NCBI GenBank assembly: GCA_963823195.1 | Contig: CAWGKR010000004.1 | Location: 314,281-378,280, forward strand | DNA from: an uncultured Acidobacteriota bacterium | Lineage (GTDB): Bacteria; Acidobacteriota; Vicinamibacteria; Fen-336 | DNA length: 64,000 bases | Reading direction: 5' to 3' | In this document: positions 1 to 64,000 of the stretch, piece by piece | Numbering within the stretch: the first letter of the stretch is position 1 | How the letters are laid out: the number at the start of each line of letters is the position of its first letter | The notes under the pieces: generated by a model | Databases searched by the model: none | What the model saw: the letters and a program-made list of their open reading frames with translations, nothing else | Told to the model about the DNA's origin: nothing | Position numbers and translations under genes: made by a program

Positions 1-927
1 CGGCCTCGTCCAGGTCTGCGTCGGCATCGACCACGATGGCGTCCTTGCCCCCCATCTCGGCCACAACCCGCTTGATCCAGCGCTGCCCCGGCTGGGGCTT
101 CGCCGCCAGCTCGTTGATGTGGAGCCCCACTCCCTTCGAGCCCGTGAACGCCACGAACCGCGTCAGGGGATGGGCCACGAGGGGGTCGCCCACCTCGGCG
201 CCACTGCCCGGCAGGAAGTTGAGGACGCCCTTCGGCAACCCGAGGGACTCCATCAGGGCGACGAACTGCGCGGCGATCACCGGCGCGTCCGAGGAGGGTT
301 TCAGGACGACGGTGTTGCCGGTGACGATCGCGGCGGTCGTCATACCGACCATGATCGCCAGGGGGAAGTTCCACGGCGGTACCACGACGCCGACTCCCAG
401 CGGGAGGTAGACGAGGGCGTTCAGCTCCCCAGGCATCGGCGTGACCGGCTGCGGGCCCGAGTAGCGCAGGTTCTCGCGGCCGTAGAACTCGAGGAAGTCG
501 ATGGCTTCCGCGGTGTCGGCGTCGGCCTCAGGCCACGTCTTGCCGACCTCGTAGACGAGCCAGGCCGAGAACTCGTGCTTCCGCCGTCGCATGGCGTCGG
601 CCGCGCGGAAGAGGAAGGCGCTTCGCTCCGCGGCCGGGACGGTCTTCCACGTCGGGAATGCGGCATGGGCCGTCCGGACGGCGGCCTCGGCTTGTTCCTT
701 CGTTCCCTTCGCCACGAACCCGACGACCTGTTCCGTGCGCGAGGGGTTGAGGGATCGGATCTTCGCCTCGGTGGCCACGTGCTGGCCGTCGATCACGAGG
801 TCGTAGCTGGCGCCGAGCTTCGCCCCGACGGCCTCGAGAGCCGCCTTCATGGCGGCCTTCTCCTCGGGTCGCGAAAAATCCGTGAAGGGCTCGTTCCGGA
901 AAGGGCCGCGATCTGTCGCATCGTTCA
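1..927 (-). CDS. pruA: L-glutamate gamma-semialdehyde (1-pyrroline-5-carboxylate) dehydrogenase, aldehyde dehydrogenase family. N-terminus at 927; C-terminus runs off the window.
   Basis: Reverse-strand translation starts MNDATDRGPFRNEPFTDFSRPEEKAAMKAALEAVG, typical of the P5CDH N-terminus. Internal ALDH motifs are present: VVLKPSSDAPVIAA and EMGGKDAIVV (ELGGK-type). The ORF tool did not list it because it runs off the window edge. Confidence 0.8.
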
Positions 928-1027
928 TGGTCCGATGCTACTCCCTGATTCGGGCCTCGCTCAACATCGACCGCTCGTCCGTTTGCCTGACAGCCGGTGG
1001 GCTGCTAAACTCCACGTTTGTCCCGCT

Positions 1028-1114
1028 GCCGGAGTGGCGGAATTGGCAGACGCGCACGGTTCAGGGCCGTGTTGGCTTCGGCTAGTGTGGGTTCAAGTCC
1101 CACCTCCGGCACCA
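1028..1114 (+). tRNA. tRNA-Leu (anticodon CAG), long variable arm
   Basis: Acceptor stem GCCGGAG...CTCCGGC followed by ACCA. Anticodon stem-loop CACGG-TTCAGGG-CCGTG. Long extra arm, T-arm GGTTCAAGTCC. Length 87 nt. Confidence 0.85.
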
Positions 1115-1210
1115 CTCTTCATCAGCAGTTGCACCCCGATCGTGACCGATCTCGTCTACATCGCTGAGGCACCTCAGGGGTAGACTGCCTTCATCCAGGA
1201 GGCAATTCAG

Positions 1211-2047
1211 ATGCTGCAACGCCTCGTCGGTCCCCCCCGCCGGCTTTTCGCAGCCCTCTCGCTGGGCGTCGCCCTCCTCGGCGTTGCCGCGTGGCAGCAC
1301 ACGGCTGCGGCCGCTCAGCCGCCCGCCGCTCACGGCCCGCACTGGTCGTACGAAGGCGCGGAGGACCCGTCGCACTGGGCCCGACTCTCGCCCGAGTTCG
1401 CCTCGTGCGGCGTTGGCCATCAGCAGTCGCCCATCGACATCGTGACCGCCGCGGCCACCCCGCTCCCCGCAGGAACCGCCGGCTTCGATCCGGTCCTGTT
1501 CGGCCCGACCACTCGGCAAGCGGTGCCCGTCGACATCGTGAACAACGGCCACACGGTCCAGGTGGACACGGTCGGGTCCGGCGCTCTCATGATCGGCGAC
1601 GCCCGCTATGTGCTCCAGCAGTTTCACTTCCACAGCCCCAGCGAGCACACGGTGGACGGACGCTCCTATCCCCTCGAGGTCCACTTCGTCCACAAGGCCA
1701 CGGACGGGAAGCTCGCGGTCATCGGCGTCCTCTTCGAAGAAGGGGCCGAGAACCCGGCGCTCGCGCCGTTCTGGAAGAGCCTGCCGAGATCGGCCGGCGC
1801 GCCCGTCGACCTCGGCGCTGGCGGTGTCAGCATCGACACGTTGTTGCCCGCCCGACGCGACGCCTACCGCTACGCGGGCTCGCTCACGACGCCGCCCTGC
1901 AGCGAGGCCGTGAAGTGGGTCGTGATGGCGGACCACGTTTCGGCGTCGGCCGCTCAGATTGCGACCTTCCGGGCGATCATCCAAGGCAACAACCGGCCCG
2001 TTCAGCCCCTCCGCGGTCGGGCGGTCTACACGGACGCCATTCGCTGA
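1211..2047 (+). CDS. cah: alpha-class carbonic anhydrase, secreted (signal peptide)
   Basis: Motifs QSPIDI, FHFHSPSEH and LTTPPCSE, plus an N-terminal signal peptide. AGGAGG Shine-Dalgarno sequence upstream. Confidence 0.9.
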   Translation: MLQRLVGPPRRLFAALSLGVALLGVAAWQHTAAAAQPPAAHGPHWSYEGAEDPSHWARLSPEFASCGVGHQQSPIDIVTAAATPLPAGTAGFDPVLFGPTTRQAVPVDIVNNGHTVQVDTVGSGALMIGDARYVLQQFHFHSPSEHTVDGRSYPLEVHFVHKATDGKLAVIGVLFEEGAENPALAPFWKSLPRSAGAPVDLGAGGVSIDTLLPARRDAYRYAGSLTTPPCSEAVKWVVMADHVSASAAQIATFRAIIQGNNRPVQPLRGRAVYTDAIR

Positions 2048-2065
2048 GGGATCCCGATTGCCGGT

Positions 2066-3139
2066 CTAGTCTCGGTCGTTTGGGCTGGGGGGCGCCACGG
2101 CCTTCTGGTGATGGGGTGAGTTCTGGTAGTGCTGGGCGAGCAGGTCCTCGCCCCAGTCGCCGGCGAAGTCCCGCCAGACGGAGTGGATGTGATTCGCCTC
2201 GTCCTGCGTGTTGTCGAGCTCGATGAGGAAGGTCGGACCCTGCACTCGGTAGTAGTGCCCCTCGCCCGGCTCGACGCCGCCCATCCAGGCGAACTTCACG
2301 GGGTCCAGGCCGGCCTTGCGCAACCGCGCGATCCGCTCTTCGGCGAGCGTCTTCGGCAGGTTGCTCGCGTACTCGTCGATGACGGCCATGAGCAGGCCGC
2401 GCTGCTCGGTCGTCATCGCGCTCCATGCGAGGCCCTTGTTCTCCTGGATGGCCGCGGTGCGGGCGTTGGACGTCAGTATGTCGGTCGGCGCCTGGGCGCG
2501 GATGATCGCCTCCGCGCGCTGCGAGGCCGTCAATCCCTTCACGAGCGCCCGCCCCAGGTCTTCCTCGGCGTGCAGGACGCGCGTCCCCTTGCTCGGTCCG
2601 CTGCGCACCTCCGCAGGGTTGGTGCCGAAGAACTGGGGCGTCGATGCGATCGACTTGCCGGCGACGATCGTCCAGTTCTGCGAGAGGTGATGCCCCTCCC
2701 AGCGCCAGCCCCAGGTGCCGGCGTCCGAGGGCTCCCCGAAGACCGTGAGGTAGTAGAGCTCCGTGTCCCGCCGGACGGGATCGTGCTCCATCTCGGCGAG
2801 CACCGGCTCGAGGGCGCGGATGGCCTCGGCCTTGGAGTAGCCCTTCTCGCTCAGACCGGCGTGGAGCAGGTGAAGCGCCGCCGTCTGCTGGGCGGGGGTC
2901 ATCCGCTTGAGCGGCAGCCCGGCCCGCGGCTTCGGAATGAAGTGCCAGTTGAAGCGCTCCTCGCTGTCGAAAGGAAACCTCGCCAGGGCCGATTGACCGG
3001 GGTCGAGGGTGACCAGGAACGCCTTCGCCGCCGTTGCCATGGCCGACGAGGCCGTTTGGGCCCCCGCGCGCGGGACAGCGGTGAGAAGGAGAAGGAGGAC
3101 GGAGACGGCGATCCGGCACTCGGGAAGCAGGCTGCGCAT
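2066..3139 (-). CDS. DUF3500 family protein (secreted)
   Basis: Signal peptide MRSLLPECRIAVSVLLLLLTAVPRAGAQ starting at the internal ATG at 3139; the longer listed ORF start at 3367 is unlikely. Body matches the DUF3500 pattern (FLVTLDPGQS...WHFIP...TWGWRWEGHHLS...HYYRVQGPTFLIELDNTQDEANHIHSVWRD). Confidence 0.7.
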   Translation of the reverse strand: MRSLLPECRIAVSVLLLLLTAVPRAGAQTASSAMATAAKAFLVTLDPGQSALARFPFDSEERFNWHFIPKPRAGLPLKRMTPAQQTAALHLLHAGLSEKGYSKAEAIRALEPVLAEMEHDPVRRDTELYYLTVFGEPSDAGTWGWRWEGHHLSQNWTIVAGKSIASTPQFFGTNPAEVRSGPSKGTRVLHAEEDLGRALVKGLTASQRAEAIIRAQAPTDILTSNARTAAIQENKGLAWSAMTTEQRGLLMAVIDEYASNLPKTLAEERIARLRKAGLDPVKFAWMGGVEPGEGHYYRVQGPTFLIELDNTQDEANHIHSVWRDFAGDWGEDLLAQHYQNSPHHQKAVAPPSPNDRD

Positions 3140-3147
3140 TCCGCATT

Positions 3148-4887
3148 CTACCCGCGGGTTCGAGTTGCACCTCCGGCGCCCAGCACTGAACGCGTGGCCG
3201 GCGGCGACGGCGAGGGCTCGAACCGCAGGCGCGGAGCGTAGCCCGGCCCGGGTCCGGGCGCGGGCAGCTCGGCCGGCCACTCGTCGACGAGCGTCACGCG
3301 GCCTGAGGCGTCGGAGCGGAATATCACGACCTGGTCGAAGCGAAAGACCCTCGACTCGACGCCCCACGGCGCCTTGATGATGTTCCAGGGCTCGAGGTGG
3401 ACGCCATCGGGCCCCTGGTCACAGAAATAGAAGATCTGCTCGGGCGCGTTGGGCACGCACCCCGCGACGTGCGGGCCGTAGACGAGGTCCAGCGCATGGT
3501 GGAAGGAATAGGTCCCGAGCCAGGCCTGGGCGCCGTCCAGCAGCACCACGATCGTTCCGGGCTTGAGGGTGCCCGCCGTGCTCACGATCTGCGCCAGGCT
3601 GCTGGCCTGAGGCGCATACTTGCTGACGCGCTCCCACGCCTCCTGTACCTGGGAGGTTCGCGCCGCCGCCGTGGCCACGACGACGGCGCCGAGCAGGGCG
3701 ATAGCCGGAAAGCGCGCGCGCAGGGGGAGCGCGCCGGCCGCGAGCCCAATGGCTGCGGACAGCGTGAGGCCGATCCACGGCGCCGCCAGGAACTCGGTTC
3801 GGCTCGCACCATCGAGGTGCGTGGCCACGATGAAGGCACTGTAGGCTGCTGCGGCGCCGACGATTCCGACGAGCGCGGCGGTCGCAAAGCGCCGACGGGA
3901 GCCGGTCGTCTCCGCGGAAGGCCCGAGGACGGCCATCGCAACGACAACCATTGCGGCGGAGATGATCGGCCGCGGCTTCAGGAACGCGGAGGGCAGGGTT
4001 TGGAAGAGCGGCGCCAGGTGGAGCCGAAACTGTTCCCCGAGGCGCGAGAGAAGGCCGCCGGGATCCAGGTCGGGGCGCATGATCTCGGCTTGATACCAGG
4101 ACTCGGGGCGGCCGCGGAGCGCGGGGAACCCGTCGGCGAGTCGATAGACCGACCCGGGCTGGTCGCGGAGGAGCAGCGGCAGGGCGATGACCAGCGCGCC
4201 CAGAGCCATGACGCTCCCGTAGGCAAGGAGCGTGCTCCTGTCGAGGCGCACGCCCAGCCCCAGAAGCAGCAGCGGCGCGATCAGGAGCAGCGGAAGGGCG
4301 CCTTCATGGATACGGATCGTCACGAACGCGAGTCCCGCGGCTGCGGCGATGACGGCGGGCCGTCCTGCCGCGATGGTCAGAAGGAACAGGACGCCGATCG
4401 TGGCAGCCGTGATCCCGGAATACGCCGACGAGTAGATCGAGTCGAGCCGGAACAGGTCCGAGGGCGCCCAGGTCGCGGCGAAGACGCCGGCGAGGAGCGC
4501 CCAGTCGTGGCGGCCGGGCGCGACGCGAAGCACGAGCAGGCTCGTGAGGATCCCCGCCAGCACGAGATAGTGCCCATGAAGCAGGAACGAGGCGCCCAGC
4601 AAGTGCGAGGGGAACAGGGCGACCGGGACGTTGAAGAGAAGTCCCAGCGGGCGGTTCGCGTAGGGGACGGAGAGGATCCCATGGGACGAAAGGGACAGGA
4701 CCAGCCACTCGTCCACGCCGCCGAAGTTGTCGAGCCGTACGGCGGAAAACTGCGCCCAGAAGGCGCCATACACGGCGGCGAGCACGATTCCGACTCTCGC
4801 CCATGCGGGCCGCACCGGCCCCGGCGTGCCGAGCATGCGGCGCGATCCTAGCATGGCGCTCGGAAACCCGGCACGTCGGTGATACAC
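3148..4887 (-). CDS. polytopic integral membrane protein (about 12 TM) with C-terminal soluble domain; possible glycosyl/mannosyltransferase-like, function unknown
   Basis: 579-aa ORF directly upstream of, and co-oriented with, the DUF3500 gene (9-bp gap). Hydrophobic helices fill the N-terminal two thirds. The exact start (4887, 4857 or 4842) is uncertain. Confidence 0.6.
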   Translation of the reverse strand: MYHRRAGFPSAMLGSRRMLGTPGPVRPAWARVGIVLAAVYGAFWAQFSAVRLDNFGGVDEWLVLSLSSHGILSVPYANRPLGLLFNVPVALFPSHLLGASFLLHGHYLVLAGILTSLLVLRVAPGRHDWALLAGVFAATWAPSDLFRLDSIYSSAYSGITAATIGVLFLLTIAAGRPAVIAAAAGLAFVTIRIHEGALPLLLIAPLLLLGLGVRLDRSTLLAYGSVMALGALVIALPLLLRDQPGSVYRLADGFPALRGRPESWYQAEIMRPDLDPGGLLSRLGEQFRLHLAPLFQTLPSAFLKPRPIISAAMVVVAMAVLGPSAETTGSRRRFATAALVGIVGAAAAYSAFIVATHLDGASRTEFLAAPWIGLTLSAAIGLAAGALPLRARFPAIALLGAVVVATAAARTSQVQEAWERVSKYAPQASSLAQIVSTAGTLKPGTIVVLLDGAQAWLGTYSFHHALDLVYGPHVAGCVPNAPEQIFYFCDQGPDGVHLEPWNIIKAPWGVESRVFRFDQVVIFRSDASGRVTLVDEWPAELPAPGPGPGYAPRLRFEPSPSPPATRSVLGAGGATRTRG

Positions 4888-5039
4888 TCAAGGTGCCTCG
4901 CGCTCGGTTCTACGGAGCGCCTGGGGCAGTCCCACCTCCTCCGAGAAGCACCCCTCAGACGGTCCCTTCGCGGCGGGAGATTTCGCCGCGTCGTCCTCGA
5001 CAGAAGATCGAGGCGCATGGCCGTTGAATGAATTGAGAG

Positions 5040-7416
5040 TTGATGGAATTACGTGATCGTGTGTTGGAGCTGTTGAACAAGGATGGCCGACCGGTGTCGG
5101 TCCGGGAGGTCGCGCGCCGGCTCGGCCTCGAGAAAGAAGAGCGGGTCGAGCTGACGGCGGAGCTGCGCCGCCTCATCGAGACGGGGGAGGTCGTGAAGAT
5201 CCGCGGAGCGCGGATCGGCCTGCCCTCCCGGATGAACCTGGTGGCTGGCCGGCTCAGCTGCAACGCGGGCGGCTTCGGTTTCGTGGTCCCCGACAAGAGG
5301 CGCCCGGGCGAGCCCGACGTCTACGTCTCCGCCGTGAACCTGAAGGAGGCCCTCCACGGAGACCGGGTCGTGGTGCGGGTGGAGCGCGCCACGCCGAAGG
5401 GGCCCGAGGGGCGCATCATCCGGGTCCTGGAGCGCGGCCTCCAGCGCATCGTGGGACGCTTCGAGAGCGACGGCCGCTTCGGCGGACACGTGATCCCCTT
5501 CGATCGCCGGATCCTTCACGAGCTGTTCATCCCACCTGGGGACGAGGGCGGCGCCGTGCCGGGGGAGATGGTGTCGGCCCAGATGGACCGGCCTCCCACC
5601 GCCACGCGGAACCCGTCGGGTCACGTCCTCAAGGTCCTGGGGCGACTCGAGGACCCCGGCGTCGACCTGAACGTGGTCATGGCCAAGTACGACCTTCCGG
5701 ACGCGTTTCCCGGCGGACGTCGAGGCCGAGGCCGAGCGCGTTCCGAAGACCGTCGGTCCGGAGGCTGTCACCGACCGCACCGACTTCCGCCCGTGGGCGA
5801 CCGTGACGGTCGACCCCGAAACCGCCCGCGACTTCGACGATGCGATCAGCCTCGACCATCTTCCGAACGGTCATTGGCTTCTGGCGGTCCACATCGCCGA
5901 CGTCGCGCACTACGTCCCGGTGGGCTCGCAGCTGGACCAGGAGGCCTATCTCCGCGGCACGTCGGTCTACTTTCCCGACCGCGTCGTCCCCATGCTGCCC
6001 CACGCGCTCTCGAGCAACATCTGCAGCCTCGTCGAGGGCGAAGACCGGCTGACCCAGACCGTGGTCCTGGAGCTGGACGGCAAGGGGCGCGTCCAGCGTG
6101 CCGAGTTCCACGACGGCGTCATCCGAAGCGCCGCGCGGATGACCTACCAGCAGGTCCAGAAGATCGTCGACGGCGATGCCGACCTGCGGCAGCGCTACGC
6201 GTCCCTCGTCCCGCTCTTCGAGCGGATGAACGAGCTGGCCAAGGTCATGCGCCGGCACCGCTACGAGCGCGGGTCGCTGGACTTCGATCTCCCGGAGCCG
6301 AAGCTGGTGCTTGGTGACGCCGGCGAGATGGTCGGCATCGTGGCGACTCCGCGCCTCGACAGCATGAAGATGATCGAGGAGTTCATGCTGGCGGCGAACG
6401 AGGCCGTGGCCGAGCACCTGGCCAAGGCCGGCGCGCCCGCCCTGTACCGCATCCACGAGCGCCCGGACCCCGAGCGCGTCGAGGAGTTCTGCGAGCTGGT
6501 GGCGTCCTTCGGGTACCGCGTGCCTCCGAACCTGGAGGAGATGCGTCCCCAGGACTTCCAGCTCATCCTCCGGCAGATCGAGGGAAAGCCCGAGTCGAAG
6601 CTCGTGTCGTACCTCCTCTTGCGCACCATGAAGCTCGCGCGCTACTTCGAGGAGAACCTCGGCCACTTCGGCCTTGCCACCGACATGTACGCGCACTTCA
6701 CGAGCCCCATCCGGCGCTATCCGGACCTGGTGGTCCACCGCGCGTTGCGAGGCCTGCGCCAACGTGCGCCCGAGGACGCGGCGCTACGAGAGGCCCTTCC
6801 CGAGATGGGGCGCCACCTCTCCGACATGGAGAGGCGCGCCACCGACGCCGAGCGAGAGCTCATCGAGTGGAAGAAGGTCCGCTTCATGGCCGACAAGCTG
6901 GGGGACGTCTTCTCCGGCTACGTGACGGGCGTCCAGACCTTCGGGCTCTTCGTCGAGCTCAACGAGGTCTACGTCCAGGGCCTCGTTCACGTCTCGTCGA
7001 TGACCGACGACTACTACGTGTTCAACGAGAAGGCCCATACCCTGAAGGGCGAGAACACGAGCAAGGTCTACCGCCTCGGCGACGCCGTCGAGATCCAGGT
7101 CGTGAAGGTCGACCTCGAGCGACGCCAGATCGACTTCGCGCTGGTCGACGTCTTGAAGCGGTCGGCGGGAGGAGGGGCTGCTGCTCGCCGCCCGGCCGGC
7201 GGCCGTCGTCCCGGCAGCGACGCGCCCCGGCCGAAGGGTCGGCCGGCCCACACCCCGAAAGACGGCGCCCCGTCGTGGCCGCAAGGCCGTTTCGCGCCGG
7301 AAGCGGTGATCATCGCTGTTCGCGCCGCACACCGACGAGTGCTCGGCGTCCTACCCTTGCTACTCGCAAGGTCGACGCCTACCATTCGAAGTCCAGGTCA
7401 TGCCCCCCATCGGTAG
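5040..7416 (+). CDS. rnr: ribonuclease R. One apparent +1 frameshift near 5718-5725; C-terminal basic tail and stop uncertain.
   Basis: N-terminal winged-helix region, cold-shock domain, RNB catalytic region (VDPETARDFDDAISLD...YFPDRVVPMLP...FTSPIRRYPDLVVHR), S1 domain and basic C-tail. The reading frame switches between ...KYDLPDAF and PADVEAEAERVPK; an extra G in cccggcgg would explain it. An alternative stop is at about 7305 in another frame. Confidence 0.85.
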
Positions 7417-10018
7417 GTCCGGGAAGACGACCGCGGACCCGACGAAGACGTCAGATTCTTCTGGTCGCACACCTGTGGACCGGCCCCGCGACGGGCCGCT
7501 AGACCAGGGCCGCTTCGCTCCCGGCACGATCCTCGCCGGTCGCTACCGTGTGGTCGGCCTCCTGGGCCTGGGAGGCATGGGCGAGGTCTACAGGGCCGAC
7601 GACCTTCGCCTCCGGGAGAGCGTGGCGCTCAAGCTGCTGCGACCCGATCTCGCCGCGGACCCTGTCCGTCTCGCCCGCCTCCATGCCGAAGTGCGAATCG
7701 CCCGCAACGTCTCCCACCCCCACGTCTGCCGCGTTCACGACATCGGCGAGGCCGACGGCCTGACCTTCCTCAGCATGGAGTACGTGGACGGCGAGGACCT
7801 TGCCGCGCTCCTGAAGCGGGTGGGACGTCTGCCGGCGGAGCGGGCGGTGGTGGTGGCACGACAGATCTGCGCGGGCCTGGCGGCCGTCCACGAGAGCGGG
7901 GCGCTTCACCGTGACCTGAAGCCCTCGAACGTGATGATCGACGGGCGGGGGCATGCCCGCCTGACCGACTTCGGCCTCGCCGTCGTCGCCGACGAGGCGC
8001 GCGGGGAAGCACCCGAGATCGCCGGCACCCCTGCCTACATGGCGCCGGAGCAGATCGCGGGCACGGCCCTGACGCCCCAGACCGACCTCTTCGCCCTCGG
8101 CCTCGTTCTCTACGAGCTGTTCACGGGGCGGGCCGCTTTCCCCGCGGGGTCGAAGCCCGGCGCCGAGGAGACCGAGCGCACCGCCCCTCTACAGCCCTCG
8201 AGCCACGTGGCGGATCTCGACCCGCGCATCGAACGCGTGATCCTCCAGTGTCTCGAGACGGTCCCCGAGCGACGGCCGGCCTCCGCGGGCGCGGTGGCCG
8301 CGGCCCTTTCCGGGGACGACGCCCTCGCCGCCGCAATCGCGGCTGGCGAGACCCCGTCGCCCGCGATGGTGGCGGCGGCGGGGGAGGGCGCCGGCTTCAG
8401 GCCGGTAACGGCGCTGGCCGTGGCTGCCCTCGGCCTCCTGGTCTTCACGCTGCACGTCGTGTTCCAGGACCACGTCACGTTCTTCGCCCAGATCCCCCTC
8501 GAGAAGCCCCCCGCCGTTCTGGCGGAGCGGGCCCGCGAAGTGATGCGCAGGCTTGGCTATCCTGAGCCCCGGAGCCAGGACTTCGGCTTCACCTACGACG
8601 ACGCGTTCCTCCAGTACACGGAGGACCACGACGCGTCGCCACGGCGCTGGGAGGCGCTGCGCGTGGGACAACCCGCCGCGATCTCATTTTGGTGCTGGGA
8701 GGACGCGGTGGAGGGTGGTCCTCGTGAGCTCTCCCATCCCGCGCTTCGCGGAGGTCCCGGGCTGCCACAGGGAATCGCAGTGTTGCACCTGGATACCCGG
8801 GGCCGGCTCCTCCACTTCCTCCTGGTGCCCTGGGCAGGCTATGCCGCGCTGGAGACGGCCCCGGACTGGAACGTCCCACTGGCCCTGGCCGGACTGGACC
8901 CGGCCGCGCTGCGTCCCGCGGAGCCGACCTCCATCCCGGCGGTCTTCGCCGACCGCCGCGCCGCCTGGGAAGGCGTCTTCCCCGAAGCGCCTCGGTTTCC
9001 GCTGCGTGTCGAGGCGGCCGCTTTCCGCGGTCGGATCGTGGACTTCCGGATCCTGGCCCCCTGGACTGGTGCGGCGCCTGCGCCCCGATTGGACGCCTCG
9101 ACGCTCGAGGGAGGGATCATGGCCCTCCTCGTCCCGGTCCTGATCGCGGGCCTTTTCCTCGCACGCCGCAACTACCGGTTGGGTCGCGGGGACCGGAAGA
9201 GCGCTTGGCGCGTGGCCGTCGTGGCTTTCGCCTGCCAGCTGTTGTCTTCGCTCTTCTGGAACGTCCACGCCGGCTCGCCGCTCGACCAGTGGCAGAGCCT
9301 CTCCTCAGCTGTCGGGAAGGCACTCTTCATGTCCGCCCAGCTCTGGGTCTTCTACATGGCGCTCGAGCCCTACGCACGTCGCCGCTGGCCGGAGACGCTC
9401 ATCGCCTGGAGCCGGCTGCTGTCGGGCCGTTTCCGCGACCCATTGGTGGGCCGCGACCTTCTGGTGGGAGCTCTGATCGCGCCGTCGGCTTTCGCCCTCC
9501 TGATCCTGTGCCACACCGTCCAGGTTTGGATCGGAGAGCCGGGGCCGCGGCTCTTGGAGGCGCCCCTCTACCTCACGCTCGGGGTTCAGAACTTTGCGTT
9601 CCGCTTGTTCGACATGCTGCGCGTGGCAATCCTCGTCGGGATGATGGCGCTGCTATTCCTCGTGCTGCTGCGGGCGTTGCTCCGCCACCAGGCCGCGGCC
9701 CTGTGGGCCGTCTTTGCCGCCTTCACGGCGATCCTGGCGTTGGGATGGGGGCGCGGCCGCCTCTCGTGGGTGGAGCTGCTCGCGTACGCGAGCATCAGCG
9801 TCCTCTTCTGCGTGACCCTGCGCTTCGGCCTCCTGGCCGCGATCGTGGCCATGTTCCTGGCTCTGCTCCTGGATTCTCCGATGACGACGAATCCGTGGGC
9901 CTGGTATGCCCAGACGACCTTTCTCCTCTGCGGACTGTTCGCCGCCGTGGTGGGCTGGGGACTGTATGCCTCCCTTGCTGGCCGATCCATCGGGTGGAGC
10001 CGCCTCCTCGAGGAGTAG
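7400..10018 (+). CDS. Hanks-type Ser/Thr protein kinase with large C-terminal polytopic membrane domain
   Basis: GxGxxG loop (LGLGGMGEVY), VALK, HRDLKPSNV, DFGLA, AYMAPEQ, then one TM and a C-terminal region of about 8 TM helices. No frameshift. Confidence 0.85.
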   Translation: MPPIGRSGKTTADPTKTSDSSGRTPVDRPRDGPLDQGRFAPGTILAGRYRVVGLLGLGGMGEVYRADDLRLRESVALKLLRPDLAADPVRLARLHAEVRIARNVSHPHVCRVHDIGEADGLTFLSMEYVDGEDLAALLKRVGRLPAERAVVVARQICAGLAAVHESGALHRDLKPSNVMIDGRGHARLTDFGLAVVADEARGEAPEIAGTPAYMAPEQIAGTALTPQTDLFALGLVLYELFTGRAAFPAGSKPGAEETERTAPLQPSSHVADLDPRIERVILQCLETVPERRPASAGAVAAALSGDDALAAAIAAGETPSPAMVAAAGEGAGFRPVTALAVAALGLLVFTLHVVFQDHVTFFAQIPLEKPPAVLAERAREVMRRLGYPEPRSQDFGFTYDDAFLQYTEDHDASPRRWEALRVGQPAAISFWCWEDAVEGGPRELSHPALRGGPGLPQGIAVLHLDTRGRLLHFLLVPWAGYAALETAPDWNVPLALAGLDPAALRPAEPTSIPAVFADRRAAWEGVFPEAPRFPLRVEAAAFRGRIVDFRILAPWTGAAPAPRLDASTLEGGIMALLVPVLIAGLFLARRNYRLGRGDRKSAWRVAVVAFACQLLSSLFWNVHAGSPLDQWQSLSSAVGKALFMSAQLWVFYMALEPYARRRWPETLIAWSRLLSGRFRDPLVGRDLLVGALIAPSAFALLILCHTVQVWIGEPGPRLLEAPLYLTLGVQNFAFRLFDMLRVAILVGMMALLFLVLLRALLRHQAAALWAVFAAFTAILALGWGRGRLSWVELLAYASISVLFCVTLRFGLLAAIVAMFLALLLDSPMTTNPWAWYAQTTFLLCGLFAAVVGWGLYASLAGRSIGWSRLLEE

Positions 10019-10050
10019 CCGGCCCCAACTCCCTCACGACCGTCGCTGGA

Positions 10051-11098
10051 TTACTTCCCCGGGCGAGACAGGCCGCGCCACTGCGGGCCGTACAGCGGGT
10101 GGGCGAGGACGGCGTCCCAGGGCTTCCGGCCCGCGCGCCAGGTCCAGAGGCGGTAGTAGTTCTTGGCGCCGAAGAGGCACAGGTCGAAGATCGGCGTGTT
10201 GAAGAAGAGCTTCTTCAGGAACGACTTCCGGAGGAGGTTCTCGATCATCGACACGGCGTTGTGCTCGGCGGGCTGGAAGCGGACCTGCGCTGCCGCCGGC
10301 TGGACTCCGCGGACCTCGATCTGGCCCGGATCGTTCGTGCCGATGCCGCGGGCCGCGCATGTGGCGAGATGGCGGACGGTAGCCGGGTCCAGACCCATGA
10401 CCTGCGCCTGGACCGTGTCGAGGGCGACGGGGTCGCGGGAGCAGAGGATCAGGTCCGCGATCACGGGGTTCCCCGACTTGGGGCCGTTACCCTTCGAGGG
10501 CGACGGTCGCGTCCATCAGCGCCAGGGCCGGCCGCATGACGAAGTTGAGATCGGCCAGGGCGTCGTCCAGGACCAGGTGGTATTCGTGGCGCATCTTGCC
10601 GATGCACCCCCACTGGTTCTTGATGGCCCCCGAGAGGCGCGTCTTCGCGTGGGTCTTCATGACGGGTACGGTGACGAGGAGCGTGTCCTTCAGGATCTGC
10701 GGGACGTCGATGCGCTTCAGGACGACGTTGCGGGGCTCGTCGTGGGGGACCGTCGCCGCGCGGGTCATGTTCACCCACCGGACGCCCGTCCGCTTGCAGA
10801 CCTCGGCCATCCCGCTCTCGTGGAACGCCTTCTCGACGTCCTCGAGGACCTGATCCGACTCCACCATGTAGATCGTGCCGACGTGGTCCCGGATGGCGCC
10901 GATCAGGGCTTCGGCCACGAGGGGCGACGTGATGGAACCGGGGATGAAGAGATCCCAGCCGAGGTTCACCTTGAGGGAGACGTCGGCGCCCTTGGGGATC
11001 GCGCGGCTCCAGTCCGCGCCCTCGAGGGCGCGCCTGACGGCACCGGGGACGTCCCCCTTCACGGGCTCGATGGAGACGACCGACTTTTCCGCAGCCAT
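10051..11098 (-). CDS. DUF362 domain protein; one frameshift near 10465-10487
   Basis: MAAEKSVVSIEPVKG...KVNLGWD...VTVPVMKTHAKTRLSGAIKNQWGCIG...DATVALEG, continuing in another frame as NGPKSGNPVIADLILCSRDPVALDTVQAQVMGLDP (the DUF362 C-terminus). Start ATG at 11098. Confidence 0.7.
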
Positions 11099-11181
11099 GA
11101 GCCGCCCAGTATATCGGAAGCTCGCGGCGAGACGCGCCGCGGTCCTTCCGCTACAATCCGTTACTCGAGAGAGGAGCCCCA

Positions 11182-11514
11182 ATGGCCGACGTGAGGAGCG
11201 TCACACTCAACCTGACCACCAAGGAGCTGACCTTCCTCCAGAAGGTGACGCGCCAGGACTACCACTTCATCACCGACGACGAGCAGGAGGCGCGCCTCAA
11301 GCTTCGAGACAAGCTCGTGGAGGGCGCCTACGACCAGAAGCAGAACCGCATCGTCCTCAGCTTGAACCGCGACGAGCTCCTCTTCCTCATCAAGGTGGCG
11401 CGGGAGAACTACTCCTTCATCGTGCGGTCCGAGAAGGAGGCCCGGCTGGCGCTGGCCGCGAAGCTCCACAAGACCGCGGAGACGGTCTTCGGGGTCTCGT
11501 CCCGGGAGGAGTAG
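11182..11514 (+). CDS. small hypothetical protein (110 aa) with an internal tandem duplication of about 40 aa
   Basis: GAGAGGAG Shine-Dalgarno sequence 6 nt upstream of the ATG. Two repeats: TKELTFLQKVTRQDYHFITDDEQEARLKL and NRDELLFLIKVARENYSFIVRSEKEARLAL. Clean stop, sensible intergenic spacing. Confidence 0.6.
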   Translation: MADVRSVTLNLTTKELTFLQKVTRQDYHFITDDEQEARLKLRDKLVEGAYDQKQNRIVLSLNRDELLFLIKVARENYSFIVRSEKEARLALAAKLHKTAETVFGVSSREE

Positions 11515-11532
11515 CGGGAGTAGCCCGCCCGT

Positions 11533-12801
11533 TCAGGGCTTGGCCGGCTCCGCGGGCGCCTTCCGCGTGACCATCAGATGGCCCCGGTGGTTCACGTCGG
11601 GGTAGCCGTACCGGAACGTGATCTCCCGGTGGGGCTCGGACTTCCATAGCTCCTTGAAGGCGTCGGTCTCCTTCTGGTACGCGGGCCCCTGGAACGCCGG
11701 AATGAACGTCCCCTCGAAGCTGCCGTAGGTCTCCTGGACGAACCCCGCCTTCGCCGCGTAGCGCGGCGGCACCCCCGTCGTGTCGGAGAACGTGAAATCC
11801 GCGTTGGTCAGGAGGTAGTTCCGGATCGTGGAGAAGTCTCCCATCCAGAGGAGATACATGGCGGCCTTCACCATCGCCGAGACGTGTCCCTTGCTCTCCA
11901 GGTGATGGAGCAGCCTCGGGTCCTTGGCCAGCGGCCCGTTCGCGATGTTGGCGGCGATGTGGCGGTGCACTTGCGGAACGGCGTCGGTCTTGCCGACCGG
12001 ACGGAACCCGACCTCGAGGTTCGAGAACGCCTCGGAGAAGTCGGGGGCGTTCCAGATCGTGTTGAGCTTCTGCGCCTTCTTCGGCTCGCTCGCGGCGATG
12101 TCTTCGGCGGTGAGGTAGTGGATCGTCCCGTCGGGCTCGAGGCGGAAGTACCGGAGGGACACGGGCTCCTGGCCGTGGACCGCCAGGCCCACCACGAAGA
12201 ACGCGAGCTGCCCCGGGATCCCGCCGCGCTGGATCTTCATCAGGTCCTCGCTCGCGCTGTCGTCGAGGGTGAGGAGCTGCTTGATGGTCCTCCGGAAGAG
12301 GTCGAGGCTCTTGGACAGCTCGTCGCTCGTGAGGGACTTGAGCCGACGCGGGTCGCCGCCGTGCTCGAGGGCGACGGTCGTGATCACGGTCGCGTCCGGG
12401 TAGCTGGTGAGCGCTGAGATGAGGTCGCCTCCGCCGAAGGGGTAGACCACCTCCTTCGGCAGGCCCTCGGGACGCAGCTTCGCGAGGTAGGGCTTGGCCA
12501 CGCCGACGTAGAGCTTGCGGTAGGCCTCGATCTTGGGCTCCATCCACTCGCAGTGGGTCTTCACCACCGCGGCGTCGATCCCTTCGGGGAGGGGATCGTT
12601 CCCCGCGCACGCCGCGATTCGATAGAGAAGGCGCACGTCGGACGTGAAGTCCTCCCCCTCGAGGGGCACGGGCGTCGGCGCCGGCGTGGCGACCGTCGTA
12701 GGTGGTGGGGGCGGAGGAGCGTCCTGGGGCTTGGCGCTGCACGCGCCGGCTTCGAGCGCAAGGATGACGACGAAGAGGGCGGGTCGGAAGGATCGGTTCA
12801 T
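11533..12801 (-). CDS. hypothetical lipoprotein (signal peptide with lipobox AGACS)
   Basis: 422-aa ORF. N-terminus MNRSFRPALFVVILALEAGAC-S followed by a Pro-rich linker. No family recognised. Confidence 0.65.
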   Translation of the reverse strand: MNRSFRPALFVVILALEAGACSAKPQDAPPPPPPTTVATPAPTPVPLEGEDFTSDVRLLYRIAACAGNDPLPEGIDAAVVKTHCEWMEPKIEAYRKLYVGVAKPYLAKLRPEGLPKEVVYPFGGGDLISALTSYPDATVITTVALEHGGDPRRLKSLTSDELSKSLDLFRRTIKQLLTLDDSASEDLMKIQRGGIPGQLAFFVVGLAVHGQEPVSLRYFRLEPDGTIHYLTAEDIAASEPKKAQKLNTIWNAPDFSEAFSNLEVGFRPVGKTDAVPQVHRHIAANIANGPLAKDPRLLHHLESKGHVSAMVKAAMYLLWMGDFSTIRNYLLTNADFTFSDTTGVPPRYAAKAGFVQETYGSFEGTFIPAFQGPAYQKETDAFKELWKSEPHREITFRYGYPDVNHRGHLMVTRKAPAEPAKP

Positions 12802-12863
12802 GGAGCGTAATCATGCAACGAAATGCCTTCTCGCGGTAGCGCCCTTGGTATGCTTTCTCCGTC

Positions 12864-14762
12864 ATGCGCTCGTTCATCGTCGGGACGGCCGGCCACATCG
12901 ACCACGGGAAGAGCGCGCTGGTCCGGGCCCTGACGGGCACCGACCCCGACCGGCTGAAGGAAGAGAAGGAGCGCGGAATCACCATCGACCTCGGCTTCGC
13001 ACACCTCGCCCTGGCCGACGACGTCGTGGTCTCGTTCATCGACGTCCCCGGCCACGAGCGCTTCGTCCGGAACATGCTGGCGGGAGCCCACGGCATCGAC
13101 GCCGCCGTCCTGGTGGTGGCGGCCGACGAGTCCGTGATGCCGCAGACCCGGGAGCACTTCGACATCTGCCGGCTCCTGCGGATCCCGCTCGGCCTCGTGG
13201 CGCTGACGAAGTGCGATCTGGCCGACGTCGAGACGCAGGACGTGGCCGAGAGCGAGGTGCGACAGCTCGTGGCAGGATCGTTTCTCGACGGCGCGCCGAT
13301 GGTCCGCGTCTCGTCGCGCACCGGCGCCGGGCTGTCGGAGCTCCGGAAAGCGCTCCTCGACCTGGCGCGGGGAGCCGCCCCGCGCTCCGACGCCGGTGCC
13401 CTCCGCCTGCCGGTCGACCGCGTCTTCACGCTTCGGGGCTTCGGGACGATCGCGACCGGGACCCTCGTCGCGGGAAGCCTCGCCGAGGGGGACGAGATCG
13501 AGGTCCTTCCCTCGGGGCGGCGCGCGCGGGCCCGAAGCCTCCAGGTCCACGGCGGGGAGGTCCACCGAGCGAGCGCGGGGACCCGGGTCGCCGTCAACCT
13601 GGCCGGCCTCGAGGTGGCGGATCTGGGACGCGGGGACGTCCTGGCCCAGCCGGGCGCGTTGCGGCCGACCTCGATCCTGGATGTGCGCGTCTCGCTGCTG
13701 TCCGGACAGCGCCCGCTCCGGGACCAGACCCGCCTTCGGGTCCACGTGGCCAGCGCCGAGATCCTGGGTCGGGTTCGCTTCCCCGGCGGCCGGGTCCTGG
13801 CTCCCGGCGAGGAGAGCCTCGCGCAGATCCGTCTGGAGAAGCCCACGGTGGCGACACGCGGCGATCGCCTCATCCTCCGCGCCTACTCACCGGCCGTCAC
13901 GGTGGGCGGGGCCCGGGTCCTCGACCCCCTGCCGGGAAAGCGGCGCGCGTCCGAAGTCCCGGACGAGCAGCGCGCGGCCGCGCTGGAGTCGGGTGACGTG
14001 ACCGAGGCGGCGACGGCCCTGGTGAACGAGGCGGGGGAGCGCGGGGTCGACCTTCACGCCCTGTCGGCTCGGATCGGGTCTCCCCGGGGGGTTCTCTCGC
14101 AGGCCCTCGCCGCGCGTTCGGACGTCGTGGCGGTCGGCGGCGACCCGCCTATCTACGTCTCCAGGGCGTCGCTGGCGGCCGTGGGCCGGCGCATCGTGAG
14201 CGTGGTCTCCACCTTCCACGCCGAGAACCCGATCCGCACCGCGATCCCACGCGAGGAGCTGAGACAGCGGCTCACGTCGAGAGGCGCGGGGCCGGTCTTC
14301 GATCGCGCCCTCGAAGATGTGGCCGAGGGGGGGGAGCTCCGTATCGGCGACGCGGGGGTCGCCCTGGCCCGCCACTCCGTGGCCCTGAAGCCCGACGAGC
14401 AAGCGGCCCGGGACTCCCTGACGGCCGCGGCGCGGGCGGCGCGCCTCGAGGGGATCGAGGTCGGTCGTCTGGCCTCCGCCAGCGGCCAGGACCCGCGGAC
14501 GCTGGAGCGCGTGGCGCGCCTCCTCGCCACCGAAGGCGTGCTGCGGCGGGTCGGCGAGGCCTGGGTGGAGGCCGCCGCCCTGGATGCGCTCAAGGACGAG
14601 GTGAGGCGACGCTGGCCCCCCGGCTCCCGTCTCGACGTGGGCGAGTTCAAGGCGCTCACGGGGCTCACGCGGCGGTTCGTGATCCCTCTTCTCGAGCACA
14701 TGGACGCGACCCACGTCACGCGCCGCTCCGGAAACGAGCGATTCACCGTATCATCGCGCTGA
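12864..14762 (+). CDS. selB: selenocysteine-specific translation elongation factor SelB
   Basis: GTPase motifs AGHIDHGKS, DVPGHERF and TKCD, followed by the SelB winged-helix C-terminal domains. Intact. Confidence 0.9.
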   Translation: MRSFIVGTAGHIDHGKSALVRALTGTDPDRLKEEKERGITIDLGFAHLALADDVVVSFIDVPGHERFVRNMLAGAHGIDAAVLVVAADESVMPQTREHFDICRLLRIPLGLVALTKCDLADVETQDVAESEVRQLVAGSFLDGAPMVRVSSRTGAGLSELRKALLDLARGAAPRSDAGALRLPVDRVFTLRGFGTIATGTLVAGSLAEGDEIEVLPSGRRARARSLQVHGGEVHRASAGTRVAVNLAGLEVADLGRGDVLAQPGALRPTSILDVRVSLLSGQRPLRDQTRLRVHVASAEILGRVRFPGGRVLAPGEESLAQIRLEKPTVATRGDRLILRAYSPAVTVGGARVLDPLPGKRRASEVPDEQRAAALESGDVTEAATALVNEAGERGVDLHALSARIGSPRGVLSQALAARSDVVAVGGDPPIYVSRASLAAVGRRIVSVVSTFHAENPIRTAIPREELRQRLTSRGAGPVFDRALEDVAEGGELRIGDAGVALARHSVALKPDEQAARDSLTAAARAARLEGIEVGRLASASGQDPRTLERVARLLATEGVLRRVGEAWVEAAALDALKDEVRRRWPPGSRLDVGEFKALTGLTRRFVIPLLEHMDATHVTRRSGNERFTVSSR

Positions 14763-15148
14763 TGTCCTCGGCAGTGGATCGCAAGAGCGGGAAGGAGCGG
14801 CGGTCGAGCGGGCTCCTCCGCGTGCCGTTCGTGCGCGCCTGCTCCCTCTGGATGGGGGGAGACCCGAAGAGCGCGTTCATCGTGAACATCAACGTCCTGG
14901 GCGCCTACCTCGCGTCCGACGAGATCCCGGTCGTCGGCACGGTCATCGCCATCCGGTTCCAGGTCCCGGGGAACGAGATCGAGACCGAGATCCGCGGCGC
15001 CGTCGCGTGGGTCAACCCCGTGCAGCAGCACGTCGTCCACAGCCTGCCGCCGGGATTCGGCATGCGCTTCGTCGGCCTGGCGGATGCGGCTCGCGCCCGC
15101 ATCGAGACCATCGTCGGGGAGTACGCCCTCCGTCAGCGACAGCCGTAG
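14762..15148 (+). CDS. PilZ domain protein (c-di-GMP binding); start overlaps the selB stop (ATGA)
   Basis: 128-aa ORF with a PilZ-like core (RxxxR ... DxSxxG-like: GKERRSSGLLRVPFVRACSLWMGGDP ... GFGMRF). ATG at 14762 overlaps the selB TGA. Confidence 0.6.
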   Translation: MSSAVDRKSGKERRSSGLLRVPFVRACSLWMGGDPKSAFIVNINVLGAYLASDEIPVVGTVIAIRFQVPGNEIETEIRGAVAWVNPVQQHVVHSLPPGFGMRFVGLADAARARIETIVGEYALRQRQP

Positions 15149-16453
15149 CTACACAAACAGGCTGACGGGGTTCTCCAGGAGGCGGCGGACCTCGGCCAGG
15201 AACTGCGCGGCGAGCGCGCCGTCGACGACGCGGTGGTCGGCGCTCAGCGTCACCTTCATCCGATGGCCGACGGCGAGCTGGTCGTTCACCACGACCGGCA
15301 TCTTGCGGACCGCGCCGACCGCCAGGATGGCGCTTTCGGGCGGGTTGATGATGGCCGTGAACTCGGTCACGTCGTACATCCCGAGGTTGGAGATGCTGAA
15401 CGTCGAGCCCATGAACTCCTCGGGGCGAAGCTTCCGGTCCCGGGCTCGGGTGGCCAGGTCCTTCACCTCCCGTGAGATGTCCACGACCGCCTTCCGATCG
15501 GCGTTGCGGACCACGGGGACGATGAGGCCGTCGGGCACCGCGACGGCGACGCCGATGTGGACGTCGGCATGGGTCACGATCTTGTCGCCGCCCCAGGAGG
15601 CGTTGACGCTCGAGAAGCGCGTGAGGGCACGGGCGCAGGCCTTCACCACGAGGTCGTTGAACGACACCTTGACGTTCTCGCCGCGGACCAGCTGCTCGCG
15701 AAGGCCCACGGCCGCGTCCATGTCGATCTCGACGGTCACGTAGAAGTGGGGCGCCGTGAACTTGCTCTCGGAGAGGCGCTTGGCGATCGTCTTCCGCATG
15801 TTGGAGAGCGGGATCTCCTGGCCGGGCGTCGGCTGCGGCGTCACCGGTGCGGCCGCGCGCGGTTCCGCCGGAGCCGCTGCGCCGGAAGCGCGGGGCGCGG
15901 GCCGCGCGCCGGAGGCGTAGGCCTCGATGTCGCGCTTGACGATCCGGCCGCCGGGGCCGCTGCCGGCGACGGACCCGAGCGGGATGTTCTGCTGCGCGGC
16001 GATGGAGCGCGCCAGAGGGCTGGCCTTCACGCGTCCGCCGTCGTTCGAGACGGCCGGCTGGGGCGCGACGGCCACGGGCGCCGCCGGCGGGGGAGCGGGA
16101 GACGTGACGACGGGCGCGGGCGTCGCGGCGACCGCGGGTGCCGGCGCGGCAGGTGCCGGCGCAGGAGCCGGCGCCGCAGCTGCCGATGCGATCATCGCCG
16201 AGATGTCCTCGTTGGCACCCGCGACGACGCCGATCAGCGCTCCAACGGGAGCCTTGCCGCCGGCCGGAACCAGGATCTTGCGCAGGATCCCGTCCCCGAG
16301 GGCCTCCATCTCCATGTTGGCCTTGTCGGTCTCGATCTCGGCCAGGACGTCGCCCACCTTGACGGCATCGCCTTCGTTCTTGGTCCACTTGACGATGGTC
16401 CCCTCTTCCATCGTCGGCGACAGCTTGGCCAGCACGACCTTGGTGACGCTCAT
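15149..16453 (-). CDS. pdhC: dihydrolipoamide acetyltransferase (PDH complex E2)
   Basis: Lipoyl domain ([23 protein letters not shown]...[13 protein letters not shown]), Ala/Pro linker, E3-binding domain and catalytic domain ([10 protein letters not shown]). ATG overlaps the E1-beta stop (ATGA). Confidence 0.9.
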
Positions 16454-17428
16454 CGGTAGAGGACCTGGTGGACGGCGTCGACCACCTTCTCCGGCTGCGG
16501 CAGGTAGGCCTTCTCCAGCGTCTTGGCGTAGGGCATCGGGACGTCGGCGGCGGTCACTCGGATCACGGGCGCGTCGAGGGCGTCGAAGCACTCGCGCTGC
16601 ACCCGGTCGGCGATCTCGGCGCCGAAGCCCGCGTACCGCCACCCCTCCTCGACCACGACGCAGCGGTTCGTCTTCCGGACCGAGTCGAAGATCAGGTCCT
16701 CGTCGAGGGGGCGCAGCGTGCGCGGATCCACCACCTCGGCCTCGATGCCGTCCTTCGCCAGGAGGTCGGCGGCCTGGAGCGACGTGGTGACCGACCGACT
16801 CCACGCGACGATGGTCACGTCCTTCCCCTCGCGCTTCACGTCGCGCGAGGCCGAGGGGGATGTGGTACTCCTCGTCGGGGACCTCGCCCTTGAAGTTGTA
16901 GAGGACCTCGTTCTCCATGAAGATCACGGGGTTGTCGTCGCGGATGGCGCTCTTCAGGAGCCCCTTCGCGTCCTTGGGCGTCGACGGCATCACCACCACG
17001 AGGCCGGGGATGTGGGCGTACCAGCTCTCGAGGGCCTGCGAGTGCTGTGCGGCCACCTGGGCGGCCGCTCCCGACGGTCCGCGCATCACCATGGGGCAGC
17101 GGATCTGGCCGCCCGACATGTAGCGGTACTTGGCGGCGTGGTTGACGATCTGGTCGAGGGCGAGGATCGAGAAGTTGAACGTCATCATCTCGGCGATGGG
17201 GCGGAGGCCGATGAAGGCCGCGCCGACGGCGATGCCGGCGATGGCCTCCTCGGCGATGGGCGTGTCGCGGACGCGCCACTCGCCGTACTTCGCCAGCAGC
17301 CCCTGGGTGATCTTGTAGGCGCCCTGGTAGGCGCCCACCTCTTCGCCCAGGATGAAGACGTTCGGGTCCCGGGCCATCTCCTCGTTCATGGCCTGGTTCA
17401 GCGCCTCGCGCATCGTCAGGAGGGCCAC
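16450..17428 (-). CDS. pdhB: pyruvate dehydrogenase E1 beta subunit; one frameshift near 16840-16870
   Basis: [47 protein letters not shown]...[12 protein letters not shown], then a shifted frame [13 protein letters not shown]...[14 protein letters not shown] start 5 nt after the inferred E1-alpha TAG. Confidence 0.85.
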
Positions 17429-17430
17429 GG

Positions 17431-18508
17431 CTAGCTCCCCACCTTGACGACGGCGGGCGCCGGTGCCGGGTACTCCGCGGGCACGCGGTCCTCGCGAACG
17501 GCGGCGCGCCAGGCCGGATCCTTCTCGGCCGCCCTTCATGTGCATGTACGGGGAGCGCACGTAGACGTCCTCGAAGAGGGATTCGGCCGGCGGGAACGGG
17601 CTCTCCTCGGCGAACTTCACGGCCGCGTCCATCTCCGCCAGGATCTCCTGGTCCATCGCGTCCAGCTCGGACTGGGGGACGCGCTCCTGCTCGACGAGGC
17701 GCTTGCCGAAGAGGTGGAGGGGGTCGGACTGCATCATGTGCTCCACCTCCTCCTTGGTGCGGTACTTCCCCGGGTCGGACATCGAGTGGCCGCGGTACCG
17801 GTAGGTCTCGGCCTCGATGAGGGTGGGCCGCTTCTCCTTGCGGGCCCGATCGATGGCCTCGCCCAGGACGTCCCGCACGGCCATGAGGTCCATGCCGTTC
17901 ACCTCGCGGCGCGGTATGCCGTAGGCCGAGCCCCGCTGGTAGAGGTCCTTCACCGACGACGCGCGGTCGAGGGCCGTCCCCATGCCGTACCGGTTGTTCT
18001 CGATGATGTAGACGACGGGGAGGTCCCAGAGGGCGCTCACGTTCAGGGCCTCGTGGAAGGCGCCCTCGTTCACGGCGCCGTCGCCGAAGAAGCAGAGCGC
18101 GACCTGGTCCGTTCCCCGAAGCCGGATGCCGTAGCCCATGCCCGCGGCCATCGGGATGTGCCCGCCCACGATGCCGTCGCCGCCGAAGTTGCCGCGCGGG
18201 ACGTCGTAGAAGTGCATGCTGCCGCCCTTGCCGCGGCTGATGCCGGTGGCCCTGCCGCACAGCTCGGCCAGCAGCGGCCGGGCGTCGGTGCCCCGGGCCA
18301 GGGCGAGGCCATGGTCGCGGTAGGAGGTGACGAAGTAGTCGTCGGATCGCAGCAGGCTCATCGCCGCCACGCCGACCGCCTCCTGGCCGATGTACAGGTG
18401 GAGGAAGCCGCCGATCTTCCCTTCCACGTAGAGCTGCGCGCAGCGCTCTTCGAAGCGGCGGATGAGAAGCATCGAACGGTAGAGTGAAAGCGCCTCTTGT
18501 CTATCCAT
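17431..18508 (-). CDS. pdhA: pyruvate dehydrogenase E1 alpha subunit (TPP-binding); frameshift near the C-terminus
   Basis: [45 protein letters not shown]...[15 protein letters not shown]...[11 protein letters not shown]. As given, it reads in frame into pdhB without a stop; a 1-nt frame correction gives ...KVGS-TAG located 5 nt before the pdhB GTG. Confidence 0.85.
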
Positions 18509-18584
18509 TTCTTTCTGGGCCGAGCGAGAGAGTGAGCAACATGTTTTATACCGCGCCGGCCGCGGGGCGTCAACGAACGCATGT

Positions 18585-19545
18585 TAGGCTCGGCCCGTGG
18601 ACAGCCTCCTCGCGCAGGCGCTGGGCGGAATCCTCGAGGGCGCGGAACCTGGCGGCCGCCATCGCCCTCGGGGCTTTCGCGGGCCTCGTCCTCGACATCG
18701 CCCTGCGCTTGCGATCGGGGCGCGCCGGCACCCTGCGAGCCCTTGCCTTCGCGGGCTTGGGGATCGCCGCGCTCGCCCTCGGCGGCCTCTACGCGTTCCT
18801 GGCGCGGTCCCTGGCTCCACCTGGGCGTTCGAGGGGCCCTTGCCCTGGCCCTCGGGAGCCTGCTGGTGGCGGGACCTGTCCTCGCCCTGCTCGTCGCGGG
18901 CCGCCCCGCGGCTGTGTGGCGGGATCGGCGCCTGGCTCGGGCGAGCCGGCGTGCTGGCGGCCCTCGTCGCCGTCGCGGTGGTCACGCTCCTGACCGCGGG
19001 CTTCGTCTCCCTGACCGAGGACCACCCCGTGCTCCTGGTCGACGTCACCGGCGAGACCGGCTCCCGGGAGGTCCACTGGACGCCCCCGGACGGCACGCCC
19101 CAGGTCCAGAGCCTGACGACGCACCACGTCGTGTTCCGCGAGCCGGGCGGCTCGTTCGTGGCCGAGGCCTGGGTCTACGGGGACGAGGTGGCGGTGAAGG
19201 GGCGGGTCCTGCGTCTGTCTCCGGTGCTGAACGCCGCCGGCTTCCCCAACCTCTTCGAGCTGCTCTTCGCCCACAACGGCTGGACGCACGGCCGAGCGCC
19301 ACAACGCCTTCCCCCATGTCGGCGTCCTGCTTCCCCGCGTCGGCCCGCTCTCGGTGCACCCCCTCTGGCGTCCGCTCCAGGTGCGGCTGCTCGCCTACTG
19401 GGAGAGGCGCAGCGGAGACGGCGCCTGGGCCGTGCGCTCCGCCACGATCGAGTCGACGTACTTCCCGCTCGTGGACCCGGACGGCAAGCCGCTCAGCCAC
19501 ACGTACCGCCTCGTCCTGACCCCCGGCGGCCTGACCTCGTCGTGA
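18585..19545 (+). CDS. hypothetical multi-TM membrane protein with C-terminal soluble domain; at least 3 frameshifts
   Basis: TM segments are spread over three frames (LAAAIALGAFAGLVLDIAL / GALALALGSLLVAGPVLALLVAG / VLAALVAVAVVTLLTAGFV). A conserved-looking C-terminus follows (...VFREPGGSFVAEAWVYGDEVAVKGRVLRLSP...STYFPLVDPDGKPLSHTYRLVLTPGG). It is divergent from the pdh promoter and ends 5 bp before the amidohydrolase. Confidence 0.45.
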
Positions 19546-19550
19546 GAGGA

Positions 19551-21231
19551 CTTCGGCGCCGACGGATGGCCGTCGCGATCCTGGCCCTGGGCGCGGCCGC
19601 CAGTTCCGCGGGGCCCGTGCCGCCGCCCGACCTGATCCTCACCGGCGACTTCATCACCCTCGACCCGGGGACGCCGCGCGCACAGGCGATCGCCATCACC
19701 GGCCAGCGCATCGTGGCCGTGGGCCCGCAGGCCGGCGTCCTGGCGCTGGCCGGGCCGCATACCAGGCGCCTCGCGCTCCCCGGGGTCGTGGTTCCGGGCT
19801 TCGTCGATGCTCACGCCCATCCGTCGGCACTGGGAGAGCAGCTCGAGATCCTCGACCTGAGCAAGCTCTCGAAGGGGGAGATCCTCGCGCGCGTCGCTGC
19901 GGCGTCGCGCACGGCGCCGGAGGGCGAGTGGATCCGCGGAACAGGGTGGGACCAGGGGCGCTGGCAGCCGCCCGAGTTCCCGACGGCTGCCGAGCTCGAC
20001 GGGGTGTCGGGCACCCATCCCGCGCTCCTGGACCGCGTCGACGGCCACTCCGTCTGGATCAACTCCCGGGCGCTCCGCCTCGCTCGCATCACGCGCGACA
20101 CGCCCGACCCGAAGGGTGGGAGGGTCCAGCGCGACGCGGCCGGCGAGCCGACGGGCGTCCTGATCGACACGGCGGTCGATCTCGTGAGCCGAGTGGTGCC
20201 CGCGCCGACTCACGCCACGCTGGAACGCCGGCTTCGGGCGGCGATGGCCCGGTACGCGGCCTGGGGGTTGACGGGCGTCCACGATGCGGGCGCCAGCCTG
20301 GCCGACATCGCCCTCTACAAGGAGCTGCTCGCGAAGAAGGCCGCTGCCCCTCCGTGTCTACGCGATGGCCCTCGGCACCGGAGAGACGGCGGAGCACTAC
20401 CTGCAGAGCGGGCCCGAGATCGGCCTGGGCGACGGCCGCCTGACGATCCGGAGCTTCAAGGTGCTCCTCGACGGCGCCCTCGGATCGCGGGGAGCGCAGC
20501 TGTCGGAACCCTACAGCGACGCGCCGTCGGAGCGCGGCCTCGAGCTCCTGGGCGACCAGGCCCTGGCCACGCTCGTGGAACGGGCCGCCGCCAAGGGATT
20601 CCAGGTCTGCGCCCACGCCATCGGCGACCTCGCGAACCACCGCCTGCTCGACGCGTTCGCTCGGGCCGGAGACGCCGCCCGCAAGCTCCGGTTCCGCGAC
20701 GAGCACGCCTCCATCGTCCGGGACGAGGACGTGCCGCGGTTCGCGACGCTGGGCGTGGTCGCGTCGATGCAGCCGGTCTTCGTCGGGGAGTACAGCCGCT
20801 GGGCCGCCGAGCGCGTCGGGCCGGCTCGTCTCAAGTGGGTCTACCGCACGCGGGACTTGCTGGAGCAGGGCGCCGTCGTCGCCTCGGGGACCGACTTCCC
20901 GAGCTCCGACGCGGGGGACGCCGTGGCCACGCTCGCCAGCATGGTCACCCGGAGCGGCCCCGATGGCGCGCCGGCGGACGGCTGGCTTCCGGATCAGAGG
21001 GTCGATGTCGACGTCGCCTTGCGGAGCATGACGGCCGCACCCGCCTTCGCGTCCTTCCAGGAGAACGACCTGGGCGCGCTGACCGTCGGGCGATACGCCG
21101 ACCTCACAGTCCTCTCCGCGGACCCCTACGCGGTGCCGCCCGCCGAGCTGCGGTCCCTTCGCGTCCTCATGACCTGGGTGGGTGGCCGCGTCGTCTTCGA
21201 GCTCGGCGTCGCGCCCTGGGAAGGGCGGGGG
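19551..21231 (+). CDS. amidohydrolase family protein (Amidohydro_3 / YtcJ-like metal-dependent hydrolase), secreted; frameshift near 20320-20345; exact stop uncertain
   Basis: Arg-rich signal peptide (V/M)[22 protein letters not shown]; GFVDAHAHP metal-binding motif; ...AHAIGD...HASIV...ASMQP...SGTDFP...[12 protein letters not shown]. Confidence 0.75.
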
Positions 21232-21253
21232 GTGCATCGGCTCGAGCCAGGCG

Positions 21254-22414
21254 CTACAGGAACGGCGGGTCGTCGGCGGTGGCGGGGCGCCCTTCGGCGG
21301 CGTGGACGACGCCGTCGCTGCCGAGCATGAGGTATCGGCCGGTTCCGCCGTGGGCGCGGCCGAGACGGCGAAGCGGCGGAAGCTCCGCTTCGGGCATCCG
21401 GCCGTGGGCGCCACCGGGTCCATCACCGTGAGCTCGAAGTGACAGCCGTTCGCCTCGGGCGCGGCCAGCTCCGGTGGCAGGAACACCGGGCCCGACGGCG
21501 GGTAGTTCGTGATCACGCTCGCGGGGTTGGTGAGCCCGTCGAGGTCGGCATAGGTTCCGCAGGTCCCGAGCCGAAAGGCCTCCTCGGCGGCCACGACGGC
21601 TTTGAGGCGCGCGACGCACACGGCCGCCGTCGACCGCGCCCGAGACGCCGCGACTTCAGGTACCTGGGGAGGTAGATCGCCGCGATCACACCCGCGACGG
21701 TCAACATGAGCAGCACCAGGCATCCGACGGCGCCGATGATCAGGAGGGTCTTGCCACTTCCTGCGGCCTTGGCCGGCGACGCGCGGGGCGGCGGCGCGGG
21801 GCTCGAGCCGCGGCAGCGACGGGGCGGCCGCTCGCGGGGCGGCGGGCCGAGGTGGCGCCGCCGGGGGTGGCGGAGGCGGCTGCGGAGGGCGGTTTCGCCG
21901 GTGGGGGCGGTGCCGCGACCGGCGGCCGAGGTGCGGGAGCGGGCGCGGGGGCCGCGGGCGCGCGGCGGCGAGGCGCGGCCGCTCCGCTCAGGTCGTTCAT
22001 GTCCTCCGGGGCCATCACGAGCGTCCCGGGGACGTCCTCCTCGAGGACCTTCAGGGTCACCTCGCCGACCCGGACCGTGTCCCCCACGACGAGCTGGGCC
22101 CGCTCGACCTTCTTGCCGTTGACGTAGACGCCGTTGGCGCTGCCGGCGTCCCGGACGGCGATCCCGTCGGGGCCCGCCTCGAGCACCGCATGGCGGCGCG
22201 AGCACTTGGGGTCGTTCAGGACGAGGTCGCAGGACGGGTCGCGGCCGAGCACGGCCACGGTCCCCGACAGCTCGACCTCGTGCTGAGCCCCGGTCGGATA
22301 GCGGATCTCGAATCTCACGGTATCCCTTTTGCCACCGATGACTTGACCGGATTCTAGCAGGGATTGGAGGGCGCCGCCCACGGCTGGCGCTCCGGCCCCG
22401 GCGTGGTGTAGCAT
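21254..22414 (-). CDS. FHA-domain protein fused to a Pro/Ala linker, a single pilin-like TM helix and a Cys-containing periplasmic pilin-like domain; at least 3 frameshifts
   Basis: FHA core: TVRFEIRYPTGAQHEVELSGTVAVLGRDPSCDLVLNDPKCSRRHAVLEAG...NGVYVNGKKV. Pro/Ala-rich linker. TM GKTLLIIGAVGCLVLLMLTVAGVIAAIYLPRYLKS resembles a type IV pilin N-terminal helix but lacks the G-F cleavage site and Glu5. Ectodomain ...AAVCVARLKAVVAAEEAFRLGTCGTYADLDGL...NGCHFELTVMDPVAPTAGCPKRSF...RYLMLGSDGVVHAAEGRPATADDPPFL-stop. Confidence 0.55.
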
Positions 22415-22447
22415 CGGCTTCCGCCGTTCTCTCGGGAGATCGCTTCA

Positions 22448-25400
22448 ATGATCACTGCGGATCCTCAGAAGCGGGCCGCGCGCCTCGCGGAGCTCAAGGA
22501 GATCCTGACCCGCACGGCGGCCCCCGACGACCGGGACCTGCTCCTCTCCTTCGCCCCGGTCCTCTACGCGGAGATGCCCGACCGGATCGCCCTGGACCTC
22601 CACGTCGAGACCCTGGCGGCGCGGATCCAGGAGCATTTCCGCTTCGTGGTCCGGGAGATGCCCCCGGCCTTCCAGCTCTACAAGGGGCTCCCGGGCATCC
22701 ACGTCTGGGCCCGGAACCCGAGCGAGGCCGAGTCCCGCGCCACCGGCGCCGAGGACGGCCTCCCCCTGGAGACGACCATCGTCGAGACCCACACCCTGGA
22801 CGCGCCGTTCATCTTCGAGAGCCTGAAGAACTACTTCCAGAAGGCGGACCTCCGCGTCTTCTCGGCGATCCATCCGATGTTCAGCGTCCGCCGCCAGTGG
22901 GAGCGGATCGTGGCGGTGGGCTCCTCCCAGGACGAGGGCTCGAAGGAATCGTTCTGCCACTTCCAGATCGAGCGCATCGAGTCCAAGGAGCGGCTCCGGC
23001 GCATCGAGCACGAGATCTTCTCGGTCCTGAAGGCCGTCTTCACGGCGGTCGAGGACTTCCAGGACATGGTCCGGGTCGTCGCGCGAGACGGGGCCGCGCC
23101 TCCGGTCGCGCCGCGGCGACGCGCCCGACGTCGCGTCGGCCCGGGCCTTCCTCGACTGGCTCCTCCAGGACAACTACATCCTCCTCGGCACCGCCCGCTA
23201 CCGCATCGGCGCCGACGACCTGCCCGATCGCATCCCCGAGAGCGCGTCGGGCGTCTTCACCGACGCGACGCTGCTGCCGGTGGTCTTTCCCGGGCGTCAT
23301 CGAGGAGGTGGAGGCCCACGTCCGGCCCGAGCCCGGCGACGATCGGATCATCGACATCGACTACTGCAAGAACGCGCACCGCCATCTACCACCTCGAGCC
23401 GATCGACGACATCGTCCTCCGCGAGTGGAACGAGGACGGGAGCCTGGCCGAGGTCACCGTTCTCGTCGGGCGCTTCGCCAAGGGGGCCTTCGCCGAGAAG
23501 GCCTCCGACATCCCGCCGCTGAAGGAGAAGCAGGACTGGCTCCTGGCCCACAGCGGCGCCCTGCCCAACTCCCACGCCTTCCGGGAGATCCGCGGCGTCT
23601 TCAACCGCTTCCCCAAGCGGGAGCTCTTCTACGCCGACGTCCAGAGCCTGAAGGAGGTCCTGGACCGCATCGTCTACATGACGGGGGACGACGAGATCGC
23701 GGTCTACAGCCGGACCGGGAAGGGGTACGTCGCCCTCTCCATCGCCTTCTCGCGCCTCCGCTACTCGTACAAGATCGAGGAGGACCTGCGCCGGAGCCCT
23801 GGCCGAGGAGTTCGGGCCGATCTCCTTCCACACCTCGGCCGACTGCGGCGGCGGTGACGCTGCTCCTCTACTACTTCGACGCCAACCTCCTCGAGCACCC
23901 GGTGGAGGAAGAGGCCGTGCGCCGCCTCACGCGGGCACTCGTCACCACCTGGGAGGACCGGGTGAGCGCGATCCTGGAGAAGTCGTTCGGAGAGCGGGAG
24001 GGGCGCCGCCTCTTCGAGCGCTACGTGCGCTCCGAGACGCGGAGCGGCATCTACCGCGAGTCGACGCCCCCCGAGGAGGTCCCCGACGACCTGACCCACC
24101 TCGAGACCCTCGAGGGCCGCCTCGTCACCGCCGTGGTGCCGCGGACGAGCGAGATGGTGAGCCTGAAGCTCTACTCGGTGCGACCGCTCGGCCTCACCGA
24201 CACGCTCCGGACCCTCCAGAACCTGGGCCTGTCGCGTCACCGAGGAGCTTCAGATCACCCTGGCGCTCCCCGAGGGCCGGAAGGGGTATCTCTACCGGTT
24301 CGCCATCGAGGCTCCCCCGGGCCGCATCGCGTCACTTCTGTCGGGCGGTGAGCGCTTCGCCAAGGCGCTCCGGGCCCTCGACGAAGAACGGGCGAGCGAC
24401 GATCCGCTGAACGGCCTCGTCCTGCAGGCCGGACTCGGCTGGCGCGAGGTCGAGGTGCTGCGCGCGCTGCGCAACCACCTGCTCCAGATTCGGCCGTACT
24501 ACAACGTCGAGACCGTGAACGGCGTCCTGCTCGCGCAACAGCAACGTGGCCCGCGCGCTCTTCCGGTCCTTCGCCGCGCGCTTCGACCCGGCGGTCACGG
24601 GGGACCGCGCCGAGGCCATCGCCGAGAGCGAGAAGGGTGTCAGGGCCGCCCTCGAGGCCGTGCGCAGCCTCGCCGAGGACGAGGTCCTCCGCGCCCTCGA
24701 CAACCTCGTCCGATCCAGCCTGCGCACGAACTTCTACCAGAGCCCCGAGCGGCCGGTGGTGGCGATCAAGGTCGACAGCCGGAAGGTCGAGGGGATGCCG
24801 TCGCCACGGCCCATGTTCGAGATCTACGTCCACTCGCGGCTCATCCAGGGGATCCACCTGCGCGGCGGCAAGGTCGCGCGGGGCGGCATCCGCTGGAGCG
24901 ACCGCCACGACGACTTCCGGACCGAGATCCTGGGCCTGATGAAGACGCAGATGGTGAAGAACGCCATCATCGTCCCCGTCGGCTCCAAGGGAGGCTTCGT
25001 CCTCAAGGGCGACGTCCCGCCGCGGCCGGCGCTCGACGCCTACCTGATCGACCGCTACCGGGAGTTCGTGTCCGGGCCTCCTCGACGTCACCGACAACAT
25101 CGTGGACGGCGAAGACGCTCCACCCGCCCGAGGTCGTGCGCCACGACGCCGACGATCCGTACCTCGTGGTGGCGGCCGACAAGGGGACGGCGCACCTCTC
25201 CGACACCGCGAACAGCGTCTCGGCGCAGTACGGCTTCTGGCTCGGCGACGCCTTCGCCTCCGGGGGGAGCGTCGGCTACGACCACAAGAAGGTCGGGATC
25301 ACGGCCCGCGGGGCGTGGGAGTGCGTGAAGCACCACTTCAAGAACCTGGGCCTCGACGTCCAGACGCAGGCCTTCACCATGGCCGGCGTCGGCGACATGG

Positions 25401-26684
25401 CGGGGGACGTCTTCGGCAACGGCGCCCTCATGAGCCGCGCGACGCGCCTCGTGGCCGCCTTCAACCACCTGCACATCTTCGTCGACCCCAACCCCGACCC
25501 CGAGAAGACGTACAAGGAGCGCGAGCGCCTCTTCCGCCTGCCGCGGTCGAGCTGGCGCGACTACGACACGAGCCTCATCAGCGCCGGCGGCGGCATCTTC
25601 GACCGATCCGCCAAGGCGATCCCGCTGTCCCCCGAGATACGCCAGCTCCTCGACATCGAGGGGGAGAGCGCCTCCGGGGAGGAGGTCGTGCGCCGCATCC
25701 TGACGATGCGCGTGGACCTCCTGTACAACGGCGGCATCGGCACCTACGTGAAGGCCTCGAGCGAGGAGGACGCCGACGTCGGCGATCGCGCCAACGACCG
25801 CGTGCGCGTCGACGGCCGCGACCTGCGGGCGCGGGTGGTGGGCGAAGGGCGGCAACCTCGGCTTCACCCAGAAGGGCCGCCTCGAGTACTGGCAGCGGGG
25901 CGGTCTCGTGAACACCGACGCCGTGGACAACTCGGGCGGCGTCGACATGTCGGACCACGAGGTCAACATCAAGATCCTCATGGACCTCCTCGTGAAGCGC
26001 GGCGCCGTGAAGGGGCGGGAGGAGCGCAACAGGATCCTGGCCGAGATGACCGAGGAGGTCGCGGATCTGGTGCTCGCCGACAACGCGAGCCAGGCCCTGG
26101 CCCTGAGCCTCGACGGCCTCCGGAGCGCCGCCCGCTACGACGAGTTCGTCCGTCTCATCGAGGACATGGCGGGGGCCGGCGTCCTGAACCGCGCGGACGA
26201 CGCGATCCCCACGCGCGACGAGCTCCTGGCGAGCCCCGAGCAGAAGCGGGGCCTGCCGCGGCCGCTTCTCTGCCTCCTCCTCGGCCACACGAAGATGTTC
26301 GCCTTCGAGATGGTGATGGAGAGCGACTTCCCGGAGAGCGCCTCAGGGCGTCCCTTGCTCGAGCGCTACTTCCCGAAGCGGCTCCACGTCTTCAGCGAGC
26401 ACTTCGAGGGGCACGCCCTGCGCCGGGAGATCGTCGCCACCGCGGCCGTCAACTACATCATCAACAACGCCGGCGTCTGCTTCCTGTCTCGTCTCATGGC
26501 GACGACGAAGGCGGGCATCGGCGAGGTCGTGGCCGCCTACCTCGCTGCCGATCGCGAGTCGGGCGTCGAGAAGCGGGCGGCCATATTGGGCGCAGGGCAT
26601 CCCGCCGCGGCCGAGCAGGAGGCCCTTCTCGGCCTCGAAGACGAGCTGGAGGCCGCGACTCGCTCGCAGCTCGGAACGGCTTGA
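22448..26684 (+). CDS. gdhB: NAD-specific glutamate dehydrogenase, large (about 1400-1600 aa, GdhB/Bac_GDH family); about 8 frameshifts
   Basis: Consecutive conserved blocks across alternating frames: [20 protein letters not shown]..., ...[21 protein letters not shown]..., ...[15 protein letters not shown]..., ...[13 protein letters not shown]..., ...[13 protein letters not shown]..., ...[30 protein letters not shown]...RGGIRWSDR...[13 protein letters not shown], ...[35 protein letters not shown]..., ...[42 protein letters not shown]... to the stop at 26684. Confidence 0.85.
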
Positions 26685-28755
26685 GGGTCCCGGCCCTCCT
26701 GCTCCTGGCGTTCGCCGCCGGCTCGGGGCTCGCCGGCGCGGCCGCCGATCCCCACCCGGCCGGCGCGGCCGGGCGAGGGGCCTACGCCTTCGACGTGAGC
26801 CTCGGGACCCTTACCCTCAAGGACGGCGTCCACCTCGCGGCGACGTACTTCAGGCCGCGCCCCCGCGTGAAGGGCGAGCGGTTCCCGGTGCTGCTCGAGT
26901 TCCTTCCGTACCGCAAGGACGAGTCCACGTACATCGGCGACTACCCGATCTATTCCTACTTCGCGAAGCACGGCTTCGCCTGCGCGAGGGTGGACATCCG
27001 CGGCACCGGCGGCTCGGAAGGGCCGGTCCCCGATCGCGAGTACTCGGAGCAGGAGCTGGACGACGCCGTCGAGGTCATCGCCCAGCTCGCGGCGCAGCCC
27101 TGGTCCAACGGCAACGTCGGCATGTGGGGGATCTCGTGGGGCGGCTTCAATGCGATCCAGGTCGCCATGCGCCAGCCTCCGGCGCTCAAGGCCATCCTGG
27201 CGGCTCACGCTTCCGACAACCTCTTCTACGACGGCATCGACTTTCTCGACGGCGCCTTTCACGTCGACTCGTACCACCTCCAGGTCCACCACGAGAACGG
27301 CCTGCCGAAGCCCCCCGACTACAGGCTCGACGACGCCTACTTCAAGGAGCGGTTCGAGTCGTACCCCTGGTTCTTCACCTACGTGAAGCACCAGGTGGAC
27401 GGCCCCTTCTGGCGCAAGAGCGCGCTGCGCTACGACTTCAAGAAGCTCAAGGTCCCGATCTACCTGATCGGCGGCCTCCTCGACGGATATCGCGACGCGG
27501 TGCTGCGGGTTCTCGAGAACGCCGCTGTGCCCGTCAAGGCCGAGATCGGGCCCGTGGCACCACGATTGGCCCGACGAAGGCGAGCCGGGACCGAACTATG
27601 ACTGGGGCGTCGAGGCGACGAAGTGGTGGGACCACTGGCTTCGCGGGGAGTCCAACGGCATCGGCGACGGGAAGAGCCTCGCCGTCTTCGTCCGCGACGG
27701 GCACGCCCCCGACGATCGTCGCAAGACGACGCCGGGGGAGTGGCGCCTCGAAGACTGGCCCATCCAGAGGACCTCCTGGAAGCGCCTCTTTCCCACGGAG
27801 CAGCACGACCTGGCCCCGAAGGCGGAGAAGGAGAGCGTCGAGAAGCTCGCCTACGGTCCCGGCTACGGCATCGCCGCAGGGCTCTGGTGGGGCGAGCCGA
27901 CCGGAGACATGCGATCCGACGATGCCGGGAGCCTCGTCTTCGACACGCCGGAGCTCACGGATGCGACCGAGATCGTGGGCTTCCCGCGCGTCCACATCCG
28001 CGTGTCGGCCGACGCGCCCGTGGCCCACTGGATCGCCCGCGTCGAGGACGTCCAGCCGAACGGCACGGTCGCGCTGGTGGCGGCCGCCCTCCGGAACGCG
28101 TCGCGCCATCCCGACCCGCTTCGGCCGGAGCCCCTGGTCCCCGGGCAGGCCGTCGACCTCTCCTTCGACCTGCACTTCACCACCTGGACGTTCAAGCCGG
28201 GGCACCGCATCCGCCTCGCGGTCACGAACGCCCAGTTCCCGATGATCTGGCCGACTCCCTACGCAATGACGACGACGCTGCACCTCGGCGAGGGATCCTG
28301 GGTCGAGCTGCCGACCATCCCCTTCGAGAAGCGACCGGTGCCCGCCTTCGTTCCGCCGGAGCCGCGCGACCCGCGCCCCGACGCCAAGTGGCTGGAGTGC
28401 GAGGAGTGGCCGGAGGGCGTTCGGGAGCTGCGCCGCGACATGGCCCAGGGGAAGACCAGCTACGAGTGGAAGGCGGTGTGCGGCTGGGAGATCGGCGAGC
28501 GCCGGTACCACAACACGCAGCGCAACTTCTACGAGGCCAGCGATTCGCGCCCGGCCGAGTCCCGCTTCCGCGGCGACGAGTCCCACCGCATCGTCACCGA
28601 GCGTCCCGGGCCGCAGCCTGGAGCTGCGGACGGTCCTCGAGGTGCGCTCCGACGAGAAGAGCTTCTACGTGACCTTCACGAGGCGCCTGCTGGAGAACGA
28701 GGCCCTCGTGCGCGAGAAGCAGTGGGCCGAGACCATCCCCCGGCAGCTCCAGTAG
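26681..28755 (+). CDS. CocE/NonD family hydrolase (S15 X-Pro dipeptidyl-peptidase-like), secreted; about 3 frameshifts; TTG start overlaps the gdh stop (tentative)
   Basis: Signal peptide (M)[32 protein letters not shown]...[14 protein letters not shown]...[12 protein letters not shown]...[13 protein letters not shown] (Ser nucleophile, GxSxGG). C-terminal beta-sandwich ...[55 protein letters not shown]...[12 protein letters not shown]... Confidence 0.8.
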
Positions 28756-28873
28756 CGAGGCGCGGAGATCAGCCGGATCCGAGGGAACTCACGTTTTTCT
28801 CATCTCGAGCCCATGGCAATGAAGCCCCGAAGATCCGATGATCTCGGCACGTCCAGGAGGTGAGGAATTGCAG

Positions 28874-29731
28874 ATGCTGCTCTTGTCGGTCGCGATCCTG
28901 GCCCTTGCGGGTGGTGATTCGCCTGTCGCTGCGCTTCGACTACGACTCCAAGGCCCCCCTCGACGTCCGGGTAGAGGGCACCGCCGCGCGCGAAGGCGCC
29001 CTCGTCGGAGAGGTGACCTACTCGAAGCTTGCCGGCGGCCGGACCGGGGCCACGCTCGTGACACCGAAAGCGAACGGGCGGCACCCGGCGGTGCTGTTCG
29101 TCCACTGGTACGACTCCGACGCCACCAACTCCAACCGCACGCAGTTCCTGGACGAGGCGGTCGGCCTCGCCCAGTCCGGCGTCGTCTCGCTTCTCATCGA
29201 CACGATGTGGTCCGACACGAAATGGTTCGGGATCCGCAACCCCGCCGACGACCTTCCGAACTCGGTGGCGCAGGTGAAGGAGCTGCGACGCGCCCTGGAC
29301 GTCCTCGACGTCGCGCCCCGAGGTCGACCCCAAGCGCATCGCCTACGTCGGCCACGATTTCGGCGCCATGTACGGCTCGCTCCTCGGCGGCGCGGACCGC
29401 CGGGTCTCGGCCTACGTTCTGATCGCCGGGACGAAGTCCTTCAGCGATTGGTACCTGCTGGGGCGGAAGCTCGAAGGAGACGCGCGCGCCGCGGTGGTTC
29501 GCGAGCTCGCTCCCCTCGACCCTGCCGCTCGTGTCGGTGACCTCGCCCCGAGCCCCGTCCTGTTCCAGTTCGGGACGCAGGACCACTTCGTTCCCGCCGC
29601 CTCGGCCGACGCTTTCTTCGCCGGCGCCACGGAGCCCGAAGGAGATCCGCCGCTACGACTGCGGCCACGAGATGAACGCCGCAGCTGCAGCCGACCGCGT
29701 GGCCTGGGTGAAGGCGAAGCTGGGCCTCTGA
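28874..29731 (+). CDS. alpha/beta hydrolase (dienelactone hydrolase/esterase-like), secreted; about 3 frameshifts
   Basis: AGGAGGTGAGG Shine-Dalgarno sequence, signal peptide MLLLSVAILALAGG. ...HPAVLFVHWYDSD...RIAYVGHDFGAMYG (GHDFG = nucleophile elbow GxSxG-like with Asp/Ser variant)...VLFQFGTQDHFVP...YDCGHEMN. Confidence 0.65.
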
Positions 29732-29801
29732 CCGCGCCGTTCCGCCCCGCAAACGTTTGACGGTGCGTCGGCGAAATGGTCTAATCACCGACTGCTGCAA
29801 C

Positions 29802-29877
<76 letters not shown>

Positions 29878-29935
29878 ACCCCAACCCTTCCCACTTCGCC
29901 CCGCGTCGAAGCGCCTCGCGGCGACGCCAATGACC

Positions 29936-30479
29936 CTAGGGAGTCCCGTCGTCCCACATGTGATGGGAGATCCGCCAGGATCCATCGGGCAATTTTCTGA
30001 GGACGTTGAGATAGGTGCCGGGGTGACCGTAGGTCTTGGCGGCCCCATCTTCCATCGACCGTCCACCAGACATCGTCGTGTCCGTGGACGTAGGCCAGGC
30101 GACAGTCGCCACCGACACCTTCGGTCGTTATGTCGAGCTTCGTGATCGTTGTCGCTGGGGCATTCGGTGGCCACCAGTACTCTTTTATCGCCGCGATCCC
30201 GATCACGGGTTGGGCACCATGGGCGGGCAAGAGCACGGCGTCCTCGGTAAGGGTGGCAAGCACACCCTTGGCATCGCCTCGGAGCCAGGCTGCTCTGTAC
30301 GCTTCGATGACGCCTCGAACCGCCTGGGCATCCTTGGCTGGGATCGGTCCGCCGCACTCCTCGGAGTGCGCCCATGCCGGAACGCACGCCAAGAGGAAAG
30401 CTGCGGCCGGCAGGAGGCGCCGCCAGCCTCGCAAGAGAATGGTGGAAGGGAAGACGGCCTCAGTTGCATGTTCGTTCAT
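29936..30479 (-). CDS. SnoaL-like / DUF4440 (NTF2-fold) domain protein, secreted; one frameshift near 30100
   Basis: Signal peptide ...LLPAAAFLLACVPAWAHSEE. Pattern VRGVIEAYRAAWLRGDAKGVLATLTEDAVLLP...CRLAYVHGHDDVWW, continuing in another frame as ...MEDGAAKTYGHPGTYLNVLRKLPDGSWRISHHMW. The uncorrected ORF would run into the tRNA-Phe. Confidence 0.5.
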
Positions 30480-30507
30480 TGGTCTCTAGACGACGCTCAC
30501 GGCAGCG

Positions 30508-30900
30508 CTAGGCGGTCGGCTGCGGTCTCCGCCGCGAGGCTCTGGTCGATGGCGCCCGCCTTCCTGACGCCGGCTTGGCGGGTAGGGACAGGGCGTACTC
30601 CACTCCGTGTTCCACCCAACGCTCCAGATCCGCGTCCGCTTCGAGGCCCAGGGAGGCCACATACAGGAACCCCTTCATCGGTCGTCCGGTAAAGTCCATG
30701 GGTCGGGCGTGGGCCTGCCGGAGCAGACGTTCATGGGCCTCCCTACCGACCCGAACCATCAGGTCATCCTTGACGATGCCGACACACATATGGCCGCCAA
30801 TCAGGAACGCGATGCCCCCGAACATTCTCTTCTCGGAGACGCCCTGACGCTCGTCAAGGATTCCGCGGATACGTTCGGCCAACCCCTCGTCGTACCCCAT
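30508..30900 (-). CDS. TfoX/Sxy N-terminal domain protein
   Basis: MGYDEGLAERIRGIL...EKRMFGGIAFLIGGHMCVGIVKDDLMVRVG matches the TfoX_N consensus. Confidence 0.65.
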   Translation of the reverse strand: MGYDEGLAERIRGILDERQGVSEKRMFGGIAFLIGGHMCVGIVKDDLMVRVGREAHERLLRQAHARPMDFTGRPMKGFLYVASLGLEADADLERWVEHGVEYALSLPAKPASGRRAPSTRASRRRPQPTA

Positions 30901-31034
30901 CGCACGCTCCTTGTCCGCTGACCTTTCGCTTCAATGCCTGCGGATTCCGAGTTCATGAGTTCGGCTGTGCAGGGCTCCCACGCTGAGCGCTTGTGCCGCG
31001 CGGAACGGCTATAGTAGCTCCCGCAAGGAGCCCG

Positions 31035-33214
31035 ATGGCGATCGAGCCCGGCACGCAGCTGGGACAGTTCGAGGTCTTGTCGCCGCTGGGCCGCGGCGGC
31101 ATGGGAGAGGTGTATCGCGCGCGCGACTCGCGGCTCTCCCGCGAGGTGGCGCTCAAGGTCCTGCCCGAGGCCCTGGCCAAGGATGCCGACCGGGTGCTGC
31201 GTTTCGAGCGTGAGGCCCGGGTCCTTGCCTCCCTGAACCACCCGCACATCGCGGCCGTCCACGGCTTCGAGCAGGGGGACGGCCACCGTTTTCTCGTGCT
31301 CGAGCTCGTGCCCGGGCTGACGCTGGCGGAACGGCTCGCCAAGGGCCCGATCGAGGTTCGCGAGGCCCTGACCATCGCCCGCCAGATCGCGGAGGCCCTC
31401 GAAGAGGCCCACTCCAAGGGCGTGATCCACCGCGACCTCAAGCCCGCAAACGTCAAGATCACACCCGAAGGGCGGGTGAAGGTCCTCGACTTCGGCCTGG
31501 CCAAGGCCATGGGAATGGACGAACCGTCGGAGGCCTCGCTCGAAGACTCGCCGACGCTGGACCGCGTGGACAGCGCGGGTGTCATCCTGGGCACGGCCGG
31601 CTACATGAGCCCCGAGCAGGCGCGAGGATATGTCGTGGACAAGCGGGCCGACGTCTGGGCCTTCGGGTGCGTGCTCTTCGAGATGCTGGCGGGGCGGCGG
31701 CTCTTCAGCGGCCCCTCGAGCACCGATGCCCTCGCTGCGGTGCTCACGGCCGAGCCCGAATGGGCCCGGCTGCCCGAGCGGACGCCCCCGCTCGTGCGGA
31801 GCCTGTTGCGCCGCTGCCTGCAGAAGGACAAGGCCTCGCGGCTCCACGACATCGCCGATGCGCGCCTCGAGATCGAGGACGCGCTGCGGGAGGAGATCTC
31901 GGGAATCGTCCCGGCACCTCGGTCCCGCCCCCCGTTCGATCCCCGCCGGGCCCTTACGCATGCTCTCGCGTTCGTGGTCGGCGGCCTCGCGGGCGCGGCG
32001 CTCGTGTCCGCGCTCGCGCGGCCGAAACCGGTCGCGTCCACCGGCCGCTTCAACATAAACCTGCCGGCCGAGAGCGTTCTGCGCAACGCCTTGCAGGGCG
32101 TCCTTCCCATCGTGCTCTCCTCGGACGGCACGCGCATCGCCTACGTCGGCCAGCGTCCCGATGGCCGGAACCAGGTCTTCGTGCGGCGCATGGATCGCCT
32201 CACGCCCGAACCCGTGGCAGGGACCGAGGGCGCGATCATGCCCTTCCTCTCACCGAACGGCGAGTGGCTCGGCTTCATGTCCGAGGGCAAGGTAAAGAAG
32301 ATCCCGCTGGCAGGCGGGCAAGCCTCCGTGATCTGCGACGCTCCCGACCCACGCGGCGCAAGCTGGGGCGAGGATGGAACCCTGCTGCTCGCGCCCCGAA
32401 ACGGCGGCGGAAGGTGTCGCCCGACGGCAAGCAGATCGCGGTCGTGATCGAAGGCCCTGAGGACAGCCTCTGGGTCCTCGACATCCAATCCGGCACGCCG
32501 AGCCGGCTGACCTCCGACATGGACGTCAGCTCGGTCGAATGGAGCCCGGACGGCCGCTCCCTGTTCCTCACCGGCAACGCGGACGGTCCACGGAGCATCT
32601 ACAAGGTCGCGGCCGACGGCAGCGGGAAGCCGGAGCTCGTGTTCCGCAAGACGGAATGGTGGACGAACGACCTCTCTCCGCGCCCGGACGGCTCCGGCGT
32701 CCTGTTCGCGGCGCAGGACGTGGGCGGTCACGACATCGTCTTCGTCCGCGAGGGGAGCCAGAAGGCCGAGCCATTCCTGGCGACGCCCAGCGACGAACGC
32801 CAGGAGGCGTTCTCCCCGAGCGGCGTCTTCGTCGCTTATACGTCGAACGAATCTGGCCGAAACGAGGTCTACGTGCGTCCCTTTCCTGGACCTGGTCCGA
32901 AGCGCCAGGTCTCGACCAGCGGCGGGATCATCCCGAGCTGGTCACGGGACGGCCGGGAGATCTTCTACTGGCAACCGGACCAGGTCGGGCGCCTCATGAA
33001 GGTGGCTTTCGACCCGGGGGACGCGAAGCTGAGCCGGCCGCAACCGCTCTTCGAGGTGCCCCTCGCCCAAGTCGATACCATGTCCCTGATGCCGGGCAAC
33101 CAGCAGTTCGTGATGGTGGAGCCAGTGAGCGAGGAGACGAGCCCACTCCTCATCGTCGTGATCCCCAGCTTCCTCGACGAGATGAAAGGGCGTCTCGCGG
33201 GCAAGCGGCCGTGA
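31035..33214 (+). CDS. Hanks-type Ser/Thr protein kinase with one TM and C-terminal TolB-like (PD40/WD40-like) beta-propeller; one frameshift near 32400
   Basis: LGRGGMGEVYRA, VALKVL, HRDLKPANV, DFGLAK, GYMSPEQ. TM ALAFVVGGLAGAALVSAL. Repeated ...SPDG...IAYV / SPDGK / SPDGRSLF / SPSGVFVAY / SRDGREIFY propeller blades. Confidence 0.8.
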
Positions 33215-33244
33215 GATCTTGCCCGCGCACCGGCGGGCACGGCC

Positions 33245-34447
33245 TCAGTGAAACGCGTACCCCAGAGTGAAGGTCAACGGGATGGACACGCCCGCGTTCC
33301 GTGGAAAGACGTTTCCGTTCGAGTAGTGACCGATATGGATCTCGGCATTGAGATGCCGGTCCTTGCCTGCGTAGACCCCCATCCCCATGAAATCCTGGAA
33401 CGTAAAGTGCCTGCCCGTGTCGTTGCCATCGATGGAAACCCTGGAGATCGACGTTGGCCCGAGCAGGGAGTAGTTGAAATAGAGGTCGGCGCCCCCCAGG
33501 CGAAGCGGAGTGAACCTGAACTCGGGGAACAGGGACGCGGTGTAGAAGGTCGCTCTCTCCGAGCGGCTCTTCCAATAGGACACGCTCGCACCCCAGTCCA
33601 ACGAGAATACCTTCCGGGTATGGAACAGGTTGCGTTGGTAGCGGACCGCAACGCCATGCTTCACCTGCGCGAGGCCCCCCCAGAAGATCGGCACGACGCC
33701 TCCCGACACGACGTGATTGACTTCGTAGCCGCCGCCGTCCGTCGAGTAGCCCACCTGCACGAGACTCCTTGGAAAGGCGAAGCCCGATCCCGAGTTCTCG
33801 GCGACATGTTCCTCCGACAGAGGTCGCATGTTGTGCGTGAAGCCACCCGTGAGCATGAGGGTGTGCGGCTGCTTCGCCGCCGAGTTGGCGGGGGAATAGG
33901 TTGCGCTCAGCCCGAGGTCCCACGACCGGTTCAAACGGTATCTCAACCCGCCCCCGAGCAGCGCCGCCCAATAGTTGGCGTCCTTGACGACCGGGATGTC
34001 GTTCGTCTCGAATCCGTGCCGGGTGACGATGCCCAGGCCGCCTTCGCCGTCGACCGACAGGCGTCCTGCGAGCGGCACGGTCCCTCGGAAGGTCAGTCCG
34101 ACGAGGTTCATCCAAACCGAACGATCAGCGGGCACCCCATTGACGCTCTGGTATTTCACCCACTGCACGGGGCGCATGTAGCTCAGTTGCGCAGCCACGT
34201 GCTCGCTGAACCGAAAACCAAGAAGGACGAGACGCGCGGCCGCATGGGGAACGCGAACGGACTCGACCCGGAATCCAGGCTCCAACTGGCGCGCCGAAAA
34301 CGGATAATCGATGTAGCCGATCCCCACGTCAAAATAGGAATTTGCCAGGAAGGGAGGGTATTGGGTCCGTTCGTCCTCGGCAGTGCCTGGGTCGCACTGC
34401 AACAGAAGACACAGGGCAACGACGGCGAACGACAGGCCGGATCTCAT
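33245..34447 (-). CDS. outer-membrane beta-barrel protein (family uncertain)
   Basis: Signal peptide MRSGLSFAVVALCLLLQCDPGTAED. Alternating amphipathic beta-strands throughout. C-terminal ...IPLTFTLGYAFH. Start taken at the internal ATG at 34447. Confidence 0.55.
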   Translation of the reverse strand: MRSGLSFAVVALCLLLQCDPGTAEDERTQYPPFLANSYFDVGIGYIDYPFSARQLEPGFRVESVRVPHAAARLVLLGFRFSEHVAAQLSYMRPVQWVKYQSVNGVPADRSVWMNLVGLTFRGTVPLAGRLSVDGEGGLGIVTRHGFETNDIPVVKDANYWAALLGGGLRYRLNRSWDLGLSATYSPANSAAKQPHTLMLTGGFTHNMRPLSEEHVAENSGSGFAFPRSLVQVGYSTDGGGYEVNHVVSGGVVPIFWGGLAQVKHGVAVRYQRNLFHTRKVFSLDWGASVSYWKSRSERATFYTASLFPEFRFTPLRLGGADLYFNYSLLGPTSISRVSIDGNDTGRHFTFQDFMGMGVYAGKDRHLNAEIHIGHYSNGNVFPRNAGVSIPLTFTLGYAFH

Positions 34448-34499
34448 CCGGCGGTAGGCCTGATGAGGTCCGTTGTCATTGCCGGTTTCTCCTCTGTCG

Positions 34500-35499
34500 C
34501 TATTCCTCGGGCACAACTCGTTTCCAGGTCTTGTCCGGGTTGTAGCGCTCCATCGTCTTCAAGGCGCTCAGGGTCTCGTCGCCGAGGTCCTTCTCGTAGA
34601 CGACGCCGTCGTGGCTGACGATGAAGGTCTTCACGCCGGTGACGAGGTACTCCGCCGGGACCGCAATCAACGCGAAACCGCCGATCATCACGCCCTTGAC
34701 GACGAAGTCCATCTCGCCCAGCGGCGCCGCCGGCCCCTGGCCCTTGAGGACCTTGAAGAAGTAGCCGTGGTAGGGCGTCGCCTTGTCCGTGTAGCCGAGC
34801 TCGATGATCCGGGCGATGTCCTCGCCAACGGGCCCTTCCCATGTTCCGTCCGCGTTACGCCAGGCCAGGCCGTCCTGCTTTCCCGGTGCGCTGATGATGC
34901 GCTGCGCGTACTGGTTCACCTCGGAACCGTCCCGCTTGAGGAGCGCGTACTCGTGCTGCGCCTCGACGTACCCGTGGCAGATCTGGATGGCGTCCAGCTC
35001 GTTCGTCGCCGATCCGACGGTAGAGGATCTCCTGCCGGCCCGCCTTCGAGTCGAAGTGCCACGTCCCGTTCTTGCGGACGATCGGGATGGGGAGCGGCCA
35101 GTCCTCGTTCCCGACCGAGACGATCGCGCGGTTGGGGTCCTTCGGGTCCGGGTCGACGGTGAGCTTTTCGCGAGCCTTTGCCGCGAAGGCCGTGGCGGCG
35201 TCCCGGTCCTTCACGGGCTCCCCGGTCACGACGAGATCCTCGCCGTCCGGTCCGAGGATCGCCTTCATGGCCGGCGCGTCGAAGCTCTCCGACGCCGAGA
35301 CGAGGGCCTCGGCGGCCTCGCGGGCCGTGGCGAACGTCTTCTGCGCGGCGGCGGGGGCCGGGACCGGCTTCTCTTGCGCCCCGGCGCCGGCAGAGACGGT
35401 CAGGGCGAGCACCCCGACGGCGACGCAGAGGAGGTGAAGCGAACGAACGCGGCTCGAGCGGTCGAGGGTCGATCTCATTTCTCGGCTCCAGGTCATCAT
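34500..35499 (-). CDS. DUF2950 family secreted protein; one frameshift near 34890
   Basis: Signal peptide then ...FATAREAAEALVSASESFDAPAMKAILGPDGEDLV...WPLPIPIVRKNGTWHFDSKAGRQEILYRRIG, continuing as NQYAQRIISAPGKQDGLAWRNADGTWEGPVGEDIAR...YHGYFFKVLKGQGPAAPLGEMDFVVKGVMIGGFALIAVPAEYLVTGVKTFIVSHDGVVYEKDLG. Confidence 0.7.
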
Positions 35500-35502
35500 C
35501 GT

Positions 35503-36806
35503 CTACCTCCGGCGCCCGCCGCCGCCTCGGGATCCGCCCCGGGAGCCTGCGCTCGAGGCGCCCCGCGAGCTGCTCGCCCGGGCACTCTGGCCGCTGTAGT
35601 TGCGGGACCCGCCGCTCAGGGCGCTGGAGCCCGATCCGCTGCCCCTCGAGACGTCCCGGCTCCCGATCCGGTCGCCGCCTCCAGCTCCACTCCCGCTCCC
35701 GCGACTGCTCTGGGTGGACGCCGATGGGCTCGTGCTCCGGGCTCCGATCGGTCGCTCGCGGCGGCCCCGCTCCGGGCGCCGCTCCCCGCCGACTGGGTGC
35801 TCGCTCCCGCGCCGCCGGCGGCTGCGTCCCCTGCGTCCTCGCGCTCGTCTGGCTCCCGCGGGCCGTCCCGCCGTACTTGTTCGCGGTCGACCGGTTCGCA
35901 TACGGGGCGCCGCCGCGGTGCTGGGGATTGTGGTTCCAGTTCGTGTTCCCGCCGCGATTGACGTTCGTGTTCCGATTGATGTTCGCGTTCCGGTTGAAGT
36001 TGTTGTTGATGTTGACGTTGATGTTGTTGCTGCCCCAGCCGCAGCCATAGCCCCAGCCGCCGTGCCCCCACGCGGCACCGATGGCCATGCCGACGCCGAA
36101 CGAGATCATGCTGGCCGCGAAGACCGATCCCGGCGGAGGCGGGGGCGGATAGTAGATCGGCGGGTACATGTAGACGGGCGGGCCGTAGACGACGACCGGG
36201 TTGTAGGAGGGAACGTAGACGACCTCGGGGTTCGCCTGCTGGACGACGATCACCGTCTTCTGCTCGACGACCTTCGTCTCGACCTTCTGCTGCTCGGTCG
36301 TCTTGAGCGCGCCGGTCCCCTCGGCCTTCTTGCGCATCCGCTGGACCGCGTCCATGACATCGCTCTGCTGGGCGAGGAAGGCGTTGCCGAGACTGGTGGT
36401 CCACTGGATGTCGTCCCCCAGGCGCTTGACGACGTCCGGGCAGCGCCGCCATCCCCTGGATGCTGGGGTCCCACGGCTGCTTCGCGACGGCGTCCGTCAG
36501 GGCCTTGTCCTTCAGGCTCGGGTTCTTCGCGAGCCACTGCTGGAGCTGGACGATCTCGAGCGGGTACGTGGACGCCACGAGGATCTGCCCGAGGAGCTCG
36601 TCCGGATAGAGGGCGATTGGCGCCACCAGGGCGTCGAGCTGCTCGGGCGGTAGCTTCGCCTCCTTCGCTTCGGCCTGCGCCGTGGCGGGCGGCGGCGCAG
36701 CCTGAGCGAAGAGCGCCGTTTCGCCGGGGGCGAGCAGGGCCGCGCAGACGATGGCTACGAGGCCTCGGCTGGCTCGGCTCGAGATGTCGGATCGGCTTCG
36801 TGACAT
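35503..36806 (-). CDS. DUF3300 family protein with Asn-rich low-complexity region and Ser/Gly/Arg-rich tail; about 2 frameshifts
   Basis: AGGAG Shine-Dalgarno sequence. MSRSRSDISSRASRGLVAIVCAALL (signal) ...LDALVAPIALYPDELLGQILVASTYPLEIVQLQQWLAKNPSLKDKALTDAVAKQPWDPSIQGMAA (DUF3300 core), continuing as ...MDAVQRMRKKAEG...YPPIYYPPPPPP...GWGSNNINVNINNNFNRNANINRNTNVNRGGNTNWNHNPQ. Confidence 0.7.
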
Positions 36807-36920
36807 GGCGCTCAGCTCCTTGGCTCGACGAAGTATGACAGAACCGGGCCGGCGGCGTAGATCGTCGTCGGGAGTAGGATTCACCCGTAGACGAAGGCGC
36901 ACGCAGCCCAGAGGTGGGGC

Positions 36921-37421
36921 ATGAAGCGGTTTCTCACGTCGTCGGCAATCATTCTGCTGACCGCCTGCGGTGGCAGCAGCACAGGCCCGAGCGCGATGGT
37001 GGGGGTCACTCTGGTCAGCGCTGACCCTCCGCCCGGCAGCACGATCCCTGCGGTGGCGGACGCAACGTTCGGGACCACTGCGCCGATCAAGATGACGTTT
37101 TCGATCGTCTCGGACAAGGACATTCCCGATCCATTTCCGGATGTTGAATGGGTCGGTGGCGGAGCGATCTGTGGGACAACCATCGACGACGATGGCGGTG
37201 GCTGGTCGGCGACCCTGAAGGCTGGTGAGCCACGGACCTTGATGGTCCATCATGTTGGCCTTGTAAGCAGCGGGCCGCTCGCTTGCCCGTGGCCCGTGGT
37301 CACCTCGGTGGTTCGCGTTCGAGTGCAGCAGTTCTGCCTCTCTGGCTGCACCGCAAACGAGCCCACCTTCGTGAGGGAACTTCCGGTCAGTTACAAGTTC
37401 CTCGCCCCGGCTCCCCAGTAG
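36921..37421 (+). CDS. hypothetical lipoprotein (lipobox LLTAC-G); atypical codon usage
   Basis: MKRFLTSSAIILLTACGGSS. Its GC3 is visibly lower than neighbouring genes (ttt, att, ggt, act, gat, cat codons are frequent). Confidence 0.55.
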   Translation: MKRFLTSSAIILLTACGGSSTGPSAMVGVTLVSADPPPGSTIPAVADATFGTTAPIKMTFSIVSDKDIPDPFPDVEWVGGGAICGTTIDDDGGGWSATLKAGEPRTLMVHHVGLVSSGPLACPWPVVTSVVRVRVQQFCLSGCTANEPTFVRELPVSYKFLAPAPQ

Positions 37422-37442
37422 CCACTGGGCCCTGCACTCCCC

Positions 37443-37721
37443 CTAGCCCTCGGCGGGGAGCACGTGATACCTGGCGGGCAGGTCGTGGGTCTCGATGTGA
37501 CCCTGACAGGCGGGCTCTTGTCCGTCGATCTGCCGCGCATGGCCATCAGGCGTTCGCGGGCAGTCGATCCGGACCGTGGGGTGCTCGAGCGGATCCGCCT
37601 CGTCGAAGGCGACCACGAACCTCAGCTGACACATGGGGCACGTGTAACGCCGCCGTACCTCGCTCATCTTCCGGAGTATATCTACCAGGCGGGGCAAGCT
37701 GGTACACTCCTTGGTAACCAA
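37443..37721 (-). CDS. small Cys-containing hypothetical protein (possible zinc-ribbon, CPMC...C...C); start may be the internal Met (MSEVRRRY, about 37667)
   Basis: GC3 is about 78% in this frame. Motif RRRYTCPMCQLRFVVAF...IDCPRTPDGHARQIDGQEPACQGH. An alternative overlapping plus-strand ORF 37464..37757 (GC3 about 70%) has a TGA overlapping the GTG of the downstream GGDEF-EAL gene (GTGA). Confidence 0.3.
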   Translation of the reverse strand: MVTKECTSLPRLVDILRKMSEVRRRYTCPMCQLRFVVAFDEADPLEHPTVRIDCPRTPDGHARQIDGQEPACQGHIETHDLPARYHVLPAEG

Positions 37722-37753
37722 AGGACTGCAAGGGGCTGCATGGACCGCCAGCG

Positions 37754-40489
37754 GTGAAGCTACGCGCGAAGACGGGTCTCATCGTGGCGGCCACTCTGGC
37801 TGGCCTCACGTTGCTGCTCCTCGTCGCGGCGCGGGTTCTGGTGATGGCGAGCTTCGACGGCGTCGAGGCGGACGCCATGCGAGAGAACATCGACCGCGCG
37901 AGCCGGGCCCTCTTCGAGGACGTGACGGACCTCGAGCACACCACACACGACTACGCGGCGTGGGACGAAACGTATCGCTTCGTCGAGGACCGGCATCCGG
38001 AGTACCTGGGTCAGCTTCCCACCGAAAGCCAGACCCAGGTTCTCGCTCGGGTCATTGCACTCCTCGATCTCCAGGGGGGGATGCTGCATCAACGCTTGCT
38101 GGACGTCGAAGCCAAGCAGCATTTGCCCGCGCCCACCGAAACGATCACCCCCCTCGTGGACCCGCGGTTGCTCGTCCACGACCCCGCGGTCCGTCGCGGC
38201 CGATCGGGAATCGTCCTCCTTCCCGACGGCGTCTGGCTGGTGGCCGCATGGCCGATCCTGGACCACCACGAGACGAAGCCGGCCCGGGGAACGCTGGTCA
38301 TGGCTCGCCCCCTCGATGCCCCGGCCGTGCGCCGACTCGCCGAGACGACGCGCCTCGACATCGAGGTCGGGCGCCTGGACGAGCGAGGGACCGGTTCCGG
38401 GAGCGCGGGGAGCGGCCCCACCGTGACCGCGCTGTCGGACGAGACGATCGTTGGCCAATCGGTTCTGAGCGACGTGTACGGAGCTCGAGCTCTGCTGCTC
38501 AAGGTCCGCATGGCGAGGGTCATCCATCAGCGGGCCCTCGTCACCCTCGACTACGTCAAGATCGCCCTGGCCGTCGTGGGCGTCGTGTTCGGCGCATCCA
38601 TGCTCGGCCTCATCCAGTCGGTCGTCCTGACGCGCCTGCAGAAGCTGGCCGCGAGCCTCGAGGCGATTCACCTCGAGAAGGACCTGGCGAAACGGGTCGA
38701 GGTGGCGGGTCACGACGAGATCGCCGAGCTGGGTGCATCGGTGAACGACCTCCTGGGGACCATCGACGGCTCCCAGCGGGCTCTCCGGGAGAGCGAGGAG
38801 CGCTACGCTCTGGCTGCCCGCGCGGCCAACGACGGGCTCTGGGACTGGAACGTCCAGGCGGGGGAGATCTACTTCTCCCCGCGCTGGAAGGCCATGCTGG
38901 GCCATGCCGAGGACGAGATCGGGTCCCGCCCCGAGGAGTGGATGGACCGCGTTCACCCGGACGACCTGGGCGCGCTCCGCGACGCCCTCGACGCCGCCGC
39001 CCGCGGGTCGCATTCGGAGCACGAGCACCGCATCCGCAACAAGTCGGGGGAGTACCTGCACGTCCTCGCCCGCTGGGTCGCCACCCAGGATCCGGAGGGT
39101 TCGGTCACTCGGCGCGTCGGGTCCCTGAGCGACGTCTCGAAGCGTCGCGCGGCAGAGGATCGCCTTCGCCACGAGGCGCTCTACGACGGCCTGACGGGAT
39201 TGCCCAATCGGGCCCTCCTACTGGATCGTCTGCGGCAGTCTCTCGCCCGCAGCAAGCGCCATCCCGAGCTCCGGTGCGGCCTGCTCTTCCTGGACGTGGA
39301 TCGCTTCAAGTTCGTGAACGACAGCCTCGGCCACAGCGTCGGGGACGAGCTGCTGCGCGAGGTCGCCCGGCGCATCGAACGCTGCGTCCGCCCAGAGGAC
39401 ACGGTGGCGAGGCTCGGCGGCGACGAGTTCACGGTCCTCCTCGAGAACGTCCCCGGGGCCGCGGACGCCAACCACGCGGCGGAGCGCATCCAGAAAGAGG
39501 TCGGCAGCGTGTTCCGGTTGGGGGAGATCGAGGTCTTCGCAACCGTGAGCATCGGCATCGCCATCAGCACCCCCGAGTACAAGAACCCCGAAGAGCTGAT
39601 CCGGGACGCGGATACCGCGATGTACCGCGCGAAGGCGGGCGGGAAGGCCCGCCACGAGATCTTCGACAACCGCATGCACGCCCAGGCCAAGGCCATCCTC
39701 CAGATGGAGAGCGACCTCCGGCGGGCGCTGGATCGCGGCGAGTTCGAGGTCTACTACCAGCCGATCGTGCACCTCGAGAAGCCGGACATCGTGGGGTTCG
39801 AGGCGCTCGTTCGCTGGCACCATCCCGCCAAGGGGCTCGTGCTGCCCGGAGAGTTCATCCCCCTCTCCGAGGAGACCGGGCTCATCGTGCCGCTCGGGAG
39901 ATGGGTCCTGGAGCAGGCGTGCCGCGACATGCGCGCGTGGCAGGACGACTTCCCGCGCCCGCGGCCCCTGGCGCTGAGCGTCAACCTCTCGGCGCGCCAG
40001 CTCGTGGAGCCGACCCTCGTCGAAGCCGTGGAGACCATACTGAGGCGCACCGGCTTCCCGGGCACCCAGCTCCACCTCGAGGTCACCGAGAGCGTGATCA
40101 TGCAGCAGCCGAAGCTCTTCACGGTCGTTCTCGGGCAGCTCAAGGAGCTCGGCCTCCACATCAGCATCGACGACTTCGGGACCGGCTACTCGTCCCTGAG
40201 CTACCTGCACCTGTTCCCCGTCGACGCGCTGAAGATCGATCGGTCTTTCGTCAGCTCCATGCAATCCCTCGACAAGCAGAAGCGCATCGTCGAGACCATC
40301 GTGCTGCTGGCGCGCAACCTGGGGATCGACGTGATCGCGGAAGGCGTCGAGGGAGACGACCAGCACCAGGCTCTCCGCAGCCTCGGGTGCGAGCTGGCGC
40401 AGGGCTTCCATTTCTCCAGGCCCGTCGCCGCTCCGAGCGCGCGCCGCATGGTGGAGTCGGGGCTCGTCGCCGGCGGATTCGGGCTCTGA
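37754..40489 (+). CDS. membrane-anchored sensor diguanylate cyclase/phosphodiesterase: TM - periplasmic sensor (CHASE-like) - TM - HAMP - PAS - GGDEF - EAL
   Basis: GTG start. Two TM helices flank a periplasmic region of about 230 aa. HAMP region (LQKLAASLEAIHLEKDLAKRVEV...). PAS (ERYALAARAANDGLWDWNVQAGEIYFSPRW). Intact GGDEF (ARLGGDEFTVLL) and EAL (FEALVRW...DDFGTGYSSLSYL...DVIAEGVE). No frameshift. Confidence 0.9.
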   Translation: MKLRAKTGLIVAATLAGLTLLLLVAARVLVMASFDGVEADAMRENIDRASRALFEDVTDLEHTTHDYAAWDETYRFVEDRHPEYLGQLPTESQTQVLARVIALLDLQGGMLHQRLLDVEAKQHLPAPTETITPLVDPRLLVHDPAVRRGRSGIVLLPDGVWLVAAWPILDHHETKPARGTLVMARPLDAPAVRRLAETTRLDIEVGRLDERGTGSGSAGSGPTVTALSDETIVGQSVLSDVYGARALLLKVRMARVIHQRALVTLDYVKIALAVVGVVFGASMLGLIQSVVLTRLQKLAASLEAIHLEKDLAKRVEVAGHDEIAELGASVNDLLGTIDGSQRALRESEERYALAARAANDGLWDWNVQAGEIYFSPRWKAMLGHAEDEIGSRPEEWMDRVHPDDLGALRDALDAAARGSHSEHEHRIRNKSGEYLHVLARWVATQDPEGSVTRRVGSLSDVSKRRAAEDRLRHEALYDGLTGLPNRALLLDRLRQSLARSKRHPELRCGLLFLDVDRFKFVNDSLGHSVGDELLREVARRIERCVRPEDTVARLGGDEFTVLLENVPGAADANHAAERIQKEVGSVFRLGEIEVFATVSIGIAISTPEYKNPEELIRDADTAMYRAKAGGKARHEIFDNRMHAQAKAILQMESDLRRALDRGEFEVYYQPIVHLEKPDIVGFEALVRWHHPAKGLVLPGEFIPLSEETGLIVPLGRWVLEQACRDMRAWQDDFPRPRPLALSVNLSARQLVEPTLVEAVETILRRTGFPGTQLHLEVTESVIMQQPKLFTVVLGQLKELGLHISIDDFGTGYSSLSYLHLFPVDALKIDRSFVSSMQSLDKQKRIVETIVLLARNLGIDVIAEGVEGDDQHQALRSLGCELAQGFHFSRPVAAPSARRMVESGLVAGGFGL

Positions 40490-40694
40490 GCCGGGCGATG
40501 TTGAATGGCGGATAACAGGGCGTTGTGTTTCCGCTTCATTTCCGCCGAGGCGGGCACGCGACCGCGGGTGCTAACTCAAATCCAGACAGCATGTTATGGC
40601 ATACACCCGAACCTGGCATCGGTCCTGCTCTAGACAGGGCGACGGGTGCCGGAGGATTACGGCGGTAAGCGCCGCCGGACCTTCGGTACTACCT

Positions 40695-40737
40695 GGAGCG
40701 CCCGGTTCGGTTTGGAGGGAGCCGTGCCGGGCGCTCC
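40695..40737. other. perfect 11-bp inverted repeat (GGAGCGCCCGG ... CCGGGCGCTCC) with 21-nt spacer; candidate RNA hairpin or operator in a long spacer
   Basis: Read directly from the sequence. Neighbouring small hairpins: GGCGGtaagcgCCGCC and a CCUUCGG tetraloop-like element at 40660-40690. Confidence 0.4.
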
Positions 40738-40761
40738 CAGGATTTTCCCTGTGCAACGGGG

Positions 40762-40974
40762 GTGCCCATGCCGAGAGCGACCAGTTACCGCCGGCAGGAG
40801 ATCCGTCACCTCCGTCGGCTCGTGCGACGCTCGATGAGCATGCTCGTGCTCGATGAGGATCTCGTCTCTCCGGACGACAGCTGGGCCGAACCCTCGTTCG
40901 TCGAGACCACGTCCGAGCGTGACATCCAGGACTGGTTCTTGACCCTCGCTCCGGACAACTCCAAGGATCACTGA
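40762..40974 (+). CDS. small hypothetical acidic protein (70 aa), family unknown
   Basis: GC3 is about 85% in this frame only (the antisense ORF 40657..40971 shows no such bias). GGGGGTG precedes the ATG. It lies in an otherwise non-coding 660-bp spacer between convergent genes. Confidence 0.4.
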   Translation: MPMPRATSYRRQEIRHLRRLVRRSMSMLVLDEDLVSPDDSWAEPSFVETTSERDIQDWFLTLAPDNSKDH

Positions 40975-41153
40975 GCCGACCCGCCGCGCCTCGCCGTGGG
41001 TGTGTGCATTCTCTCCGCGCGAGACCTGAAAGCGTTTTCGGAAGGCTTGGATTCACGAACCAGCGGCGCTCGCGGAGCGCGGCACTTCACGCCGCTGGAA
41101 CGCCATCCAATCTCTTGGTGAGCCGGGTTGGGATTCGACGGCCGGTGAAGCGG

Positions 41154-41489
41154 CTAGCGCTCCGCGCGAAAGACCTGGAAATCGCAGCGCTCCGCTTCCA
41201 GCAGCTCCTCCAGCGAGGCGTTGATGGCCTCTGCCGTGCGGCTCCGCATCTGGAAGACGTCGAACGACGCCCGCGTACTTTCGTTGGGAAACACCAGTGT
41301 TTCGATGAATCGCCCGGGCCGCGCCGGATCCTCGCTCACCGAACGCCTTCCGCGAGTGAGCAGGAGGGGCTCCAGGGCCTCTCCGAGCGCGGCGAGGAGG
41401 CCGGCGACTTCCGCACGCCGACCCGGCGCTGCGTGATAGGTGATCACCACGCGCACCGGAGCTTCGCTGATCGTCGCAGGCGCTTGCAT
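41154..41489 (-). CDS. ABM-like (antibiotic-biosynthesis-monooxygenase fold) small protein, 111 aa
   Basis: MQAPATISEAPVRVVITYHAAPGRRAEVAGLLAALGEALEPLL...PGRFIETLVFPNESTRASFDVFQMRSRTAEA. Dimeric alpha+beta barrel pattern. Start taken at the internal ATG of the longer listed ORF. Confidence 0.5.
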   Translation of the reverse strand: MQAPATISEAPVRVVITYHAAPGRRAEVAGLLAALGEALEPLLLTRGRRSVSEDPARPGRFIETLVFPNESTRASFDVFQMRSRTAEAINASLEELLEAERCDFQVFRAER

Positions 41490-41813
41490 GCTCGGGACAC
41501 AGCAATCCGGGTGCCAGGAAATTCGGCGCCGCGGGTGGAAGAGCGGGCACCGCAGTCTCGATCGACGCCGGACGGACCCGGGCTGTGACCTACGTATCCG
41601 ATTCGCGTCGTGGCTCGAAGACCTCGACGCAATCGGTAAGCTGCTTTCACCGAGCGTAATTCGGCCGCCGACAGGTTGTCGCATTTCCAGGGTTTGGCTC
41701 GCCTCCGAGGTTGGCACCCGAGTTGCCCGGTCCCCCTGCGGATCGCCAGCGGACGACAGAGACCCGCATCGCGGGTCTGCGGCGGTCTTCATGGAAATTG
41801 CGAGGTCGAGCTT

Positions 41814-42896
41814 ATGAGTCTAGCCGTGCGGATCCCTCTCATGAGGCTGACGTTGCTCGTCGGAAGCGTTCTCTCTCTCGGTCCCCTTGCCGAAGCGCAG
41901 CACTACCAGCAGACGAGCCTTGTCTCGGACTTGCCCGGAGCCGTCACCACCGACGCCAACCTCGTCAACCCCTGGGGCCTTTCCCGAAGCTCCGGGAGCC
42001 CGTGGTGGGTGTCGAACAACGGAACGGGAACCGCCACGCTGTACAACGGCGCGGGGGGAACCATCCCCCTGGTCGTCACCATCCCCGGCGCCAGCGGACC
42101 CGGTGTGCCCACGGGGACGGTCTTCAACGGCAGCGCCGACTTCGAGCTGTCGCCCGGGAACCACGCCGTCTTCCTCTTCGTCGGCGAGGACGGCACGATC
42201 TCGGGCTGGAACCCGGCCGTCAACCCGACCCAGGCCGTCGTTATGGCGACCGTTCCCCGCGCGGTCTACAAGGGCGCTGCCATCGCCACGAACCGCGGCG
42301 CGCACTTCCTCTACGTCGCGAACTTCGGCCGGCGCCGGATCGACGTCTTCGACACGACCTTCACGCGCGTCCACCTGGACCACGATGCGTTCGAGGATGA
42401 GAGGCTCCCCAGAGGCTACGCCCCCTTCAACGTCCAGAACATCGGCGACAGCCTCTACGTCGCCTTCGCGAAGGTGGACCCCGGCAGCTCCGACGAGGTC
42501 CAGGGAGCGGGCTTCGGGTTCGTCGACGTCTTCACCCCCGGGGGCCGGCTCATCAGGCGGCTCGAGCACGGCCCGTGGCTCAATGCGCCGTGGGGGATGG
42601 CCCTGGCTCCCGGGGACTTCGGCGCCTTCAGTCACCATCTCCTCGTGGGTCAGTTCGGCAGCGGCGAGATCGCGGTCTACAACGCGTCGTCCGGACGGTT
42701 CGCCGGCAAGTTCCTGGACCCCACCGACGCCGTGCTGACGATCGACGGCCTGTGGGCCCTCAGCTTCGGAAACGGCGCCGCCGCGGGGCCGCTCAATACG
42801 CTGTTCTTCACCGCCGGAATCCAGGACGAGAGCCATGGCCTCTTCGGAAGCCTCACGCCCACGGGGGCGGACGTCTCCTTCGGAAACGGACAGTAG
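41814..42896 (+). CDS. TIGR03118-like secreted protein (beta-propeller-like, Acidobacteria-associated family)
   Basis: Signal peptide MSLAVRIPLMRLTLLVGSVLSLGPLAEAQ. ...NLVNPWGLSRSSGSPWWVSNNGTGTATLYNGAG...FLYVANFGRRRIDVFDTTF...GDSLYVAFAKVDPGS...GAGFGFVDVFTPGGRLIRRLEHGPWLNAPWGMALAP. Confidence 0.65.
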   Translation: MSLAVRIPLMRLTLLVGSVLSLGPLAEAQHYQQTSLVSDLPGAVTTDANLVNPWGLSRSSGSPWWVSNNGTGTATLYNGAGGTIPLVVTIPGASGPGVPTGTVFNGSADFELSPGNHAVFLFVGEDGTISGWNPAVNPTQAVVMATVPRAVYKGAAIATNRGAHFLYVANFGRRRIDVFDTTFTRVHLDHDAFEDERLPRGYAPFNVQNIGDSLYVAFAKVDPGSSDEVQGAGFGFVDVFTPGGRLIRRLEHGPWLNAPWGMALAPGDFGAFSHHLLVGQFGSGEIAVYNASSGRFAGKFLDPTDAVLTIDGLWALSFGNGAAAGPLNTLFFTAGIQDESHGLFGSLTPTGADVSFGNGQ

Positions 42897-43088
42897 GGAT
42901 CCACCCGTTGGACGCCGGGGGCACGGTCGCGGCCGTGCCCCCACTCGTTCCCTCCGGCCTCCCCGATCCATCGTCGCCCGTCCGTAACACCGCCGGGCCG
43001 CTTCGGCCGCCCGAGCCGCGGATCCGCCCCAAAGGGCTGGCGCCGCCCGCGCGTCCGCCGTACGTTGGACGAGGGGCGGGAGGTGTAC

Positions 43089-44561
43089 ATGGACACGGTT
43101 CAAGACTCCGGACGTCGGCGCAGGATCGCGGCGGCGACGCTGGCGGTGTTCGGGCTCTGTGGCTTCACCGCGGCGGGACCGGGCGACAAGATACCGATCA
43201 CGACGTCGTCGGCCGAAGCTCGGCAACTCTACCTGCAGGGCCGTGACCTCTCCGACAAGCTGCGGGTCACGGACTCTCGCAAGTTCTATCGGGAGGCGCT
43301 CGCCAAGGACCCGAGCTTCGCCCGAGCCCACCTGGACCTCGCCAACGTCGCCGGCACGAACAAGGAGTTCTTCGACGAGCTCAAGAGCGCGGTGGCTCTC
43401 GCCCCGAAGGCGTCCGAGGCCGAAAGGTCCATGATCCTGGGCCTGGAGGCCGGTGTGAAGGGGGACGTCGGCGCGCAAAAGGCCTACTACACGAAGCTCG
43501 TGGGAGCCTTTCCCGCCGACGAACGCGCCCACAACCTGCTCGGCGGCTTTCACTTCGGCCAGCAGGAGTTCGCGACCGCGATCGAGGAGTACAAGAAGGC
43601 CACGGCCCTGGCCCCCACCTTCTCGCAGCCCTACAACCAGCTGGGCTACGCCTACCGCTTCCTCGGGAACTACGCCGAGGCCGAGCAGGCCTTCAAGAAG
43701 TACATCGACCTCATCCCGAACGATCCGAACCCCTACGACTCCTACGCCGAGCTCCTCATGAAGATGGGGCGCTTCGAGGACTCGATCAAGAGCTACGAGA
43801 AAGCGCTCTCCTTCGACCCCAACTTCATCGCCTCGTACATCGGTATCGGCCTCGATCGCGTGTTCCTGGGGCGCGGTGACGAGGCGCGGAAGAGCTTCGA
43901 GAAGCTGGGCGGCGTCGCGCGGAACAACGGCGAGCGGAGGCAGGCGTTCTTCTGGACGGCCGTGTCCCACGTGTACGAGGGCGCCCCCGACAAGGCCCTC
44001 GCCGAGATCGCGAAGATGTCCTCCCTGGCCACGGCTGACGGCGACGGCGGGGCCCTCTCGGGAGACGCAAACCTCGCCGCGAACATCCTGTTGGAAGCGG
44101 GAGACGCCGACAAGGCCGCGTCCAGGTTCGCCGACGGTCTCCAGGCGATCGACAAGGCCGACGTGCCCGCCGAGGTCAAGCAGGCGGCGCACCGCAACGA
44201 CGTGTACGACCAGGCGCGGCTGGCCATCGTCCGCAAGGACCTGAAAGGCGCGCGGGAGAAGGCGGCCGAGTACGCACGCCAGGTCGGGGTGAAGGCCATA
44301 CCGTTCGAGGTGCGCCAGCATCACGAGCTGGAGGGGCGGCTCGCTCTCGAGGACAAGAACTGGGCTCTCGCCTTGAGCGAGCTGCAGCAGGCCAGCCAGC
44401 AGGATCCCCGCGTCCTCTACCTGACCGCCGTGGCGCTCCAGGGCAAGGGCGATCGCCCTGGGGCGAAGCAGGTCCTCACCCGGGCCGCCGACTTCAACGA
44501 GAACAACCCGAACTACGCTTACGTGAGGACGAAGGCCAAGGAGATGCTCGCGAAGCTGTAG
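43089..44561 (+). CDS. TPR-repeat protein, secreted
   Basis: GGGAGG precedes the ATG at 43089. Signal peptide ...RRRRIAAATLAVFGLCGFTAAG. Multiple 34-aa TPR-like repeats (AHLDLANVA..., AHNLLGGFHF..., PYNQLGYAYRFLGNYAEAEQAFKKYIDLIPND..., SYAELLMKMGRFEDSIKSYEKALSFDPN...). Confidence 0.8.
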   Translation: MDTVQDSGRRRRIAAATLAVFGLCGFTAAGPGDKIPITTSSAEARQLYLQGRDLSDKLRVTDSRKFYREALAKDPSFARAHLDLANVAGTNKEFFDELKSAVALAPKASEAERSMILGLEAGVKGDVGAQKAYYTKLVGAFPADERAHNLLGGFHFGQQEFATAIEEYKKATALAPTFSQPYNQLGYAYRFLGNYAEAEQAFKKYIDLIPNDPNPYDSYAELLMKMGRFEDSIKSYEKALSFDPNFIASYIGIGLDRVFLGRGDEARKSFEKLGGVARNNGERRQAFFWTAVSHVYEGAPDKALAEIAKMSSLATADGDGGALSGDANLAANILLEAGDADKAASRFADGLQAIDKADVPAEVKQAAHRNDVYDQARLAIVRKDLKGAREKAAEYARQVGVKAIPFEVRQHHELEGRLALEDKNWALALSELQQASQQDPRVLYLTAVALQGKGDRPGAKQVLTRAADFNENNPNYAYVRTKAKEMLAKL

Positions 44562-44590
44562 CCGCCGCCGCGGCGGCCCGCTGATTTCGC
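44562..44590 (+). terminator. possible intrinsic terminator after the TPR gene (GCCGCCG-ccg-CGGCGGC hairpin followed by a weak T tract)
   Basis: GC-rich palindrome immediately after the stop codon; the U tract is poor (gatttcg). Confidence 0.25.
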
Positions 44591-44623
44591 CACGCCGGCC
44601 GGCGGTCGTGATACGGTGTTTCG

Positions 44624-44971
44624 ATGGAGTTGCCCCGCAATCGCGTCGTGGCCGCGCGAGCCGTCGGTGTCATCGCCGACGCCGTGCAGATCGGCCTCTT
44701 CCCGCTCTTCTGGCCCGGCGCGGCGTCGGTGGCCGACGACGTCCTTGACGTGGTGGTAGCCGTGATCCTGTTCGTCCTCGTCGGTTGGCACTGGGCTTTC
44801 GTCCCGGCGTTCCTGTCGGAGCTGGTTCCAGGCTTCGACCTGGTGCCCACGTGGACTGCGGCCGCCTTCCTGGCGACGCGTCAGGCCGGCGGGCCGCCGG
44901 TGGGCGAGGCGCCGGCCGGTCGGCCGTCCCTCGAGCCCAAGCCCCCCGCCCTGCCACCCAAAGGGGCGTGA
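44624..44971 (+). CDS. DUF4112 family membrane protein
   Basis: [64 protein letters not shown] matches DUF4112. Its 3' end overlaps the convergent RND gene end; boundaries uncertain. Confidence 0.55.
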
Positions 44972-47900
44972 CGCACGCGACTCACCCACGCCTGAAGCCT
45001 CTCGAAGACGAGGTAGACGACGGGCGTCGTGTACAGGGTGAGGAACTGACTGACGAGGAGTCCTCCCACGATGCTGATTCCGAGGGGCCGGCGTAGCTCC
45101 GAGCCCGTGCCGGTGCCGAGGGCCAGGGGAAGGCTGCCGAAGAGGGCGGCCATCGTCGTCATCATGATGGGACGGAAGCGGAGCAGGCACGCTTTGTAGA
45201 TGGCCTGCTCCGACGTCAGGTTCTCGCGGCGCTCCACGTCCAGGGCGAAGTCCACCATCATGATGGCGTTCTTCTTGACGATCCCCACGAGGAGGATCAC
45301 GCCCACGAGGGCGATGACGCTGAAGTCCGTGCGGGTGGCGAGGAGGGCGAGCAGCGCCCCGACGCCGGCCGACGGGAGCGTCGAGAGGATCGTCACCGGG
45401 TGGATGGTGCTCTCGTACAGGACCCCGAGGGTGACGTAGACGGTGATGAGGGCCGCCAGGATGAGAAGCGGCTCGTTGGCGAGGGAGGCGCGGAACGCCG
45501 CCGCCGTTCCCGCGAAGTCCGCGTGGATCCCCGCGGGGAGGCCGATCTCCCGCTTCGCCGCCTTCGATCGCCGCGGTGGCCTGGCCCAGGGCGACCTGGG
45601 GCGCCAGGTTGAACGAGATCGTGACGGCGGGGAACTGCCCCTGGTGGTTGACCGCCAGCGTCGTGTTCGTCGGCTCGAAGCGCGTGAAGGCGCTCAGGGG
45701 CACGTCGGCCCCCTTGCTGGAGTGCACGTAGATGCTCTTCAGGGCCTCGGGGCTCTCCCGGAACTCGGGGAGGACCTCGAGGACGACGTGGTGCTGGTTC
45801 ATCTCGAGGTACTGGGTGGAGACCTGTCGCTGGCCGAAGGCGTCGTACAGCGTGTCGTCGACCGCTCGCGGCGTGACGCCGAGGCGCGAGGCGGTGTCGC
45901 GATCGATGACGACGGTCGTCTGAAGGCCGTGGTTGAGCTGGTCGCTGGTCACGTCGCGGAGCTCCGGCACGGTGCGGAGCTTCCGCAGGAGGCGCGGCGC
46001 CCAGGTCGTCAGCTCGGCCAGGTCGGCGTCCTGGAGCGTGTACTGGTACTGGGAGCCGCTGGGACGTCCGCCCATGCGCACGTCCTGCACGGGCTGGAGG
46101 AACATGCTGGCGCCGGGAACGGTGCCGAGCGGCCCCCGGAGACGGGCGATGACCTGGTCGGCGGTGACGTCCCGCTCCGACCACGGCTTCAGCGAGACGA
46201 AGAGGCGCCCCGTGTTGGTGGCGCCGCCGCCTCCGACGAAGGCGGTCACGCTGTCGATCGCCGGGTCCTTCATCAGGATCGCGGCCAGCTCCTTCTGCTT
46301 CAGGGCCAGGGTCGCCGACGAGACGTCCTCGGCGGCCAGGAGCGTTCCCGCGAGACGCCCCGTGTCCTGCTGCGGGAAGAAGCCCTTGGGGATGATGACG
46401 AAGAGATAGACGCTCAGGAACAGGGTCGCCACCGTCATCGCGAAGACGGCGGGCTGGTGCTTCAGCACCCACCGGAGGCCGCGATCGTAGGTGGCCAGCA
46501 TCGCGTCGAAGGCGCGCTCGCTGGCGCGGTGGAAGCGCCCCTGGGTCGCCTTGTTCTCCCTCCTGAGGAAGCGGGCGCACATCATCGGCGTCGTCGTCAG
46601 GGACACGAAGAGCGACACCGCGATGGCGATGCTCAGCGTGGCCGCGAACTCCCGGAAGAGCCGGCCCACGATCCCGCCCATCAGGAGGATCGGCAGGAAG
46701 ACCGCGATGAGCGACACGGACATCGACAGGACCGTGAAGCCCACCTCGCGCGAGCCCTTGAGGGCCGCCTCGTAGGGACGCTCGCCCATCTCCATGTGGC
46801 GCGAGATGTTCTCGATGACGACGATCGCGTCGTCCACGACGAAGCCGGTCGCCACGGTCAGGGCCATCAGGGAGAAGTTGTCCAGGCTGAAGCCGAGGAG
46901 GTACATGATCCCGAACGTGCCCAGGAGCGAGAGGGGCACCGAGATGCTCGGGATGACCGTGGCCCAGACGTTGCGAAGGAACAGGAAGATGACCAGGATC
47001 ACGAGGCCGATGGTGACGGACAGGGTGAGCTGGATGTCGTGGACGGAGGCGCGGATCGTCTGCGTGGGATCGGCGGCGATCTTGATCGTGATCGAGGGAG
47101 GGATCGAGGCGCGAAGCTCCGGAAGGATGGCCTTGATCTGGTCCGACGTGGCGATGACGTTGGCGCCGGGCTGTCGGAAGATGACTAGGATGACCGCGGG
47201 CTCGTTGTTGGAGAGCCCGGCCGCCCTCACGTCCTCCACCGACTCGAACACGTCCCCGATGTCGCCCAGCCGCACGGGAGCCCCGTTCCGGTAGGCGATG
47301 ACGAGGGAGCGGTATTCCTCGGCCTTGAGGAGCTGATCGTTGGCCGTCAGGACGAACGACTGATGCTCGCCCGGAGAGCTCTCCCTTGGGCATGTTGATG
47401 CTGGCGGCGCGGAGGGCCGCCCGCACGTCCTCGAGGCTCAGGCCGCGGCTGGCCAGCACCACCGGATTGACCTGGACGCGCACGGCCGGCCGCGCGCCGC
47501 CCCCCACGAAGACCTGGCCGACCCCTTCGACCTGGGCGATCCTCTGGGAGAGGATCGTGTCGGCGACGTCGAAGATGCTGGCTCCTGCTCGAGCTCCTTG
47601 GAGGTCAGGGCCAGGAGCAGGATCGGCGCGTCGGCGGGGTTGACGCGCCGATAGTTCGGGCTGTTGGGAAGGTTCGCGGGGAGCTGCCCCCGGGCCGCGT
47701 TGATGGCCGCCTGCACGTCCCTCGAGGCGGCGTCGATGCTGCGCCCCAGGTCGAACTGCAGCGTGACGGTGGACTGGCCGAGCTGGCTCGTCGAGGTCAT
47801 CTCGGTGACGCCCGCGATCCGTCCGAACTGGCGCTCGAGGGGCGTCGCGACCGCCGAGGCCATCGTCTCCGGGCTCGCCCCGGGAAGCCCCGCGTTGACC

Positions 47901-48039
47901 GAGATGGTCGGGAACTCCACCTGCGGGCAGGGCCGCGACGGGCAGGAACGCGTAGCCCAGGACCCCGGCCATGATGACCGCGAGGCTCAGGAGCGAGGTT
48001 GCGATCGGACGCCGGATGAACGGGCGCCGAGATGTTCAC
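44881..48039 (-). CDS. mdtC: RND efflux transporter permease, MdtC-like (HAE1 family); at least 5 frameshifts; GTG start overlaps the upstream pump stop (GTGA)
   Basis: (M)[24 protein letters not shown]...[23 protein letters not shown]...[28 protein letters not shown]... TM7-12 ...[50 protein letters not shown]...[33 protein letters not shown]...YLVFERLQ. Confidence 0.8.
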
Positions 48040-51000
48040 GCGCGCCCCGCTCCGGCCGGTTCGACGCCGCCATCGTCCATCTCGTTGACGATCTTGAGGC
48101 GGGACAGGCGCCGCGCGAGCCGATCGAACGCCAGGTAGACCACCGGCGTCGTGTACAGCGTGAGGACCTGGCTCAGGATCAGTCCGCCCACGATGGCGAT
48201 TCCCAGGGGCCGCCGCAGCTCGCTGCCCGTCCCGCTGCCGAGGGCGAGGGGAAGGCCGCCCAGGAGCGCCGCCATCGTCGTCATCATGATGGGACGGAAG
48301 CGGAGCAGGCAGGCCTGGTAGATCGACTCCTCGGGGGGCTTCCCCTCCGTGCGCTCGGCCTCGAGGGCGAAGTCGATCATCATGATCGCGTTCTTCTTGA
48401 CGATGCCGATGAGCAGGATGATGCCGATGAGGGCGATGACGCTGAACTCCGTGCGGCAGAGGAGCAGGGCCAGCGAGGGCGCCCACGCCCGCCGACGGCA
48501 GCGTCGAGAGGATCGTGACGGGGTGGATGTAGCTCTCGTACAGGACGCCGAGGACGATGTAGACCGTCACGAGAGCCGCGAGGATCAGCCAGATCTCGCT
48601 CGAGAGCGCGCGCTGGAAGGCCGCGGCCGTTCCCTGGAAGTTGGCGCGGATGCTCGCCGGCAGGCCGATCTGCCTTCTCGACCTCGCGAATGGCGCGCGT
48701 GGCGTGGCCGAGGGAGATCCCGGGTGCCAGGTTGAAGGAGAGCGTCACCGCCGGGAACTGTCCCTGGTGGTTCACGACCAGCGTCGTGGGCCCGGTCTCG
48801 AAATGGGTGAAGGCGCTCAGGGGAACCTGCTTGCCGTCGGCGGCGTGCACGTAGATCCCCTTGAGCGACTCCGGGCTTCGCTGGAAGTGCGGGTCGACCT
48901 CGAGGACCACGTGGTACTGGTTGAGCTGGGTGAAGATGGTCGAGACCTGGCGCTGCCCGAAGGCGTCGTAGAGCGTGTCGCCGATGGCCTGGATCGGGAC
49001 GCCGAGGCGGCTGGCCGTGTCCCGGTCGATCACGAGGTTGGCCTCGAGCCCTCCGTTCTGCTGGTCGCTCGCCACGTCCCTGAGCTCCGGCCGCTCCTTG
49101 CAGCTTCTCCACGAGCCGGGGCGTCCAGTCGGCCAGCTCGGCGGCGCTCGCGTCTTCGAGGGTGTACTGGAACTGCGTGCGGCTGACGCGGCTCTCCACC
49201 GTCAGGTCCTGAACGGGCTGCATGTAGAGCGTGATGCCGTCGACCTTCGCGAGCTCGGGCTGGAGGCGGAGGATGATGTCCGAGGCCGATGACGTTCCGC
49301 TCCTCGTGGGGCTTCAGGGTGATCTGGATGCGTCCGCTGTTCGGCGTCGTGTTGATGCCGTCGACCCCGATGAACGACGAGAGGCCCGCCACGTCGGGGT
49401 CCTTCAGCACGACTCGGGCGAGGGCCTGCTGTCTCTCGGCCATGGCGGCGAACGAGATCGTCCCGGCGGCCTCCGACACGCCCAGGATCACGCCGGTGTC
49501 CTGCACGGGGAAGAACCCCTTGGGCACCACGACGTAGAGCAGCACGGTGATCACGAGGGTGGCCACGGTCACGACCAGGGTCGCGGTCTGGTGCTTCAGC
49601 ACCCACTGGAGCGTGTCGCCGTACCTGCGGATCACGGTCTCGAAGGCTTCCTCGGACCACTTGTAGAAGCGCCCGTGGCGGATCAGGTGCTTCGGACGCA
49701 GCAGCTTCGCGCACATCATCGGCGTGAGGGTCAGGGACACCACCGCCGAGACCAGGATCGTGACGCTCAGGGTCACCGCGAACTCGCGGAAGAGGCGCCC
49801 CACGATGTCGCCCATGAAGAGCAGGGGGATGAGCACCGCGATGAGGGAGACCGTGAGGGAGACGATGGTGAAGCCGATCTGGCCCGAGCCCTTGAGGGCC
49901 GCCTCGAGCGGGCGAGTCGCCCTTCCTCCACGAAGCGGTCGATGTTCTCGATCATGACGATGGCGTCGTCGACGACGAAGCCCGTGGAGATCGTGAGGGC
50001 CATGAGGGAGAGGTTGTTCAGGCTGTAGCCGAGCAGGTACATCACGCCGAAGGTGCCCACCAGGCTCAAGGGCACCGCCACGCTCGGGATCACCGTGGCC
50101 GAGAAGGTGCGCAGGAAGAGGAAGATCACCATCACCACGAGGGCCACGGTGAGGGTCAGCGAGAACTGGACGTCGCTCACCGACGCGCGGATCGTCTCGG
50201 TGCGGTCGGCCAGCACGCGCACCTTGACCGACGCGGGGAGGGCCGACTGGAGCGCGGGCATCAGGGCCTGGATCCGGTCCACGACGCCGATGATGTTGGC
50301 TCCCGGCTGGCGCTGGATGTTGACGATGACCGCGGGGCGATCGTTCATCCAGGCGGCCTGCTTCACGTTCTCGGCACCGTCGATGACCGTGGCGACGTCG
50401 CTCAGGCGCACCGGGGCGCCGTCGCGGTAGGCCACGATGATCGGCTTGTACCCCTCGCTCGACAGGAGCTGGTCGTTGGCGCCGATGGTGAAGGACTGCC
50501 GCGCGCCGTCGATGGACCCCTTCGCGAGGTTCACGTTGGCCTGGGCGAGGGCCGTCCTGAGGTCTTCGAGGCTCAGGCCGTAGGAGGCGAGCGCCGCCGG
50601 GTTCGCCTGGATGCGGACCGCTGGCTTCTGCCCGCCGCCGATCGAGACCATCCCGACGCCCGGGAGCTGCGAGACCTTCTGGGCCAGGGTCGTGTCGGCC
50701 AGGTCCTCGACCTTGGAGAGCGGCAGCACGTCGGAGGTGAGCCCCAGCGTCAGGATAGGGGAGTCGGCGGGGTTCACCTTGTTGTAGATGGGCGGGTTGG
50801 GGAGGTCGCGGGGCAGGTACGTTCCGGCCGCGTTGATCGCCGCCTGAACCTGCTGCTCGGCCACGTCGATGTTCTGGTCCAGGTTGAACTGCAGCGTGAT
50901 GACCGAGCAGCCGAACGAGCTGGACGACGTCATCTGGCTGAGCCCCGGGACCTGGCCGAACTGTCGCTCGAGCGGTGCCGTCACCGACGAGGCCATCACC

Positions 51001-51170
51001 TCGGGGCCGGCGCCGGGATAGAACGTCGACACCTGGATCGTGGGGTAGTCGACCTGCGGGAGGGCCGAGACCGGGAGCTGTGTGTAGGCGACGAGGCCCA
51101 CCAGGAAGAGCCCGATCATCAGGAGCGACGTCGCGACGGGACGGAGGATGAAGAGGCGCGACGGGTTCAT
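48036..51170 (-). CDS. mdtB: RND efflux transporter permease, MdtB-like (HAE1 family); several frameshifts; ATG overlaps the MFP stop (ATGA)
   Basis: [72 protein letters not shown]...[53 protein letters not shown]...[33 protein letters not shown]...[13 protein letters not shown]. Confidence 0.8.
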
Positions 51171-52406
51171 GACGTCGCGCCGGTGGGGGCTCCTGAGGGT
51201 GACGGCGCGGCCTTGTCCTTGGTGGCGCCGCGGATCTCGACCTTGCTGCCGGCCTGGACCTTCTCGTGGCCGTCGGTGACCACCTGCTCACCGGCCGCCA
51301 CGCCGTCGTCGATCTCGGTGAAGCCGCCCTGGCTGAGGCCCACCTTCAGGGGCCGGACCTCGATGCTCTTTTCGCCGTTGACGACGTAGGCGAACACGCC
51401 CTGCGATCCGCGCTGGACGGCGGCCGATGGAACCATGGTCTCGCCCTTCCGGGTCTCGACCAGGAGGCGAATGTTCACGAACTGGTTGGGCCAGAGGGCC
51501 CGGTCCTTGTTGTCGAAGAGCGCCTTGAGGCGGGCCGTCCCCGTCGTCGTGTCGATCTGGTTGTCGATGGTCAGGAGCGTGCCGGTGGCCAGCTTCGTGC
51601 GGTCGTCGCGGCTCCAGGCCTCGACCGGGAGCGTCGCCCCCTTCATGCTTCGGACGACCGTCTGGAGGTTGTCCTCGGGGAGGGAGAAGACGATCGCCAT
51701 CGGCTCGATCTCCGTCAGGACGAGGAGACCGGTCTGGTCCGACGCCCGCACCACGTTGCCCGACGTCCACGAGGCGGAGCCCGACCCTCCCGTTGATCGG
51801 CGCCGTGATCCGACAGTAGGCCAGCTGCAGCTGCGCGTTGTCGATCTGGGCCTGATCGGCGCGGGTGGCCGCCTCGAGCTGATGGACCAGGGAGACCTGC
51901 GCGTCGTACTGCTGCTGGGGGAGGATCCCCTGGTTGAAGAGGTCGTTGTTCCGTTCGAGGTTGCGCCGCTCGTCGGCGAGGCGCGCGGCATCCCGGGCGA
52001 GGTTGGCCTGCGCCTGTCGGAGCGCCACCTCCGAGGGCCGCGGGTCGATGACCACGAGGAGGTCCCCCTGGCGGACCTCTTGCCCCTCGCGGAAGGCGAT
52101 CTGCATGATCTGCCCGTCGACGCGGCTCTTGACCGTCACGGTGTTGAACGCCGTCACCGTTCCGAGGCCGGTCAGGTAGACCGGCAGGTCCCGCCGTTCT
52201 GCAGTGGCAACCGCCACGGGGACGACCGGCGCGGCGCTCCGGCCCGCCCGGCCCCCGGCCGCGGCGGGTGTCGTGCGGCCTCGAGCCAGAAGCCATCCGG
52301 CGCAGAGGACCAGGACGCCGCCGGCGACCACGAGCACGAGCCGGTTCTTGGGCTTCGGCATGGCGCTGCCCGCCGCTACGGCGTCCAAAGGTCCGGGCTC
52401 GCTCAT
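51167..52406 (-). CDS. mdtA: RND efflux membrane fusion protein (periplasmic adaptor), MdtA-like; 1-2 frameshifts
   Basis: AGGAGCG Shine-Dalgarno sequence. MSEPGP...[18 protein letters not shown] (TM). ...[49 protein letters not shown] (lipoyl/biotinyl-like) ...coiled coil...[21 protein letters not shown], continuing as ...[17 protein letters not shown]...[18 protein letters not shown]...[26 protein letters not shown]. Confidence 0.8.
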
Positions 52407-52605
52407 GGGCTCTGACGCTCCTGTCTGCCGCCAGGGTTCCGGACGGCATCCTACAGCAGCGTGAGGGAAGGAAGCCCAATCGTCAATGGGGGTTACCACG
52501 TTTTGCAAAGTCCTGACGAGTCTTGTGGTTGGTCACAGGCGGCGGGCAGGAAGGGTGGGGCCCGGGTGGGCTATACTCTCGGAAAACCCGAGGAGAACAG
52601 ACTGA

Positions 52606-52994
52606 TGCCCGCACCGCCGGCCGGCAAGCTCCCGAAGGACTACGACAAGCTCCCGGTCCCGCAACCCCAGGCCTCGAACGTGAGGAAGCGCGACCCGAAG
52701 ATGCTCGCGATCATCGATCCCGGCAAGTGCTTCGGCCGCGGCTGCGAGTACTGCGTCGCCGTCTGCCCCGTCCCCGACTGCATCACGCTCACGACGGACC
52801 CGGCGGCGCCGGAGCTCGACGTGTGCACGGTGAACCTCGACACCTGCATCGGCTGCATGGCCTGCGAGAAGTGGTGCCCCGACGACTACGACGCGATTCG
52901 CATGCTCCCCTTCGCGACGGTGTCCAAGGAGCGCGTGGCGTACGAGACCGCGACGTTCAGTGCCGAGCTTCCCCTCAAGAAGATCGGGGGCTAG
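52606..52994 (+). CDS. 4Fe-4S dicluster ferredoxin-like protein with Pro-rich N-terminal extension
   Basis: GAGGAGA precedes the ATG. Two cluster motifs: GKCFGRGCEYCVAVCP and CIGCMACEKWCP. Confidence 0.7.
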
Positions 52995-53069
52995 AACCGC
53001 CGGCGTGCCTGAGCCAAAGGCACCATGGCCGCCCGTCGGAACCCGTTCGATCATGGTCGCGGTGAATGA

Positions 53070-54446
<1,377 letters not shown>

Positions 54447-54455
54447 ACTTCGGGC

Positions 54456-57417
54456 GTGACCGAACCCATCCCGCCCGCTCGACCGCCGGCGTTCCGCGGC
54501 GGGCGCGCCCAGGACTTCCACGACCTGATGCGCTTCCGCATCATGGACATCCTCCTCGTGGCGAGCCCCTACGACCGGTTTCTCCTCGAGGAGGCCGGGG
54601 AGATCAACGAGCGCGTCCTGGGAGAGTTCCGCAACCTGGACCTCCACTACAGCCCGGGGCTGACGACGGTCTCGACCGGGGCCGAGGCCCTGGAGCTGGT
54701 CCGCCTCCAGCGGCGGTTCAACCTGATCATCGCGACACCCCACGTGGGGGACATGACGGTCACGGAGCTGGCCCGCCGCGTCCGCGAGGAAGGGCTCGAC
54801 GTTCCGGTCGTGCTCCTCGCCTACGACAGCCGCGACCTCAAGGATTGGCGGGCCGGCGGCTCGCGCCATCGAGCGGGCCTTCCTCTGGCAGGGCGACGCC
54901 CGCATCCTCCTGGCCATCGTCAAGTACGTGGAGGACAAGCGGAACGCCGACCACGACATGCGCTCGGTGGGCGTCCAGTCGATCCTCCTGGTCGAGGACA
55001 GCGTCCCGTACTACTCGTCGTTCCTGCCCGCGATCTACGCCGAGTTGCTCCACCACTCGCGGCGGCTCGTGGCCGAGGGACAGAACCTGTCGCAGAAGAT
55101 CCTGCGCATGCGCGCGCGTCCCAAGATCCTCCTCTGCAGCACGTTCGAGGAGGCCTGGGCGGCCTTCGAGTCCCACGAGAAGGACATCCTCGGCCTCATC
55201 TCCGACATCGAGTTCCCGAAGGAGGGCGCCTGGTCTCCGGAGGCCGGGCTGGAGCTGGCCCGGCGCGTGAGGGCGGAATGGCCCGACGTGCCCATCCTCC
55301 TCCAGTCCTCGCGCCCGGAGAACGAGAGCGTGGCACGCGGCGAGCGGCTGCGAGTTCCTGTTGAAGGGCTCGCCGACGCTGCTCAACGACCTCCGCGACT
55401 TCATGCTGAACAACTTCGGCTTCGGCGACTTCGTCTTCCGCCTCCCCGACGGCGTCCGAGGTCGATCGGGCCGAGGACCTGCGCGACCTGGAGGAGAAGC
55501 TCCTCACGGTCCCCGCGGAGAGCATCGCGTTCCACGCCGAGGGCAACCATTTCTCGAAATGGCTCAAGGCGCGCACCGAGTTCGCCCTGGCCCACGAGCT
55601 CAGGCCCCGCACGCTGTCGGACTACGAGGGCGTCGAGGGGCTGCGGCGCAGCCTCATCGATTCGATCGCGAGCTACCGCCGCAAGCTGAACCAGGCGGTC
55701 GTGGCCGATTTCGACCGCGAGACGTTCGACGCCTCGGGGGACTTCTACCGGATCGGCGGCGGCTCGATCGGCGGAAAGGCCCGCGGCCTGGCATTCGCGC
55801 GGATCCTCATCGGCGACTCCGGTCTCGCGCGGCGCTTCGCCGGGGTGGAGGTCTCGGTGCCGTCGACCGTCGTGGTGGGCACCGACGCCTTCGACCGATT
55901 CCTCGACTCGAACGACCTCCGTGACGTTGCGCTCTCCACCGACGACGACGGGGCGATCCGGTCGCGCTTCCTGAGGGCCGCGTTTCCCCAGGACACCACG
56001 GAGGACCTGCGCGCGTTCCTCTCCCACGTCCGCCACCCCATCGCCGTCCGGTCGTCGAGCCTCCTCGAGGACTCCCAGTACCAGCCCTTCAGCGGCGTCT
56101 ACCAGACGTTCATGCTTCCCAACAACGATCCCACCCCGACGTGCGCCTCGACCACCTCGTGAGGGCCATCAAGGGCGTCTACGCGTCGACGTTCTCCCAG
56201 AGCGCCAAGGCGTATCTCCGCGCGACGCCGTATCGCCTCGAGGAAGAGAAGATGGCGATCGTCCTCCAGGAGGTCGTGGGGGCGGCCCACGGCGAGCGCT
56301 TCTACCCGGACTTCGCCGGGGTCGGGCGTTCCCACAACTTCTACCCGACCGAGCCGCTGAAGGCGCAGGACGGGATCGTGGCCGTGGCCCTGGGCCTCGG
56401 GAAGACCGTCGTGGAGGGGGGTGCCAGCCTGCGCTTCTGCCCGCGCTATCCGAACCACCTTCTCCAGTTCTCCGCCGTCACCGACGTCCTGCGGAACTCA
56501 CAGCGGGAGTTCTGGGCCCTGCGCCTCTCGTCGCGCTACGGGGCCGACGGTGAGGCGGCCGAGGGGCGCTTCGATCTCGAGTCGGCGGAGGCCGACGGCA
56601 CGCTCCATGCGGTGGGCTCCACCTACTCGCGGGAGAACGACGCGATCTACGACGGCCTCTCGCGGCCCGGCACGCGCGTCGTCAGCTTCGCCCCGATCCT
56701 CAAGCACGAGACGTTCCCCCTGGCGAACGTCATCAAGGCACTCATGGAGATGGGGGAGTGGGGGATGAACGCGCCGGTCGAGATCGAGTTCGCCGTGAAC
56801 CTGAGGGTTCCCCGCGGCGCGCCGAAGCAGTTCGCCTTCCTCCAGATGCGGCCCCTGGCGCTCTCGCGGGAGGGAGAGGAGCTGGACCTGGGGGACGTGG
56901 ACTCGGAGCGGGCGCTCTGCCACAGCGCGAACGTGCTCGGGAACGGCCGTATCGACAACGTCCGCGACCTCGTCGTCGTGGACGCGGATCGCTTCGACCG
57001 CGCGCGCAGCGCCGACGCCGCCCAGGAGATCGCCCAGTTGAACGCCGCCCTCGCCGGGGAGGGGACGCCGTACTTCCTGATCGGCGTGGGTCGCTGGGGG
57101 TCGCGCGATCCCTGGCTCGGGATCCCGGTCACGTGGGACCAGATCTCGGGGGCGCGAGCCATCGTCGAAACCGGCTTCAAGGACCTCCACGTGACGCCGT
57201 CGCAGGGGAGCCACTTCTTCCAGAACATCGTCTCGTTCAACGTGGGCTACTTCACCGTCAACCCGGGCGTCGGCAGCGACAGGATCGACTGGGAGTGGCT
57301 CGCCGCCCAGCCGGCGCGTCCGCGAGACCTCCTGCGTCCGCCACCTGCGCTTCGAGGACCCGGTCGTCGTGAAGATGAACGGCAAGAAGAACGAGGGCGT
57401 GATCCTGAAGCCCTGAG
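54456..57417 (+). CDS. response-regulator receiver domain(s) fused to a PEP/pyruvate-binding domain (PEP-synthase/PPDK N-terminal-like); about 4-5 frameshifts
   Basis: Follows gdhA by 10 bp. Receiver-like segment SILLVEDSVPYYSSFLPAIY...ILGLISDIEFP (the Asp acceptor context DxxxP is degenerate/atypical). The PPDK_N-like region has the ...YRIGGGSIGGKARGLAF..., ...VRSSSLLEDSQYQPFSGVYQTFMLPN..., ...AIVLQEVVGAA...GVGRSHNFYP... and ...YFLIGVGRWGSRDPWLGIPVTWDQISGARAIVE blocks. Confidence 0.7.
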
Positions 57418-57464
57418 CCCCGGGAGCGTCCCAGGGCCCCGCGCATCATCGCTCTCGCCTGCCT

Positions 57465-60400
57465 CTACTCCGCCGATGGCTTCAGGACGACCTCCGCGCT
57501 TGCGGTTCCGCCGCTCGGAATGTTGACCGTGACCGTTCCCTGCAGCTTTTCTTTCGCCACGTTGATTTCGTCGGCGCCCGCGGGCAGGGTGAGGAGCAGC
57601 ATTCCGAGCGCATCGCTCGTGGCCATGCCCTCCATGGCCTCGTTGTCGACGGGAACGCCATCGACCCTGCGAAGCTCGGCGCGGGCGCGCGAGAGGGGCA
57701 GACCGTCCGGGCCACGAACGCGAAGGCGCGCCTGGCCGCCCGGCTGCAGGGCCAACGTCACGTTGCTCGTCCCGGCGCTGACGCCGCTTCGGACGGCGAA
57801 GCCCGCCAGGCTCGATCCGGCGAACAGCGTGTAGGCTCGGGCCACGAGGCCCTTCGCCTGGAACGAGCCGTCCGAGAGCGTCACCAGGAACTCCCCGTAT
57901 CCTCCGTCGGACGGAGTGTGTACGGACACGGGGCAGCCTCCGGCGGGGCGCCCTCCGGCGTCCACGACCCGCCCAGCGATGGTCAGGCCGCGGGCCAGGG
58001 CCAGCCGCACCTCCGCGCCCCCCTCGCCGATCGTGATGTCTTGGCGGCTGTCGGCGTACCCGTCGGCGCTAGCCCTGGCCGTGTATTCGCCCGGAAGAGC
58101 GTCCACTTGAAAGCGTCCATCGGCGCCCGTCACGGCGCCCCTGAATCGGCTCCTATCGCGTTCCTTGGAGCTCAGGCTCACGTCGGCCTTGGCCACCGGA
58201 GAGTCATCGGCCTTCGCGACCACGATCCCGGTTACAGGAACACCACCCACGTCGACGTCGAAGACGAACGTGTCGGCATCGGGGACGTCGACCTGCCGCG
58301 TGCCCAGGTAGGCCCCGCCGGTGATCGCCCTGGTGGACAGGTGGTAGCGTCCCGGCGAACCCACGAGCAACGCATAGGTCCCGTCTTCGCTCGTCGTCCC
58401 CGTGCCGAGCTGCGGCCCTGTGGGTGCGGCGATCACTTCGCCAGCCCCCGCGCCGGAGGAGATCCGAACGCCGCCTTCCCCACGCATGTCCAGCCGCAGC
58501 CCGGAGGCCGGTGCGCCGCCACGTGTGACGCGGCCGGAGACCAGGATCTCGCGGGACACGAACTCGACGGGCGTGGTCTCTCCCTCGCGCACGTCGATCT
58601 CGAGGGTCTGCACGCTCTGGTAGCGTCCCTCCGAGCCCGCCATCAAGCCCACGACCACGTGCCCGGCGCGCACGTGATCGATGGCGAAGGTTCCGTCCGC
58701 GGCCACGGGCGTCATGCCCGAGGACCATAGGATGTCGCGGTCCTCGGGAAGGACGGGCCTGACCCGAATACCGGCCCCGACGATCGGGCCACCGTCCCGC
58801 TTGTGCGCGGTTCCCTCGATGCGCCCGCCGGCCGCGAGGACGATCTTTGTCTCCACGGGAGGCTTCGTCGGATCCACGTCGACCCCCGCGACGTAGCCCT
58901 CCGCGTAGCTCGGATGCGCGGCAGTGAGGTCGACCTTGCCGGTGGGCAGGCCGCGGACCTCGAACGCTCCCTGGCCGTCGGTCTGGGTTCCCTTCTCGCC
59001 GTAGTCTTGGAGGTCCGGCACCCTGACACTCACCGTCGCCCCAGCGATCGAGCGTTCCCTCCGTGGAGGTGACGGTGCCCCGCACGGTGCCTCCGCTCCC
59101 CAGTCGTACCCGCCCCACGTCGGTGACGGACCCAGCCGAGACGCGCACGTCGGAGACGGCGGCAGACGAGTATTGGCTGGCGGAGATCTCGACGACGTGG
59201 GTTCCCGTGCCGACGTCCTCGATCGTGAAGCGCCCGTCGTCGCTGACGACGTCCTTCTCGACCTCCTCTGCATCCCAGGCGGAGCCCGCCTTGGACCGCG
59301 CGACGACTCGGAAGGCATCGATGGGCTTGCCGGCATCGTCGACCACCGTCCCCGAGATGGAGCCCCCCGCGTCGAGCACGATGTCGGCGCCGGTCGTGCC
59401 CGCCTCCACAGTCAGGGTCTTCTTGGCGAACCCGGGGGCGGAGGCGAAGATGTTGTAGGTGCCCGCCTCCAGGCCCGGGAGGGTGTACGAACCGTCGCCG
59501 TCCGACCGGGCCTCCGGGCGGGCCCGCGAGGCCCCACGGTTGTTGAAGGCAACGAGGCGCACGTCGGCGATTCCCGCACCCGCGCGGTCGCGCACGCGCC
59601 CCTCGATGGTGATCCCGGCTTCCAGGGCGACGTCGCCGACGTCGTTGGGCGCTCCGTCCCCCCGCACGTCGACCTCGATGCGCGCCGGCGCCAGCCCACG
59701 AGCGGTCGCGACGAGGACCACCGGGCCGGACGGAACGTCTTCGATCTGGAACCGGCCATCCGCGGCGGTGTCGGCCCGGACGATCTCCTGGACGTCCTCG
59801 GGGAGGATGCCGCCCGCGGCTTCCTGGAGCCGTACCCGGCCGACCACCGGATGGTCGGAGCCCGTGACGAGACGCCCCACGACCCTTCCGCCGTTTCGCA
59901 AGGTCACGTCGGCGCGCGTCTCTCCCTCGGATCCGACGACGACACCGGCAGCGATCCCTGGGGATAGCCCCGGGACTCGGGCGACGACGGTGTACATGCC
60001 GGGGTCGAGTCCCAGGAGGTCGAAGCGCCCGTCGGCGTCGGTCACTTGCGGAGACGAACTGGACCGGCGCTGGCTCGCCCTCGCTTGAACCACCGCGCCC
60101 GAAATGGGCTTGGCGTCGGGGCCGAGGACAGAGCCTCCGATGGACGCTCCAGCGAACAGGAAAAGGTCCAGCGGGCGCCCGGGCCTGACTCCATCCCGGC
60201 GGGCCAATCCGTAGCCGCGCGCCTCGGCGCCGACGACGTACGTCCCTGGGCCGAGTCCCTCCAGGCGGAAGCGGCCCTTGGCGTCCGTCGTGGATCGAAC
60301 ACTTCCGGCCTCGGGGTCCCAGGGCAGGGGCCGGTCCGCGGCGCGATCCGAGCCGGCCCTCACGCGGACGCCGGGCACGGTCGACCCGCGTGACGCCATC

Positions 60401-60833
60401 ACGCACCGTGCCTTCGATCACGCCCCCCTGGCGAGCTGTACTTCCAGCGGCACCGATGGTTGCCACTTCTCGAACCGCGAATCGCGAGGCCCTGCTTCTC
60501 GACCCGGACGTCGAGCGGCGTCGCCTTCTTGACCACGAGCTTGAAGCGGCCCTGCGCATCCGTCTTGGTACTCAGGGGCGTACGCTCGTTCGAGCCGACG
60601 GGCGCAGCGACGATCAAGGCGCCTTCGAGCGGCTTGCCGTCGGGCCCCTTCACTGTGCCCACCAGCACGGGAGGTGGCGCGGGGGAAGGCGAGGGCGACG
60701 GCTTCGCCACAACCGATGTCGGTACAGGCTTCTTGACCGGTGCGGACTGGAAGCCGGTGAGCAGCAACGCCGAAGCCACGAGCCCCAGGAAGCGTCGCAT
60801 GGTGGGAACAGCGCCGACGCTACCAGCGGCCAT
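57465..60833 (-). CDS. giant secreted protein composed of about 10 carboxypeptidase-regulatory-like (CarbopepD_reg, transthyretin-fold) repeats; about 2-3 frameshifts
   Basis: Signal peptide MRRFLGLVASALLLTGFQSAP. Recurring repeats GxVxDxxGxPLxGAxVxA...TDAxGRFxLxGLxPGxYxV (e.g. GTVKGPDGKPLEGALIVAAP...TDAQGRFKL; GSVLGPDAKPISGAVVQARA...TDADGRFDLLGLDPGMYTVVA; GRVRDRAGAGIADVRLVAF...SDGDGSYTLPGLEAGTYNIFA; GRVVDAGGRPAGGCPVSV...). Confidence 0.7.
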
Positions 60834-60921
60834 GGAGCCCTGTCAACGCAAAACGTGCCCGACCGGAACGTCTCTTCCGCGAGCTCGAGGGGCGCAGTGG
60901 GGCGCCCCTCGAGAGAAGCCG

Positions 60922-62007
<1,086 letters not shown>

Positions 62008-62239
62008 GATCACTCCTCTTCTCGCTGCCGAGTCCTCACTCCGCGGCCGGGGGGCTCGGCAAGGGGTTGCCCCCGACCTGCGGATCCTACCGGCGACCCC
62101 GGCCCGACGGGGTCCGTTCGCGAGAGAAATAGTGCGGCCCGGCGATTGTCCCCGTCCGAGGACGGAGCTGCTCGACAAGCGGATTCGATAAGCCGATATC
62201 AGTCAATAAGTTGGGGCCGCCTCGGCCGGGGCATGACCC

Positions 62240-62731
62240 TTGATAGAATCCATCACGATGGGCCTGACTGCGCTGGTTCTCGCCTCGGTGACGCTCTCGG
62301 TGCCGTTCGTGCCCCAGGAGAAGGACACCTGTGCCGCCGCGTCCCTCGCCATGGTCCTTCGCTACTGGAAGGCCGACCTTCCCCAGGCCGAGATCGCGGA
62401 GGCCCTTCTCCAGCCGGAGCTTCACGGGATCCTGGGCTCGCGTCTCGAGGCCTTCGCCCGCGAGCGTGGCTTCACGGCCATCGCCTACGCCGGCGACCTG
62501 CCGCAGCTGCGCGACTACCTCGCCAAGGGACGGCCGCTCATCGTGGCGTGGAAGGTGGGCCGGGACCGCTTCCACAACGTCGTGGTGGTCGGCACGGACG
62601 AGGCGAGCGGCGACATCGTGGTGAACGACCCCGGGGAAGGGGCCTCGCGCCGCGTCGCAAGCGCGGTCTTCGAAAAGCGCTGGGCGGGCGCGGGGCACTG
62701 GACGCTCCTGGTCCTTCCGGCGGATCGTTGA
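62240..62731 (+). CDS. peptidase C39-like (papain-fold) domain protein with N-terminal signal/TM segment
   Basis: MGLTALVLASVTLSVPFVPQEKDTCAAASLAMVLRYW (Gln...Cys nucleophile context) and downstream His in RFHNVVVVGTDEASGDIVVNDP, consistent with a C39-like Cys/His dyad. Confidence 0.55.
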   Translation: MIESITMGLTALVLASVTLSVPFVPQEKDTCAAASLAMVLRYWKADLPQAEIAEALLQPELHGILGSRLEAFARERGFTAIAYAGDLPQLRDYLAKGRPLIVAWKVGRDRFHNVVVVGTDEASGDIVVNDPGEGASRRVASAVFEKRWAGAGHWTLLVLPADR

Positions 62732-64000
62732 TCGCCTTCTCTCTCGTCCTGGCGGCCGCGATCCTCGGGTCGCCGCCGAGCGACGAGAGCTACGAAGTCC
62801 TCGTCGCCCGCGGGCTGTCCATGGGGAAGGCGGGGCAGCTCGAGGAGGCACGCCACGTCTTCGACGACGCCATCGCGCTCGATCCGGCGCGCCCCGAGGC
62901 CTGGGTCGAGCGCGGGGGGCTGAGCTTCCTCGAGAAGAGGTACGAAGAGGCGGCGGGCGATCTGCGGGAAGGCCTGGCGCGAAAGGAAGACGAGTACACA
63001 CGCGACCTTCTCGCCTCGTCCCTGCAGCTGGCCGGCCGCGGCGACGAGGCCCTTGCCGTGTGGAACCGGCTGGGGCGGCCTCGCCTGACGGCCCTCGAGA
63101 TCAGCGGCCTCGTCCACACGAGGGACGGCGTCGCGCGGCGCGAGGTGGGGCTCGGAGAAGGGGACGTCGTCACCCTCGCTCGCGTGCGGGAAGCGAGGCT
63201 GCGCCTCGGCGAGCTGGGAATCTTCGATCGCGTGACGGTGCGGCCGGTGCCGCTCGGCGACGGCCGGGCCGAGCTCGACGTCGCCCTCATCGAACGATAC
63301 GGGTTCTTCCGCACGCCGGTGGACCTCGGCCTGAACGTCGGCACAAACCTGCTCTACAAGCGCCTGCGTCCCCGCTTCGCCAACGTGGCCGGAACCGGCC
63401 TCACCGTGGGCGGCCAGTTCCGGTGGGAGGAGAACCGCCCCGACCTTTCCGTCTTCATGGACTGGCCGCGGCCTCTCGGCCTCGATGCCACGGTCCATGT
63501 CGGGGCCTTCAAGGGGGAGCAGCTCTACGAGGTAGGGGATCCGCTGAACCGCAGGTCCCATGGCCTGGACTTGAGCGTGCGCCACGTCCTCGGCGGCCGC
63601 TTCGTGGGCCAGATGGCCTTCCGGACGCGCGACCGCACCTTCTCGCGCCCCGACCCCGCGGCGCCCCCGGGCCGGATCATCGGCCTCGAGGCGGGGATCG
63701 ACCGGCGCTTCGTCGAGACGCCCCGGCAGCGCCTGGAGGCCTCCGCGCGTGTGTTCGCGGCCGGAGACGCGCTGGGCTCCGACCTGGCGTTTGGCCGCGC
63801 CCTCGTCACCGCGTCCTACAAGCTGTCCCTGAGCCCGCCCGAGGGGACGCTGTTCGAGAGATCGCTCCTCGCCGTCCAGGTTCATTGGGGACGGGGGAGC
63901 GACGCGACGCCGATCGACGAGATGTTCGCGCCCGGCGGTAGCCCCGAGATGGAGCTGCCTCTCCGCGCGCACCAGCAGACGCACGACGGCACGCTCGGTG
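62728..64000 (+). CDS. outer-membrane protein with signal peptide, TPR segment, POTRA-like domain and Omp85-superfamily beta-barrel (partial; runs off the window). Putative TTG start overlaps the upstream TGA (TTGA).
   Basis: (M)IAFSLVLAAAILG signal. TPR-like ...GKAGQLEEARHVFDDAIALDPARPEAWVERGGLSFLEKRYEEAAGDL.... POTRA-like LTALEISGLVHTRDGVARREVGLGEGDVVTLARVREARLRLGELGIFDRVTVRPV. Then alternating-pattern beta-strands to the window edge. Start codon uncertain. Confidence 0.55.
   Translation, partial: MIAFSLVLAAAILGSPPSDESYEVLVARGLSMGKAGQLEEARHVFDDAIALDPARPEAWVERGGLSFLEKRYEEAAGDLREGLARKEDEYTRDLLASSLQLAGRGDEALAVWNRLGRPRLTALEISGLVHTRDGVARREVGLGEGDVVTLARVREARLRLGELGIFDRVTVRPVPLGDGRAELDVALIERYGFFRTPVDLGLNVGTNLLYKRLRPRFANVAGTGLTVGGQFRWEENRPDLSVFMDWPRPLGLDATVHVGAFKGEQLYEVGDPLNRRSHGLDLSVRHVLGGRFVGQMAFRTRDRTFSRPDPAAPPGRIIGLEAGIDRRFVETPRQRLEASARVFAAGDALGSDLAFGRALVTASYKLSLSPPEGTLFERSLLAVQVHWGRGSDATPIDEMFAPGGSPEMELPLRAHQQTHDGTLG

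Follow-up and report, generated by a model that had tools for sequence, protein, structure and literature searches.

The question raised by this locus is what a protein with a cytoplasmic FHA domain at one end and a pilin-like domain at the other might do beside a gene for a large NAD-specific glutamate dehydrogenase (GDH). The gene lies on the minus strand of the window (the whole stretch of 64,000 nucleotides, from a soil acidobacterium, that was analysed), where a first-pass annotation had placed it. Three-frame translation and stitching, an indel map against L002 and comparison with intact orthologous open reading frames gave its limits as 21254..22318, a region that encodes an FHA domain, a Pro/Ala linker, a pilin-like transmembrane (TM) helix and a pilin-fold ectodomain. 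The product is about 356 amino acids long after the correction of at least four frameshifts, rather than the roughly three reported earlier; the map against L002 places +1 shifts near 21647 and 21625, a -1 shift near 21348 and a net -1 in the linker. The start codon and the stop codon are nevertheless in one frame, 1065 nt long. The start was assigned to a GTG at 22318 and the stop to 21254. An in-frame ATG upstream at 22414 is a less likely start and was dropped because the ribosome-binding site that precedes the GTG (AAGGGAT) and the GTG itself are conserved in five relatives, all of which start at the equivalent position. The distance to the GDH gene was given before as 34-120 bp; GDH begins at 22448, 33 nt from the ATG and 129 nt from the GTG. 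Because neighboring genes are broken as well (by tblastn, the window copy of GDH has at least nine frame changes and pdhB has one, while pdhA and E2 have none), the frameshifts in the FHA gene are most likely sequencing errors.

The fusion of FHA and pilin-like modules is real. In 39 of 41 related loci, L002 and L004-L007 among them, the FHA domain and the ectodomain are joined in a single uninterrupted frame, which settles the choice between one gene and two in favor of the fusion proposed by the first-pass annotation. Members of the family were found in Acidobacteriota, Vicinamibacteria among them. In most, an additional membrane module precedes the pilin helix, so that the single-TM topology described earlier is correct for the window gene but is a minority form and not the family norm; for the prevailing, multi-TM form, a topology is suggested by secondary structure and charge bias only. 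No description of an architecture combining an FHA domain with an uncleaved pilin-derived ectodomain was found in curated families or in the literature. A word-indexed homologue search returned only six truncated proteins, and an exhaustive search of representatives reached full-length FHA-bearing members as well as prepilins. In most metagenome records the gene is truncated by gene callers, and protein databases therefore largely hide the fusion.

The FHA domain occupies residues 1-100 (22019..22318, minus strand). Residues 23-85 match Pfam FHA (PF00498) with an E value of 2.6e-18 and 66.6 bits against a cut-off of 20.7, which bears out the N-terminal FHA domain of the earlier description. 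All of the phosphothreonine-binding residues (G25-R26, S40-R41-R42-H43 and N62-G63) are present; they are invariant in six aligned full-length proteins and are kept in at least 60%, and mostly in at least 90%, of 26 aligned family members. The closest solved FHA domains are those of GarA, Rv1747 and OdhI (E ~5e-10). The best NCBIfam match of the FHA domain is GltG (87.5 bits), OdhI scores 50.2 bits and both are far under the cut-offs; the N-terminus also matches Pfam Yop-YscD_cpl (E 4.1e-18). Judged by its sequence, the FHA domain is generic. Just past the FHA fold, the family alignment revealed a semi-conserved motif, P-G-T-L-V-M-A-P-E-D (22001..22030, minus strand), with Thr99 and a Met at +3. 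Of the 26 aligned members, 22 have a threonine here, and pLDDT over the segment is low in the model of the full-length protein. The motif is a candidate phospho-acceptor or FHA-docking site. The Pro/Ala-rich, low-complexity linker that follows (21756..22000, minus strand), in which three-frame translation and the indel map located at least one frameshift, is found in all relatives and is variable in sequence.

The remainder of the protein was shown to descend from a type IV pilin-like protein. The TM helix (GKTLLIIGAVGCLVLLMLTVAGVIAAIYLPRYLKSR, encoded at 21648..21755, minus strand) is homologous to pilin alpha1-N, as judged by weak NCBIfam matches to PilA and GspG, by profile matches to prepilins with N_methyl and by manual register against MKKQKG/FTLIELLIVVAIIGIIAAIAIP. 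It keeps the equivalents of G14 and P22. The ectodomain (21254..21647, minus strand), which contains the frameshifts near 21647, 21625 and 21348, is made up of an alpha1-C helix (ARLKAVVAAEEAF), an alpha-beta loop and a four-stranded sheet. An AF2 model (pLDDT 91.6) has the pilin fold, with one long N-terminal helix on a four-stranded antiparallel sheet. Among 1.8 billion proteins, the family profile matched prepilins bearing N_methyl at E ~1e-10 (P0115, P0130, P0149 and P0156, all above the N_methyl cut-off), and hhalign gave 97.5% and E 8.8e-12 over 129 columns. Structure prediction and profile homology thus confirm the pilin-like character first suspected by eye. Pfam returned nothing for the ectodomain with either single sequences or the family profile. 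A profile search of PDB sequences produced only sub-threshold pilin matches (PilA5, E 0.039) and spurious beta-trefoil matches. The four cysteines noted before are present in the C-terminal domain; one pair (GTC and GC[PA]xR) is invariant in the family and the second is confined to the single-TM clade. The same pilin-like module also stands behind Zn-ribbon, GYF and other N-termini.

A class III signal peptide was not found. The helix begins near residue 205 and has Leu at +5, in keeping with the absence of Glu5 pointed out before, and Pfam PF07963 (N_methyl) was matched by neither the window protein nor the family profile. The earlier statement that the protein has no prepilin-peptidase site holds for the leader and the N_methyl motif but must be qualified, since a Gly does occupy the equivalent of -1 (IIG/AVGCL), where it is preceded by hydrophobic residues; it is not retained in more distant members. 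Because the class III leader and Glu5 have been lost, the alpha1-N helix is most likely a permanent N-in/C-out anchor, and the protein most likely displays, on the periplasmic side, a pilin fold that contains a disulfide. The sequence features argue against cleavage by prepilin peptidase and against assembly into a filament.

The neighborhood of the gene is conserved on both sides. The divergent neighbor, at 22448..26681 on the plus strand, is a heavily frameshifted gene of the large NAD-specific GDH (L-GDH) family, identified by tblastn against L004 and by Pfam on the intact L004 orthologue (Bac_GDH_CD, E 2.7e-234, with ACT, HM and GDH_C domains). A divergent L-GDH gene was present in 34 of 34 loci, and the adjacency to gdhB raised by the first-pass annotation is thus a constant feature. 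That annotation had missed a second neighbor, equally conserved, downstream: a pyruvate dehydrogenase operon (pdhABC) of the mitochondrial type on the same strand as the FHA gene (15152..18562, minus strand, by tblastn), with pdhA at 17522-18562, pdhB at 16453-17473 and E2 at 15152-16453. The L004 orthologues score above the cut-offs of TIGR03182, NF006667 and TIGR01349. The pdhA-pdhB-E2 genes lie within 400 nt after the FHA gene in 32 of 37 loci, usually 35-210 nt downstream. The gdh/pdh synteny is kept even where GDH identity is as low as about 54% and that of the ectodomain about 45%, and the outer flanks vary from locus to locus. In the single-TM clade to which the window belongs, pdhA no longer adjoins the FHA gene. 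An insertion at 18640..21250, recognized by tblastn and Pfam and missing from most relatives, in which pdhA directly follows the FHA gene, contains two plus-strand genes convergent to it: one for an unannotated conserved membrane protein (18640-19542) and one for an Amidohydro_3 protein (about 19545-21250).

The FHA and gdh genes share a short divergent intergenic region (22319..22447). Comparison of seven loci identified the box GTGGTGTAGCATC at 22403-22415, the box CTGCTAGAATCC at 22349-22360 on the minus strand and the ribosome-binding site. A scan of 21000-22700 for sigma-70 promoters and terminators returned nothing, and a -10 reading of the intergenic box is tentative for that reason; a search of Rfam turned up neither a riboswitch nor any other RNA close to the FHA gene. 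The two Hanks kinases to which the first-pass annotation drew attention are indeed in the window, as Pkinase domains at about 7.7-8.2 kb and 31.2-31.7 kb. They add little because they lie 13 and 9 kb from the FHA gene and those relatives whose flanks carry Pfam calls have no kinase listed there, and we set the two aside as members of the system. FHA-binding motifs of the form pT-x-x-[ILVD], which the first-pass annotation suggested looking for in GDH and the kinases, occur too often in a protein of 1400 residues to tell much unless phosphosite data are at hand.

Mycobacterial GarA, an FHA protein, inhibits a GDH of the same family, L-GDH180, as well as the E1 of 2-oxoglutarate dehydrogenase (PMC8175468, PMC5448819). 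In the locus described here, an FHA gene is locked between a divergent large NAD-GDH gene and a same-strand pdhA-pdhB-E2 operon, and it is this gene context that suggests a link to glutamate metabolism. Our preferred explanation, to which we give a little less than an even chance, is that the protein is a membrane-tethered, GarA-like FHA adaptor that acts on GDH, PDH or both. It would be a bitopic inner-membrane protein in which an N-terminal FHA domain with a complete phosphothreonine-binding site is connected by a flexible Pro/Ala linker to a periplasmic pilin fold. The FHA domain, tethered to the membrane, would bind GDH and/or the E1 of PDH through a phosphothreonine or an acidic mimic, and the bound enzyme would be either inhibited or drawn to the membrane; flux at the pyruvate / 2-oxoglutarate / glutamate node would be set in this way. 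The adaptor might itself be controlled by Ser/Thr phosphorylation, possibly of the conserved Thr in PGT[LV]VM beside the FHA domain, which would then act as an intramolecular switch. It might also respond to a signal sensed in the membrane or periplasm by the pilin-derived ectodomain or helix. Conserved gene order may persist without physical interaction.

The strongest alternative, which we consider unlikely, is that the protein is an accessory of an envelope or pilus machine. The pilin part would dock on a type IV pilus or type II secretion-like platform, or on the membrane pool of pilins, and a phosphorylated cytoplasmic component would be brought in through the FHA domain, on the pattern of SctD/YscD, TagH/Fha and GltG, leaving the link to gdh and pdh as historical gene order. 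The FHA-TM-periplasmic layout is typical of machine components, the similarities to Yop-YscD_cpl and GltG point the same way and a PilZ gene follows pdhC in some relatives. Furthermore, the Zn-ribbon and GYF domains that precede the pilin-like module elsewhere are cytoplasmic domains seen in GltJ (PMC11135422). However, no flanking pilus or secretion genes were seen in the loci examined, the matches to machine families all fall far short of their cut-offs and an N-terminal extension of 200-300 residues is unable to fit a pilus core. The synteny with gdh, unbroken over deep divergence in spite of the varying outer flanks, also speaks against a role in such a machine.

The same gene context would serve equally well for a second alternative, that the protein is a membrane scaffold rather than a regulator. 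As a scaffold, it would hold GDH, the PDH complex or both at the inner membrane as a metabolon near transporters or the respiratory chain, with the pilin part no more than a device for anchoring or oligomerization. Pilin alpha1 helices self-associate in membranes. The PDH-ODH complex of Corynebacterium has a defined cellular location (PMC10581250). We regard this explanation as improbable, since the ectodomain is well conserved, and a passive anchor would not need its invariant Cys pair or the many surface-loop motifs that do not vary.

Two further explanations are very hard to sustain. The protein might be a processed precursor, cut after the Gly (LLIIG/AVGCL) to yield a soluble cytoplasmic FHA protein and a free, pilin-like membrane protein. 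In the single-TM clade this Gly is located exactly 23 residues ahead of the conserved Pro22 equivalent, and G14 is kept too. Nevertheless, hydrophobic residues take the place of a short charged leader, Glu5 and the N_methyl match are lacking, the Gly is out of register in P0058, P0011 and L005, and about 200 residues precede the helix; no leader of such a size is known. Equally implausible is a decaying pseudogene that makes only fragments (a 224-aa FHA protein and a separate remnant): four frameshifts in 1065 nt are denser than in pdhA or E2, but essential neighbors are broken likewise, amino acid identity to L004 is still 59-93% in each segment, the correct frames contain no stop codons, the indels sum to zero and so leave start and stop in the same frame, and the gene is intact in the close relatives L002, L004 and L016.

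A broader proposal may be considered, although we think it rather unlikely: Acidobacteriota may have evolved an FHA switch of their own for the pyruvate / 2-oxoglutarate / glutamate node, separately from Actinobacteria, in which the sensor is a domesticated type IV pilin whose helix and ectodomain read the envelope or the pool of pilins in the membrane and whose state is relayed directly through the tethered FHA domain to the large NAD-GDH and to the PDH complex. If so, it would be the first pilin fold to have been turned into a transmembrane signaling receptor for central metabolism. FHA control of the 2-oxoglutarate node is regarded as a speciality of actinobacteria, and an FHA gene fixed between L-GDH and PDH genes in another phylum, whose members abound in soil and are for the most part uncultured, points to a second solution reached independently. 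An anchored pilin that lacks processing signals, together with the occurrence of the same module behind other N-termini, suggests a wider, unrecognized class of anchored pilin-like receptors.

The protein shares features with several known systems and belongs to none of them. Like SctD/YscD, TagH/Fha and GltG, it combines an FHA domain in the cytoplasm with an anchor in the membrane and a further domain in the periplasm. It scores far below the thresholds for all three (SctD/YscD TIGR02500, 21.9 against 86; TagH TIGR03354, 41.2 against 120.25; GltG NF033760, 87.5 against 650), as do its multi-TM relatives, and it differs from these systems in carrying a pilin fold in the periplasm, where they have ring-building motifs or a TonB-like domain, and in that no machine genes are near. 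FhaB/FipA (Rv0019c) and Rv1747 of mycobacteria are likewise membrane-associated, with cytoplasmic FHA domains read by Hanks kinases, and show comparable sequence similarity; their topology and partner domains are different, they have no pilin-like module and the match reaches 55 bits where 125 are required. With type IV pilins and the pseudopilins of type II secretion systems (N_methyl, PF07963) the protein has in common a homologous TM helix and globular domain, the pilin fold, G14 and P22, but it is without their short charged leader, Glu5 and N_methyl match, and its Cys pattern differs from that of related prepilins. It cannot be a filament subunit because the pilin helix is internal, with 200-330 residues ahead of it.

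GarA and OdhI are actinobacterial FHA regulators of KGD/ODH, L-GDH and GOGAT. GarA, described as unique to Actinobacteria (PMC12321487), is small and soluble and has an N-terminal ETTS phospho-switch, whereas the protein described here has neither ETTS nor an N-terminal extension. It starts directly at the FHA fold, falls below the cut-off of 200 bits for OdhI (NF041660), is anchored in the membrane with a pilin-derived ectodomain and is encoded next to PDH, not ODH. Like GarA and OdhI, whose FHA structures are among the closest solved, it has a full phosphothreonine-binding site. The targets of GarA include the large NAD-GDH family (PMC8175468) and a 2-oxoacid dehydrogenase E1, and a member of each is encoded next door here.

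The first-pass annotation had read a fusion from the window, an N-terminal FHA domain joined in one gene to a pilin-like part, and both the fusion and the FHA domain were borne out. A continuous frame from the FHA domain to the C-terminus (338-507 codons) was present in 39 of the 41 fetched loci. On the short-read metagenome contig L002, a single unbroken frame spans FHA domain, linker, TM helix and ectodomain, and the N-terminal part of GDH is encoded divergently beside it; four Acidobacteriota MAG contigs (L004, from Vicinamibacteria, L005, L006 and L007) show this arrangement too. The fusion of FHA domain and ectodomain is real. The 21 family members that word-indexed searches recovered were all incomplete: their starts are internal and none carries an FHA annotation. 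Where the databases give any name, it is no more than 'FHA domain-containing protein [Vicinamibacteria bacterium]'. In metagenome records the called start falls nearly always inside the linker or membrane region (related proteins P0001-P0022), probably owing to antisense ORFs in the GC-rich linker, and as a result the ectodomain appears in protein databases stripped of the FHA part.

Residues 23-85 match the Pfam FHA model with an E-value of 2.6e-18 and a score of 66.6 bits, where the cut-off is 20.7. The phosphothreonine-binding residues of FHA domains (G25-R26, S40-R41-x-H43 and N62) are all there and are invariant in the family, and the FHA domain is better conserved than the remainder of the protein. 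The sequence identifies this as a cytoplasmic FHA domain that should be able to bind phosphothreonine. Scores against named FHA families were all far under cut-off: GltG 87.5 against 650, FhaB 55 against 125, OdhI 50 against 200, TagH 41 against 120 and SctD 22 against 86. The closest solved structures are GarA, Rv1747 and OdhI (E about 5e-10), a ranking that mainly mirrors what has been crystallised. Directly after the FHA fold is a semi-conserved motif, P-G-T-[LV]-V-M-x-P-[ED], with Thr in 22 of 26 aligned members, in a segment that the full-length model predicts with low confidence. This Thr, which has the FHA domain beside it and a hydrophobic residue at +3, is a plausible candidate for a phospho-switch.

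The FHA gene (21254-22318, minus strand) lies between GDH (22448-26681, plus strand, by tblastn) and an Amidohydro_3 gene (about 19545-21250, plus strand; E 5.9e-55). The latter is preceded by a gene for an unannotated membrane protein of about 314 aa (18640-19542, plus strand, convergent to the FHA gene), and pdhA, pdhB and E2 occupy 18562-15152 on the minus strand. In the close relative L004, GDH is intact, with Bac_GDH_CD (E 2.7e-234), ACT, HM and GDH_C domains, and the PDH genes match TIGR03182, NF006667 and TIGR01349, each above cut-off. Context was counted over 49 family loci, limited on either side to those with at least 400 nt there. The L-GDH gene is divergent from the FHA gene in 34 of 34, so the position beside GDH seen in the first reading recurs in the orthologues, and pdhA follows on the same strand within 400 nt in 32 of 37. 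The arrangement persists even where GDH is down to about 54% identity with L004 and the ectodomain to about 45%; genes farther out vary among loci. The FHA gene has been kept adjoining gdh and pdhABC.

The five loci without an adjacent pdhA are L004, L013, L016, L017 and L028, three of them from the single-TM clade of the window protein. A convergent membrane-protein gene separates the FHA gene from pdhA in L004 and L028, both of which are long enough to show this; in L013, which carries the single-TM relative P0026, the downstream gene, 16 nt away, encodes an Acidobacteria-type VWA protein (TIGR03436; 2972-3679) and not pdhA. The membrane protein of about 314 aa is conserved but has no Pfam or NCBIfam match, and its counterparts are likewise convergent to the FHA gene (L001, 737-970; L004, 7751-8695; L028, 4355-5299). 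No related locus has room for the Amidohydro_3 gene at the corresponding place; the gene appears to have been inserted locally. E2 is followed by a PilZ-domain gene and selB in L010 (8675-9577) and in the 45-kb JGI contig of P0033, and in L007 (7937-9823) selB lies about 440 nt after E2 with nothing longer than 150 aa between; the conserved block may thus extend beyond pdhC.

Both Hanks-type Ser/Thr kinase domains reported from the first reading are present (about 7700-8200 and about 31200-31700, plus strand; Pkinase E 2.8e-39 and 6.7e-36), but their genes are 13 and 9 kb from the FHA gene, and the flanking genes annotated in relatives include no kinase. GarA uses its FHA phosphate pocket to inhibit mycobacterial L-GDH180 and the E1 of 2-oxoglutarate dehydrogenase, and Thr phosphorylation acts as its switch (PMC8175468, PMC5448819). 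By analogy, we tentatively propose, at a little under even chances, a membrane-held adaptor whose FHA domain would bind GDH and/or PDH E1, as GarA/OdhI do, and would thereby adjust flux at the pyruvate / 2-oxoglutarate / glutamate node, with input from Ser/Thr kinases and/or its own membrane or periplasmic module. The protein might instead be an accessory of the envelope or of a pilus machine, which would make its synteny with metabolic genes incidental; we consider this unlikely. That an FHA domain so held serves purely as a localisation scaffold is a still more doubtful proposition.

A pilin-derived helix anchors the FHA domain to the membrane and carries a pilin fold, which is probably periplasmic. 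Single-sequence matches were weak (NCBIfam PilA_Myxo, E 0.016; GspG, E 0.025), and so was a profile match among PDB entries, to Thermus PilA5 (E 0.039). Searching exhaustively with HMMER and a 17-sequence profile gave 564 representatives at E 0.001 or better. These include short proteins beginning MKKQKGFTLIELLIVVAIIGIIAAIAIPSLLRAR, which match along almost all of the profile at E about 1e-10 and score above the Pfam N_methyl cut-off. Aligned by hhalign to one protein of this type, the profile scored 97.5% probability (E 8.8e-12, 129 columns, 31% identity). Set in pilin register, the helix of the window protein retains the equivalents of Gly14 and Pro22. The first-pass annotation had described the helix as lacking both a prepilin-peptidase site and Glu5; Glu5 is indeed absent, position +5 being Leu, but a Gly does sit at -1. 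Since the residues before this Gly are hydrophobic, +5 is Leu, N_methyl has no match in the window protein and about 200 residues lie ahead of the helix, the C-terminal module is by these features a pilin-derived domain and not a prepilin, and a precursor processed by prepilin peptidase is very improbable. The Cys residues of GTC and GC[PA]xR are invariant in the family, and the single-TM clade alone has a second pair, a pattern that agrees with a periplasmic, disulfide-bonded domain. The same pilin-like module, which weakly overlaps Pfam DUF2950, also occurs behind Zn-ribbon, GYF, DUF4190, DUF805, multi-TM and other N-termini (P0067-P0169, e.g. P0075 and P0121), suggesting that pilin-like proteins with an N-terminal anchor and no possibility of cleavage form a broad class not yet described.

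The window protein is of the minority single-TM form (338-362 aa); most family members are 391-507 aa, with three added hydrophobic segments between linker and pilin helix. In the AlphaFold2 model of the multi-TM protein P0033 (pLDDT 88), the third segment is broken into a pair of 14-residue helices that meet at a conserved Cys/Pro turn; the turn itself is free of Lys and Arg, and both flanks of the segment are enriched in them. The modelled segment would fit a cytoplasmic re-entrant hairpin, which would place the pilin helix N-in/C-out in single-TM and multi-TM forms alike.

In the window itself, three-frame translation of the minus strand (21100-22500) spreads the product over several frames: an FHA-containing N-terminus and then a Pro/Ala-rich stretch, the hydrophobic helix GKTLLIIGAVGCLVLLMLTVAGVIAAIYLPRYLKSR, a 7-codon piece (VSGAVDG), a segment from AAVCVARLKAVVAAEEAF... 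to ...FAVSAAPT, and a last segment, HGGTGRYLMLGSDGVVHAAEGRPATADDPPFL, closed by the stop (21254). When aligned with the intact L002 gene, the window copy shows single-base indels near 21647, 21625 and 21348 and a net -1 in the linker, hence at least four frameshifts where about three had been estimated. The start-to-stop distance, 1065 nt, is divisible by three. Comparison with intact orthologues (tblastn) shows that at least nine frame changes are needed in GDH, one in pdhB, two in the membrane protein and none in pdhA or E2. The assembly at 15152-26681 is rich in single-base indels, and the whole window is likely affected. As neighbouring genes are damaged in like manner, the simplest reading of the breaks is assembly error, and a pseudogene in this particular genome is most improbable. 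The most likely start is GTG 22318, which is preceded by AAGGGAT; five relatives keep this layout, with a GTG or TTG start giving M-R/K-F/L-E-I/V-R-Y. GDH starts on the opposite strand at 22448, leaving a gap of 129 nt (22319-22447) with two boxes kept in 7 loci: GTGGTGTAGCATC (22403-22415), with TAGCAT, a -10-like element oriented towards gdh, and CTGCTAGAATCC (22349-22360, minus strand), with TAGAAT oriented towards the FHA gene. Both resemble divergent -10 elements; neither was called by a consensus promoter scan. Besides two tRNA genes (1028-1111 and 29802-29874, plus strand), no RNA family in Rfam reaches its gathering score in the window.

None of the curated Pfam and NCBIfam models covers the FHA-pilin architecture, full-text literature searches gave no paper on an FHA-pilin fusion or a GDH-linked FHA protein in Acidobacteria, and one paper describes GarA as unique to Actinobacteria (PMC12321487). 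On these grounds the protein would be, by analogy in function, an FHA adaptor whose anchor and ectodomain, both pilin-derived, are without precedent and whose metabolic gene context is strikingly conserved. SctD, TagH and GltG resemble it in layout and differ from it in periplasmic domains and gene context. Though homologous to type IV pilins, the protein lacks their defining leader and processing features. In mode of action GarA/OdhI would be most alike, although the protein lies outside the GarA/OdhI family.
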